DNA from: Fonticula alba ATCC 38817
Lineage: Eukaryota > Protista > Nucleariida
Strand: one strand, 5' to 3'
Length of the DNA stretch: 63,515 nucleotides
Assembly (NCBI GenBank): GCA_000388065.2
Contig: KB932208.1
Every line of letters starts with the position of its first letter. The first letter of the stretch is position 1. Made by a program: the position numbers and the translations under genes. Below, one piece after another: positions 1-63,515 of the stretch. The notes under the pieces were generated by a model. The model had not been told where the DNA came from. It did not search any database and saw only the letters and a list, made by a program, of their open reading frames with translations.

Positions 1-860
1 GGCGGCCAGACTGGTGTCGGAACCGTCGGCCGCGTCCTTGTCCATCGGCTGGACACCCTCAACCGGCGAGAGAGCCTCATCATCGTGGTCATCGGCCGAT
101 GAGGCCGACTCGCTGGAGTGCAGCTCCTTCAGTTCGATTCCCGAGTGCATGGCATCCGGCAGCGAGTGCAATGAGGCGTCGCTCATGATGAAGGTGCCCT
201 GCCGGTCCCGGCGGTCCGGCGACATTTGCGCCTCGGCCATGCTGCTAAGGCGGCTGCATGCGTGCGCGCACGGCGCAGGGGAGGGACCAAAGGAAAGGAA
301 AGGGGGAGGGGGGGCACGGAAAAAGGGACATGGAGACGGAGCGGGTCAGATACACCGGGCGCCATAGCCGGCGAAGAGGGCGCAGGGGGGGNNNNNNNNN
401 NNNNNNNNNNNNNNNNNNNNNNNNNNGGGGGGGGGGGGCATGGGGAGGAGAGACGGCCATTCGACGAGGATGCCCCGTGGAGAGAGGCAGCACGCACCGG
501 TGCGTGCGCATCTCACGCGCATCACGGTCGGCCTTTGCGGCGATGCGCTCGAACTCGCGCTTGCTGTTGCGCTCCCGGCGTTTCCGGCGCTGAATACAGA
601 TGAATGCCACCAGCCCGGACACCAGGCCGAGGACCAGGACAGCCGACGCGGTGATCAGGAAGGCCAGCAGTAGGGTGGAGTGGAGTGCCGTTGCCGACAT
701 GGAGTGTGCCTCGATGCAGGGCCCGCCGGAAACAGGCAGCCCGGCCCCCGGGCCGGCGGCCGCCGGGACAAAGCCCTCGAGACATTGGAGGCAGAGGCCG
801 CCGGAGTCGCAGGTTTGACACCCGCGGCCACAGGCAAGCGACTTTCCGGCAGGGAGCATC
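1..860 (-). CDS. Single-pass membrane protein with short Cys-rich (furin-like CxxC..CxxC) ectodomain; 3' end runs off the window
   Basis: Exon 498-~860 encodes CQTCDSGGLCLQCLEGF, a hydrophobic TM (LLLAFLITASAVLVLGLVSGLVAFICI) and a basic stop-transfer (QRRKRRER). An in-phase GT-AG intron 254-497 joins it to an exon encoding RLSSMAEAQMSPD...DTSLAA. 5' exons uncertain. Confidence 0.7.
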
Positions 861-1845
861 GCGAGGGGCGGATGGAGTGAACAAGATCGGGGAAGAAGCA
901 ACCACCGGGGAGAGGGAGGGGAAGGGGGGAGGGGGGGGGGAGGGAAGGCAAGGATGCGCGGATCACGGGCGGCGCCGGGCGTCGGCAGGCCGGCCCGGAC
1001 GTTTGGCGATGGGGGGGGGGAGAGGAAGGATGGGCCGAAGGGGAGGCGAGGGGAGGAGCTGGCCCCACCTATCCTCCAAGCATCCGCAGGGGCCCCCCTG
1101 AACAGTTTCTCCTCGTTGCCCCCCCCCCCCCCCCCGGGGACGGGGCGGGATGCCGGCCAGAGCCGACTGGGCCTGAAGGACGGCCCGGCCGCAATCCCCC
1201 CGCCGCCCCGGCCCCTCGGCCCGGCCCCCACAACAACAGCGCGAATGCCCCCGCACGCGCGTGTACACACACACACACACACACACACTCACAAAGACCC
1301 AGAGACATACACACACAAACCGCCCAAGGTCCGGGAGCGCGCGCATGCGACATAAAAGAAGCCCACCCAAGATTGCAGGAACCCCCCCCCGCCGACCCAG
1401 CCAGACGACCGGCAGACCAACCGGGGGAAATGCGCGCGCTCGGCCGCCGCCTCCCCCCCCCCCACCGAATGATCGACTCGCTGTGGGACAATCACGTGGG
1501 GCGCAGACCTCGCGCCCGGAGCCGCCCACGGACTGCGGCCGCCCGGAGAACACCGGGCGGGGGCGGGGCGGGGGGGGGCGCCCGCAGATCGGCGTACACA
1601 CGGGCCGAGGGGCGCAGTTTCCATGGACGCACGCGTGCGGCTTAGGAGGGCGCGGTCCGTGGTGGTCGCGCCGGATGACCACACGCACATCTCCTCCCTC
1701 TCCCGCTCCCCCCGCCCTCCCCTCGCCCCCTGCTTTTCCCCTCCCCCGCCACCCGACTCCGAGCTCTCTGTCTCTGCTCCTCCCTCTTCCCCACCACCAC
1801 CCCCCCCCCTGTGCTCTACCTTTTCTCCCTCTCACAGCGGCAGTC

Positions 1846-3591
1846 ATGAAGCACGCGCAGCTTGTCATTGGCACGGCCGGCGCCGGGAAGGTATGTCACA
1901 CAGCGATGCGCCTCTCGGCGGATGACCGACTGACGCCCACCCTCTCCGGGGCCCTGTTGCCCCTCCCCTCTCCCGATCCAATCGGCGGCTGGGCTCCAAT
2001 CGCCCGGGTCACAGTCGACGTACTGCAGCACCATCATGCAGCATTGCGAGGCCAGCCGCCGGACAGTGCATGCCATGAACCTCGATCCGGCTGCGGAATA
2101 CCTTGCCTACACCCCGTCGATCGGTGCGTTCCAATGCCACCGGCGCCCGGCGACCCTGTGCCTGTCCTCCCTGCCCGTGTCTGACGCTCGTGGGCCGCTC
2201 GCGGCGTGCACATCCCCGGCCATGGGCCATCAGATATCCGCGACCTGATCACCCTCGAGGAGGTGATGGACGACCTGCGGTATGGCCCGAATGGTGGCCT
2301 GGTTTACTGTCTTGAGTGCGTGCCGCGCGTCGGGCCCCCCGCATCGGCCATGCCGCCTGCCAGAAGCCGGCCACCCATCTCACACATGACAATGCACACG
2401 CCAACAGGTACCTCCTGGACAATTTCGAGTGGATGGAGAACGAGCTGGACGATTACCAGGATGACTACCTGATCATTGACTGCCCCGGTACGTGCCGGTG
2501 CCCGGCCCTTCATGCCAGCCTGGCGCATGCTCTCGGCCCCTTTTGACACGTGTGTTCCCCCCTCCTTCCCTTTCCGCTGTTCACACACACACACACATGC
2601 ATGCATGCATGCATGCACATGTACATGTATGTGCGGGGCCTGGCGACCTGCAGGGCAAATTGAGCTGTACACCCACTTCCCGGTCATGAAGGATTTCGTC
2701 GGCCATCTGCAGCGCCTCGGTTACCAGGTTGTTGTGGTGTATCTGATGGATGCCCAATTCACGGATGATGCGGCCAAATTCATTTCCGGCTCGCTGGCCG
2801 CCCTGTCGGCGATGGTGCGACATTCACCTGGCCGCTGCCCTTTTTTTTTTCCCCCTCCCCCCGCCCCGGCCCTTCGTGCCCTTTGTGGCTGGCCACCCGA
2901 TGCAGCACGCTCACCGTGACATCCCACGGCCCTGTCTCCGTGGCCTTGGCGGCGGCCCTGCGGCCTGCCGAAACAGATCCAACTGGAGCTTCCCCACATC
3001 AACGTCCTGTCGAAGATCGACATCTACTTGCAGCGCCACACGACGCCGGACGGGACGCAGCCCCGGCGCCTGGGCCGGCGCTTGGACCGATTCCTCAACT
3101 TCGACATCAATCGCCTGCTGACCGACAAGAACCGTCGTGGGGACATGGACCGTCCGATTGCTCGGAGCAATGTCCAGCAGGGGAATTTCGCGTCGCTCAA
3201 CTCGGCTGTCGCTCGCCTGGTGCGTGTCCGCCCCACCTTGGCCCCCCTCTCGCCGGCTGTGTCACGCCCCCTTCTTCTTCTTTTTTTTTGCCGCCCCTCC
3301 TCGCTCCCCTCACCCCCGAGCCTTGACCGCCCCATGCCCCGCGCAGCTGGAGGAGTACAACATGGTCAGCTTCCTGCCGCTGGACATCACCGACGAGGAC
3401 TCCATTGAGCTGGTTCTCTCGCACGCGGACCACGCCATCCAGTATGGCGAGGATTTGGAGCCGCGTGAGCCGAAGGTGCGTCTCTGTCCAGCCCCGAGAC
3501 CGCGGGGGCAAGTGAGCTCGAGGATCGGGCCCCCCTCCCGACGACCGCGGCCGAGTCTAACCCTTCCCTCTGGCAGGCCGACGAGGAGTGA
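1846..3591 (+). CDS. GPN3: GPN-loop GTPase 3, about 8 exons
   Basis: P-loop GTAGAGK|[28 protein letters not shown]|[31 protein letters not shown] and IQYGED, assembled across GT-AG introns; ends ADEE-TGA at 3591. Confidence 0.93.
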
Positions 3592-3902
3592 CCGTCCTTC
3601 ACCCGCGCCAACTGACCCAGGCACGCGCCGCCGGCGCCTAGAATGTGCCAACCTTGCTGTGGGGACACCTCAATACAAAAGAAAACCAACCACCGATCCT
3701 GAGCCACGCATGCGGCGCGCACATATGTTTGCTTGTTTGCTTGCTCTCCTTTTTTTTTTCTTGCATGCGCTAATTCCACTGCTCGGAGCCGGGCCGGGGC
3801 CTGGAAAAGGCCCTGCCCCGGGGCACTGCGGTGTGTTGCGCGGCAAGAAAAGACCAGACACTTGACGACTTGAGCGAAGGAGGGAGACCACCCCGAGGGG
3901 AA

Positions 3903-3903
<1 letters not shown>

Positions 3904-3965
<62 letters not shown>
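3904..3965. repeat. 62-nt poly-G homopolymer between the convergent GPN3 and HDAC 3' ends
   Basis: Uninterrupted G run read directly from the sequence. Confidence 0.9.
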
Positions 3966-3966
<1 letters not shown>

Positions 3967-3981
3967 GCAGGACGCTGGCCT

Positions 3982-6654
3982 TCAGTCGGGACCAGGTCGG
4001 GGCCGATTGCTGGCTCCGAGGCCAACGCCGCGCCCCGTACCGACGATATCCAGATCATCGTCGGGGCGCGCGCGCGTCGGGCGCGAGTCCGCCGAGGCGC
4101 CAGCGCGGCGCTTGGCCGGAGCACCGACCAGCAACGCCCCGCACCCGACGTCATCCGGTACGCTGGAAACGTGGGGGAGGCGGTCGGATCGTGTGCGGCC
4201 GATGAAGCGCCCATCACGCCGGGAGGACAGCGCCCCGGCCGGCCGGCTTGACCCCCGGCCCCCGGGGGACTGGCGTGCCGGGTCGTCAATGATCAAATCC
4301 CCCGCCCGACCCGCCGAACGGAAGGGATCCCCGACATCCAGGCCGCCAGATCCATCGGACCCCGGGTGATCCTCGTCGCCGGAGTCCGAGGAGGAGCCAT
4401 CGGCATCATCGCCGAAGCGTGTCAGGGGCGGCGGGAGCTCCTGCATCTGGACACTCGGGGCATGAGTAATCCGCCGGAAGATCTCCGCCACCTTGGCCTC
4501 CAGGCCCTTGAGGTAGGCCCGGTCCTCTTTGAGAGCAGCGCGCGCGGCGCTCGACGACATTCCCGACCCGACGGCCGCATGCGACGAGGAAGTCGTTATC
4601 CCCGGGTCGTGCAGAAGGAAGGAAGGGGCAAAGTAATCGATGTATGGATTGCTGGGGATCTACATGGCGCGGAGAGGCGGAGGGGGGCGGAGGGGGGGGA
4701 AGGGGGGGGGGGGCAGGGCGAAGGAGGCGGGGGAGCGTTATGAGCACATGTACAGACCCACCCGCGTGCATGGTGCATACACAAACACATGGGCACACAA
4801 AGAGCACACATGCATGCGCGACGGGCCGGGCACATGCGGGCCAGGCACATGCGCCAAAGGGCGAAATGACGGACGGGGGGGAATTCCGGACACGCACCTC
4901 ATCCGGGATGTCCTGCCCGCAGACGACAGCAGTCTCCCAGGTCCAGCACCGAGCCACATTGCGCACAGTGTACCCGCCTCCGCCGAGGACCAGAGTTGGC
5001 CGATTGAAAGACCGGACAAAGCGCACACATTCCCCATGGCCGCGGACACTGAGATTGAAGCGCCCGAGGCGGTCGCAGCCCAGCGAGTCGGCCCCGCATT
5101 GGAGGACAATGGCCCCGGGATTGAAATGCTCAATGGCCCGGCGAACCACCGGCTGGAAGATGGACTGGTACGATTCGTCGTCAATCCCGTCCTTCAGGGG
5201 AACATTGATGGAGAAGTTCTGCCGAAGGCAGTCGAACCGGCGGCAGGAGGACAAGGGCCGTGGCAGGAGGCGGAGGGAGGGAGGCGGAGGGGCGGAGAGC
5301 GGGTCAGAATCGCGGCCAGTGTGGTAGCAACCGGGCAGCCGCCGAACGCGCGGCCGCCGGAGTAGCAGAAGGACCCGGAGGGTACGCACCGTGCCGGCAC
5401 CGACACCAACCTCGGTGATGTCTCCAGTGCGGGGGAAGAAGTGGCCGTCATACTTGTGGAAGGAAAGGGTCATCACGCGATCAGTGACGTAGAAGGCCTC
5501 TTGCACCCCATCGCCATGGTGCACATCGATGTCAATGTACATGACTCGCGCATGGACGCTGCGCACGAAACCAGCGGCCACGAGGGGGAGAAGGGAGAAG
5601 AGGCGGGGGCGAGCGGGGGAGCGGTGAGCATGCTATTGTGGTGATGGCAGTGGATGTGAAAGAGAGAGAGGCAGAGAGGCAGAGAGGCAGAGAGAGGCAG
5701 AGAGAGGCAGAGAGAGAGAGAGAGAGGCAGAGAGAGAGGCAGAGAGAGAGGCAGAGAGAGAGGCAGAGGCAGAGAGGCAGAGAGGCAGAGAGAGGCAGAG
5801 AGAGAGGCAGAGGCAGAGAGAGAGGCAGAGGCAGAGAGAGAGAGGCAGAGAGAGAGGCAGAGAGAGAGGCAGAGAGAGGCATGGGGGCGCACCGAAGCAG
5901 CTCCAGGATGGCCAACACAATGTCATTGACATAGCAGAAGCCACTGGCTTCGAACTTCTTGGCGTGGTGCAGCCCGCCAGACCAGTTGATGGCCACATCG
6001 CTGGAGCCGTCATTCAATTTGTAGGCGCCATCCAGCGAGCCACCGGCGTAGCGCTGGCAGAAGTCGAACATCCCCGGGAAGACGGGGCAATCGTCGCCGA
6101 AGTTGAAGCGCGTCAGGGTGTCCAACGTGAAGGAGTGGATGTTGCTCGGGGTCACCCTGCTCGGTTCGCACAATGTCAGGAGGAGAGGGATGGCAAAGGA
6201 GAAGGCAGGAAGCGGCGCGCGGGCCATCTGGCGAGGGGGGGGGGGGTGTCTGCATGAGAGCGAGAGAGGGGGGGGGACGAACCGCTTGAGGAAGTCGATA
6301 TAATCGGCCGAGTGGAACTGCCGCATTTCGTGCTCCGTGGCCCGCCGGGGACGAAAGATGGACATCTGCCGGTGTTGAGAGGGACAAATAGGTATGCAAG
6401 TGGAGGGGAAGGGGGACAAGAAGGCATGGCCGGTGAGTTGCCCGGGAAATGACCGACAACCGGGGCCACGCGCTTGAGGGACGCACACTGTTGTGCAGGC
6501 CATAAGAGGACACCAGGTGATGTGTCAGGACAATCCGGTGCGGCTTCATCGGGTGAAAGGCCCCGAAGTGGAAGTTCCCGATCGACGGGTCGGAGAAGTA
6601 GGAGATGCGGTCATTGTAGTGCCTCTGAGACTGGAAGGCTGGTCGGTGAGACAT
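3982..6654 (-). CDS. HDAC3: Class I histone deacetylase, HDAC3/Hos2-like, multi-exon, with long disordered C-tail
   Basis: [21 protein letters not shown] (Hos2-like), [84 protein letters not shown] at 6654. The HDAC3/Hos2 subfamily assignment is less certain than class I. Confidence 0.88.
5661..5880. repeat. Intronic GAGAGGCA/(GA)n compound simple repeat in the HDAC gene
   Basis: Direct reading; lies between the LLR| and |[10 protein letters not shown] exons. Confidence 0.85.
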
Positions 6655-7137
6655 CGGCTTGACATGGGGGGGTGGAGCACGCGCGTGCGCCAGGTGGGGG
6701 GGGGGAACGGAGAGGCACGCGAGAGGGGAGGGCGAGCGACGAGAGGCCGGCGCGCGGCAGGGGCAGGGGGGAGGGGGGGAGGCAGGGAGGGGAGGGGAGA
6801 ATGCCGCGGGTACTATGCCAGCCCGATCGCCCCCATGGGTTGCGGTTATATGTGGAGGGGTGGCGGGGACTCGCACGGGCTGCCAACGCTCGCGGCCACG
6901 CCGCTCGGCTCTTGGCACTGGCGCGCAACACGCATGGGAAGACACAATAGAGTGCTTTTTTATTTGCGCCGGATGATGCTGCCACCTTGCCCGGTGTATG
7001 CACCCACCCACCGGGCCTGTTGGGGGCTGGGCTTCATTTTATCTGGCCCCCCCGCTGCCCCCTGTCGCAGGGTCTCGGGCAGAAGAACCAAACCACCGGC
7101 TGCCTGGGCGACTCGCCGCGCCGGACATGCGGCTGAG

Positions 7138-7138
<1 letters not shown>

Positions 7139-7180
<42 letters not shown>
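7139..7180. repeat. (CA)n microsatellite
   Basis: About 20 perfect CA units. Confidence 0.85.
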
Positions 7181-7184
<4 letters not shown>

Positions 7185-8247
7185 CACTGGGGTGTGTACG
7201 TGCTGTGCCGGCGACACGCGGATACCCCGCACGGCCATGCCTGTGGAAGAGGAAAGGACAAAGTACGCGGCCATTCATACAGCGCGTGGACGCATTACGG
7301 GGACCGATGGCCGGTCGAAGGCCGGGGCACTCATGGCCAACCTCTCTCCCGGGGACCCGCGGAGGGATGAGGCGCTCGGGACAAACACCCACACATACAC
7401 ACGCACACACACCCACACACACACGGATACACACGGATACACACGGCTACACAGACGCGCGGATGCACAGACAACAAGATGCGACGTGCTCCTCTCTGGC
7501 CCCCCTCCCGACACCCAAGCGCCTTGCTCGGCGTGGTCGCCGTGGGAAAGGACAGCATGACAGAAAAAAAGACACCACACGGAAAGAAGGCACACACGAG
7601 GGGAGAGGCAACAAGCAGGGGGGGAGGGATGGCAAATTTTGAATGTGTGTCCATTGGCTGGGTGTGTGATGAACGATGCTGCCTCTACGCTGCTGTTGCT
7701 GCGGGAGAGAGAGCGCGCGCGCACGCGCGTGTGTGTGTGTATGTGACGCCGCACATGGCGGAGGAGAATATGGGCGCCCTCGCCTCGACCCCTCCCCCCT
7801 GGCGGGCCTTTGTGGGGGCGAAAAAAGCAAGTCACCCACATCGGGATCAGGAGAGGAGGAGAAGAAGAAGGAGGACGCATATATAGGAGAGGAGGAGCGA
7901 GGGAGCGCAGGGAGGGAGGGACGCATGAGGGTGCTCCGCGTGTGGCAGGTGGTACACATGCATGTGTGGGAAGGCCCCGGCTATCCGGGCACACACACAC
8001 AGAGAGAGAGAGAGCGAGAGGGAGACGGTCATGCCCGCGGGATGATGACAAAAGCAGCAGCAGGAAAGGCGGCCACCGCCGGAGGGTGACAGTGTGCGCC
8101 TGGCCGCCTGCCATATGCATTACCGCCCGCGGCTGGAGAGAGGTGGGCCCATGCCCGGGTCGTCCGCGCGGCTCCCCCCTCCTCCGCCCGGCGTGCGCGC
8201 GCGCGATGCAGAACGCATGCGCCGGCGGGCTGTCGGGCGTTCACACT

Positions 8248-9765
8248 CTACTTGGAGGAGCGGTAGACACCGACAACGACGGCGTGATCACGCTCATAGG
8301 GCTCGAGGGTGACCTGCTCGCGGGGGCGGAGCTTCTCGGCCTTGAGGCGCTGGACCTCGGCAGCGAAGACAGCCGGAGCGGGGACGGTGGAGTCGATGCA
8401 GTTGGCCTTGATGGAGATCATGAAGTGACCGCCGACCTTGAGGAAAGCGTGGGCGTTGATGGCCACAATACGGGCCTGGTCGGGCTGGGCAACATCAGCG
8501 AAGATGACGTCAACCATGGGGACGAGCATGCGGTACTTCTCCGGGCGGCGAGCATCCTCGATAATCGGGATGACATTGGTGCGCTTCTTGGCGACGTTGA
8601 TCAGGTCGCGGCCCATGCGGTGGGAGAACTCCACAGCGTAGACGGCGCCCTCCTGTGGGGGGCATATGCAGGAAAGCACACACACACACACACACACACA
8701 AGGGAGGGGGGGACAGATCAGGACGAAGACCAGGAATGTTGAGTACGCCACCGTTCCATCACAGAAGTAGGCAATCCGCAAGTGCAAGTGTCCGGGTTCA
8801 GGGAAGGACGCCATCGACGCGAGATGGATGGCAGCAGGGACCCCACAACAGCGCGCCGAGGACACAGACACAAGAAGGCAGGGCAAGAGGAAGGGGAAGG
8901 AGACACAGGCGCGCGCGCACACACACACACACACACAAAAGCAACTGGGTCAGGGAGGGGGCCGGAAAGTGTGCGCGCGTGCGTATGTACGCGTGATGGG
9001 GGGGAGAGAGAGAGAGAGAGGGACGGGCGGGGCAAGGATGCAAGGCAAATGCACGCACCGGGCCGACAATATCGGAGACGTGAGAAACAGTGGTACCGGC
9101 AGAGGCACCGAGGTAGAGGACCTTGGAGCCGGGGGCGATGTGGATGTCAGCCAGACCGGCCAGAATGGCCGAGGCAATCTTGGAACGGAAGGGGTTCCAG
9201 ACGCGGTACTTGACCTTGCTGTCGCCCTCCTCGACGGAGATGCGCTTCTCGCCGTAGGTGGACTCGCCGACAACCATGTTCCGGGTCAGCAGGGCGTCCT
9301 CCTTACCACGGGAGATGAAGACACCAGCATGGCGATGGGGCTCGACGATGGTCTTCATGCCACCGCGCATGCCACCGCGGGCGCCACCACGGCCACCGCC
9401 ACGGGCACCGCCGCGACCGCCGCCGCGACCGCCACCGGGACCACCGAAGCCGCCACGGCCACCGCCGCGACCGCCACCGGGACCACCGAAGCCGCCACGG
9501 CCACCGCCACGACCGCCACCGGGACCGCCGAAGCCGCCACCGCGACCACCGCCGAAGCCACCACGGGAGACTGTGCGCACGCGCGCGTGCACGTCCGTCG
9601 CATTGGAGAAGGGGGGAGAAGAGGACAATCACGGGGCGAGGGGAGGGGGGGGGGGAGCGAGGAATTAGTTTGCTGGTGGGCTTCCACAGCAATGGGGGGC
9701 AGGCTGGGAGGCCGGAGAGACGCACCACCACCGCGGGGGGGACCACCACGACCACGACCGGACAT
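8248..9765 (-). CDS. FBL: Fibrillarin, rRNA 2'-O-methyltransferase, 3 coding exons
   Basis: MSGRGRGG start at 9765; in-phase introns 9571-9724 and 8653-9058; RGG/GAR repeat, [42 protein letters not shown]|[30 protein letters not shown]. Confidence 0.96.
8715..8825 (-). ncRNA. Possible intronic snoRNA in fibrillarin intron 2 (tentative)
   Basis: Non-repetitive ~110-nt block inside a 406-nt intron. CTGA at 8801-8798, GTGATGG at 8762-8756 and CTGA at 8721-8718 give a D'/C'/D-like order. No canonical box C and no verified rRNA target. Confidence 0.22.
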
Positions 9766-10781
9766 TGTTGAAGGGGGGGGAGTTACTCTGTCACAGAGGA
9801 AAACAGCAACGGGAGCTGCTGGTTGGGGGGGGAGGGGATTAGTAGAACAGTGCCGGGAAGAAGGAGCACTGAATCTGGAGGTAGCTACACAGGAACCACC
9901 GAGCACACTGCAGAAAGGCAGGAGAAAGGGGGAAGGAGGCAGCAGGAGAGGCCGAACTTCCGGCGGGGAAGGGCTCTCGGAGAGGTGGCTCTTCACAGAG
10001 AGGGGGCTGCTGAGGGGGCGGGGCGCGCCCGGGGCAGGACACACGAGGCCAGACAGGAGAGGCAGGGCGCGCCCGCACCAGCCCCGGACCCCGCCACGAG
10101 GGACCGGGCGCACTCACACGGTTGCCCCCCACCCCCCCGCCCCCCCGGGCCCCGCCCACTTGCCGACAAGGCCACACACACACACACACACACAGGGACC
10201 TCTGCGGCCAGGGGAGCGTGTGCCACCAGGTCCCAGCCCCCCCCCCCCCCCCTCCGTGCGCCCCGGCCGAGGGAGCAAGACGCATGGGCAGTTGGCCCCG
10301 GCGCGGGCAGGGCTCCCGGGGGCGGGCGGGGGCTCATGGGGAATGCCCGCCCGTGCCTGCCGCCCGCGGCCGAGCCGCCGCCGGGCTCAGAGCACACGAG
10401 CCGGATTCGCAGGACCAACCCGCCCCGCACGGACCGCCTTCGCGCCAAAAAAAAAAAAAAGAACGTACGCCACCAGGGAGCCGCCTGCCCCCGCCCCCGG
10501 CAGGCCCATGCACACGCGCGGACAAGCCGGCCGGCGCGCAGCCCGGCGCCCGACGGCAGGGCACATGCAAGGAACCCCTGGCCGCTCGCCGCCACCGACG
10601 CGGGGGGGCAGTGGTCCCGAACGAGCATCACAGCCGCTCGTCGCGGGGCGCCGAGTCGCGACCCCCCTCCCCCCGCCTACTTTGCCGGGTGAGCCACATG
10701 GTGGGGCCAGCACAAGGCACCCAGGGGGACAACGAGGCCGGCTGGCCTCGTGGCTTGGCCGGGCCTGGCCCGAGGCCCCCG

Positions 10782-10814
<33 letters not shown>

Positions 10815-11872
10815 TTTTTCTCTCTTCACATCTCAGCAGGTCTCCGTGTGCGCGCACCTCTGGGCCCCACGCTATGTCCTCCGTGTGCAAGCGCGCGGTG
10901 GCGGCGCGTCTCTCCGGGCCGGCTTCTGGGCGGCTACCTGTAGCTTGGCGCACGGGAGCTCGCTTCACGAGGCCCTTCCGCCGGGCCGGAACCCCGACAG
11001 ACACAGTGCCGCCAGTGGCTGGCCAACCGGCGGCCAGCCCTGCTCCTGGGATGCTGTGGCCACGCCGCCGCCCCCCCCCCCCCCCCCCCCCCCCCCGCCC
11101 TCGTGCGCCTCGCTCCAACTGGGGTGAAGAAAGAAAAGAACACCCGAGAGAACCAACCGCAGGGCGAGGCCCGCCTAGGCCGGTCCAAGAAAATCCAGCG
11201 ATCGCGCAGAGAGATACACACCCACGCGCACTTGCAGGGCCGCGCCCACACGCGCGGCGCCTAACAGGCAGACGGCCAGGCGGGCAAGCGAGCGCCGCAC
11301 GCGGGGACGGCCGCGGCGATCCCCCAGCCGCCACGGGGAGCCACAAGGGGCGCCCTCTATCAGGGTTGGAATGGTATTCTTCTCAGACAATGCGGCATTC
11401 TGAGATGTTCTATTGTTTGTTTCTATCTCCTAGTCCAGCACCGAGTGGCTGCGATCTTTGCATGTGCGGCAGATTCGCCTGGGTCTCCCGCCCCCGCGCT
11501 GGCGGGCAATTGGGCGGACACACGGGCGGGGCGGAGAGACGGCAGGGCATGCCCTCCAAATGCAAGTGTGGTTTTATTCTTCCTCTGGCAGGGAAGAGGG
11601 TGTACTCGGCCTCGCCGGGGGAGGAGATGCTCCATCCTCCCCCTGCCTGGCCTGGCCTGTGAGAAGGCCGATATCTCATGCATACACGGCCCCCCCCCCC
11701 CCTGCCGTGCGCGCATGCCCTCGACCGCTCGGGTCCATGCTTGCGGCGATGGTGATCGGTCACTCTGCCTCTTCTGAGTATTTGTGTATTTGAAAAAAAG
11801 GGGGGACATGTGCCGCATGACGCATGGAAAGCACCTCGGCACTCTATGCGGGGAAAGAGGGGGGGAGAGAAA

Positions 11873-11906
<34 letters not shown>

Positions 11907-12301
11907 ATACATCGATCTGAAGGGGGAGAGAGGGGAGAGGGGGCGGCGTGCACGACGAAACCGCGGCCACGGCACAAAAGAGAGGCCATACACAGCCGGG
12001 CGCGCGTGTGCCGGGATTATGAAGAGAGAAAGGGGGTGGGGGGACGCGACAAGGCAGTACGCGTGCCCTCAAAGTGTGTGCATGTGCGCGCGCGAGCGCG
12101 TGCCTACGTGATGTGTGTGTGTGTGTGGTGGGGGAGGGGGGGTGCGTGGATGTCCCCTGGGAGGCGATGCGTGAAAGGGGGAGAGGCGCCCCCCTGAGCT
12201 GCTCTGCCCCCGCGGGGAGGGAGTCGAAGGGCCGGGGAGATCGAGGGCACTGAACAGGCCCACGGGAGGGAGCTGCCTTGCATGGTGGGGGGGGGGGGGG
12301 G

Positions 12302-13061
12302 NNNNNNNNNNNNNNNNNNNNNNNNNNNNNNNNNNNNNNNNNNNNNNNNNNNNNNNNNNNNNNNNNNNNNNNNNNNNNNNNNNNNNNNNNNNNNNNNNNN
12401 NNNNNNNNNNNNNNNNNNNNNNNNNNNNNNNNNNNNNNNNNNNNNNNNNNNNNNNNNNNNNNNNNNNNNNNNNNNNNNNNNNNNNNNNNNNNNNNNNNNN
12501 NNNNNNNNNNNNNNNNNNNNNNNNNNNNNNNNNNNNNNNNNNNNNNNNNNNNNNNNNNNNNNNNNNNNNNNNNNNNNNNNNNNNNNNNNNNNNNNNNNNN
12601 NNNNNNNNNNNNNNNNNNNNNNNNNNNNNNNNNNNNNNNNNNNNNNNNNNNNNNNNNNNNNNNNNNNNNNNNNNNNNNNNNNNNNNNNNNNNNNNNNNNN
12701 NNNNNNNNNNNNNNNNNNNNNNNNNNNNNNNNNNNNNNNNNNNNNNNNNNNNNNNNNNNNNNNNNNNNNNNNNNNNNNNNNNNNNNNNNNNNNNNNNNNN
12801 NNNNNNNNNNNNNNNNNNNNNNNNNNNNNNNNNNNNNNNNNNNNNNNNNNNNNNNNNNNNNNNNNNNNNNNNNNNNNNNNNNNNNNNNNNNNNNNNNNNN
12901 NNNNNNNNNNNNNNNNNNNNNNNNNNNNNNNNNNNNNNNNNNNNNNNNNNNNNNNNNNNNNNNNNNNNNNNNNNNNNNNNNNNNNNNNNNNNNNNNNNNN
13001 NNNNNNNNNNNNNNNNNNNNNNNNNNNNNNNNNNNNNNNNNNNNNNNNNNNNNNNNNNNNN
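12302..13061. other. Assembly gap (N)
   Basis: Run of N; probably hides 3' exons of the Cho2-like gene. Confidence 0.95.
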
Positions 13062-13235
13062 GGAGGGACGACGACCGGCGCGCGGCAGGAGTGGCGGCGG
13101 CAATGTGAGGAGGCGCATACAACAAATGGTGGCGGTTCACAGACGTCCGCCGTGCGGGCGAGCGTGCAATGGGGGCGGGGGGGGGGGGGGGGGGGGGGCG
13201 CGCGCGCGAAGGGGAGAAGCAGATCGAGGGCGTAC

Positions 13236-13896
13236 ACCAAGCAAAGTCCTTGATCACGCGCAGGGCGTCAACCTTGATGAACCAGTTGGCCACGACCAGG
13301 CCGGCGCCGAGGATCTGGCACCCGATGAAGGTGGCCCACCCGGCAGAGGTCACCGGGAGGGTCCAGTTGCCGAAGGCGATGAAGATCATGAAGAAGGAGG
13401 CAAAGTCCGACAGGAGGATGAGGTCGACGATGCCGCGGAACACGAGCCAGGCATTGTACTCGGTGGGCATGGACTGGGGACGCACACATGTGTACGTGTG
13501 TGTGTGTGTGTGTGTGTTTGTGTGAGTGTGTGTGTTTGTGTGAGTGTGAGTGTGTGTGTGTGTGTGAGTGAGTGAGTGAGTGGGGGGGTGGAGGGGGAGC
13601 CCGCGCGGGGGATGGGCGCGGAGTGTGAAGACACCCACACATCCACACACCCACACAATGTGTGTACGACGCACCTCGAAGTTGTAGGAGGCATCCATCT
13701 TCTTGGACAGCTGGTCCTTGACCCGGGCCACGAGACCGGGGTTGTTCTTGATAAAAGCATCATAGGCCCGGGTGAAGGACTGATGCTTCGACTGGCTGGA
13801 CAGCAGAGCACCGAGGCCAAAGTTGTAGGCCATGCGCCAGAAGGCGAAGGACAGCAGGAAGATGTAGGAGGGGGCGCCAGAGAAGAAGGCGAGGAG
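13236..13896 (-). CDS. CHO2: Phosphatidylethanolamine N-methyltransferase, fungal Cho2/PEM1 type; two visible exons, both ends in gaps
   Basis: [36 protein letters not shown] and [17 protein letters not shown]|(Y) match remembered Cho2 motifs (FWRxAYNxGxG, EYNxWLxFRxxVDLILxxDF, WVKxDAHRVVKDYAWYWGDFF). Confidence 0.85.
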
Positions 13897-14465
13897 CTGT
13901 CACGGATACAGGGAGAGACGTGCCAAGAGAGAGATGGATAGAGAGAGATGGCGAGGGGGGGGGGGGGGGGCTGGGCCGGCGGGGGGGGGGGGGGGGCGAG
14001 CGGAGACGCACGCGTCCGCGCGCACGCGTGCTGCCCGAGGCCCTCCGGGGGAATGTCCGGGGGATCCCGACCACGGCACCGTCCCAGATCGCCACACCGT
14101 GGCCGCCGCCTCGCCATGCTTCCCCCCCCGGCCCAGGCGGAGCACAGACCGGCAGAGGGCGGGGGGCGGGCGGGCGGAGAGCGGGTTCGCTCGCCGGCCT
14201 TGAACCGGGCACGCCGGTCCCCGGCGCGGTGGCCCTCGTGCTACAGCGCCCCATTTTCACGCCCGCTCCAATGGGCTGGGGCACTTGCGCCCGCGGGCAG
14301 ATGTTCGCGCCCGACAGTCACACCCCATCTTGATGTTGGGGGGGGGAGGTTGTGTAAGGTCCGCGGCCGCGTGCCCGGCGCATGTGTGCAGCCGCACTCG
14401 CCGCACCCTTGGCACCAAGACACCGTTACGGGGAGATCGCCCCCCCCCCCCCCCCCCCCCCCCCC

Positions 14466-15446
14466 NNNNNNNNNNNNNNNNNNNNNNNNNNNNNNNNNNN
14501 NNNNNNNNNNNNNNNNNNNNNNNNNNNNNNNNNNNNNNNNNNNNNNNNNNNNNNNNNNNNNNNNNNNNNNNNNNNNNNNNNNNNNNNNNNNNNNNNNNNN
14601 NNNNNNNNNNNNNNNNNNNNNNNNNNNNNNNNNNNNNNNNNNNNNNNNNNNNNNNNNNNNNNNNNNNNNNNNNNNNNNNNNNNNNNNNNNNNNNNNNNNN
14701 NNNNNNNNNNNNNNNNNNNNNNNNNNNNNNNNNNNNNNNNNNNNNNNNNNNNNNNNNNNNNNNNNNNNNNNNNNNNNNNNNNNNNNNNNNNNNNNNNNNN
14801 NNNNNNNNNNNNNNNNNNNNNNNNNNNNNNNNNNNNNNNNNNNNNNNNNNNNNNNNNNNNNNNNNNNNNNNNNNNNNNNNNNNNNNNNNNNNNNNNNNNN
14901 NNNNNNNNNNNNNNNNNNNNNNNNNNNNNNNNNNNNNNNNNNNNNNNNNNNNNNNNNNNNNNNNNNNNNNNNNNNNNNNNNNNNNNNNNNNNNNNNNNNN
15001 NNNNNNNNNNNNNNNNNNNNNNNNNNNNNNNNNNNNNNNNNNNNNNNNNNNNNNNNNNNNNNNNNNNNNNNNNNNNNNNNNNNNNNNNNNNNNNNNNNNN
15101 NNNNNNNNNNNNNNNNNNNNNNNNNNNNNNNNNNNNNNNNNNNNNNNNNNNNNNNNNNNNNNNNNNNNNNNNNNNNNNNNNNNNNNNNNNNNNNNNNNNN
15201 NNNNNNNNNNNNNNNNNNNNNNNNNNNNNNNNNNNNNNNNNNNNNNNNNNNNNNNNNNNNNNNNNNNNNNNNNNNNNNNNNNNNNNNNNNNNNNNNNNNN
15301 NNNNNNNNNNNNNNNNNNNNNNNNNNNNNNNNNNNNNNNNNNNNNNNNNNNNNNNNNNNNNNNNNNNNNNNNNNNNNNNNNNNNNNNNNNNNNNNNNNNN
15401 NNNNNNNNNNNNNNNNNNNNNNNNNNNNNNNNNNNNNNNNNNNNNN
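14466..15446. other. Assembly gap (N)
   Basis: Run of N following a poly-C tract. Confidence 0.95.
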
Positions 15447-15907
15447 ATCGCATCCCCCCCCCCACACCCGGGGCAGACCCTCAACTGCCAGCCTTTGCCC
15501 CCGGGCTCCGGCAAAAATTGCCCCCCTGCCACCTCCGCATGCGTGGTCGACCAATTAAATGCTGTCACGCCGCGCCGGTACCACCATGGCGGGATCATGA
15601 AAGCTTTGTCCCTCGCCCTCTCTCCGCCTCCGTCTCTGCCCCACATCGTGCATTCATGCACACACGTCCCCCCCCCCGCCCCCCTTCCCGCGTATGTGTG
15701 TGTGTGTGTACCGCCCCCTTGGCACCGGGGCATCGAGAGACAAGGGACCGGGCGGGGGGGGGCGGCGGCGGGTGGGCGCCCATCACTGTCCCGGTCCCCC
15801 CCCCCCCCCCTGTGCCGGGTGTAGGGAGGCCCGTTCCCGAGGGGGGAGTATATTTCCGCGGAGCGCCGTAGTTGTCGCCAAACAGCGCGCAGCACGTGAT
15901 GGCCAAA

Positions 15908-18086
15908 TCACACACCAAAGTAGATGCCGTGACCGGCCTCGATTGCCTGGTCGAGCATGGCCGCCTGCGATCGAGCGAAGGCGGCCAGAGAGTGCAGCGC
16001 CTGCTGATGGGCCTCCACCGCCTCCGGGTGTGCTGCTTCCCGATGGTCGGCATCCAGGTCGGCCAGGTTGATGAGACTGCGCTGTCGCTGCAGGAGCTCG
16101 ACGAGGAAGGCCGCCGCATCGTCACCGTGCCGCGGCGACACCGGGTCCGCCAGCAGACGCCGCAGGTGCTGGCGCCCGTGCCGGACTGGGGCATCGTCAG
16201 CAGGACACTCGCAGGCCAGCGCGCCACACTCCTCGCAGATGGCCGCCTGAAGGGCTTCCTGCAGGTGGAAAAACTCCGCAACGCGGAGTGTTTGAATGTC
16301 TGCACCGTGGTTTGGGGAGGATACATCAGTATGCGCAAGCGGCCGAGAGGCCAGTGGCCCCGATGCACAGGGGGGACCCCGACAAGGGCAGGGGAAATGC
16401 GCGACGGGCGGGCGCGAGGAGGCGGGAAGAGGGCGGTGGAAAGGCCCACTGGCACCGGCACACAAGCACACACAACCGCGGCAAATGGCCAATGCCCAAT
16501 GGGGAGCGGGGGGGGGGGGGGGGGGGGAACCACGTACTCAGGGCCATCCGGCTCGTGGGATTCAGGGAAAAGCCCCGGCCCGAGGCAGCCCGCTCGAGGG
16601 TCAACCGGGGCGGAAGGCCAAGCGCCTGCATCAGGCCCTCACGGTGTGCCGGGAATTCGTCACCCCGGATGCCCACTCCCCCGCAGGCGGCGTCATCGGC
16701 GGCCAGGCTGTCCTGGAAGGCCATCGATTGGGCCAGTGCCTGGGGCCCGGCCACCGACAGGACCAGCCGATCATGGGGATTGGCCTCGGCCTCGGGGAAG
16801 AAGCCATACTGGAAGATCAGCTCGTCGGAGCCCTTATCACCGTAGGATGTCAGCAGGGGAACCAGAGCGCGCTCCTGGCCGGCTGGTCCGGCGGCCGCCG
16901 TCAGCACCGGGTCCGCCGAGTAGATGGTCACCCCGTCGAAGGATGCCTGCCACTGGGCAAAAAGGTGGTCGGCCGGCTGCCGCGAGGGGACCGGTGCCGA
17001 TGCCGCTCCTTCGGCGACCGGTGTCGATGCCGCTCCTTCGGCGACCGCTGCCGATGCGACTCCTTCGGCGACCGGTGCCGATGCCGCTCCTTCGGCGGCC
17101 GCGGCCGTGACTCGGCCGGTCGCCGCCACGCGATGATTGCAATAGTCCACCACGGGCACCAGGGCATCGACGATGGCTTCGCTCGGGCCAGTCCCAGGAC
17201 TGCCGGCCAGGAAGGGGCCGCGGAAGACCCGCGACCGGAAGGCCCCATCCGCCCAGAGGAGATCCCCCGGGGCAAGGAGCTCCTCCCCGGCCAGGGGCCC
17301 AGCCGGGCAGCCCGGACCATCCAGCGCCAGCAGGCATACCAGCACCCGCAGCACCGGTAGCTCCAGGCCGAGCAAGTGCATGCGCTTGGTCAGAACCGCC
17401 GGGCCAAGCCCGGTGCCACGCAGCAGCCGAGACGCCAGCTCGCCGGCCGGTCCATAGAGGCAGGCATTCAGGCTCGGGGGGGTCGTCGGCCAGGCGGCCA
17501 TCAGCACCGGCAGATACTCGATCAGATGGGCCTCCTCGGTGGGCTGGGCAGCCCCGGCACCGGCGTCGGGCCAGAAGCCCGGCAGCCCCGCGAAGGTGTC
17601 CTCGAAGGCGAGTGCCGGGGCGGCGGCCGTCGGGAGGAGGCCCTCCCGGCGGGCGTGCGCCCGTGCCAGCAGCAAGCACAGCAGGATGCCCAGGCGCGTG
17701 CGCAGGGGGGTCCCAGGGCGCAGCCGGTCCGGGTCGATGTCTTGCAGGGCGTCCACACAGCCGGGGTACAGGGCCACCAGGCGGTCGACCAGCGGGGCGT
17801 CCGTCCCCTCCAGCAGGGCATCCAGGCTGGCCAGGGCACGGCGGACTGGCCGGACACCGGTCAGCCGTTGGTCGGTGAGCACAAACTTCCCGGGGATGAA
17901 GCAGAGCGGGATGGCGGCATCATCGGTGCCTGCGGCGCCGCCAGGCGGAAGAGGCAAATTCATGAAGAGACCCATGCCACCGTGGGCATCGGCCGCGATA
18001 CGCAGCTCCGGATGCAAGTAGGTCTCCGGATCCTGGAGGAGGGTCTCCACCAGACGGGCATGGCGCCGCTCAAGTGTGGGCCGCAT
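15908..18086 (-). CDS. SET-domain protein lysine methyltransferase (Rubisco-LSMT/SETD3/Rkm-like), 2 exons
   Basis: GGMGLF, LVPVVDYCNH and TSYGDKGSDELIFQYGF motifs; in-phase intron 16300-16537 joins to an exon ending GIYFGV-stop at 15908. Start Met tentative. Confidence 0.82.
16989..17096 (-). repeat. Four 27-bp coding tandem repeats (VAEGAASAP-like) inside the SET domain
   Basis: Unit gaccggtgccgatgccgctccttcggc (plus strand) repeated 4 times with few substitutions. Confidence 0.88.
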
Positions 18087-19109
18087 ATTTCGGCCGGGGC
18101 AAGTGAAGGGGGGCTCGGCAGGGGGCGAGGAGGGGGGGGGGGAGGCGGGGGAGGGAACGCAGGATGTGATCGGTGGGCATGTCCGTCCTTTGGCAGCGCC
18201 ATCTTGAATAGAAACAGCAATCCCACTCCGCCGCCGTTCCCCCCGCCCCCCCCCCCCCGACCCGGTGCCATCGCCGCGTCCCGACGGGCGGGCCAATGTG
18301 GCCCCCCATGCGCGCACGTGCGCGTAGTCCCCGCNNNNNNNNNNNNNNNNNNNNNNNNNNNNNNNNNNNNNNNNNNNNNNNNNNNNNNNNNNNCCCCCCC
18401 CCTGCACTCCCCCCGGCCCTCTTCCTCCTCTTCCTCGCCGCGCGGCCTTCCCCTCCCCCCCGCTCAAAAAAGCGCTTGTTCTTGCTCAGCCTTCCGCATG
18501 GCACTGTACATCGTGTAGGAGGGGGCTGCGCCGGCTGCTGTGTGGGCTTCAATTTTTAAAGGAAAAAGGGGAGCAATCACAGGAAAGCTCATCGCATGTG
18601 TGCCCCGAGAGAAAAGAGTGGCTCGCACTCTTCGTGTGTCTCGTGGGGGTGATCCGAAAATCACTCACGAATCTGGGGGGTGGAGCAAAGGCAGGAGGGA
18701 AAGGGGCGAAGAGTTAGATGAGGAGGCAGGGGGAGGAGGAGGAGGAGGAGGCAGCGAGATGTGATGTGGGATATCCTCAACTTCAAAGTTCTCAGTCATG
18801 GTTTTTTGTTTCAGACAGGGATAACTTGAAAAAATTCTTCATTGGTATGACGCAGCAGCAGGGCAAACAGGCGAGCATGGGGGGGGGGGGGGGGGGGGGG
18901 GGGGAAGGGACGCACGCGATGGAGAAGCGCAGAGAGTGGGCGAGGAAAAAAAGGCGAGGGCGGGAGGCCAAGCCGGGCCACGCATTTTGAGTGTGTGTCA
19001 CCTGCCTGTGGGCCGGCCGCCGCCCACGCGGCCTAGTATGCCTGGGACATTTCCCCCCGATGCGCGGGCAAAAAGACGCGCCCTCAGAAATAGCCTCGGG
19101 GCCGGGATG

Positions 19110-19121
19110 AAAAAAAAGAAA
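19110..19121 (-). terminator. RNA polymerase III terminator (T-run) of tRNA-Glu
   Basis: TTTCTTTTTTTT immediately 3' of the tRNA on the minus strand. Confidence 0.85.
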
Positions 19122-19194
19122 CTCCCATACCGGGACTCGAACCCGGGGCGCGTGGGTGAAAGCCACGTATCCTAACCACCTAGACCATATGGGA
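19122..19194 (-). tRNA. tRNA-Glu(TTC): tRNA-Glu (anticodon TTC), intronless
   Basis: TCCCATATGGTCTAGGTGGTTAGGATACGTGGCTTTCACCCACGCGCCCCGGGTTCGAGTCCCGGTATGGGAG: acceptor stem TCCCATA/TATGGGA, TTC anticodon, TTCGA T-loop, intact A and B boxes. Confidence 0.97.
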
Positions 19195-20042
19195 TGGTTA
19201 TGGTTGATACAACCAACCCGCTGGAATATGTACATGCGGTTTTCCACGGAGTTTGGGCCGCCGGTTGTCGATCGTGTCCTCCGGCGAGCCGGTGATTCCC
19301 CCCGCCCCCCGGACGCGCTGGGTGCGCACCTGTGGAATTCCCTCCACCTGGCCCCTCTCCTCGATACCACCGACCTGTGTCTGGCGGTGGTGCCTCGACT
19401 GCTCGCCTGCGGGAGCTCTCGGGCCTGTGCCCATTGTTGTGGCTGGTCGTGCTGAGCATGGTGTTGTTGTTTTTTTTTTCCCCCGCCGCCCCTCTTCAAA
19501 CCATGCACCCGGGCAGGCACCACAGATTGCTCCTCCCGAGACGCCCTTTCCCCCCCAGTCCAGGCCAAGGGAGACACATGGCTTTCCTTCTCCGGACATT
19601 TATTCACCCGTGTATTGTCGTCACCAATCCGCGCGGTGCGCGCCGGGGGCGTGCCTTCAAAAATGCATGGTCTGGTGAGTCTGCGCACGGGCGCTCTCTC
19701 ACACCCGCGAGCACAGGGGGCGCGCGGAGATGCCTTATGGTCCCCCCCCCCCGCCCAGCGAGCATCAAGGCGGAGGCCGGGCGGCGGGGGGGGGGGGGGG
19801 GGGAGGGGGCGGGGGGGGGGGGGGGGGGGGGGGGGAATGGGCGCGCGGAGGCAGGGGAGGGGCGAGAAAATAATGGCATTGTCCCCCCTCGCGGCTTCCT
19901 TCGCTCGGTCTTTTCCCTTCTTGGTGCTTCCTGTGCTCCGTGCTTTCTTTTGCCCCTCCGGCGTGGGCACTCCGAACCTGGCGCGCAAGGTGCTGGCCGC
20001 TGCCTGCTGCTCCCTTCCCCCACCGGCCGGAATAGCCGTTCG

Positions 20043-20073
<31 letters not shown>

Positions 20074-20136
20074 CGCTCGCTCGCTCGCTCGCTCGCTCTC
20101 GGCCCTGGGCGTGTGCCCTCCCCGATGGAAATGCCA

Positions 20137-21460
20137 TCACAGAAGCAGCATCATCACCACAGAGAGCGCCATCAGCCGAAGGGCAAGCACCGACCGCATG
20201 GAGGCAGGCCCGCTGTTCGGGAACAGCGAGTCGTGGTAGCTGTACGTAAAGCGATTCAACGTGAGCGACTCATTGCGCCAGATCTGCGAGCAGCGGGCCC
20301 CACGAAAGATGGCATTCCCCACGGTGGCCCGAGGGCAGATGAGATCCGGCGTCGGGAAGAGGTCCAGCAGCTTGCAAATCTCGGCATAGCTGTTGCTCCG
20401 GGCGCTCTGGCACTGCATGATCTTCTTGATGGAGGAGGAGCACACGCGCGAGTTGCAAAACACCGGCGAGGCCAGGTGGAAATCAAAGTCATTGTCCTGG
20501 AACTCGCACTGGCTGCGCACCAGGTTGTAGTGCCGGAGGAGGTTCTGATCGTCGCATCCCTCGGGCGGGTGCATCTCGGTGTGCTTTTCCGGGAAGAGGT
20601 AATTCACCGGGCAGTAGAGCTCCTCGTCCTCCAAATTGGTCGTGGCCACATGCGAATGCGGGGCCACCTTGATGCAATGCTTTTGGTAATCCTCCAGGTA
20701 CTTGGCACAGTGGCCGAAGCTCTGGTGGCGAGCCACCGGCATGCCGCCGGTCACCATGCCATTGAGTGTTCCGCAAATGGCAAGGTCCGCCAGGAAGGGC
20801 AAAATGTCCCGGCTGCAGGCGGCCCCGCGCAGGGTCAGCACCTTCACCATCTCGAAGCTTTCCATGTAGGCACGCCCACAGAAGGTATTTAACTGGGGGT
20901 CAAGGGTGGCGCGCGGTTCGCGCCGGTGGGGCGGCACCCGGGTGGGCCGGGTCCCTGGGGCGTCCACCTGCTCGACCACCTGGGGATTGGTGGCGTTGTC
21001 TGTGGAGGATGCCCCGAAGTGGCGTGCGGTTGATGCGGTCATGCGTTAGAGTCCGGCAGGCACATTGTCCCCGGAATGTGCACATTTGTCGGGCCATCGG
21101 CCTGCCCGCATGTGCATCTCTCTCTCTCTCTCTGTGTCTCTCTTCCTCTCTCTGTGCGTGTGGGTGTGTGTGTGTGTCTCGCTCTGCCATCTGCAGCTCC
21201 CCATCACCATCGAGCACCAGGACGCGCGCGCGCGTGGTGCGCCATTCTGCGTGCACACGCGTGCTTGGGAGGGCCACCACGGGCAGGGGGGCGGGAAATA
21301 CGCACGCGAACAGGGGGGGTGCTTCTCCAACAGTGCATCCAACTGCTGGAGCACCGCAAAGGTCCCGGTGATGTTGGCGCTGAGCAGCCGATGCACAAGA
21401 GGGTCGAGCTCCATGGCGTCCAGGCGAAGGGCAGGGGCGCAGACAATAAAGCGACACGAG
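20137..21460 (-). CDS. Cys-rich, probably GPI-anchored surface protein of unknown family; N-terminal exon uncertain
   Basis: Long exon 20137-20999 with about 13 Cys, ending NSGPASMRSVLALRLMALSVVMMLLL-stop (small residues plus hydrophobic tail). In-phase upstream exon encodes MELDPLVHRLLSANITG...HPPCS. Confidence 0.62.
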
Positions 21461-23639
21461 CTAGGAAGGCGAGAAGGGGGGCTGCAACGGAAGGGGGCCG
21501 ACTCCGGAGAAGGTGAGGGAAAGGCGGGAGGACTTCTGGAGAGCCGCCACTCTCCCACACCACCAGGCCAGTGGCAGATATAAGCGCCTCTGCCGGGGAT
21601 TCCCGGCGAGCCCAGCCATCGATCATGCCCAACAGAGGGCTTCCGCTCCGGCAGGTGCCGGCATTCCTTCCCGATCTCGGGGATGATGGTCCTGGTGCGG
21701 GATGGCCCATCCCCGTGGCAGGCAATGTCGTGCGAAGGAAAGGGCTGCAGGGATGAAGATCCGCCGGGCACCTGGGCAGGACGAAAGCAGCCGCCTGGGG
21801 GGGAAAAGTTTTGTGCGAAGTCCGGGCGAATGTCCAGACAAACGCTTCGCTCGAGGCAGGGCAGATGGCAGGGCAGGCTGTGTCACCAGCTCCCGCCCAA
21901 GGAAGAGGTGCAGAGCCGGCCCAACGGCGGCGGTCGCGGCAAAGGGAGGCGCAAGGGATTGCCGCTGCCCGCTTCTCGGCGATCCCGGTGCGCGATTGGA
22001 CATTTGCATGGTCCCCCGATGCCGGCCATGGACGGCCGCGATTCGCCGGGCAAGATCGAAGGACCGGGCCGCCCGGCCAAAACGCCAGCAACACGAAGCG
22101 GGCCGCCGGCCGCTTGGACTGGGGCCCCGGGTGGTATTCTCCCAGAGGGGCCACCAGGCCCGGAGGGCCCTGCACAGGGACCGGCTTCTGGTTCGAGCGA
22201 GGGCACCGGATCGCCGGTTATGGAGGCCTCTTAAGAGCGAGGAAGGGGGCCGGGCCGGGCCGGGCCGGGCCGGGGGCAGGGAGAGGGAGAAAATGGGAAC
22301 ACGATCGGGAAATGGGCCGTGCCTCATTTTGGCGATCCCGAAAATGGTTGTCCCAGGTCCGCTGCACATACCCCACAACGGCCCCCCCCCCTGGAGCCGT
22401 GAGGCGCGTCCGGGATCGGCTGGTTTCTCGGTGCGGCGCGAATGCCCGCGCGCATGCACGCACATGCGTCTCCCCGGGTGCGTGCGAATAACGGGCAGGC
22501 CTGGAGGTGCGGCGAGGCCGCATCGGCAGCATCGCGGCCGTGTGGCCCTGCCTTCGCGCTTCACTTTCGCCAGGTCCGCCAGGGGAAAGCCACCCCTTCT
22601 TGTGAGCCCGAGAATTGCGTGTCGCCCTTGTGTGCTTCTTCTCCTTCAGCTGGGGGCTTCTTTAACTCGGTGCGCTTTTCATTAGCTCCGCATCGACCCG
22701 GGCGCCCGAGTCTATTCGCCTCTTCCGTCATTGACAGAGGGGGGGGGTATGCTGGTAGGGCACGCGCGGGCACGCGCGGGCGCGCGGGCGCGCGAGAGAG
22801 AGAGCGGGTTCTTGTGGGCGACTGACCAACCCGTAGGGCGGGCCGTCGCGACAATCGCCCTTTGCGATTGGTAGATGGCGGCACCGATGGTCAGGCTCAG
22901 CTGGAGGGGGGAGGCAACTCGGGCATAGGCCGCAGGAAGTTCGACCCCCCCCCCCCCCCCAGCACCCCGAGAGTCAGGAGGCGGCGCGCGGGGCGTGGAC
23001 AAAGGGTGGCGGCCCTGCAGGTGGCAGGAGCCCCAGCTGCCCGGGGGGTCCACCCCTGCCTCCGCTCGTTCCGGCCGGCTCCCCGCGGAGAAGAAAACCC
23101 CCAGGACCGAGAAAGAGGACCGGTCTTCCGGGCTGAGGACCCACGCCAAGAGCAGCTCTGCCACACAGGGGCCCCGATGGGGCAGCAGAGCATCCCACGG
23201 GCCGGGGGCCGCGGACATGCGGCCCCGCGTGCACGGGTCGGCCACAAAAAGAAAGCCGGGGCAGGCAGTTTGTATATTGAGGATGTGAAGAGGAAAGAAC
23301 TGGAGGCGCTGCGACAGGGGTCCCCCTGAGCACCGCCGGCCGACCGCGAGGGCGCGCCGCAAACACACGTACATGGGAGGGCGAGCTCCCCCAAAGAGCG
23401 AGGCACCCCATGGATCCCGCCACAGGGAGGAGAGAAAAGGAAAAAGAGACACCCGGCTCTCCATTTTCCCGGCCACCGGGAATGCACAGGTATAGGACGA
23501 CGACCTGACGCCCGCATTCATTCCGGCGCCGGCTGCTGTCGGGACGGCCCCCGGTGCACATGGGGGCAAGGGAGGCGCGCGCGGCGCTGTCCGCGAGATG
23601 CGCGCGCGTCTAGTCTAGCACACGTCAAACTCAAGGGTC

Positions 23640-23703
23640 TTAAGCCGCTCCAGCTGCTGGGACACCTGCTCGCAGAACTCCGTCACCTCGGAGGGTCTTC
23701 ATG

Positions 23704-23738
<35 letters not shown>

Positions 23739-26281
23739 ATGGGGGAGGGGGGCGGAGCAGGAAGAGGAGCGAGGAGCGAGGGGCACACATGGCACGCAGG
23801 CATGCGCCAGCATACACCAGGTCAGTGGGAAGGCACACGAGTGATTGGATGCCTGCCGATCGTCAGTGCCCCAGCCTGCGATGGAGGGCCACATAGCGTA
23901 CCTGACGAGCATCTCCGCATGGCGGAGCTCCGGCTTCCAGATGAGCTTCAGGTTCGGCTGCGCCTCGATGTACTCGCGGACCTTGCTCGAGGGAACAATG
24001 CTGGATACAAGCACAGCCCCGAGGGGGCGACCAGGAGCAGAGGGGCACACGAGGGCACGTCCATGTGCAGACATGGCCACGCACGCACACACACACACAC
24101 ACACGCACGCACACGTCGTCATTGTCCCCCGTGCAGGGGGGGGGGAGGAGGGAAAGCGCAGCAGGAGCGTGTCAGGACCATGCACATGCCGCCTTGGCCG
24201 CCCTCCCGGGGGCTGCATAACAATGGATGGCGAGAGCCAGGACAGGCCGCCGGTCAGAGAGCGGCCAAATGCACGCACCTGTCCAGGCCCGACAGGAGGA
24301 CCACCGTGTCAAGGTGCTCATGACGCTCGCCGGTGGCGACATCCTTGGCGTGGAGACTGCGCGTGGACAAGTCCTCCAGCCACAGCGAGCTGGAAATCCA
24401 ATCGAAGTGCCGGCCAAGCGAGTAGGCGATATGGAGCTCGCGCGCCGCGCCATACCGCATGATGGCCTGCTGCCAGTCAACCGGCACACGGTGCAGGAAA
24501 TTGTGCGCCACATCCGACAAGCAAAGGAGGAAGCACACCGGGTCCAGGAGCATCAGCCCGGCCACGCGCTCCGGGTGCAGTCGCGTCATCCAAGAGCAAG
24601 TGACTATATGGCGTCACAGCCCGGTGGCGGGGGCACGGTCAGTTTCACGGCCAAGGCCCAGGCAACCGGACACCGGAGGCGGAGGGGGGGGGGGGGGAAA
24701 GAAAGCAGGCAAGCCGAGCAGAGGGCCGGCAGGCCCCAAGGGCAACAGCGCTTGAACGGCCCAACAGGCCGGCATCAACGCACGACTTCCAATACTGTGG
24801 CCGATGAAGAGGGCGCGAGTCCGACGCCGGGTCGACGAGGCCCCGCCGGCCCCACGGGCGGCTGTGACGGCCCGCTGTGCGGGTGCCGATGTGCCGGGCG
24901 CCACGGCAGTGGTCGTGGCGTCGGTCGGGCTGTCGGCATCGGCATCGGCATCGGCGGTCGGCGCGTCGAACTCCGACTCCAGCAGGGTGTCCAGGTCCCG
25001 GACCACCTCGCGAGCGGTGGGGTTGGCGTCCCAGAAGAGGCGCTGGGAGATTTGCGGCAGCTCCAGCGCCACGAAGCCCCGGCGCTGGGTCTTGGCCAGG
25101 CCGAGCAGGCGCCACACAACCAGGAAGTATGGCACCAGGCCCAGGCCGATGCCGTGGACAAAGACAATCGGCGTCGAGGGGGCCGGCTCGGCCGGGGCAC
25201 CGGCCGGGGCACCGGCCAACGCGCCAGCCGGCTTGTAGATCCAATAGTACACACAGCCACAGCGCTTGGACTCGAGCCCGGCCCGACGCAGCACATGCGA
25301 GCAGAGCATCCGCACGAGGCTGACCACCGCATACCACACCAGTGGCCGGTGATGCACGACCACCGGGTCCAAGGACAGACGAAGGGTCCGCACCCCGGGG
25401 GTCCGTCCTGGCGGGAAGGTCCAACGTGTTTGGGTTTCAATTCGCTTGATCCAGGTGTCGACTTGAGCCTGTGTGTTCGGCGGCGAGGGCAGGGGCTGGG
25501 AGTCAGTGATCCGGCGGCCGGCCATGCAGGCACACCTGCCAGGCTTGGTCGGCCTCCCGGGCATGCGCATGTTGCCCCACGCAGGGGGGGGGGGGGGGGG
25601 GGGGGGCGAAGCAGGAAAGGGGCGCCTGGACACGCACCAGGCCCACCGGCGAAAGCTCCGACATCTCTGATCCCCAAAAGGCCCAGGCCATCCAGTCGCC
25701 GAGATTGTCCCGTCCAATGGTCTCGAACGGGGCACCGAAGAACCAGTCGGTCAAAAACTCCCGCGCCTTTTCGGGCCGGCTGTTCCCGGAAAGGGCATAC
25801 ACCCGATTGAAGGTTTCGATGCGCTCGGCGTCGGTGCGCGCGCCTGGCGTCACGCGCCAGTTGTACTCGATCAAAATCAGCCGGCAGTTGAGATAGTGGC
25901 CGATTTCGAGGCAGCACCAGATGTCCACCAAAACCAGCAGTGTGGACATGATGAAGGGGAAGCCAGCCAGCTGCACGTGGATTCGGCCGCCACCGGGAGG
26001 GGGGGGGGGCGGGAGAGGGAGATGTAAGCGACAGGGCGGGCGGTGGTCGGGTCAATGCCGGGGCCGCCGGGGCCGAGGCCGGTGATGGTGGGCATTTCAC
26101 GCACCCCGCCGCCGAAGTAGCGGAAGGAGAGCCACAGGAAACTCAGTGGGATGGGCGAAAAGCGCAGGAGGTACTCGCCGAGCTTGGTCAGGCCCAGGGC
26201 CATGAGCTGCTGCAGGCCGGGCGGCGGCACGGCCGTCGTGGGCGGCAGCGGCCCTGGCTTCTCGCTGGTTGATAGGGCCAT
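23640..26281 (-). CDS. Alpha/beta hydrolase with N-terminal hydrophobic region, multi-exon
   Basis: PIVFVHGIGLG oxyanion motif, LFIGHSIGS nucleophile elbow, LLDPVCF, candidate acid in ..D|SIVP and candidate His in ELRHAEML; ATG at 26281. Confidence 0.82.
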
Positions 26282-28304
26282 GGCGTGCGTGTCTGTGTGT
26301 GCGTGCGTGCGCGCGCGTGCGTGTGTGTGTGCGTGTGTGTGCGTCTGCCGTGCCGGCGCGAGGGGCGCTGGAAGTGCAGGCGGATGGGCGTGCGAGGGTG
26401 CGGTTGCCGTCCCAGGGGAGAAGGGCAGGGGCGAGGGGTGATCGGTCGGGGTCTCGACGTCCGACGGCGGCTGTGGCGGCGATCGGTCGAAAGGGCATCG
26501 GTGAGCATGTGCACAAGCAGGGGCGCGGATGGGCAAGCACGGGCTTGGGCGAGCGCACCTTCGAAGCCTCAGCCGTGCTCCAGGTGGTGCGTGCAGCGTG
26601 GGAGTCACACAGCAGGGGAGGGCGAGGGGAGGAGCGGAGGAAAGAGCAGGGCGAAGCGGGGCGAGGCGAAGGAGGGCGCGAAGTGAGGGATCGAGGCTTG
26701 CTGGCAGGGGCTTGGTGGGTCGGCCCTCAGGGGAGCGTGAAAAGTGTGCGACCGACGCCGGTGCCGGCGAATGTATGCCTCCCACCGGGGCTGGCGAGTG
26801 TGTCAGCTGGCAGGCGATCGTCCGGGCTCAGGCGGTGATATGGCAGGCCGCTACGGGAGCAGGCCCGGGGACGGCCGGGGGCAATCGGGCCGGGAGGGGG
26901 TGGCCGCGGGTGACAGTGCCCCGAGCAGCGTCCAACGGGCGTCGAGGAGGCTGTGATGTAGGTGCCGCCCGCTTGGCAGGGGGGGGGGGGGGGGGGGGGG
27001 GGGGGATGGTGTGGGATGTCCGTTCCAAGTCCGGGACAAAACACACACACACACACGCACATACACCTGGGGCGGAGACGGGGCGGGGGCCGGAGACGGG
27101 GCGTCAGGGCGGCAGGGCGGCAGGGCGGCAGGACGGCAGGGCGGCAGGGAGGAAGGCTGAAGGGGGCGGAGGTGCGAGAGCAACTCGCATGGACTGGCCG
27201 GGGCGCGCAGGCAATGGGCCCGGGATTGGGTCAGATCGCCGATGAACACTTTGGCCACTGCGCCCGGGCCCGCCCGCCTTGCTGCGGGCCGCGGTGCCGG
27301 GGCCGGGCACATCGATCGGGAGCGCCTCGCCCTCTCCGCGGGCCGGGGGACCCCCTGCATCCGGTGCTGGCGCCATGTCAAAATGGACCTCCACACTGGT
27401 GGAGCCGTCCGTGGATCCTGCGAAGGATGCGGGGTGTGCCTGTCTTGCCTGCCCGCCGCAACTGCCTGTGCCCTGGAGGGCGGCCGAGCGGCCGGGCGAA
27501 GAACGTGGGGGACGCACAATGGCCCGCGATACAAAATCCCGCAAGCTAAGGCTGATGGCAAGCCAGGAGACCCTGGCGCAAGGCCGGCAGTGTCCCGGCC
27601 CCGGCCCGGCCCCGGCCCCTACTCGGGCAGGGTCCGAAGCGCGCAGTCACCCGGCCCATCCGCAGGCAGACGCGGCGGACCTAATTGCGGCGCTTGGCTC
27701 TCCTTAACAGAGGGCGAGTGGGCGCCGGGGCGCACCCTTCCGGCGTTCCGAGCCGTGTCCACGCGCGGGCCGGGGGGGGGGGGGGGGTGTTCGTTCCCGG
27801 CGACCGGACCCCCCCCCCCCTCACCCCCACGCCGTGCATCTGACAGGTGTGAAAAAGACCTCCCCCCCCCCCGCCCCCTCGCCAGCACTACCCCCTGCCC
27901 TAGCTAATCCCGATCGCCTGGCCCCCCCCCCCCGCCCCCCGCTGGGACGTAACCCCCAGCGCGCCTAGTCACGGAGTCACCTGAAACACCCGTCCTCCGG
28001 GCCGGCCAATCTGCCCATCGTCATGCCTCACACCAAGGCCGGGGCGCGCTGAAGGTCGTTCCCCTCCCCTGCTCCCCGCGCCCGTCCATCCGCCCGACAC
28101 ACAGGCGGGGGGAGAACGCCCCGAGGTGGACCCGCGCCCGGGCGCAACACGGCGCTCCCGAGGGACACGCCCGGCCGCGCAGGCGAGCGCGGCCGCGATG
28201 GCTGAAAGAATGACACCTCGTGGTCATCACGTGGTAGGTCACACGCTCGTCTCGAAAATGTGCGTCTTATTGGCCCCGGCCAGCCGCGCCGGGGCGGACG
28301 GTGC

Positions 28305-28936
28305 TCACACATCGCCAATGTTGGAAAGGATGCCGGAAACTGTGCGCAGTGCGTGCGTGGACAAGACCGCCGTCCCCCGGGGGCCACCCCGCGACAATCC
28401 CCCACACGAGACGGCGGAGAGAAAGGGGGCAACGAGAAAGAGGGAGAGAGAGAGAGAAATGGAGCGAGTGGTGTTAAGAAAAACGAGCAAACAAACAGGA
28501 TCCCCGCAAAGAGGTGCAAGAGGGGGGAGAGGGGGCGGGAGGCGCGACAGAGAGGAGGAGGAAGGGGATGCACGTACGTTGCCGCAACAGGGTCAGAGTG
28601 GCCCGGATGACCAGCAGGACCTGCCGCGGATCGAAGGACTCGCCGGATTGCGACTGCAGCAGCAGGGCCACCAGGGTGAAAGGCCGCCGGGCCGAGCCCA
28701 CCCACACCCGGGCCCCGGTCTCGAGGGTGCTCCATGTGGAGGAGGGAGGCGCCGGGCCGTGCGACCCCCCGGGCGCCAGCGGCGACCGCCGCGAAGGCTG
28801 GTGGTGCCCGAGGCCGGCTGGGCCCGAGGAGCCAGGAGCAGGCATGGCCGAGCCCCCGGGCCCACCAGCGCCGTCTCCCCGTGGCCGCGGGGGCTGCCCG
28901 CTGCGCCAATCGGCCACGAAGGCCGGTGCTCCGGGA

Positions 28937-28987
<51 letters not shown>

Positions 28988-29499
28988 GAGTGCTGCTCAG
29001 GGGGCTTGCTTCCGGCGCCGGCGCCAATGCTAGCCGGGCTGGAGTGGGACCGAGCGGCGGCCGCGGCGACTGTCGCGGTCTGAAGTCCCGACGACGTTGG
29101 CAAGCCAGCCAGTCGGGCCGGCTCCGGGCCGCCCGGACTCATGGGGCCGCTCTGGCCTAGGTAGGCCGAGTGCAGGCGCGGCCCGGCCCCGATGCCGGAA
29201 GCCGTGCCCGGCAGATCGCGTGCATGCTGGCTGGCCGCCGCGGCCGCGCCCAAATACGCGGCAGCAGGCGACGAAAGGGCGACCGAATCGGCGGCCGTCG
29301 AGTGGTGCTGGTGGTGCTGATGGTGATCAGATGGCCCGGGCCCACTGTGCAGGCCACCGGCAGGCGAGCCGAAGGGCCCGGCATGCCCGGGGCCGGCCCC
29401 AGGCCGGCCGATGCCATTCAGGCTGAATGACAAGAGATCGGTCGAATCATTTCCAAGGGCATTCACTGGGACCAGGCAGGCAGACGGCGTTCCCGCAAA

Positions 29500-29543
<44 letters not shown>

Positions 29544-30760
29544 GAGGAGTCCAGGTTAGGTGGGGCGAATGGAATGGCGCGAAAGGGGCGGACAGGGGAG
29601 GGTCCACGCACGGACGTCGTCCGCCGCCGAAACCGCGGCGCCCAGGTTGGCTTCAATGGCCATGACATCGAGCGGCGGGGCATTGGAATTGCCCCCGGCC
29701 CCGGGGGACCCGCTGGCCCGGGCGATGTGTGCAATCCGCCCATGGTGGAAGAGGAGCACATTATCCAGGATAGGTGCTGCATCGTAGACTGGAGAGCGCG
29801 CGATGGGCATGGACGAGGGGGAGCGGGGCACATTTTGCGACAGAGCACAGGCATCAGTCAGGCCAGAGGGAGAGGAAGCCACACGGATGAAGGCATGGCA
29901 GGAGGAAGAGCGGGGAGGTAGGCCAGTGCAGGAAGGAGCACAACGCACGCTCGGTGACCGCCGTGTACATGGCACTCATGATGGACGCGCGAATGTCCTG
30001 ATCGAAGGCATTGAACACACGCAGGTTGACAGCAGAAAAGCCATCAGTGGCATCCGGGCCGCCCTTTGCGAAGCGAGCCACGAAGTTGGCCAGGAAGGAG
30101 CGCGCCAGCAGGCTGAATGGCTGCGCATGGCACCGCGGCGGCAGCGCCGAAAAGTGTTCGGGCGCAGTCAGCGGGGTGGCCGAGTTCAGCAGATAACTGT
30201 GGAAGGGCAGGCCCAGGTGATGAGCACCCGGGCCGCCGGCAAGGGGTGCCAGGAGGTCGGCCGCTTCCGGACCGGCAAGGGCAGGCGCCGAGGCATTCGC
30301 CTCGGGCGCCGCGCCGGCCCCGGCCCCGGGCCCGGCCCCGGCAACCGGCCCCGGATCGACCGACCCCTCGGTGGCGGCCGACCCGCGTCGGGCCGCATAC
30401 CGGCTGCTGGCGGCCGCCGTCTCGGCATAAATGTCGGCCTCATCCTCGGACAGCTGGGACTCCGGCTGGAGCCCGGAGGGGGCCGGGTACGGCCGATTCG
30501 GCCCGGCCGAGGGGACATCCCCCCCGGTCGTCGGGCCCGGCACCAAGAGCGACCGGTCGTGCTCGGCATCCAGCGCAGGATCGAAGTCGTCGTCATCCGC
30601 GAAGAGGGCACAGGCCAGCCCGGAGTCGGGATCCGTGGTCACCGACACCACCAGGCGCTGGAAGCGCACCACTCGGATGTTTTGGTGCCCATGCGTCGTG
30701 CGCCGGGCCAATGTCAGCAGAGCCACAATCAGCGATCCGGTGAGAGTCGGCTATGTTTGT
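28305..30760 (-). CDS. Hypothetical multi-exon protein with polyQ/His low-complexity insert
   Basis: Four exons join in phase (..TER|LYDAAPILDNVLLFHH..DDV|LNALGND..LLRQ|LSGILSNIGDV-stop) using gtgcgt/gtacgt donors and cag acceptors; 5' end obscured by the gap near 30810. Confidence 0.7.
28939..28986 (-). repeat. (CAG)16 coding polyglutamine tract
   Basis: 16 perfect CTG units on the plus strand within an exon. Confidence 0.9.
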
Positions 30761-31239
30761 GTTTGTGTGCGTGTGTGCAGGGAGAGAGAGAGAGGGAGAG
30801 GGGGGGGNNNNNNNNNNNNNNNNNNNNNNNNNNNNNNNNNNNNNNNNNNNNNNNNNNNNNNNGGGGGGGGGGGGGATGCATTCGCATATCAGCTCCTGCG
30901 ACCCAGTCGACCATGGCGTCGCTGGACCAGCAGCCAAGGACCATGGGCCGGGCACAGCAGGTCGGTCATTTTCGCCCAGGGGGCATCTAAAAAGCAGACC
31001 AGGAGGCAGGTGCAAAGGGCGAGAGAGTGGAATATCCGGGGCGCTTCTCAAGGACAGGATGCACTTCGGCGTCGCGTGTCTGCGCGTGCCGGAAAGGGCC
31101 GCGCCTCGCAGATCTCGCTACAGGGCACGGGTCTATCTCCCCGAGCGGTGTTGCTTGCGCGTCTACTTCCCCCCGCTCCCCCCGCTGCTTCCTGAATGCC
31201 ATCTTGCCTGACAAGATGAAGAACCCCGGGGGCCGGGGC

Positions 31240-31959
31240 TTAAAAGGACTGGGGACACTCTTGGACCCGCTGCTGAAGCGCGGCCGCCTCCGGTCGGGTG
31301 GCATTAAATACCAAGGGCGCGCCACCTGCGCCGCCGGCGAACTCCCGCATCGGCGGGGCGACAACGATGTTGCCCAAATCCGGAAGGGTATCGCCGACAT
31401 CCCGGTGCAAGCGCTGCTGCATGACCAGCCGCTGGTGGTACCGCAAGATGGCCTCGGTCAGATCGATGGTCGTCGAGCCGGCAGGCGCATCGGGGCAGGC
31501 CTTTTCCACGCCATGGCCCGAGGCGGCCGAGCCACGTCGGCTCTGCGACACCTGGGACAGGAGGAAGTCAATGCGCGCGGCGTTCGAGCCGACGGGGCCG
31601 CCCCCGGCCGGGCGGCCGGAGGTCGGGCCGATGGCCAGCGCGGCCAGGGTACTCCCCGGCCCGGCGGTGGCGTCCATGTCGGCGTAGCCATCGCGCAGCC
31701 GGCGTTCGGCCACCGTTTCGTCCATGTGAAAGTGGCGATTCAGGACCACGCGCCTTTGGCGGGCCTTGATGAATATCACCACCAGGATGACGATCGACAG
31801 GACCATGAAAAAGCCCAGGATCCCCAGGAGGATGGCCGCCAGCTGGGCATCGGACCCGGTGAACATCCCGTCGTTGGCCCCGCCATTGCCCTTGATGGTG
31901 GGCGGTGGCCGGGTGCCGGACGGCCGCGGCTCCGGCTCCTCGCCCGCCAAGCGGTCGTA
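31240..31959 (-). CDS. Single-pass membrane protein, 3' exon
   Basis: Acceptor cacgcag|TAC at 31959; TM LAAILLGILGFFMVLSIVILVVIFI followed by KARQRR; about 170 aa cytoplasmic tail; upstream exon not firmly identified. Confidence 0.65.
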   Translation of the reverse strand, partial: YDRLAGEEPEPRPSGTRPPPTIKGNGGANDGMFTGSDAQLAAILLGILGFFMVLSIVILVVIFIKARQRRVVLNRHFHMDETVAERRLRDGYADMDATAGPGSTLAALAIGPTSGRPAGGGPVGSNAARIDFLLSQVSQSRRGSAASGHGVEKACPDAPAGSTTIDLTEAILRYHQRLVMQQRLHRDVGDTLPDLGNIVVAPPMREFAGGAGGAPLVFNATRPEAAALQQRVQECPQSF

Positions 31960-33067
31960 CTGCGTGGATGCATCGGGTGGATGTGGTGTCCGCGGGCGGG
32001 CGAGTGACCCATGTGGCGGAGGAACGCGTCAGTTGGCCTGCTGTGCATAGGACGCCGCACTTGGTCGACCGAAACGCACATCGAGCGACACATCTCCCGC
32101 CGCTGCGTCGAGCGCCACCGGCGACCTGCGAGCCGCCCACCGGATAAGCTGATCCAAGATGGGGCTATTCATTGGATGGGAAAAAAATGGGCATATGTCG
32201 GGGCATGAAGACAAGTGTCTCTGCCATTCGGCGATCCAGAAGGGCCCGCGAGGGAGGGCGCTTGTCGGACAGCTGCGAAGGGCTCGGCAGCCAACGAGAT
32301 CAGACAGCGGTCGGCAGGGCAACGGGAGGCGAAGGGGCAGGAGGGTTGGGGAGCTTTGACCGTCGGGGCCACCAGACCCACCCCCAATAGCGGGTAATTT
32401 ATATCCGCCCGGAGGAGACGTGGTGGCGAATCCCCCCCCCCCCCCCCCCCCTGCCAGCGTCACTCGACCGAGCACTGCCGACATCTGGGGCGCACCGGTG
32501 GGAGGGGCGGCCGGCCCCGATCTCGCGCTTGGTGCTGGCCGCCTCAGGAGGACGGTCGTCCCCAGGCGTGCCTCCTGGTCGCCCACTTCCGTGGGTCCGG
32601 GGCCTCTTGCCCCACGATCAACCGCGAGCCCGCCACTGCCAACGCAATGGCCGATCGCCCGGTCGCAACACCCGGATCGCGGACGCCCCGCCCCGTCTCG
32701 GTCGGGGGCGACATCGCGAGACCGCGGGGCGGCTGGGGCGGGGGGTGTCCGAATGTGGTCCAGGATTGGCCGCGAGACGGCGCGGTTATGGGGGCAGAGG
32801 GGGGGGGGGGGGGGGGGGGGGGGGATGGTGGGCAGAGCAAGAGCAGCATGCAATTTGGGGGGATATATTCTTGGGAGAGAGTGGTGCTGGCGGCAGCAGA
32901 AAAAAGAGAGAAAGAGAGAGGGAGGGAGGGAGATCGCGCAAACAGGCGGGAGGCATGTCCGTCTAATGGGGGAGGGATGTGCCTCTGCGGGGGGCGCGAG
33001 CAGGCACAGGGCCGCAGGGATTGTGGCCGAGTGCACCCCCCCGAACCCCTGGGAGCTCCCCCGCCGA

Positions 33068-33277
33068 TCAAGAGAAGACCCAGTTGGCGGCCAGGATGTA
33101 GGCGCCGACGAAGACCGCGCCACCGGACGCCAGGGTCATGGCCGTGCGGCCGATCACCTTGACCGGAGTCGGGATGCTGGACAGGATGGATGGCTCGGAG
33201 GGGGCCGCGGCGCCTGCCGAGCCGGACACCGCAGGCAGGACACTCGTCAGCGCGTGCAGGAAGGAAAGCAGCAGCAT
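33068..33277 (-). CDS. Short ORF or exon with signal-peptide-like start (MLLLSFLHALTSVLPAVSG)
   Basis: Hydrophobic N-terminus; either a 69-aa small membrane protein or the first exon of the 31240-31959 gene via donor AAG|GTGATC at 33157. Confidence 0.35.
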   Translation of the reverse strand: MLLLSFLHALTSVLPAVSGSAGAAAPSEPSILSSIPTPVKVIGRTAMTLASGGAVFVGAYILAANWVFS

Positions 33278-33311
33278 CACATGGAAGGGCGACTGCCGGA
33301 GGCGGGTCGAA

Positions 33312-33347
<36 letters not shown>

Positions 33348-33760
33348 NNNNNNNNNNGGGGGGGGGAGGAGAGGATGGGGTTGGCATTCTCGGCCAGGGA
33401 CGCCTCGGCCCCCCCCGAGCGCCCCCTAAATAGATCGGCACCCCGGCGTGATCTTTCAGCAATGCGCCGGGCGTCGCGCCACCATGGCGGCGCTGCCCAC
33501 GCATTGCCCCGATGCGGCCCCAGCCCGAGGAGCTGCGGGGGAGAAGAAAAAGGCCCGGCGCACACCGACGGGGCCAGAGGCGCGAAAAGGATCCGCGCCA
33601 GGATCGCTCCCCCCCCCCCCCCCCCCCCCCCCCCGAGAGTGCTTTCCCCCGGCGATCTCCCCTCCATCCTCCCCCACCCGCTGCTTGTTCCTCCCTCCCC
33701 TCCCCCCTCCCTCCTGCCCGCCTCAACCGCCGCGCACAGGGACGACGATGTGCCGGCAGC

Positions 33761-35846
33761 ATGGCCGATAGCGTCCTTCCTCTTCTCGTGGTGTCGACCC
33801 CGGCACCGGCTGGGTCGGCCCCCCGGCCAGCCGTGTGGCTGTTGCTTCCCGCCGCCACGGTGCCAGCCATGGCCGCATCGGCCACCGACACTGTTGTCGG
33901 GCCACACTGTGCACGCTTCGGCCGGAGCGCCCAGTGTGACATCCCCGTGGCCGGGGACGCGCACATCAGCCGCCAGCACCTGGCCTTCTGTGTGACGCGC
34001 ACCGCGTGCCCCCCTTCCCCGGACCCTGTCGCGCACTTGGCCCCGCTCCCCGGGCTTGTGGTTTTCGACCTGGGCGGGTGCAATCCCCCACGACACGCCA
34101 ATGGCCAGGGGCTGGTGGCGCGCGGGGACCGCCGGGGGGTTCGCTTCGGCTCCTTGACGGAGCCTCTGCTTGTCGGCCTGTCCAGCGTGGCCTTTGGCCG
34201 GGCGCTGGTTCTGGCCCGAGCACCGGTCGAAAGGCTGGGCCTCCTGGATCCCGTTGTCCCCGGCCAGCCGGACGGTCGATCGGACGTCGGGTTCACACAT
34301 CTGGTTCTAGACGCCCCGGAGCTGTCGCTGGCCGCTGCCAGCCAGGCCCCCCTCCAATTGGCTGCCATTGCCATGGTGCATGCCTCCGTCCTTCTTTCTT
34401 CCTTTCCCTCCCTCCCTCTCTCCCTCTCTCTCTCTCTCTCTCTTTCTCTCCCGCTTCTCTCGCTGGCTTGCTGACTCGCTGCACGTTTTCCCGTCTGACA
34501 GACCCTGCTGTGCGCACGCGCCGGCGCGCCCGTTGTCGCTGAGGCCTGGCTCGAGGGAAATGGAACCGGATCCTCCACGCTGGCGCGGTCTCTGAGCCCG
34601 GCATCCGAGCACCCGGTCCAGGTGACCCTGCTTGGAGGTGAGGCTCTGCCGGTGGACCGATTGCCGATCGCCGCTGCCGGACCCGGGGCCCTCCCCTTGG
34701 CCGGCCTGGCCTTTCACCTGCCACGCCTCTCGCAGGCCTTTTCCTCCATGTCTCTGACATCGCTCCTAATGTCCGAACCGGTGGGTCCCTCCCTTTTGCT
34801 CTGGTCCATCCCCACTTTCCGGCCGCCTTCCCCCCCCCCCTCCAATCCCTTCGTTGTCCGTCCTCAGTCTGCTAACCGGCTCCTTGTCCCAGCTGCTTCT
34901 TCTTTTGGCCAGCACCCTCGAGCGACTTGGCGCCCGGCAGCTCGATGTCTCGGATGTCGGGGCCCTGGGGCTGGAACACTTCTTCGTCCCGGCGGCCGTG
35001 CTGATGGTCTCCGCTACGGTGGGCCACTACTCAATGGGCACCCCGCGGGTTATCATGCCGATTGTCGAGTGCTTGGACTTCCTCCTGCGCGATGTGCTGC
35101 CTGAGCCCCTTCAATCGCTGCAAGCCGATGCATCGGCGGGTGGCGGTTCCTCCCGGGTGGAATCCCAGCCGACGGCGGCTTCCCCGGCCGACTCCCAACG
35201 GCTGACCGAGCAGCTGGCCGAGCTCCCACCGGGGCTGCTTCCCAATCCGGCCCCCGGCCTGGCGGACGAGCCGATGGACCATCCGCCGCCCAAGCTCCCG
35301 CCCAGGCTGCTGGCGAGGCGCTCCCCGGAGCCGGAGCCGGAGCCGGAGCCGAAGCCCCAGCAGCCGGTGCATCTCCCCCCGAAGCCCATGGCCAAGCCGC
35401 TGACTGAGCCACGGGTTGGATCGCTGCCCAGGTCACTGCCTCAACCACCATCACACGAAAGCCCGGTCCAAGGATCGCCCCAAGCCCCCGATCGAATGCC
35501 GCACTCTTCCCATCCCGAGTCACCTGGTGGCCGGCCCGCTGACCCCGGAGATGAGGCGCCTGCTGGGCCGGCGTCATCGCCCTCGCCAGCGCCAGCGCCA
35601 GCGCCATCGCCATCGCCATCGGCTTTGATGTTCGCCGCTTCGCCTCCGATGTCGGGCCTCCCCCCCCATGCCATGCCGGACACCCTGGCGCCCTCTTCAA
35701 TGGAGGCTGACCCGGCCTCCGGCTGGCGCCCCTCGTACGCATCCCCTGCCGGTCGGATACCCTGCCTACGAAACCGGAAGATTTTCAAGAAGCGCCGGCC
35801 GATCCCCCTGCCCCGGACAACTGGGCGGCCCTCCCCCCTCCCCTGA
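33761..35846 (+). CDS. FHA-domain protein with Pro-rich disordered C-terminus
   Basis: FGRSAQCDIPVAGDAHISRQHLAF carries the FHA G-R and S-x-x-H residues, followed by HANG; spliced through exons at ~34502-34780 and ~34890-35846. Confidence 0.65.
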
Positions 35847-35880
35847 CGCTCCCCGACTTCCAAGGGCATTCACTGGGACC

Positions 35881-36549
35881 NNNNNNNNNNNNNNNNNNNN
35901 NNNNNNNNNNNNNNNNNNNNNNNNNNNNNNNNNNNNNNNNNNNNNNNNNNNNNNNNNNNNNNNNNNNNNNNNNNNNNNNNNNNNNNNNNNNNNNNNNNNN
36001 NNNNNNNNNNNNNNNNNNNNNNNNNNNNNNNNNNNNNNNNNNNNNNNNNNNNNNNNNNNNNNNNNNNNNNNNNNNNNNNNNNNNNNNNNNNNNNNNNNNN
36101 NNNNNNNNNNNNNNNNNNNNNNNNNNNNNNNNNNNNNNNNNNNNNNNNNNNNNNNNNNNNNNNNNNNNNNNNNNNNNNNNNNNNNNNNNNNNNNNNNNNN
36201 NNNNNNNNNNNNNNNNNNNNNNNNNNNNNNNNNNNNNNNNNNNNNNNNNNNNNNNNNNNNNNNNNNNNNNNNNNNNNNNNNNNNNNNNNNNNNNNNNNNN
36301 NNNNNNNNNNNNNNNNNNNNNNNNNNNNNNNNNNNNNNNNNNNNNNNNNNNNNNNNNNNNNNNNNNNNNNNNNNNNNNNNNNNNNNNNNNNNNNNNNNNN
36401 NNNNNNNNNNNNNNNNNNNNNNNNNNNNNNNNNNNNNNNNNNNNNNNNNNNNNNNNNNNNNNNNNNNNNNNNNNNNNNNNNNNNNNNNNNNNNNNNNNNN
36501 NNNNNNNNNNNNNNNNNNNNNNNNNNNNNNNNNNNNNNNNNNNNNNNNN
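35881..36549. other. Assembly gap (N)
   Basis: Run of N; likely hides the remaining TM exons of the GET2/CAML-like gene. Confidence 0.95.
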
Positions 36550-36691
36550 GCGACCTCAGGGGGGAGGCGCGGGGAGCGAGAGGACCGAGGGGAGGAACGG
36601 AGTCGCCGAACGGGGCAGCCCAGGCCGAGGGGGGTCAGAAAGTTGCTCGAGCAGAAAGGAAGGCAAGTCAATCGGCGTGGGAGATGCGCAC

Positions 36692-39600
36692 GTAGAGCGA
36701 GCTGCTTGCCTGCTCTGGGCCGCTGTTGGCCCAGGCCAGGATGAAGCCGGCCGCCACAAAGAGGAAAGTGATCATTCGATCGCGCGAGCTCAGTGGCCCG
36801 GGCCAGCCAAATCCAAGGGCCGACCGCGCGGCCGAGGAGGACCCCAGCGCGCCGGCCAGCGCCAGCGCCGCCCCACCGGCCAGGCCGCTGCCGCCGATGC
36901 TGCTCATCCCGGCCGACAGGGAGTTCAGATCCAGCCCGGACAGATCGCCACCGGCTCCCAGCAGGGCCGAGGCCATCTGCTGCTGGCTGGCAAGCATCTC
37001 CTCTTGGGAGGGGCCGGCCGCGGGCCGGGCGCCAGGCCGCGCGGCCGCGGCCCCACGGCCGGTGGCGGGCCCACTGGCAGGAGTGCCACCCACCCCGAGC
37101 GCCTTGAACATGCTGTTCATGCTCTGGCGGCTTTGGTCGGCGTCGGTATCCACCCCGGACATGGTCGGCATGGTGAAGGGCGACCCGGGCATGTTGAAGG
37201 GGGTCAGGTGCTCGCGCGCGGTCGGGGCCGCCTGGTGGGCGTGCTGGCCGCCAGTCACCGCGGGCCCGGCAGCGGCCCCGGTGTCGGCCGGCTGCGCCGC
37301 CTCCGGCGGGGGGGTCCGGCTCACGCGCGACTCCACTCCGAGAATGCGCTGCATGCGGGACTCGCTGTTGCGCAGGAGGCGCTCGCGCCGGCGCTGTGCC
37401 GACCGCTGCGCCGGGGACATGGTATCGGCCACGGCATCGGCGGCCGTCGGGGCCGACACCGGCTGGGGGGCTGCGCGTGCGGCGGTTGACGCAAGTGAAA
37501 AGGGCCGTCAGCGAAGGGGGGAGAAGGCGCAAAAGGAAGGTCCCCAAGCAAAGACGCACAGGCAGGCTCCTTCGGCGAGGGGGGAACCGACGTGGCGGGG
37601 GAGGAATCTGATGCGGCAGGAGTGTCAGTGGGAACCGTCTTGTCGGTGGCGGTCACGGGCGAGTCGGTCGGCCAGTGGGCCGAGTCCGAGCCGGTCTCAG
37701 CCGCAGTGACGGCACCGGGGGTGGCGGTGGACATGGCCGCCGCGGCAGCCTCCGCCAATTGGACAGCCTCCACGGCCTCGGCCACCTCGGCCTCCGTGAT
37801 CTCCACCAGGTCGGCAATGGTGGCGGTGGCCACCCCGGACTCCTCGGCCACAGTGCTCTCATCGACAGCGGCATCAGCTGCAGTGACCTCGGTAAAGGCC
37901 TCAGTGGTGTCGAGCTCGGGCGCGGTCTCGGTCTCGGGTGCGGTGATCTCAGGCTCAGGGACAGCCTCGGCAAGGGCTCCCGCGTCGCCTTCCGCCTCGA
38001 CAGGCTCGGAGCTGTTGACCTCAGCCTCGAGCACGGTGGCCTCAGTGCCAATGCTCGGGATCTCAGTCTCGGCTCCGGTGACATCGATCGCAGCCTCAGC
38101 CTCAGTGATCTCTGCAGTCACAGCCTTGGTGCAGACCACCACAGCCTGGACCTCGGCCTCGACAGACTCGGTCTCCGCAATATCAGCCTCAGTGACGGCG
38201 ACCTCAGCGGCCTCGGTGACCTCAGTGGCCTCAGGCTCGGTCCCGGTCTGGGTCTCGGTCTCGGTCTCGGCGGCCTCAGTGGCTTCGGTCAGAGCGACCT
38301 CGGCGACCTCGGCGACCTCGGCGATCTCAGCGACTTCAGAAACCTCAGTCTCAGCGATCTCAGTGACTTCAGCGACCTCAGCCACCTCAGCGGACTCAGT
38401 CTCGGCCTCGGTCTCGGTCTCGGCGACCTCAGTCTCGGCGACCTCAGCGACCTCAGTGACTTCAGTCTCAGCGACCTCAGTGACTTCAGTCTCAGTGACC
38501 TCAGCGACCTCAGTCTCGGTCTCGGCGACCTCGGTAACCTCAGCGACCTCAGCGACCTCAGTGACTTCAGCGACCTCAGTGACTTCAGCGACCTCAGTGG
38601 ACTGAGTGACCTCAGGAGCCTCAGTCTCGGCAACCTCAGTCTCGGCAACCTCAGTCTCGGCAACCTCAGTGACCTCAGCAGTCTCAGTCTCAGCGACCTC
38701 AGTGACCTCAGCCACCTCAGCCACCTCAGCCACCTCAGCCACCTCAGTCTCGGCCTCAGTCTCGGTCTCGGCGACCTCAGTCTCGGTAACCTCAGTAACC
38801 TCAGTCTCGGTAACCTCAGTAACCTCAGCCACCTCAGCAACCTCAGCCACCTCAGCAACCTCAGTGACCTCAGCGACCTCGGTAACCTCAGTCTCGGCGA
38901 CCTCAGCGACCTCAGCGACCTCGGTAACCTCAGTCTCGGCGACCTCAGCGACCTCAGCGACCTCAGCGACCTCAGCGACCTCAGCGACCTCAGCGACCTC
39001 AGCGACCTCAGCGACCTCAATGGACTCAGTGATTTCGGTGACCTCAGTAGACTCAGTGACCTCAGGAGCCTCAGTCTCGGCAACCTCAGTCTCGGCGACC
39101 TCAGTCTCGATGTCGGCGACCTCGGCGACCTCAGTGACCTCGGCAACCTCAGCCTCGGCGACCTCAGCGACCTCAGTCTCGGCAACCTCAATCTCAGTGA
39201 CCTCAGAGGCCTCAGTCTCGGTGACCTCAGTCTCGGCGACCTCAGTCTCGGTGACCTCAGTCTCGGCGACCTCAGTCTCGGTGACCTCAGTCTTGGCGAC
39301 CTCAGTGGCCTCAGCAGTCTCAGTCTCAGCGANNNNNNNNNNNNNNNNNNNNNNNNNNNNNNNNNNNNNNNNNNNNNNNNNNNNNNNNNNNNNNNNNNNN
39401 NNNNNNNNNNNNNNNNNNNNNNNNNNNNNNNNNNNNNNNNNNNNNNNNNNNNNNNNNNNNNNNNNNNNNNNNNNNNNNNNNNNNNNNNNNNNNNNNNNNN
39501 NNNNNNNNNNNNNNNNNNNNNNNNNNNNNNNNNNNNNNNNNNNNNNNNNNNNNNNNNNNNNNNNNNNNNNNNGACCTCAGCAGCCTCAGCGACCTCAGCA

Positions 39601-40994
39601 GCCTCAGCGACCTCAGTCTCGGTGACCTCAGTCTCGGTGACCTCAGTCTCGGTGACCTCAGTCTCGGTGACCTCAGTCTCGGTGACCTCAGTCTCGGTCT
39701 CGGCGGCTTCGGTGACTTCAGTGACCTCAGTGACTTCAGTGACTTCAGCAGCCTCGGCAGACTCAGCAACCTCAGCAGCCTCAGCAGCCTCGGCAGCCTC
39801 AGCAGCCTCAGTGACCTCAGTCTCGGCGACCTCAGCGACCTCAGCGACCTCAGCGACCTCAGCGACCTCAGCGACCTCGGTAGCCTCAGCAGCCTCAGCA
39901 GCCTCAGCAGCCTCAGCAGCCTCGGCAACTTCAGAGGTAAGATCAGCCTTGACCTCGGTGCTGATGTCGATCTCAGCGTCAGAGACAACACCATCCTCGG
40001 CAGCAGCCTCGGCCTCGGTGGCATCAGCGGCCTCGGACTCGGCAGTCTCGACATCCTGGGTCTCAGCCTCGACCTCAGACATGTCAACAGGCTCCGCGCT
40101 AACTTCATCGATTTCGGCACCAGCATCGGCAACAATCTCAGGCTCGGTCATGACCTGAGCCCCAGCGTCAACATCAGCCCCAGCGTCCGCATGGCTGGTC
40201 TCAGTTCCAGCTGCTTCAGCGGTGGCCCCAGACTCGGAGTCAATTCCGGTGGCAGCCTCGGGATTCTCGGCCTTGTCGGCCTCAGAGATCTCGAGGGTTT
40301 CGCCACCAGCATCGGGCCCAGATGCCTCGGCCTCCTCGGCAGATTCGGTCACAGGCTGGCTCTCAGTCACGGGCTCGCTCTCAGTCACAACCTCGCTCTC
40401 GGACTCGGCCACAACCTCGTTCTCGGACTCGGCCACAACCTCGTTCTCGGACTCGGCCACAACCTCGCTCTCGGACTCGGCCACAGCCTCGCTCTCGGAC
40501 TCAGACTCAAGGGAGATGGAAGGGTGGATACCTGAATTGGGCGTGTCGACGGAGATAATTTCGGCGCCTGGGCGTGGGAGGAAAGACGGAGGAAGGGGTA
40601 AGTTAAGTCAGTCAGTGGCGGCGGGGAGCCATCGAGAACAAAGGAAGAGAAGACGAAGGGGGAAGGGAGGCGGGGGGAGGGAGGGAGGGAGGGAGGGAGC
40701 GCACTCGGCTGCGCGATGACCTCCACCGAAGGGGCCGCCTCGTCGGCGACCTCGGCCGCCACAGGGACATTCTCATTCTCCTGCTCGCTGATCATCTCAA
40801 ACCCGGACTCGCTGCCGGGAGAGCTGGGCTGGAAATCTGAGGGACATCAGGCAAAATGGCCAGGGGGTCAGCACGCGGGCGAGGGATTCCACGCAGCGGA
40901 AGGGCACACACGCACCGCCATCCTCGAACTGATTGTCATCGTGGGGTGAGCTCGCTGGCGAGGGGGAGCCTTGCATATCGTCAAGGGGGCTCAT
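36692..40994 (-). CDS. GET2: GET2/CAML-like tail-anchored-protein insertase subunit with apparent giant acidic repeat N-terminal extension; 3' end in gap
   Basis: MSPAQRSAQRRRERLLRNSESRMQRILG (from 37420) matches the conserved CAML/Get2 N-terminal motif, followed by a flexible linker and a first TM (ITFLFVAAGFILAWA). Upstream exons 40994-40916, 40836-40705 and 40567-37560 splice in phase to 37470. Confidence 0.72.
38270..39930 (-). repeat. Coding minisatellite of 9/15-nt units (GCTGAGGTC, ACTGAGGTC, ACTGAGACT) encoding AEV/TEV/TET repeats; includes gap 39333-39572
   Basis: Direct reading: cctcagcga/cctcagtga/ctcagtctc iterated for about 1.6 kb. Confidence 0.92.
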
Positions 40995-42359
40995 GACAGA
41001 GGGCAATGCACCAAGGCGCGAGGGCGAAAAGGTATGGACGTGGAGCAGGTGCGCAACAGGTGGGAGGGCGGAAAGTAGACGGGAGGAGGGGGGCGGGGGA
41101 TGGGCGGGGCGGGGAGAATGGAGGGAAGGAGGGGGATGGGTGCAGGGGTGCGCCAGACGGCCGCTCCGAGTCGGGAGCACTTTTGAGCGGTCCCCCGTCC
41201 GCGCATCCTCCCGCCGCAAGGTGCGGATGGAGCAAGAGCAGGCAACAGGAAGGGGGCCAGTGCGAGATACGCGAGACGTCGTGCTTTCGAGCATCATCTC
41301 ATGTCCTTGCTGGACAAACGCCCCCCCCGGCCTCAGCNNNNNNNNNNNNNNNNNNNNNNNNNNNNNNNNNNNNNNNNNNNNNNNNNNNNNNNNNNNNNNN
41401 NNNNNNNNNNNNNNNNNNNNNNNNNNNNNNNNNNNNNNNNNNNNNNNNNNNCCTGGACTGGTGCGCAGTCATCTTTTGTCCCCTTGACTCGCTCTCCGTG
41501 CTGCCTTTTTCCCTTCCCACTCATGGCCCCCCCCCCCCCCCCGCGGTAGTCGCCGCAGCCGCCGCCGCAAGAACAGGGGGCAAATGCTCGTCCCTTTGTT
41601 AAATAAAATGCCGCAGATCGATCAGATGGTTGCCAGAGCATGTGCGTGGCCTCCCGGGCGCCGGCAATGTCACGTGTATCTATATTGTGGGTGATGCCCA
41701 CTCCGGCCCGAGCCCCCCAGGCGCCCCCGATCCGGAACGCGCGCTGTCAAGCCAAGCAGGTCCGACGCGCCGGCCTGCCCATCTGAATGATGTCCATATT
41801 CCAGGCCACGGCCAACCGGCTCACTGATTGCGCTTGCCTTGTGGCGGCCTGGCGTGGTGGGACCCCCCCGCGCGCACACACACACACACGCTCACAGGCC
41901 CCGATTGGGCCCTTTCGGTCTCCGCCCCCCCCTCCCCCCCCTCTCCGGCCTCCCGCGTCCGGTCACTCTCCTCGCACAGGCAAGAGAGGGCCGGCAGGCA
42001 AGGGACGACGCACTGGAAAGAAGCCAAGGGCAGTTGTGTCTGCCCCGTGCGACCGGGCCGAGTAGAGCTCCTTTGCCCACGGCACCATCGCGGCGGCCAG
42101 TACCCAACGAGCCGGGTGCCCCCGGTAGATTGGGAAACCGTCGCGCGGGCGAACGTGCAGCCTCGCCGGCACAACTGTGCAGTCGGCGAGGGAGATTGTG
42201 GCCAAGGGCAAAGCGCCTGCCAGGCATCCTGGATGCGCCATGGGCTCGCCGACCGAAGTTGCTTCTCCCTGCGGCAGGGTACATGAGCGGACATGGCCCT
42301 ATCCGTGTCTGGAGGCGGCCATACCTGCGGCTCTTGGGGATCCCCCTCCCGCGCCCGCC

Positions 42360-42400
<41 letters not shown>

Positions 42401-43137
42401 GTGGGGGTAGATGTTAAGCACGCCCGGCCGCCGGCGGAAAGGGCAGCCCTTTCCCCTGCCGCGAATGGCCGAGGATCCAGGCAGGACGGCCGCCGGCGAG
42501 GGGGGGATAAATCCACGAGCGATACCCGGTCCGACCGCCATGGGATCTTGGTCGGGTGGCGCGGCCGAGAGATGCCACGCAAGTTGTATCCGCGGGGGGG
42601 CGGGGGGGGGGCTCCGGGCCGGGCGCCGCACCCGGAGTCCATCCAAAAGGGCGGCCCCTTCGGCCTCCTGACTCGATGTGTGCTCATCCAGCCGGGGCCC
42701 CTGTGCATGAGCGTGGTCGCGCTGCGCAGGGCGCGGCGGAAATATTCCACTGCCCCTCATATGGAGTCCGTTCCAGATCGCCAGAGGGGGCAAGGCCCGG
42801 TCCCCTTGGTGGCCGCGGCAGCTGGACACCCCGGTGCCTTGGGGGGCCTATGGCAAAGGCACCCGCCTCCTGCGAGGTCCCCCCACACACCCACACCCAC
42901 ACACTCACACGGTTCAAAGGGCAAGGACGGCACTATTAACAGCGAGGGAGGCAATTAATTTGCCCTTCCCTTGGCGGGTCCTGACCCGGGGGCCTTGGTG
43001 GAAGGACGACCCGGTGGCGCCCCGGCCTGCGCACATCTGGCAGCCTTTTTCGGGCGCGCGCGCGCGTGTGTGCGCGCGCGCATCACCGACGAGGATGGTG
43101 CTGCTTTTCCGGGGATCGGGGCCGAGTTGCTTGGTCA

Positions 43138-43156
43138 AGCCAGCCAGCCGGCCGGC

Positions 43157-43225
<69 letters not shown>
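43138..43225. repeat. (CAGC)n tetranucleotide microsatellite
   Basis: About 22 units, one short CCGG interruption. Confidence 0.88.
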
Positions 43226-46144
43226 GTTGTGGCGCCAGATCCGACATTGGCCGGTGCAACGGTCCTCCGGCACACCTTACGCGGGGCTGTCTCGGCCCCT
43301 TCTTCGGGACCGCCCTCCTACTCGCCGCCACCGCCGCCCTGGACTCATGTGGGTCACGGCCTCCAAAGTGGCTCCAGAGCTGAACCTCCGCCCCCCCCCC
43401 CTCATGCCCATGACCCGACTGGGTAGAGGAGCAGACTCTCCAGACGGCCGACCAACCGTGCCTTTCGCTGACGGTCAAGGGGCCAGCCGCGCATCCTCTC
43501 GGGCGCGCCTTCCGGTACTGGTGCTCAGGTGGCGGCAGGCAGGGGCTATGCACCGCATTCAGGGTCCCGGGGGCAAATCCGGTCCTCCCAGAAGCGGCAC
43601 TCCTCGCCGTAGAATAACCTTGCATTCGAGCGAAGCCCATGCTCGCACACGCACATGCGTCTTTGTACGGCCGTGAGGTGGGCCGCGGGCTCTTGCGCCA
43701 CCCGAGTCGCATGCACAAGCCTTGTCCGTGCGAGCACCCCCCCCCCCCCCCACACACACACACATACATACACGCACGTGCTTCCCCAAAGTGACAGCGA
43801 ATCCCCCTCTATTCCTACGTGCAAGATCCCCACAGACCGGGCGACCTGGGTCCTGGATGGGGGGGGGGGGGGGGGGGCAGGAGAGTGGTGCCGGCGAGGA
43901 GGACACCCGGCCTGGCTCGGAAGCAGCCCTTGGTGAGACGCCCGGGGGATGCTAAGGAGGCCGAAGATGGTTCCATCGCGTCATGTGTTCCCGAGCAGCC
44001 CCTGAGAGATGGATATGTGTTGCGCGATTTGACTCTGCCCATTCGCCAAGGCCGATCTGGCGGCCGATCCAGCGTTGTGCATCCCCGGACGCGACACTGC
44101 TGGCGACTGGGGTGGCGATGACAGGTGCATGACCTTGCGCGCGCGCGCGCGCGCGCGCGATCGCGCTCAGGGCGTCTGGCAGGCTTGGACGCCTGCGCCA
44201 AGGCCGCGTGCTTTCGACGCCAAGCGGCAGCACGCTCCCCCCTGCGGCTCCCTGCCGCGCATAGGTTTACTGGTGGATGGGGAGGCCCCGCCTCCCGGCC
44301 AGTCGGCAGAGAGGGGGCCATCTAGCGCACGGCAGAGCATGGTACAGGCGTGCGCTCGTGTGGCGGGGGCCCGGTGCACCGGCAACACTGGCGGCCCTCG
44401 GGCTGTGAGAAATTCAAGCGAGTTGGACAGGGGGCTGGCCGGGGAATTCGCACGGCCCGCACACCCGATGGCGAAGGCCCTCCTCGTCCCCCCCCCCACC
44501 CCACCCCACCCCACCCCCCAGCGGGCTGCGCACCTCGCCGGACGTTTCTGCCTCTAGAATGCGTCTTCCTGTGCTGCGCCTCGCCCGCTGATTTCACGCC
44601 TCCCATGCCAGGCCTCGGGCCAGGACCTGGCTCCCCGCGCCAAGACCATGCCCTTCAGACGTGCGGGTGTTGCACCACCCAGATCGCCGGTCGAACATTG
44701 CCCTGGTGGGTGTATGTGCGTGGGAGTGTCACTTCGCGCATGTGCTGCCGCCAAGACCTCCCCCCCCCCCCCCCCCCCGCACTCGCGCCCCGCACCCGCT
44801 GCGGCCGCCTCAGCCCCAGGGAAGATCAATGTGAAAGGCCCTCGGTAGGGGGGTCATGCTGGGGGCTTTTGGGCTCGTTCCTGGAGGATCTTGCCCCTGG
44901 CACAACCTCCTGCCCGTATTAATGACCGGGGACTTTCAGCTCCCCGCCTGGCCCGGCCCTGGCTCACCTGCCCCTCCTTGGCGGATCTCAGCCTTTCGGG
45001 CAGGACACGCAGCTTGACGAGCTCAAAACAGATTGCACGGCCCTGGAAAGTGCCAGGAAGAGACGCCTGCGCACGGGCACACACGCATGTGTAAGGGCCA
45101 GGGCTGCCATTTAGTTGCCGGTGGGCCGATTCGCCCCCGGCCCCCCTCCTCCTTGGGTGGACGCAAGGAAGGGGGGGCTGCTGGGGGAACAGGCATGGCC
45201 TCAGGCATGCTCCCAGCCGGCCCGTGTGCCCCCCGCCCCCCGCCCCCATCTCAGCTCAGCCCACTCGCGCCCCTGGGTACAAGACGCCCTCACCACGCCA
45301 CCATCAGTGGGAGCCTCCCCCGCCAACACTCGCCCAGGACCAGGCAATCGCCCGCAATGATACGTTGCCGGGACCTGGCCCGGGCAGCATCATTACCGGC
45401 ATGGCGAGGCGCCGAAAGGGACTGATCGTGCGGTGCGCTGCCCCACGCCGTGTGTGGAATGCCTCGCCGCGACTCCCCCCTGTGCCCTTCCTCCCCCCCG
45501 GGGGCGGGGGAGGGGGGGGGGGGGGGGGGGGCAAGCCGGAGCCGAGGCGCGGGAGAGGCGGGAGGGGGCACATCCATCACGGCGTCGCGAAGGGCCGGGC
45601 AATGTGCCATCGTGCGCCGCACTTCTGCCCCATTTCCCGGCTGAGTGATCTTCCGCAACGTGCGCCGCACCTGACACACGCGGCGGCTATAAAGGCATCC
45701 AGAGTGGCCGTTCCCTCGGTAGGAGGTCATGAAGACCCTTTGCCCCTGCCTTCCTCCCTCTCCAAGACCACACTTCATGCACCTTTCCCGCCTGCCTGCC
45801 TGCCCAGCCACACACCACCGCCTCGACTTCCATTGAGCCTCCTTTTCTCCTCCGCCCCCGGCAAGAGCGAGCACGTTCACGCTTCCGCGTGTACGTCCAC
45901 ATCCAATGCCCACCCCTCATGTGCCTTCCTCGGCGCACTCAGGCTCCACAATGGGCCACCGGGGTGGGACGCTTGAGAGGCTGCAAGAGATCCAGCGAAA
46001 GAGGGAGAGCCAGGGAGAGAGATGCAAGAAGAGCAACGAGAAGAAGAGAGATACAGGGCAGGAAAGCACGAAAAGAGCAAGCCGAAAGACTCACCCAACA
46101 ACATCATAACGCCTCGCCCCCTCCCCCCCCCCCCCCCCCCCAGT

Positions 46145-47548
46145 ATGGATCCCAGCTCGGGACACCATCCAGAGCCGCAGCTTCTCTTCATGAACGATCG
46201 GGGTCTTGTCAGCGGCCTGCCACTGCTGCACCCGGCACCGGGCCTGGCCAACGGGCTGCTGCCCCTCCCCGCGATTCCAACCATGCTTACTTCGCAGCCC
46301 CAGGCCACTCTGCCACTGCAAGCTCAGCACTTCCCGCAACACCACCACCACCACCACCACCAGCCGCAGCTGCAGCCGCAGCCGCAGCCGCACCAGCAAC
46401 AGCAACTGGCCCTGACGCACACCTACAATCTGGACATCATCAACGAGCAGCCCCTCGAGTCGGTAGTTCAGCTGACAGATGATGACATCTGGAATGGCCT
46501 TCGCCGATCCTGGGACCCGAGCCACACCCTCCTGGCCCTCGGGATTCTGGCGGAACTGCGCTCTGTCATGCGTTCCGGGTGCGCCTCTTCCGCATGTGCG
46601 AGGGAGATACATAGTTATATATATACAGGGCTTTTGGAGATGCCTGCCTCCTTTCGGCCCGGCAGGGGGCCCACTCGCGAGAGGGCCCCCCCTTCCGCCC
46701 CCCGCCCCCGCGCCAATATGCGATCCAAAGTGGCTGACATGGCAATTCCACCACATGGGCATTCCCCACGGCAAGCAGTCGTGAGCGCATCGAGAGCGTC
46801 CTCTTTAACTTCGACAAAGTCCAGGACCAAGTCCTCCGCTCGGGATACCGCGCCCTGCAGGTTGAGGGAGGCGGCGGCACCACCCCGGCGGCCGCCGGGG
46901 CCACGCCAGCGGACTCCAGCGAGGCCAAGATCCCCATCGGGATGTATTACCAGAATTTGGCAGTCTTCGCGGCGGATCTCCACATCCGCCTGAGCTCGCT
47001 GCTCATCCAGTCCTTCTCCTCCTCGGCCGCCCTCATCGGGAGCCCGTTCTGCTCGCTTGCCGACAACCCGGCGGCCGCCGTCGTGGAGGCCGGGCATGCG
47101 GCCTTCCGCCTTGCTGCTGGCGCCGCCGAGGCAGCCCACCAGTCCGGGTACGCACATGCGGCCCACCATCCTGCTAGACTCTGTCCTTCTGCCCTCGCCA
47201 CATGCGCATGGCGCAGCCCCCCGCTTTTGGCTCCTGCGCTCTGACACCGGTGGACCTGTGCTCGCCCTTTCCCGATTCCCGATTCCCGATTCCCGATTGC
47301 CCCTCCCCCGGGCCAATCCATGTCGGCCACGAACACACGGCCCCTTGACGTAACCCAAGTCTCGACCGGAGCTGCCAAGTGATGCTGACCTTCGCGCGCC
47401 ACGCCTTCTGCGCGGCTCTCCCCCCGGGCCAGGGCGACATTGTCTGGGCCCTGGGCCAGGCCCTGTGCGAGCGGTACTTGGCCCTGCGCCTTGGCAAGGC
47501 CTCGGGCAGCGGATCCGGCGTTGGGGGTGCCACCATCACCACCACCAT

Positions 47549-47590
<42 letters not shown>

Positions 47591-49711
47591 CAGCAGTGGC
47601 AGCAGTGGCACTGGCCTCGCGGTTGTGGATGCCTGCCGCACGCGCGACATCTCCCCCTCAGAAAGTCTGAAACTGGAGCAGGACCTTCGAGCCGGAGGCA
47701 GTGCCCTGCATGGGCGCCGGTGCCCGGCATCAGCCGCGGCCGCGGCCGCCGGCGAGTCCAGCCCCCCGCTTGCCGAGCTGAATGCCACCCTCAAGCTCCT
47801 GGACCGGGAGGCCCTCCGGCGCCTGGGCCTGGGACAAACCTGCCCGAACTTCTTCTCCGAGGGCTCTTACGACCCGTACCACCGGCTTCTCCCCGGCGCG
47901 GGGGGGCCGGCCTCGGCCGGCGGCACAATGGCCGCCGCCGTCGTCGCCGGCCATGGCAGCCTCCACAGCAGCATGGCCCCCGGCGGGGGGGGCCACTTCC
48001 ACCACGCCGCCTACCATGCCCCCCACCACCACCACCACCACCACCCCCACGCCCACCAGCTCCACCCACCGCACCATGACCACCAGACCCTGGCCGAATG
48101 CTACGCCCGCTTCGCCGGGACCATCGTCGCCGCCGCCGCCGCCGGCCGGACAGCCTCCCCATCCCCTGGCAGCAAGGTATGCCCACAACGACACACCCGG
48201 CCGCGGCGTCGTCGCCGCACGCGCCCGCCCCCGGGCGGACACCGCGCCAGAACGCATGGGGCGGGACTCCAGTTCAGTGTTCTATTAAGACTTCTGGACA
48301 TTAACTCGATCGCAGCTTGCTGGCTTGGCCGATCCCGGCCGCGTGGTGGGCCTCCGGCGCCTGGCCTTCGACTTCGGGGACTTTGAGAGCCGTACGTCAG
48401 CATGCGCGTGTGCGGCGTCCAGGCCGTGTGGGGTGTTCCCCTTTTCCTGGCATTTCTTTTTTTTTTCCGGCCATCCATACATTGCGCTCGGCGGTGGGGG
48501 GGCAGGGGAGGACCCTTCTCTCCCCTTGTCACTGGACTGTCCATGGCCGCATTGCCGAGCCTGCCAGCGGCCATCTAACTCCCGGTGCCGTGGCGGCTCC
48601 TTTGCCCGGCAGAATGCTTCCATGACACTTTTAAACGTGCCGCCGGCGGGTCGCTCTCCGTCAAGCGGCGGAACTCCGGCGAAGCGGCGCCCCCCGAGAA
48701 GCTGGCCAAGTCCCGGCGTCTTTCGGTCGTTCCCCCGGGCGGCGGCGGTGCCGGGTCTGGTGGACCGTCCGGCGGAGGGGGCGCCACCTCCACCGCGGAC
48801 CCGGAGGACTTCTCCCATGACGAGCCGAACTCCATTGGCGAGACCCTGTCGGTGGAGTTCTACTCCAGCGACGCGCTCGAGGCCACGGACTACCTGGGCT
48901 CCTCGCATGAGGACTCCCCCGACAAGAGTGCGTCTGCGAGAAGACCCACCCCACGGGGGAGACACCACGCCAGGGAGACCGGTCGAGAGGGGCCCGGGGG
49001 GAGGAGGGGGAGCGGTGGGCAGTGTGTCACCATCGAGCGGGCTCCCGTCCCAGGCAGGCGGGAGAAGGAAATGACCCTGTCCTGGCACGCGCATGTCCCT
49101 TGCTGACCCCCGGTGTGTGTGTGTGTGTGTGTGTGTGCCATGCTGCGCCCCTTCTGCTGTCTCTCACTGCGGGACGGGCTAACGGCCGCTGGTGGCTCTC
49201 TGCTCTGTTCCTCTCTCTCTCTCTCTCGTCAGACAAGGCAGGTGTGGCCGGCGGAACGACGTCTTCCTCCAACCGCGGGCCGGTGGTGGGGATCGTTGCC
49301 GGCATCCGCCACCCGGAGGACCACGGCCGGCCTCTGATCAAGTGGAACTTCCTGGACACCTATAGACTGATCGAGGGCGCGACAAAGGTGCGTCTGGAGC
49401 CTGGCCTCCAGTGTCCCCGTTTTCGCCCAAGGGGGGATATGCCTTCCGCGCAACCCGAAAGCAGGGGTGGAGGGCGTGCAAGGGGCAGCCCTTTTGCCCG
49501 GGAGGCGGCAGCGGGGATGGGGGTCCTCCCTCTACGCTCCCGAAGCCCCCTGCTCAGCTCCGGACGAGGGAGCATGGAAGGGATCAAGAGCCGGGCATGA
49601 GACGCGCATGCATGCGTGCCTGTGTCTGTGGGGGGGGGGGAGGCGAGCAGCCAAGAAAGCAGCGCAAGTCAGCACCCATCCAACGGCTAACACCCCTCGG
49701 CGGCACATGAA

Positions 49712-49773
<62 letters not shown>

Positions 49774-51860
49774 AGCTCGGTACCAGCAGCTGGCAGCGCA
49801 TCTTCGACTCGCCGGAGTTCGGCTTCGCCCACCGGTCCAACCCGCCCTTCGCAGTGAGCATGCTGCGTGACCGGTGGAAGACCCTGCACAAGCGCTTCCT
49901 GCCCGACTCGTCCGAGGGCGGCGGCGGGCCGCCGAGCCTCGACGAGATGGACGCCGCTCGGGCGGTCGGCCTCGACGGCGACGGGGCCGACTACATGGCG
50001 TGGATTAAGATCCGCCGGGAGCGCCGCCGGCGCCTGGTGGTTCTGCTGCTGATGGCCGGCATCCAGGTCCCCTCGGAGTGTGAGACCTCGCGGCACTCGA
50101 CGCGCCGGGCGCGCGGGGGCGGGGGGTCGGGTGCGGCCGCGGCCGCGGCCGCCGCCGCCGCCCGCCGCAGCGTGGCCATCTCCACCGACGCCGAAGCACA
50201 CACGCTCCTGCGGGTGGCTCGGCTATATGCCTCGGAGACGCGCCTCGAACGGACCAAGCACCTGGCGGCGGCCGTCAGCGCCGGGGCGGACCTCGGTCGG
50301 CCGGTGACCATCGCCGTGCGCATGGCCTTCGAGGAGCGCGTGCTTGAGATGTCGGCCGCCTGTGTGCCGCTCTCGGGCGTGGTCGGCGGCTACTCCGGGG
50401 CCGGGGTGGTGGTTGGGGTTTCCGGCGCCGCGGCCGCCGCCGCGTCCAACATCAACTCCCAGCTCCTGTCCCGCGCCAACGAGCTGATCAATGTCATTCA
50501 GTCGGCCCTGCCGCGGGGGATCGCCGGTGCGGCCGGTGGTGGGCTCGGCAACGCCGGGCATGAGCACTTGCCGCCCGGCGGCGGGTCGGCCCTGATGCTG
50601 CCCCCCGTCGGCATGGTGGGCTCCGGTGGCGGTGCCCTGCACTCGTCACCCCTCAGCGGGGGCGGCATGGCCTTTGCCACGCCGGTGCCCCTGGCCCCTG
50701 GCGGGGGGCACTTCCCCGCAGGCTCGGCCTCTCCGTACAGCACCGGCGCCGGCGGGGCGCCGGCCGTAGGCGTGTCAGCGTCCTCTGCTGCTGCTGCCGC
50801 CGCCGCTGCCGCCGCCGCCGCTGCTGTTGCGAATCAGCAGCTCAGTAATTTTGACTCCTTGCCGGCGAGCGCCTCCATTCAGCCGGTGGTACGTCACTCT
50901 CTACCTCCCCGCCCTCTCTCTTGGACGTGTTTCACGTCTGCCTCCTCGCCCGAGAAAGAGAGAGAGAGAGAACCACATGGCGACGGAGGGGCGAGGGGGG
51001 GCAGGCCTGCTCAAATCTGCGTGAGAGAATATCATCGTGAAGCAGGGGCCACAGGGGGGGAGGGGGTGCGGGCGCGGGGCGCACCCGGGGCAAGGGGTCA
51101 GGGGGCTCCTGAGTCGGCGGCCCAACAGCAGTCGAAGGACAAATGCTCCGAGAAATGCCGGTCATTGACATCCATGCCTGCTTCCTGCTTTGCGTCCATC
51201 CCCCCCACGTCCTCGCTACTGTCTTATGACGGGATCTCGAAAACGGTGCCCGCTTTGTCTGTGTGTGTGTGTGTGTCGGGGGGCTGGCGCATGCGGCGTA
51301 CCTTGTCACTTCCCTGTTTGGATGCGCTGCCCTCCCTCGCCAGTGGGACTACCCCTCCCACGGCTCCCAGATCACCGTCCCCTCCTCCTCGGGCTTCGCC
51401 CACTCCCATAGACCGGTCGACCGCCGGGGGGGCGGGGACGACTCGTATGTGACCACCGCCGCCGCGGCCGAGTCCGCCACCGGGTACCACATGCGGGCCG
51501 AGATGGCGCCGAGTTTTGACAAGAATCCCCATCTGCAGCAGCAGCAGCAGCAGCAGCAGGCGGGCCACCTGCTTGCTGGCGGCAATAATGGCGGCTTGGA
51601 GGCAGTGGCCGAGGCGGCCACGGCCCTCGACCAGTACATTTCCCCGCATCAACATGTCCTCCACATGATTGGAGGTGCTGTGGCTGTGCACCAACACCAA
51701 CACCAGCAGCAGCAGCAGCACGTCGCCCACCACCAACAGCCTCCACTAATGCACGCTGTCCACTCGGTGGAAGGCGGCGGCGAAACGCACCAGCCGCAGC
51801 AGCTCCACGCCGGCCACAGCCACCCGGTCGGTGTGCATCTGCTCCACCACCACTCTCAGC

Positions 51861-51894
<34 letters not shown>

Positions 51895-51970
51895 CTCGCC
51901 GCACGCCGGGGGTGGATACTACGCCGAGGCGGAGACCGTGTCTGGGACCAATTTTCCCGAAACCATGTAA
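46145..51970 (+). CDS. Telobox-type Myb/SANT protein (TRF/Taz1/Tbf1-like) with helical N-terminal region and polyS/H/A/Q tracts, multi-exon
   Basis: KWNFLDTYRLIEGATK|LGTSSWQRIFDSPEFGFAHRSNPPFAVSMLRDRWKTLHK (49340-49895, intron 49388-49775) fits W..L..G..K.G...W..I...R....L(K/R)DRW. The whole-gene model is approximate and may comprise extra small exons. Confidence 0.68.
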
Positions 51971-52559
51971 CAGCCCGAATTCCCATCCACCGAATCGCCA
52001 CGCCTGTGAGCGCTCATGCGTATAAAGAACACACTTGGAGGCGTGTGGCGGGGTAGGTGCAGGGGCGTGGTGGCGCTTGTTACGCTGAAAAAATAAATCT
52101 AGACAACAACACCCAGGGCACCCCCCCCCCCTCCCACACACCCCGGCTCGACCATGGGGCAACACCCGGAGCTGACACACACGCGTAAGGCACACGTCTC
52201 CCCCTGAGGCCAGCCGCCTGGTTTTCTGGTCGAGCCCCAAAATTGAGGGGTGCACTGCTGTTGTTGCCTGCTTCCTTTTCCCCCCATCCGGAGAGGTGTG
52301 CTGGGGGGAGAAAGGGGGGTCGAGGGTCGAAAAGAGTGCGGCGGCCTACATTAATTGCGCTCCAGCGTGGCGGCAAGAGCGCACAGTGGTCCTGTTTCCC
52401 CGCGCACAAGGTGGGGCGCGGCCGCAACCGAGCCAACTGTAGGCGGGGGCGCCCTGCCAGGCCGAGGTGTGCGCCCAAAGGTAAGGGACCTGGGGGGGGG
52501 GGGGGGGGGGGGGGGGACTCAATCGAGGGAGGGTGGTTTGAAAGGAAAAAACCCGTGAG

Positions 52560-52960
52560 TCAGAATGCCAAGGTCCAGGTGTAACGCAGAGGATCAACCT
52601 TTGGCCCACCTGGACGCCCTGCGGGCCGGTGGTTTGTTTTGTCACGAACGACCACTTGGACACCATCGCCCCTTGGCCTTGCTCCTGGCGGCCCTGCAAA
52701 TGGTCGCGACTCGACCCCCGGCATGATATACCTGCCCTCAATTCGGAAGTCCCAGAGTCGTGCCTCCTCCTCTCCGAGGATGGGCGGCCTGCCATTGGAG
52801 CGCGAGAGCGCCAACACCTCTATTGGCCCTCCTGAGACACCCTCCGAGAAGAGAGTGCCGTCCTCGGGGGGGGGGTCTGACCACTCTGCATCTGGAAGAG
52901 AGCATAGACGAAGAGGAACCGCAATCGCCATGCGGCATCCTCCACCCGGCCTCATTTTCC
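52560..52960 (-). CDS. Possible terminal exon of an unidentified gene
   Basis: Non-repetitive ORF (..LWDFRIEGRYIMPGVESRPF..LRYTWTLAF-stop) running up to the gap at 53017; no recognisable motif. Confidence 0.35.
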
Positions 52961-53156
52961 TGCCCTGATCCCAGGGAGCATCGGCAGACGGATGAGCCAG
53001 CGAGAAAGGGAGAGAGNNNNNNNNNNNNNNNNNNNNNNNNNNNNNNNNNNNNNNNNNNNNNNNNNNNNNNNNNNNNNNNNNNNNNNNNNNNNNNNNNNNN
53101 NNNNNNNNNNNNNNNNNNNNAGCGAGCAGGGCCACAAGAGGATGGCAAGGCGCCAG

Positions 53157-53392
<236 letters not shown>

Positions 53393-53913
53393 AATATGGG
53401 CGGGACCGCCGAACGCCCCGCCACCCCCTCCCCCTGTCGCCCCACCCGGGGAACTTCCATCACACTCCGAGGAGCAGACCCCACAACAAGCGTTAGCCAT
53501 AAGTCCCCACGGAGGTCGGCGACGGCCGGCGTGTCGCGAGTGCCAACCCAATGGCCCTTGGATATCACGCGAGGATTCATGTGTAGACCGGTGGGCCTGT
53601 TTCAGGGCTCGGGCGCGCTGCCTGGCCGGCTGGGGGAGGGGCCAGCCGGAAATCCTCCCGGAGCCCACGACGAAGTGCGCCCCACGCACCACAGACCAGA
53701 CAGAAAGAGAAAGCGGGAGGAAGAAGGAGGGGAGGAGATGGCACCTGATCCCATCGGCCCCAGCGCAACACTGCCCCCCTTCTCGCGCCCTACCTCTCCT
53801 CCTCTCGCCTCGCGCCTGCTCCGCACGCCCTCCTGCCGCCCTCCGCCCTCTTCGCCCCAGCTGCCGCACGCCGCACGCCACACACTCGCGCCACACATCC
53901 CGGCCACGAAAAG

Positions 53914-54918
53914 ATGGCCACAGCGGCCCCCGCACCGATGCCCGGGTCCGAGGTCACCCGGGAATATGCCCATCTGGACTTCCTGGACCTCGTTGAGCGG
54001 TCAGCACCATACATTTCGGTGGAGGCGCGCCCAATCGCCGAGGGGCCGACCTCACCCACGGCGGCGATGGCCCCGCCCACTGGCGGTGGCGGTGGCCCGG
54101 CCTTCACCAACATTCTGGGGCCCGTGGCGCCGCACCTGGCCGCGCTGATGGTGTCCCCGCTGAGCGCCGATCCTCGATCCCGGCACCGGGGCATTGATCG
54201 GTTCCGGCGTTTGCTCCGGGCATATCGGCCCTCGGAGGCGGAGGCGCAACAGCAGTCGCCGCAGCTGGGAGCCGCCTCGGTGCCGGGCCAGCCGTCGGGT
54301 GGGCACCCGGCCGGTCGCTTTGAGCCGGACTACTACGGCCCGGTCAGCCTCCCGGCCGGGACCTCGACCAATCACTACGCTTCGGACAACATGACCCTCG
54401 ATGAGTGTGCGTCAAAGAGGGCCACACAGAGGGACCCGGCATCGCTGCGCACTTTGGCCGCCTCTCGTGGCGGCTGCTGTGGCTGCTCCGCCCCTGCTGT
54501 CCCCCCCCCCCCCCCCCCCCCCCCCCNNNNNNNNNNNNNNNNNNNNNNNNNNNNNNNNNNNNNNNNNNNNNNNNNNNNNNNNNNNNNNNNNNNNNNNNNN
54601 NNNNNNNNNNNCCCCCCCGGGGCCTTCCCGCTGCTGACCTTGCCTTCTCCCTCTCCCCCTCCCCCTCCCTCGGGCCGATCCGCGGCCAGACGAGAAGTGC
54701 CGGCGCGACAGCGGCGCGGACAATACGCTCGTCTGGTTCGCCACTCCGCCGTACGACGCGGTGTCCGCGCTGTCGGGGCACATGCCGTCCGCCGAGTGGG
54801 TACACTTTTCGTCGGAGGCGGCGGCTGCTGCTGCCAGCACACCCGACTTCCTAGATGGCTGCTAGGGGCGTGGTTCCCACCCCTCGTGGGGGATGGTCCC
54901 CGCGTCTCTCGGGACTGA
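53914..54918 (+). CDS. Hypothetical ~220-aa protein, 3 exons
   Basis: ATG 53914; in-phase splices GAG T|gtgcgt..cag|AC (54690) and GA|gtgggt..tag|A give ..TLDEYEKCRRDSGADNTLVWFATPPYDAVSALSGHMPSAEWLLG..RD-stop. Confidence 0.55.
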   Translation: MATAAPAPMPGSEVTREYAHLDFLDLVERSAPYISVEARPIAEGPTSPTAAMAPPTGGGGGPAFTNILGPVAPHLAALMVSPLSADPRSRHRGIDRFRRLLRAYRPSEAEAQQQSPQLGAASVPGQPSGGHPAGRFEPDYYGPVSLPAGTSTNHYASDNMTLDECASKRATQRDPASLRTLAASRGGCCGCSAPAVPPPPPPPPXXXXXXXXXXXXXXXXXXXXXXXXXXXXXPPGAFPLLTLPSPSPPPPPSGRSAARREVPARQRRGQYARLVRHSAVRRGVRAVGAHAVRRVGTLFVGGGGCCCQHTRLPRWLLGAWFPPLVGDGPRVSRD

Positions 54919-55349
54919 CGAGCAGCCAATGTGAGGAAATAAAATATGCGAGGGAGCAGGAGGACCTCCGCCCCCCTCTCGCTCGTTGCACACGCACACG
55001 CACACACACACACACACACACCACAAGGAGGCACATGCGGGGGCGCAGGCCATGTGCCAAGGTATCCCCATCCGCCTGAGAGAAGGGGAAGGAGGAGCGA
55101 GCAGGGCCACAAGAGGATGGCAAGGCGCCAGGACGCGCGCCAACATGCGAGGCGGGAGCACATCCCCCCACAAACGAGGACATCGAGAACCATGGCCTCG
55201 CCTGTGTGCATCGGCACACACCAAGGACAGGCGGCAAGAAGGCCCCCGGGCGCGGGAAGGCGAGGGGCCAAACGAAAAGGGGGAACGGGCGAGGGGAGAG
55301 GAGCAGGTGGTGGGGTCACACGCGGACACACGGACGACACAGACACGGT

Positions 55350-55386
<37 letters not shown>

Positions 55387-55817
55387 AGGAGAGAGGAGAC
55401 GGAGAAGGCAAGACAGAGTGAGCACCACCACACAGAGGTGCGCGTGCGCACACAAGAGAGAGAAAGAGAAAGAGGGAAGACAAAAGGAGGGACACGGAGG
55501 AACAAGACAAGAATATGGTTCGACTGCAAGAGCAATGTATTGACTGTAGCATGAGACGGGGGGGGGGGCGCGCCAGGCGGAAAAAGGAGCGAGGCAGTGG
55601 GCATGCGCGCGCGCGCGCGCGCGCACACACACACCGGCGCAAACTCCAGAGTCCGGCCCGAGGCCCACCCCCCCGTCCCCGGCCTCGGTATAAGGGAAGG
55701 ACTGGGGGAGGGGGGTTGGTGGGGGAGGGCATGGATAGCTTCGCACACACACACACACACAGAGCGCAGGGGGAGAGAGGGAGAGCACTGAGGGAGGGAG
55801 GAGTGGATGCAAGAGCA

Positions 55818-56750
55818 TTAGCCGCCGCCGCCGGAGTAGGCCTTACCGAAGACGAGGACCTGGAGCTTGTCGTAACCGGCAAGGACACCAGCGCCAGCAA
55901 CGGCACGGAGAATGTTGGCACCAGCACCCTTGAAGAGGGACTTGACACCGTCGTTCTTGACGATCTGCTGGAAGCAGTCGAAGGAGGACTTGTACTTGAC
56001 AGCCTCACCGGAGGTCATCATCATGCGACGACGGACGGTATCCAGGGGGTAGGAAGCCAGACCGGCGGTGATGGTGACAGCCCAGCCAAGCATGAAGGTG
56101 GCGGCGAAGTTGTCGCGCAGGTTGACGGGGAGGGCAGGGCGGAGGGAGTCGTACAGACCGAAGTACAGACCACGGTAGACGATGATACCAACGCAAGAGA
56201 TGTTGAAGCCACGGTACAGACCACGGATACCATCGGAGGCGATGGTCTTGCGGTAGACGTCAACGAGACCGTTGAACTGGCGAGAGCCACCCTTGGAGGC
56301 GGACTTGTTGTCGTTGGCCAGGCGGGTACGAGCGTAGTCCAGGGAGTAGACGAACAGCAGGGACAGGGCACCAGCCATACCACCGGAGGCCAGGTTACCC
56401 ATGAACCACTTGGCGTAGCCGTCGCGCTCCTTGGAGAAGCCGAACATGCGCTTGATCTGCTCCTTGAAGGCGATGTTCAGGGCCTGGGTGGGGAAGTAAC
56501 GCAGCACGTTGGCCACGTTACCGCGCCACAGGGAAGCGACACCCTCGGCGGCGGAGACGCGCTTGAAGCAGTCGACGACACCACCGTAGGGGCGGTCGAG
56601 GCGGCCCTGCTTGATGAGCTCATCCTGGTTCTGGATGAGGAGCTTGACACGCTCGATGGGGGCGGCAGCGGTCTTGGAGACAGCGGCGGAGACACCACCC
56701 ATCATGAACTCGATGGCGAAGGTCATCGGATCGTTCTGCTTTTTCGACAT
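55818..56750 (-). CDS. AAC: Mitochondrial ADP/ATP carrier (adenine nucleotide translocase), 310 aa, no intron in CDS
   Basis: [63 protein letters not shown] and the RRRMMM signature. Confidence 0.98.
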
Positions 56751-56800
56751 GGTTGACAAAGAATTCTGCGCGCGCGCCAAGGGGAGGGGGGAGAGGGGGG

Positions 56801-57149
56801 NNNNNNNNNNNNNNNNNNNNNNNNNNNNNNNNNNNNNNNNNNNNNNNNNNNNNNNNNNNNNNNNNNNNNNNNNNNNNNNNNNNNNNNNNNNNNNNNNNNN
56901 NNNNNNNNNNNNNNNNNNNNNNNNNNNNNNNNNNNNNNNNNNNNNNNNNNNNNNNNNNNNNNNNNNNNNNNNNNNNNNNNNNNNNNNNNNNNNNNNNNNN
57001 NNNNNNNNNNNNNNNNNNNNNNNNNNNNNNNNNNNNNNNNNNNNNNNNNNNNNNNNNNNNNNNNNNNNNNNNNNNNNNNNNNNNNNNNNNNNNNNNNNNN
57101 NNNNNNNNNNNNNNNNNNNNNNNNNNNNNNNNNNNNNNNNNNNNNNNNN
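56801..57149. other. Assembly gap (N)
   Basis: Run of N in the AAC 5' region. Confidence 0.95.
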
Positions 57150-60100
57150 CGGGGGTTGAGGGCCCCCCGCCCCCGGTGCCCTGCCCCCCCCCCCCCCAGC
57201 CCCCCGTCTCCCCGGTCCGGGTCCCCCTGTGCCGGGCCGACCCCCGCGCCTCGGCCGGGAGGGACACGACGCTGATGACAGTCCCCCCTCGGCCCGAGGC
57301 AGCCCGGGGGGGAGGGGCGAGTCCAGCACGGCCGAGGGAGAGAGAGGGAGAGAGAACGAGAGAGCGAGAGCAGGAACGAAGGTCGGGCTGTCGGGAGAAG
57401 GCCCACACTCTCGCCATGCCAACTGATACGCGCGTCTACCGCGACACGCCACCGGGGGGGGGGGGGGACGGGGCTTGCCCTGGGGCTCCTCCTCTCGCCC
57501 GGCGTGCAATCCCCGAGGAGACGACGGAAGATGGACCACGCGCGTACGCGCCAGATGCCGCCCCAGGACATGCGCCAGAGAGAGGGACAGAGAAACAGAC
57601 AGGGAAAGGGGGAAAGAAGAGGCCGCAGGGACGGGCCTCCCGCGGGCAGAGAGAGACCCGCCGGCAGGGCCCGCGCCACGGCCGGGGTCGTTTAGGACAC
57701 ACAGCTCTGGCAGCTTCCCCTAGCCCGGTGAAGGCAGGTGTGCCGGCCTGCCCGGTTGCGCGCGCATCCGCCCCCACACGCACCCTTCCCCCCGCCCACC
57801 CGGATACGACCCCCAAGATGGGGGGGGGGGGGGGGGGAGTGGCACAAACACCAGAAGAAACGAGCACGCATGATGAGGCTGGCTGTCCACCGGCGCCGAG
57901 ACATGCGTATGCGCCCCGCACCGCACGTCCACGGACACGCGCACACACACACACACACGCGCGAGGAGACACCCTAGGGAGCCAGGGCGGCCGACGCACG
58001 AGGGAGGCGCGCTGGCCAGGGTTCGGGGTGTGTGTGTGTGTGTGCGCGCGCGCGGGATTCAGACAGGGGCTCACCGGACTTTCAGGTGCGCCGCGCACAC
58101 GCGCGGGGCACCGACCGACCCGCCGGGCGCTTGCCGGCAAACGCCGGAGCGTCCTCCACATGCGCCGGCGGCGCACGCGCACACGCACGCACGCACGGCA
58201 CCGCGAGCAATCTGCCCCGGAGGCGCCTTGGCCAGGGAGAGCGCGGGCAGGTGCCGCAGCCAGGCGCGAGGCCCGCCCCCGCGGCCCGAGCCGAAGAGAC
58301 CGCCGGCATATGCCTCACCTGGCCGGTTGCCCGGCCCCGGCCTGCCGGCGGCATGGGAGCAGCATGCGCCAGATGGGCGGGGCTGGCGCGCGCTCGCACA
58401 CCCCCGCTCGAGCGCCAGCCGGGGGGCGCTTTTCCTCCCGCATATGGGGGGGCCCATATTGCCGGCTTGCGCCGCGCCTCCCCGATCCGTCCCCGCGAAC
58501 ATGCGACCACCCCGCGCCAGGAGGCGGGGGAACGGCCGGCCAGCCGGCCGCCGTGCCGCCGTGTCGCCGTGCCGCGGGACGCATGACGCACCAGGCAGAA
58601 CGGCCGCCCGGGCAACGGCCGCCTCCTTTGCCGGGTCAGCCGCGCCCATCCAAGAGGGGGCCAGGGGGCGAACCCCCGGGGCCAGGTATATCAGCCGGCG
58701 CAGGGCACACTACCTACGAGCCCCCCCCCCCCCCCCCCCCGCCGGCGGCAAGGCCAGCTGGCGCACGCGAGTGTGAGTACAGACACACCGACCGCGAAAG
58801 GGGCGCCGGCATCCGGCAAGCGGCGCGCAGGCCGTCGGCCCTCCCCACCCACACCCCGCCTGGCCGGTCTCCCCGCGCGCGCGCGCGCGCGCCGCGGGCA
58901 GCAACAGGCGGCGCGGCCCGGGCCGGGGAGCAAAAGCAACAAGATCACAACACATGTCCAAGGCATCCGCGCGACCCTGGCCCCTAAACCCAGCCCTAGG
59001 AGGGTCGACCGGCGCCGCCCTCGGGCGCGCGCGCGCGCTCCGACGCGGCGGGGTGGGGCATCCCTCGCCGGCTGGCGGCACAAGTGCCGGACTCGCCAGA
59101 TGCGCCTCGCCCCGCGGGCCGCACGACGCCCGCCTCGCTCCTCCGACAGTTAATGTGAAAAGCCCCGACCCGCGCCCGGGCCTCTTGGACCCCAGCTCCC
59201 CCGCAAGCAGCGGTCGGCAGTCCCGGCAGATGACCCTCGGATGTGAATTTAATATTTGCTATTTATTGGCAAATGATAAACCCTCCTCCGCCGGGAGGAC
59301 AGCCTGCTCCATGGCCACCAGCCGCGCCCCGGGGCCGGCCCGGCTTGCCGGAGGAAAGATTCTTCTCGCTCGGCCACAAACCCCTTTCTTCCTCGGGGGC
59401 CCTGTGCCCGCGCCCGGGGCCGCCCCCTTTTGGCCAGGCTGGCTGCCGCCTGGGCGTGGTGGTCGGGGCCCGGCCGGCCCCATCGCGCCGCCGCTGCTGC
59501 CGACGCCGGGCCAGCAGCACACGCGGCTCGAACCCCCCGACATTTTCACACCCGCGCTGAGATGATCAATCCGATGTCCGCGTCTTTCTTCTCGTGTTCC
59601 TCGGCCCCTCCCCCGCGCCGTGTTGCGCCGCGCCGCGCCGCGCCGCGGCCCGCCCCCGGCCCCCAGCCCGGCCGTCCAGACCCCGACCCGCGCAAATTTG
59701 AATGCCCTCGGGAAAATCCGCCCGGCACGACGAGTGGCATCGGTGGGCAGCTGCGTATCACACCATGGCCCTTTGGAGCCCGGGCGAAAGTGGCATCCGG
59801 CGCGCCCAGGGCACATGCTCGCGCGTGACACGCCCCGGCGGCCTGATCAGCTCGATCGTCTCCCCGGCCCCGGCGCGATCGTCTCGTTTTTTTTTCCCTC
59901 CCCGCCCCGACGACCCGTCTCGCCGCTCCCCGGCCCCCCCCCCGGCACAGTTGCGCCTCTCCTCCCCACTGTAGTTCTCCCTCCCATTTTTTTTTATACA
60001 CGCCGCCTGCGGCTGCGCCTGTCACCAGGGCGCTGCACCTCTCCTTGCACGCGTTGTTGTTGTTGTTGTTGTTTTTCCCTCGCCCCCCCCCCTGCGGGCG

Positions 60101-60574
60101 GCGCCGGCGGCGTTGATCTCCCAACGGATGCGATTGTGGGCGATGTGCCCGCCCCCAGTGCCGGGGTGCTGCAGCATCGGAACGTCCGGCCCTGCGGGCG
60201 CCCGCGGCTCGGTGGCGCGATGCGTGTCCACCGCGCGCCGGCCAAGGGCGGGCCAGCCAGGGGAGGGGGGGGGGGGGTGATTACTTCACCGGGTGCTGGC
60301 GGAGAGATTGCGCACCGCGCGCGGGCACGCATGCCCCCGCGCCCGGGCCCGGCCCCCGAAGGTTCGGTCAAGATCCGGCAGTGTCTTTGGCTCTTTCGGC
60401 GGCCATCTTGGTTGGCCTGGCACCTGCCGCGAGCCACGCCTCGTTGCTTCGCCGTCCCCCGCCCGCGTTGCTCCTCCATTTTCTTTTTCTTTCCTGCGCT
60501 CCTCCCCCCTCCCCCCTGTCCCGCAACCCCCCCCCCCCTCCCCCCGCCTACCCTTCTCGCCTCCCAGCATCGAC

Positions 60575-62860
60575 ATGTCGCCGGCCACGCAGCCGCCGCA
60601 GGCGTCGGAGCCCGACGCCCCCGAGGTGTGCCCCCACCTCTCGCGGGCGGTCAAGCCCAACCCCGCCAAGAGGCAAATCCCCCACATCAAGGTCTTCGCC
60701 TGCCAGGAGCCGGACTGCTCCGCGTCGGCGAGCGACCAGGGAGGCGACATCTGGGTGTGCTGCGGGTGCGCGGCCCTCCTCTGCGCCGAGCACCAGGCCC
60801 AGCATGTCCAGCCCCCGGGGCATGTCATCTTCCTGCGGACCGAGGCTCGGGCGTTGGTGGTGCGTGTGCTTGATGCGGCAAATGCGGGTCCCGGCCGCTG
60901 GGGCCCGCATCTGCCCGAGGCCTCCCCGTGCCGCGCGGGTGGCTTCTCCCTCTTCCCCTCGTCCCCGCCACGCGCATCGCCCTCCCTCCGCCGCCCCGCT
61001 GACCTCCTTGTGCCCGTGCGCCCCCCCCCCCCCCNNNNNNNNNNNNNNNNNNNNNNNNNNNNNNNNNNNNNCCCCGCCCCGCCCCGCCCCGCCTGCCATC
61101 CTCGACAGTTGACGCGGCGTGCGCGCGGCGACTCCTCCGCGCCCTGGAGCCCCGCGACGGCCTGCCCTCCGTCCGGTTCGCCTTTGCACCGCTATGCTTC
61201 GCGCTACACACCCGGCCCGATGCGATCGCCCTGCGCCGGGAGTCGCTGCATTGGCTGGTACGCATGGCCCCGCGCATAGGGCGCGCCCTTTTGGCCGACG
61301 GCGACCCGCTCCCCGGGACCCCGGGCTTCGGCCCGGAGCACGCGGCCTTTGCCGCCTGCTTCGGGCCCCTCTTCCAATGTCTGGATCATGACACCCTCTC
61401 GGTGTCTGCCTGCGGGGTGCTCATTCATGTGGCGCGTCCGTGGCACGCCAGTGCCTGGCGCACGCGCAAGGCCCGGCAGCTGTACGATCGCCGCGGCCGA
61501 CCGCGTGCCATGGCCCCGCTGGTCCAACTGCTGGAATCCTGGTCGACAAACATGCGCCTGGGGGCCGCCGGCGTGGCACTGCACCTTGGGGGAGGACCCG
61601 TGGCCGCCACCGCCACAGCAAGCCTGGTCTCGCCCTCGTCGCACAGCATCACCACTTCCTCCGGCGGCGCCATCGCCCATGTTGACAGTGCGCAGCTTTG
61701 TAGCCCCGACTGCTCTTCTTTGCGCCCCTTCCCCGGCCATCGTCCAGCTGCGACTTCTCCTCCCCCTCCTCCTCACACATCGCCACATCCTTCCCACGGA
61801 CCCCCCCCCCCCCCTCCACTAGGCCTCCATCTACAGCGTGCGCGCCTTGCCCACGCGCTTTCGGCGCTTACCCTGCACGATGAGCCCCGTCAGCCGGGGG
61901 CCGCCACGACCATCGGCCTGAGCGACCTCAGCTCTGCCCTCCATACCCCGAGCGACCCGCCGCCCAATTCCTTCACTCGATCGCTGACAGCCACCGTGGA
62001 CTCGGCCTCCCTACATGCCTTTGTCCAGGCCATCGACGTGCGTCGCCATGTATGCGGGTACCCCCCCCCCCCACTCCCCATGTGTCCCACCACGCATTAA
62101 CACGCCTTGCCCTCCCTCTCTCCCCCCCGCCTGCCCGCTTCCGGCGTACACCAGGACCCCTTCTGGCTGCCTGCCATTTCGGACTTCCTTTCCACATGGG
62201 ATGGCTGCCGCCTCCGGCACTCGGTCTTCCGATTGATCTCCCTGTGCCCGCCAATGGCCTTCGAGGGTGCGCATATAGACCCAGTGACCTTGCCGCCCCC
62301 TTTCCCCCCCCCCACCGCCTGACACCCCTTTTAACAAAACACAAACACAAACCCCAACAACACCACCCCAACACCGCCCCCTAGAGATCTACACCTTCAT
62401 CCTCAACCCGCTGCTCCACCTCTTCCAAAGTTCGGACACCGTGTGGAAGTGCACCCTGATCAACATGTACTCGACCTTGACGTCGCGCTGGTGTGCGGTC
62501 TTCATGGCCGAGGAGTCCATGGGGCTCGGGGCTGACCGGTATTTCGGCCTGCTGGCCACCATTCGCCTACTGGCCGCACATGTGGACCGACTTTGCCTAC
62601 ACTCCATCATCTCCGAGCGTGCGCATCCCCTGGTGGAGACCACAGTCCGGGGGTACTTCCTCCGGCTGTTCCAGGCCCTTGAGGGCCACGACTCGAGCAA
62701 GTATTCCGCCCTCGAGGAGGGGCCATCCGGACTCGATGACAGCCTCGACCCGTCGAACATCCTGCTGGGGTTTTCCCCGCGGTCGCTCGTCCTCCTCTCG
62801 GCAAACCCCAGCAGTGGCATTGGCCCGCTGGACCTTTCCCTCCTGGGCGGGAGGGGCTAA
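60575..62860 (+). CDS. CENPI: CENP-I/Mis6/Ctf3-like inner kinetochore protein preceded by a ZnF-UBP (BUZ)-like domain
   Basis: RRLLRALEP, SLHWLVRM, LFQCLDHDTLSVSACGVLIHVARPWHASAWRTRK, FLSTWDGCRLRHSVFRLISLCP, FE|EIYTFILNPLLHLFQSSDTVWKCTL align by memory to CENP-I (RWLVAM, LQDDALCPYVCHLL, WDG..RSQFLQLVSWIP, LAQLFFTSTIYFKCSVL). Exon 1 has CPHL..C..PDC..IWVCCGC..LC..H..H..GH. Confidence 0.78.
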
Positions 62861-63066
62861 GGAGGAGGGGCCTGGAGCGACCCGCCGTCCCTCCCCTGCC
62901 CCCGATCGCGCGCGCCTACGCACTGGAGGCATGGGCATGCGCAGTCGGCTGGCCATCCTGGAGCTCCCCGTCCTGCCTCCCGGAAAAGGGCGTATGTGGG
63001 CTGTGTAATATACTTTTCTATTGGCGATTTCGTCCGCCCGGCCGGCCTGCCGGTGTGCATACACGA

Positions 63067-63515
63067 TCATGAGCCATCCGAGGCGTGGTCGCCATCGGCG
63101 ACATACTCCTGGCTGACATATCCTCCGGCAACCCAGTCGGACTACGTACATGGGTACGTATATACGACGCGCGTGCGTGCGTGTGTGCGTGTGTGTGTGA
63201 GTGTGAGTGTACATTCATGCGCACATGCAGGGGCATGAGAGAGACACCGCAGCGGGAATTTGTGGGACGATCCGTGCCGGTGGCACGCGGACAACAAAAG
63301 GGAGTGACGCGTACCCAGGTGACGGCTAGCCGGACGGACGTGTCGATCGGCCCGCCAGCTGGAACCTCGTCCGGCCGCAGGCTGTCGATCGACCGGCCTG
63401 ATGGCACAATCGGTGCCTCGGCCAGGCGGGCACAAAGCTTGGCATGTTGGACGGCTGCCTGCTCCAGGCGCGCAACAGCGTCCGAGAGCTCTACCAGGAG
63501 CGGGTGCGGGGGGGG
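63067..63515 (-). CDS. 3' end of a hypothetical gene extending beyond the window
   Basis: Exon ..LSDAVARLEQAAVQHAKL..VRLAVTW|gtacgc (63314) spliced to tag|SDWVAGGYVSQEYVADGDHASDGS-stop (63141-63067). Confidence 0.5.

Follow-up and report, generated by a model that had tools for sequence, protein, structure and literature searches.

The Get2/CAML receptor helps to insert tail-anchored (TA) proteins into the endoplasmic reticulum (ER), and its basic helix has been described as an N-terminal 'antenna'. To our knowledge, only this basic helix and the three transmembrane (TM) helices are conserved in Get2/CAML across eukaryotes. A stretch of 63,515 nucleotides from Fonticula alba ATCC 38817 (contig KB932208.1; hereafter the window) probably carries the single Get2/CAML-type receptor gene of this organism, with the docking helix placed behind a polyanionic extension in the same spliced mRNA and reading frame. 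The gene would be a previously unreported Get2/CAML candidate in a deep-branching relative of the fungi. A natural receptor with an internal helix behind a polyanion (net charge about -280) would test the dependence of docking on a free N-terminus, and also its response to local electrostatics. Should the extension be no more than a tolerated repeat expansion, it is one more case of low-complexity growth in the F. alba genome, and of limited consequence.

Gene structure and spliced mRNA

The likely best explanation of the locus as a whole is a GET2 gene of five exons on the minus strand, running from about 40994 to 33068 (Table 1). All four donors have the form GTGCG(T/C), and exons 1-3 show consensus splice sites and consistent phases. 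The sequence 5' of the ATG at 40994 is pyrimidine-rich and has a non-coding look. An acidic F-E-M-I motif occurs in predicted exon 2 (40790-40801).

Table 1. Features of the proposed F. alba GET2 gene (positions in the window).
Feature	Position	Strand	Details
Proposed exon 1	40916..40994	-	ATG at 40994; 26 codons + 1 nt; donor GTGCGT at 40915; sequence prediction
Intron 1		-	79 nt; GTGCGT..CAG; CTGAC 35 nt before end
Proposed exon 2	40705..40836	-	132 nt, phase 1 to phase 1; donor GTGCGC at 40704; sequence prediction
Intron 2		-	137 nt
Exon 3 before gap	39573..40567	-	331 aa, acidic, open frame; 24-, 27-, 15- and 9-nt arrays (TRF)
Assembly gap	39333..39572		240 N, estimated length, within repeat array
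Exon 3 after gap	37560..39332	-	590 codons; E/V/A/T repeats to ~38290, then 243-aa non-repetitive acidic tail
Intron 3	37471..37559	-	89 nt; GTGCGT..CAG; RNA contigs
Exon 4	36692..37470	-	Basic Get3-docking-type helix, ~180-aa low-complexity linker, TM1; whole exon under RNA contigs
Get2/CAML N-terminal motif	37316..37414	-	RRRER cluster, ..LLRNSE..RILG; PF14963 match
TM1	36719..36775	-	Exon-4 residues 232-250; Kyte-Doolittle 19-residue mean 1.66; predicted helix 228-248
Intron 4	33293..36691	-	3,399 nt as assembled; donor GTGCGC, acceptor CAG; RNA contigs
Exon 5, coding	33068..33292	-	74 codons; TM2 33221-33286, TM3 33077-33145; stop TGA 33070-33068
3' untranslated region	32857..33067	-	Extent inferred from how far RNA contigs run

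On the minus strand, the acidic exon ends with a T at 37560, followed by GTGCGT from 37559. The intron has CTGAC 41 nt before its 3' end and closes with CAG at 37471, and the frame is preserved across the junction (T+CC) into the exon with the basic motif. These positions, the intron length of 89 nt and an internal ATG at 37420 had been given in a first-pass annotation of this DNA, and all were correct on re-reading. The same annotation had suggested looking for the 37560/37470 junction in RNA, and intron 3 (GT..AG) is precisely absent from the RNA-derived contigs of two runs, X1 and X2. One contig in each run covers 731 nt upstream (38290-37560) and 779 nt downstream (37470-36692) of the intron with 0 differences. 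Both extend a further ~164 nt beyond 38290 into the repeats (to ~38454), and at least 895 nt of acidic ORF are spliced to the Get2 exon. Contig depth over intron 3 is 0, and among the X1 and X2 RNA-derived contigs there was none containing intron 3 and none starting near it; the fused form is the only one assembled, at a word depth of 30-35. The in-frame joining of the acidic repeat ORF to the Get2/CAML-like exon in one mRNA, as originally claimed, is supported and borne out by these spliced contigs.

A single study, with two samples, supplied the RNA evidence. The runs, otherwise guessed to be RNA, were taken as such because two introns are missing from their contigs at GT..AG borders. Contigs of this kind are blind to transcript starts and to minor or rare isoforms. 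A retrocopy as the origin of the intron-less contigs was rejected, since motif and repeats each occur in the genome at this one locus only.

At 36692, which is an exon end and not the gene end, the contigs depart from the window sequence and run on for 436 and 393 nt. The first 30 letters of this loose end, the part that was compared, match exactly and uniquely at 33292 (0 matches expected by chance). As the contigs resume there, the last exon, with TM2, TM3 and the stop codon, is placed at 33292-33068. TM2 and TM3 had earlier been sought inside the gap at 35881-36549; RNA contigs, translation and hydropathy locate them instead in a separate exon (33292-33071), 3.4 kb downstream. That gap, a second one at 33348-33357 and ORFs on the opposite strand all lie within intron 4. 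The corrected gene model has a 3.4-kb intron, in which a gene on the opposite strand is nested, and a last exon beyond the region 36692-40994.

Candidate receptor part and acidic region

The assignment of the downstream part to Get2/CAML is likewise taken from the first-pass annotation. Several weak but concordant lines (motif match, three TM helices, language-model neighbours, single locus, partners) support it as a candidate Get2/CAML-type receptor, but the Pfam scores lie below their cut-offs. Profile scans, folding and searches were run exon by exon, with exon 4, exon 5 and the acidic pieces taken separately. Exon 4 matches PF14963 (Get2_like) over profile positions 2-34 of 270 with 22.7 bits (E=1.2e-4; gathering cut-off 25.2), and PF08690 (GET2) with 13.2 bits (E=0.07; gathering cut-off 25.5), both below threshold. 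Exon 5 alone has no Pfam match. In the 31-Mb genome, the PF14963 match occurs at one locus only. AlphaFold2 predicts the motif helix at exon-4 residues 19-42 (pLDDT ~93), and the RRRER cluster is of the docking-helix type by the criterion of PMC7817167 (a cytosolic basic cluster of about four R/K in a helix), according to which the family conserves only the basic N-terminal cluster and the three TM domains (TMDs). Three C-terminal hydrophobic helices (TM1, TM2, TM3) are seen by hydropathy, and the exon of TM2 and TM3 is tied to exon 4 by the RNA contigs.

The best match in the Atlas, a language-model resource, is a GET2 cluster (0.92, 207 shared features), and half of the 30 listed matches (15) fall in the GET2 set; the recognition value is under the level reached by most known families. 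Both partners are encoded in the genome, Get1/WRB (PF04420, 33.9 bits) and Get3 (PF02374, 97.8 bits over four exons). A word-based protein search with exon 4, whole or motif only, returned nothing. Among 1.84 billion representatives searched exhaustively with HMMER, exon 4 had 0 matches, not even to itself (the Fonticula annotation apparently lies outside that library). Neither exon 4 nor the 40-aa motif found CAML or Get2 in PDB sequence searches, where all matches were due to chance.

The C-terminal part is expected to work as other receptors of the family do: a basic amphipathic helix would dock Get3/TRC40, followed by a flexible linker of ~180 residues and three TM helices as the expected partners of Get1/WRB in the ER membrane. 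The motif is not near the N-terminus, where only a hypothetical short isoform would have it, being preceded by at least 298 codons in the spliced mRNA and by ~1,010 codons plus the gap in the full model. The long-form protein may still serve as a Get3 receptor. This is plausible because the cytosolic domains of Get2/CAML proteins still act on or bind Get3/TRC40 when a bulky partner is fused to their N-terminus: TA insertion is blocked by GST-CAMLcyt and GST-G1IPcyt (PMC7817167), and MBP-PfGet2CD binds PfGet3 (PMC8629386).

The two halves of exon 3 (331 aa and 590 aa) contain 27-29% Glu and only 6 K+R, with net charges of -105 and -178. The first-pass annotation had described ~1000 aa of acidic tandem repeats. 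The acidity stands, but only about half of this length is strictly tandem (38293-39332, 39573-39930 and 40348-40502), the remainder being non-repetitive and equally acidic. The array periods found by TRF (9, 15, 18, 24, 27, 33 and 45 nt) are all multiples of three. In the repeat part after the gap, 95% of codons are for E, V, A or T, and of the 87 codons other than the four commonest, 69 encode the same amino acid as one of those four. The non-repeat tail of 243 codons is open in a single frame, the one that splices in phase. The two acidic pieces have no Pfam match, and an Atlas search with the 243-aa tail gave no usable match; genome-wide, the two halves match each other alone (55% identity, E=1e-13). 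The region probably grew through in-frame tandem duplication of E-V-A, E-V-T and E-T units, and would be translated from the ATG at 40994 across the gap as a disordered, cytosolic chain. Upstream of the docking helix there are ~990 readable residues (~920 from exon 3), the gap content being extra, and the helix probably lies at least ~1,000 residues from the N-terminus.

The frame before the gap finishes on a complete codon at 39573, while the frame after it wants one more letter before 39332. This means that the gap must hold 3n+1 letters, and the 240 N as written miss the frame by one letter. The two edges carry the same GAG-GTC-GCT type of repeat unit, on the same strand and in compatible phase (GAG GTC before, (G)TC GCT GAG after), which makes continuity across the gap plausible. 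A complete protein longer than 1,300 aa would depend on the gap and on the predicted 5' exons.

Alternative readings and the role of the extension

A real fusion could be far shorter than ~1,300 aa, if 40994-39573 belongs to another gene or is misplaced, or if a stop lies in the gap, so that the protein starts after it. The gap, which as written breaks the frame by one letter, may conceal a stop, an intron or a misjoin, the RNA contigs extend no further than ~38454, exons 1-2 and the start codon are predicted, and the sole in-frame ATG between gap and junction is at 37734. This shorter protein is nevertheless rather unlikely, given that the gap edges belong to one repeat family in compatible codon phase, the two halves resemble nothing else in the genome, and the splice sites and phases of exons 1-3 agree. 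Moreover, the ORF after the gap runs for 590 codons with no start codon near its beginning, as fits an internal part of a longer ORF. The repeat region might also be an untranslated 5' leader of the GET2 mRNA and not protein at all, as simple repeats of this sort leave several reading frames open, on either strand. That is very improbable: every period is a multiple of three, most differences among the repeats are silent in the frame that joins exon 4 in phase, no other frame stays open through the 243-codon non-repeat tail, and the several ATGs upstream of the main ORF would keep it from being translated.

The long mRNA may exist while the working receptor is a short Get2 of ~317 aa from the ATG at 37420, made from a transcript start within the last 50 nt before this ATG or by internal initiation, with the long form minor, unstable or irrelevant. 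The ATG has A at -3 and lies 2 residues before the Pfam-matched motif, a position as in ordinary family members, and contigs that cannot reveal starts or rare forms leave room for such a functional receptor. Two observations speak weakly against it, namely that only the fused form was assembled, and that an out-of-frame ATG at 37437, 17 nt upstream, together with four more upstream ATGs, would intercept scanning on any longer leader. Its promoter would also need to lie within a coding exon, and we consider two products of this kind unlikely. Still less probable is that the downstream part is no Get2/CAML homologue, but a chance arginine-rich helix before three hydrophobic segments of an unrelated membrane protein. 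The Pfam matches are sub-threshold and confined to 33 residues, significant sequence relatives were not found, and the Atlas recognition value is below that of most known families. Against this, the motif falls on the first positions of the family profile, its spacing from the C-terminal TM helices, of which there are exactly three, is right, the matches to two related Pfam families are in line with the Atlas neighbours, and the genome has Get1 and Get3 but no other Get2 candidate.

For the long receptor preferred here, our best guess is that the extension is a tolerated, lineage-typical acidic repeat expansion, with no more of a role than electrostatic spacing or weak cis-competition for the basic helix. 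The first-pass annotation had proposed roles as spacer, Ca2+ buffer or modulator; these may apply, with neutral expansion as a serious alternative, since one or more other Fonticula genes carry acidic E/V/A/T repeats of a similar kind. For the same reason, we give equal likelihood to a tolerated growth of low-complexity sequence and to a regulatory extension. Autoinhibition of docking is conceivable because the basic motif adjoins a large acidic chain, though it is doubtful that selection has made the polyanion a regulator built into the GET receptor. As a decoy, it would mimic the acidic Get2-binding surface of Get3 and mask the docking helix until displaced; as a brush, the charged chain would keep the helix far from the membrane and widen its capture radius. 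A weaker option is an autophagy adaptor, in which a disordered arm, with the F-E-M-I near its tip as a LIR-like motif, would link the GET insertase to ER turnover.

Comparison with known systems

The F. alba protein resembles mammalian CAML (CAMLG, PF14963) in its basic helix of the ..RRR..LL.NSE.R..RI.G type, in the long flexible cytosolic linker, and in the three C-terminal TM helices with a very short C-terminal tail. In contrast to the CAML family profile, in which the motif stands at the very start, F. alba has ~1,000 or more acidic residues before it, and the rest of the protein is not recognisably similar. With fungal Get2 (PF08690) it shares a basic cluster of the R-E-R type, three TMDs and the partners Get1 and Get3, and its nearest language-model clusters carry PF08690, whereas the direct profile match is low. 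The listed Get2-family clusters are 141-308 aa long, and a long acidic N-terminal region is absent from all of them.

Arabidopsis G1IP/AtGET2 and Plasmodium PfGet2 (403 aa) are highly diverged members of the family, having been recognised only by the basic N-terminal cluster and three TMDs, and their cytosolic domains stay active under N-terminal GST or MBP fusion (PMC7817167, PMC8629386). They differ in having the motif within the first few tens of residues, and neither of these two papers mentions a natural long extension before it. A parallel to the extension is present in F. alba itself, in a second acidic repeat gene (G000:C5:1539227-1541900). Its unit is 5 aa, as against 3 and 5 aa in GET2, the attached protein is different, and its repeats are not detectable as homologues of those in GET2. 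Both genes nevertheless carry hundreds of residues of in-frame acidic repeats (E-E-V-A/T-I/V in the second gene) N-terminal to an unrelated non-repetitive region, and in both the array is interrupted by an assembly gap.

Splicing of the acidic exon to the Get2-like exon

The first-pass annotation had proposed an in-frame splice at 37560/37470 (minus strand), joining an acidic exon (exon 3) to an exon with a docking motif (exon 4), and this is borne out by RNA contigs. The final letter of exon 3 is a T, followed by GTGCGT; the intron closes with CAG at 37471, CTGAC lying 41 nt before this end. The join, T+CC, forms a Ser codon, and the frame stays open into exon 4, which bears the arginine-rich motif. 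Four small sequencing runs from 2012 (one study, two samples) contain 94% of the sampled words, the missing 6% being equal to the intron share of the stretch. Two of the runs, X1 and X2 (one per sample), were mapped on 36550–38290. Each gives a single junction-crossing contig (2,110 nt and 2,067 nt, respectively; word depth 30–35) that covers 38290–37560, skips exactly intron 3, where depth is zero, and covers exon 4 without difference. The borders of the skipped segment are CT..AC on the plus strand, that is, GT..AG on the gene strand. Beyond 36692 the contigs run on for 436 or 393 letters absent from the mapped stretch. The RNA status of X1 and X2 is a guess, and their contigs are uninformative on starts, ends, strand and rare isoforms; however, as they lack two introns at canonical borders, and neither part has a second genomic copy, they must derive from spliced RNA. 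The fusion of acidic repeats and Get2-like sequence is supported at the RNA level. Raw-read RNA runs from 2026 (among X5–X24) carry the same species label and were coded as organism B; two of these have zero reads on the GET2-like locus and seem to be without this organism.

For a short isoform to arise from ATG 37420, whose context is good (A at -3), a start site would have to fall in a stretch of some tens of nucleotides within the gene; such a form is possible but unsupported. Any leader longer than 16 nt includes an out-of-frame ATG (37437), the ORF of which overlaps ATG 37420, and four further ATGs lie upstream of it in the contig-covered region. Retention of intron 3 was seen in no contig of X1 or X2, contigs being blind to rare isoforms.

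Gene model and assembly gaps

Features of the Get2-like gene (window coordinates, minus strand)
Feature	Position	Length	Signals
Start codon (proposed)	40994		ATG
Intron 1 (proposed)	40915–40837	79 nt	donor GTGCGT
Intron 2 (proposed)	40704–40568	137 nt	donor GTGCGC
Exon 3	40567–37560		
Assembly gap in exon 3	39333–39572	240 N	
Intron 3	37559–37471	89 nt	donor GTGCGT; acceptor CAG
Exon 4	37470–36692		
Intron 4	36691–33293	3,399 nt (as assembled)	acceptor CAG
Exon 5 (coding part)	33292–33068	74 residues	TGA 33070–33068

Transmembrane segments (TM) 2 and 3 had been guessed to lie inside the gap at 35881–36549, but the continuation of the contigs places both in exon 5, which encodes two hydrophobic helices. 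A 30-letter loose end of a contig past 36692 has a single match in the window (33292–33263, minus strand; chance expectation 0), directly adjoining the acceptor. Within intron 4 lie two gaps, as well as a group of ORFs on the plus strand (33764–35846). The ORFs are long, fall into at least three pieces and look like an opposite-strand gene nested in the intron; the only Pfam match is a borderline one to FHA (20.5 bits vs a cut-off of 20.7). Gaps flank the region at 33348–33357 (between two poly-C runs) and 35881–36549, and its scaffold placement is provisional.

The proposed three-exon 5′ part appears coherent in its splice sites, CTGAC branch-like motifs and consistent phases, and the sequence upstream of the start codon looks non-coding. 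All four donors of the gene read GTGCG followed by T or C, and CTGAC lies 35–48 nt from the acceptor in three of the four introns. A GGCTGGCT-type microsatellite that reads (AGWL)n in all three minus-strand frames lies ca. 2 kb upstream of the gene (43150–43230, minus strand).

The scaffold is gap-rich, with 13 runs of N in the window. Before the gap in exon 3, the acidic ORF (40567–39573) ends in a complete codon, while after it 39332–39331 form positions two and three of a split codon and whole codons follow from 39330, so that a single ORF needs a gap of 3n+1 letters. The gap as written puts the frame off by one, its length being an estimate. Its edges (..GCT GAG GTC before, TC GCT GAG ACT after) share repeat family, strand and compatible phase, and the two halves of the exon match only each other genome-wide (55% identity, E=1e-13). 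Continuity of the ORF across the gap is plausible. Leaving out the gap, the model comprises 3,980 coding letters, which together with 3n+1 gap letters predicts a protein of at least 1,327 residues.

The acidic extension

The two readable acidic parts of exon 3 comprise 331 and 590 residues, with 27–29% Glu, 22% and 20% Ala, 13% and 18% Val, 10% and 17% Thr, only six Lys and Arg in total, and net charges of -105 and -178. The description as ca. 1000 aa of acidic tandem repeats holds in that the sequence is acidic throughout, but only about half is strictly tandem, the remainder being acidic low-complexity. Tandem Repeats Finder (TRF) array periods are 9, 15, 18, 24, 27, 33 and 45 nt, and the sole period not divisible by three belongs to an intronic array. 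Four amino acids account for 95% of codons in a 347-codon repeat core. Variation there is mostly silent in the frame that splices in phase, since 69 of the 87 codons outside the four commonest are synonymous with one of those four. The non-repetitive tail (38289–37561, 243 codons) is open in that frame only. An F-E-M-I motif with Ser/Glu flanks (40790–40801, minus strand; proposed exon 2) is built like an Atg8-interacting (LIR) motif and lies close to the tip of the extension; two of the five aromatic residues in the extension fit [FWY]xx[LIV], which is not above chance for a Val-rich sequence.

A second Fonticula gene (contig 5, ca. 1539227–1541900; plus strand, ca. 3227–5900 of locus L014, which spans 1536000–1545000) has hundreds of E-E-V-A/T-I/V repeat residues N-terminal to an unrelated non-repetitive region, the array being broken by a gap (L014 4057–4413). 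This pattern has 17 matches, vs one for a reversed control, with shorter ones on contigs 3 and 11. In-frame acidic expansion of this kind is thus a habit of the genome, which raises the odds that the extension is a tolerated repeat expansion, a reading to which we give about half of our confidence. As it has almost no basic or hydrophobic-aromatic residues, the extension should form an extended cytosolic polyanion; a role as weak electrostatic modulator or spacer receives about a third.

Probable Get2/CAML identity and proposed receptor function

A match to a Get2/CAML profile was found, in that PF14963 (Get2_like) aligns with the N-terminal motif (exon 4 residues 19–51, profile positions 2–34 of 270), but its score for exon 4 alone (22.7 bits, E=1.2e-4) is below the cut-off of 25.2; PF08690 (GET2) gives 13.2 bits. 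In a six-frame scan of the entire 31-Mb assembly with PF14963, the GET2-like locus is the sole match. The genome also encodes the partners Get1/WRB (33.9 bits) and Get3 (four exons, 97.8 bits). Exactly three segments at the C-terminus are TM-like by hydropathy. In AlphaFold2 predictions without alignment, the motif is a helix (residues 19–42, pLDDT about 93), as is TM1, with a low-confidence linker. A language-model search, whose low recognition value makes it supporting evidence only, places exon 4 beside GET2 clusters (best 0.92, 207 shared features; 15 of 30 matches in the GET2 family set). Neither the protein searches nor those of PDB sequences turned up a sequence relative.

Only the basic N-terminal cluster, three TMDs and topology are conserved in the Get2/CAML family (Asseck et al., PMC7817167), and the Fonticula candidate is predicted to have all of these; it departs from the family in the Pfam threshold and in a motif that is not near the N-terminus. 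From family knowledge, the C-terminal ca. 330 residues would act as a Get3 receptor subunit, with TMs pairing with Get1 and the basic helix, on a flexible tether, capturing Get3-cargo complexes. A large N-terminal addition need not destroy such action, because fused family members stay active: GST-CAMLcyt and GST-G1IPcyt remain able to block TA insertion (PMC7817167), and MBP-PfGet2CD binds PfGet3 (PMC8629386).
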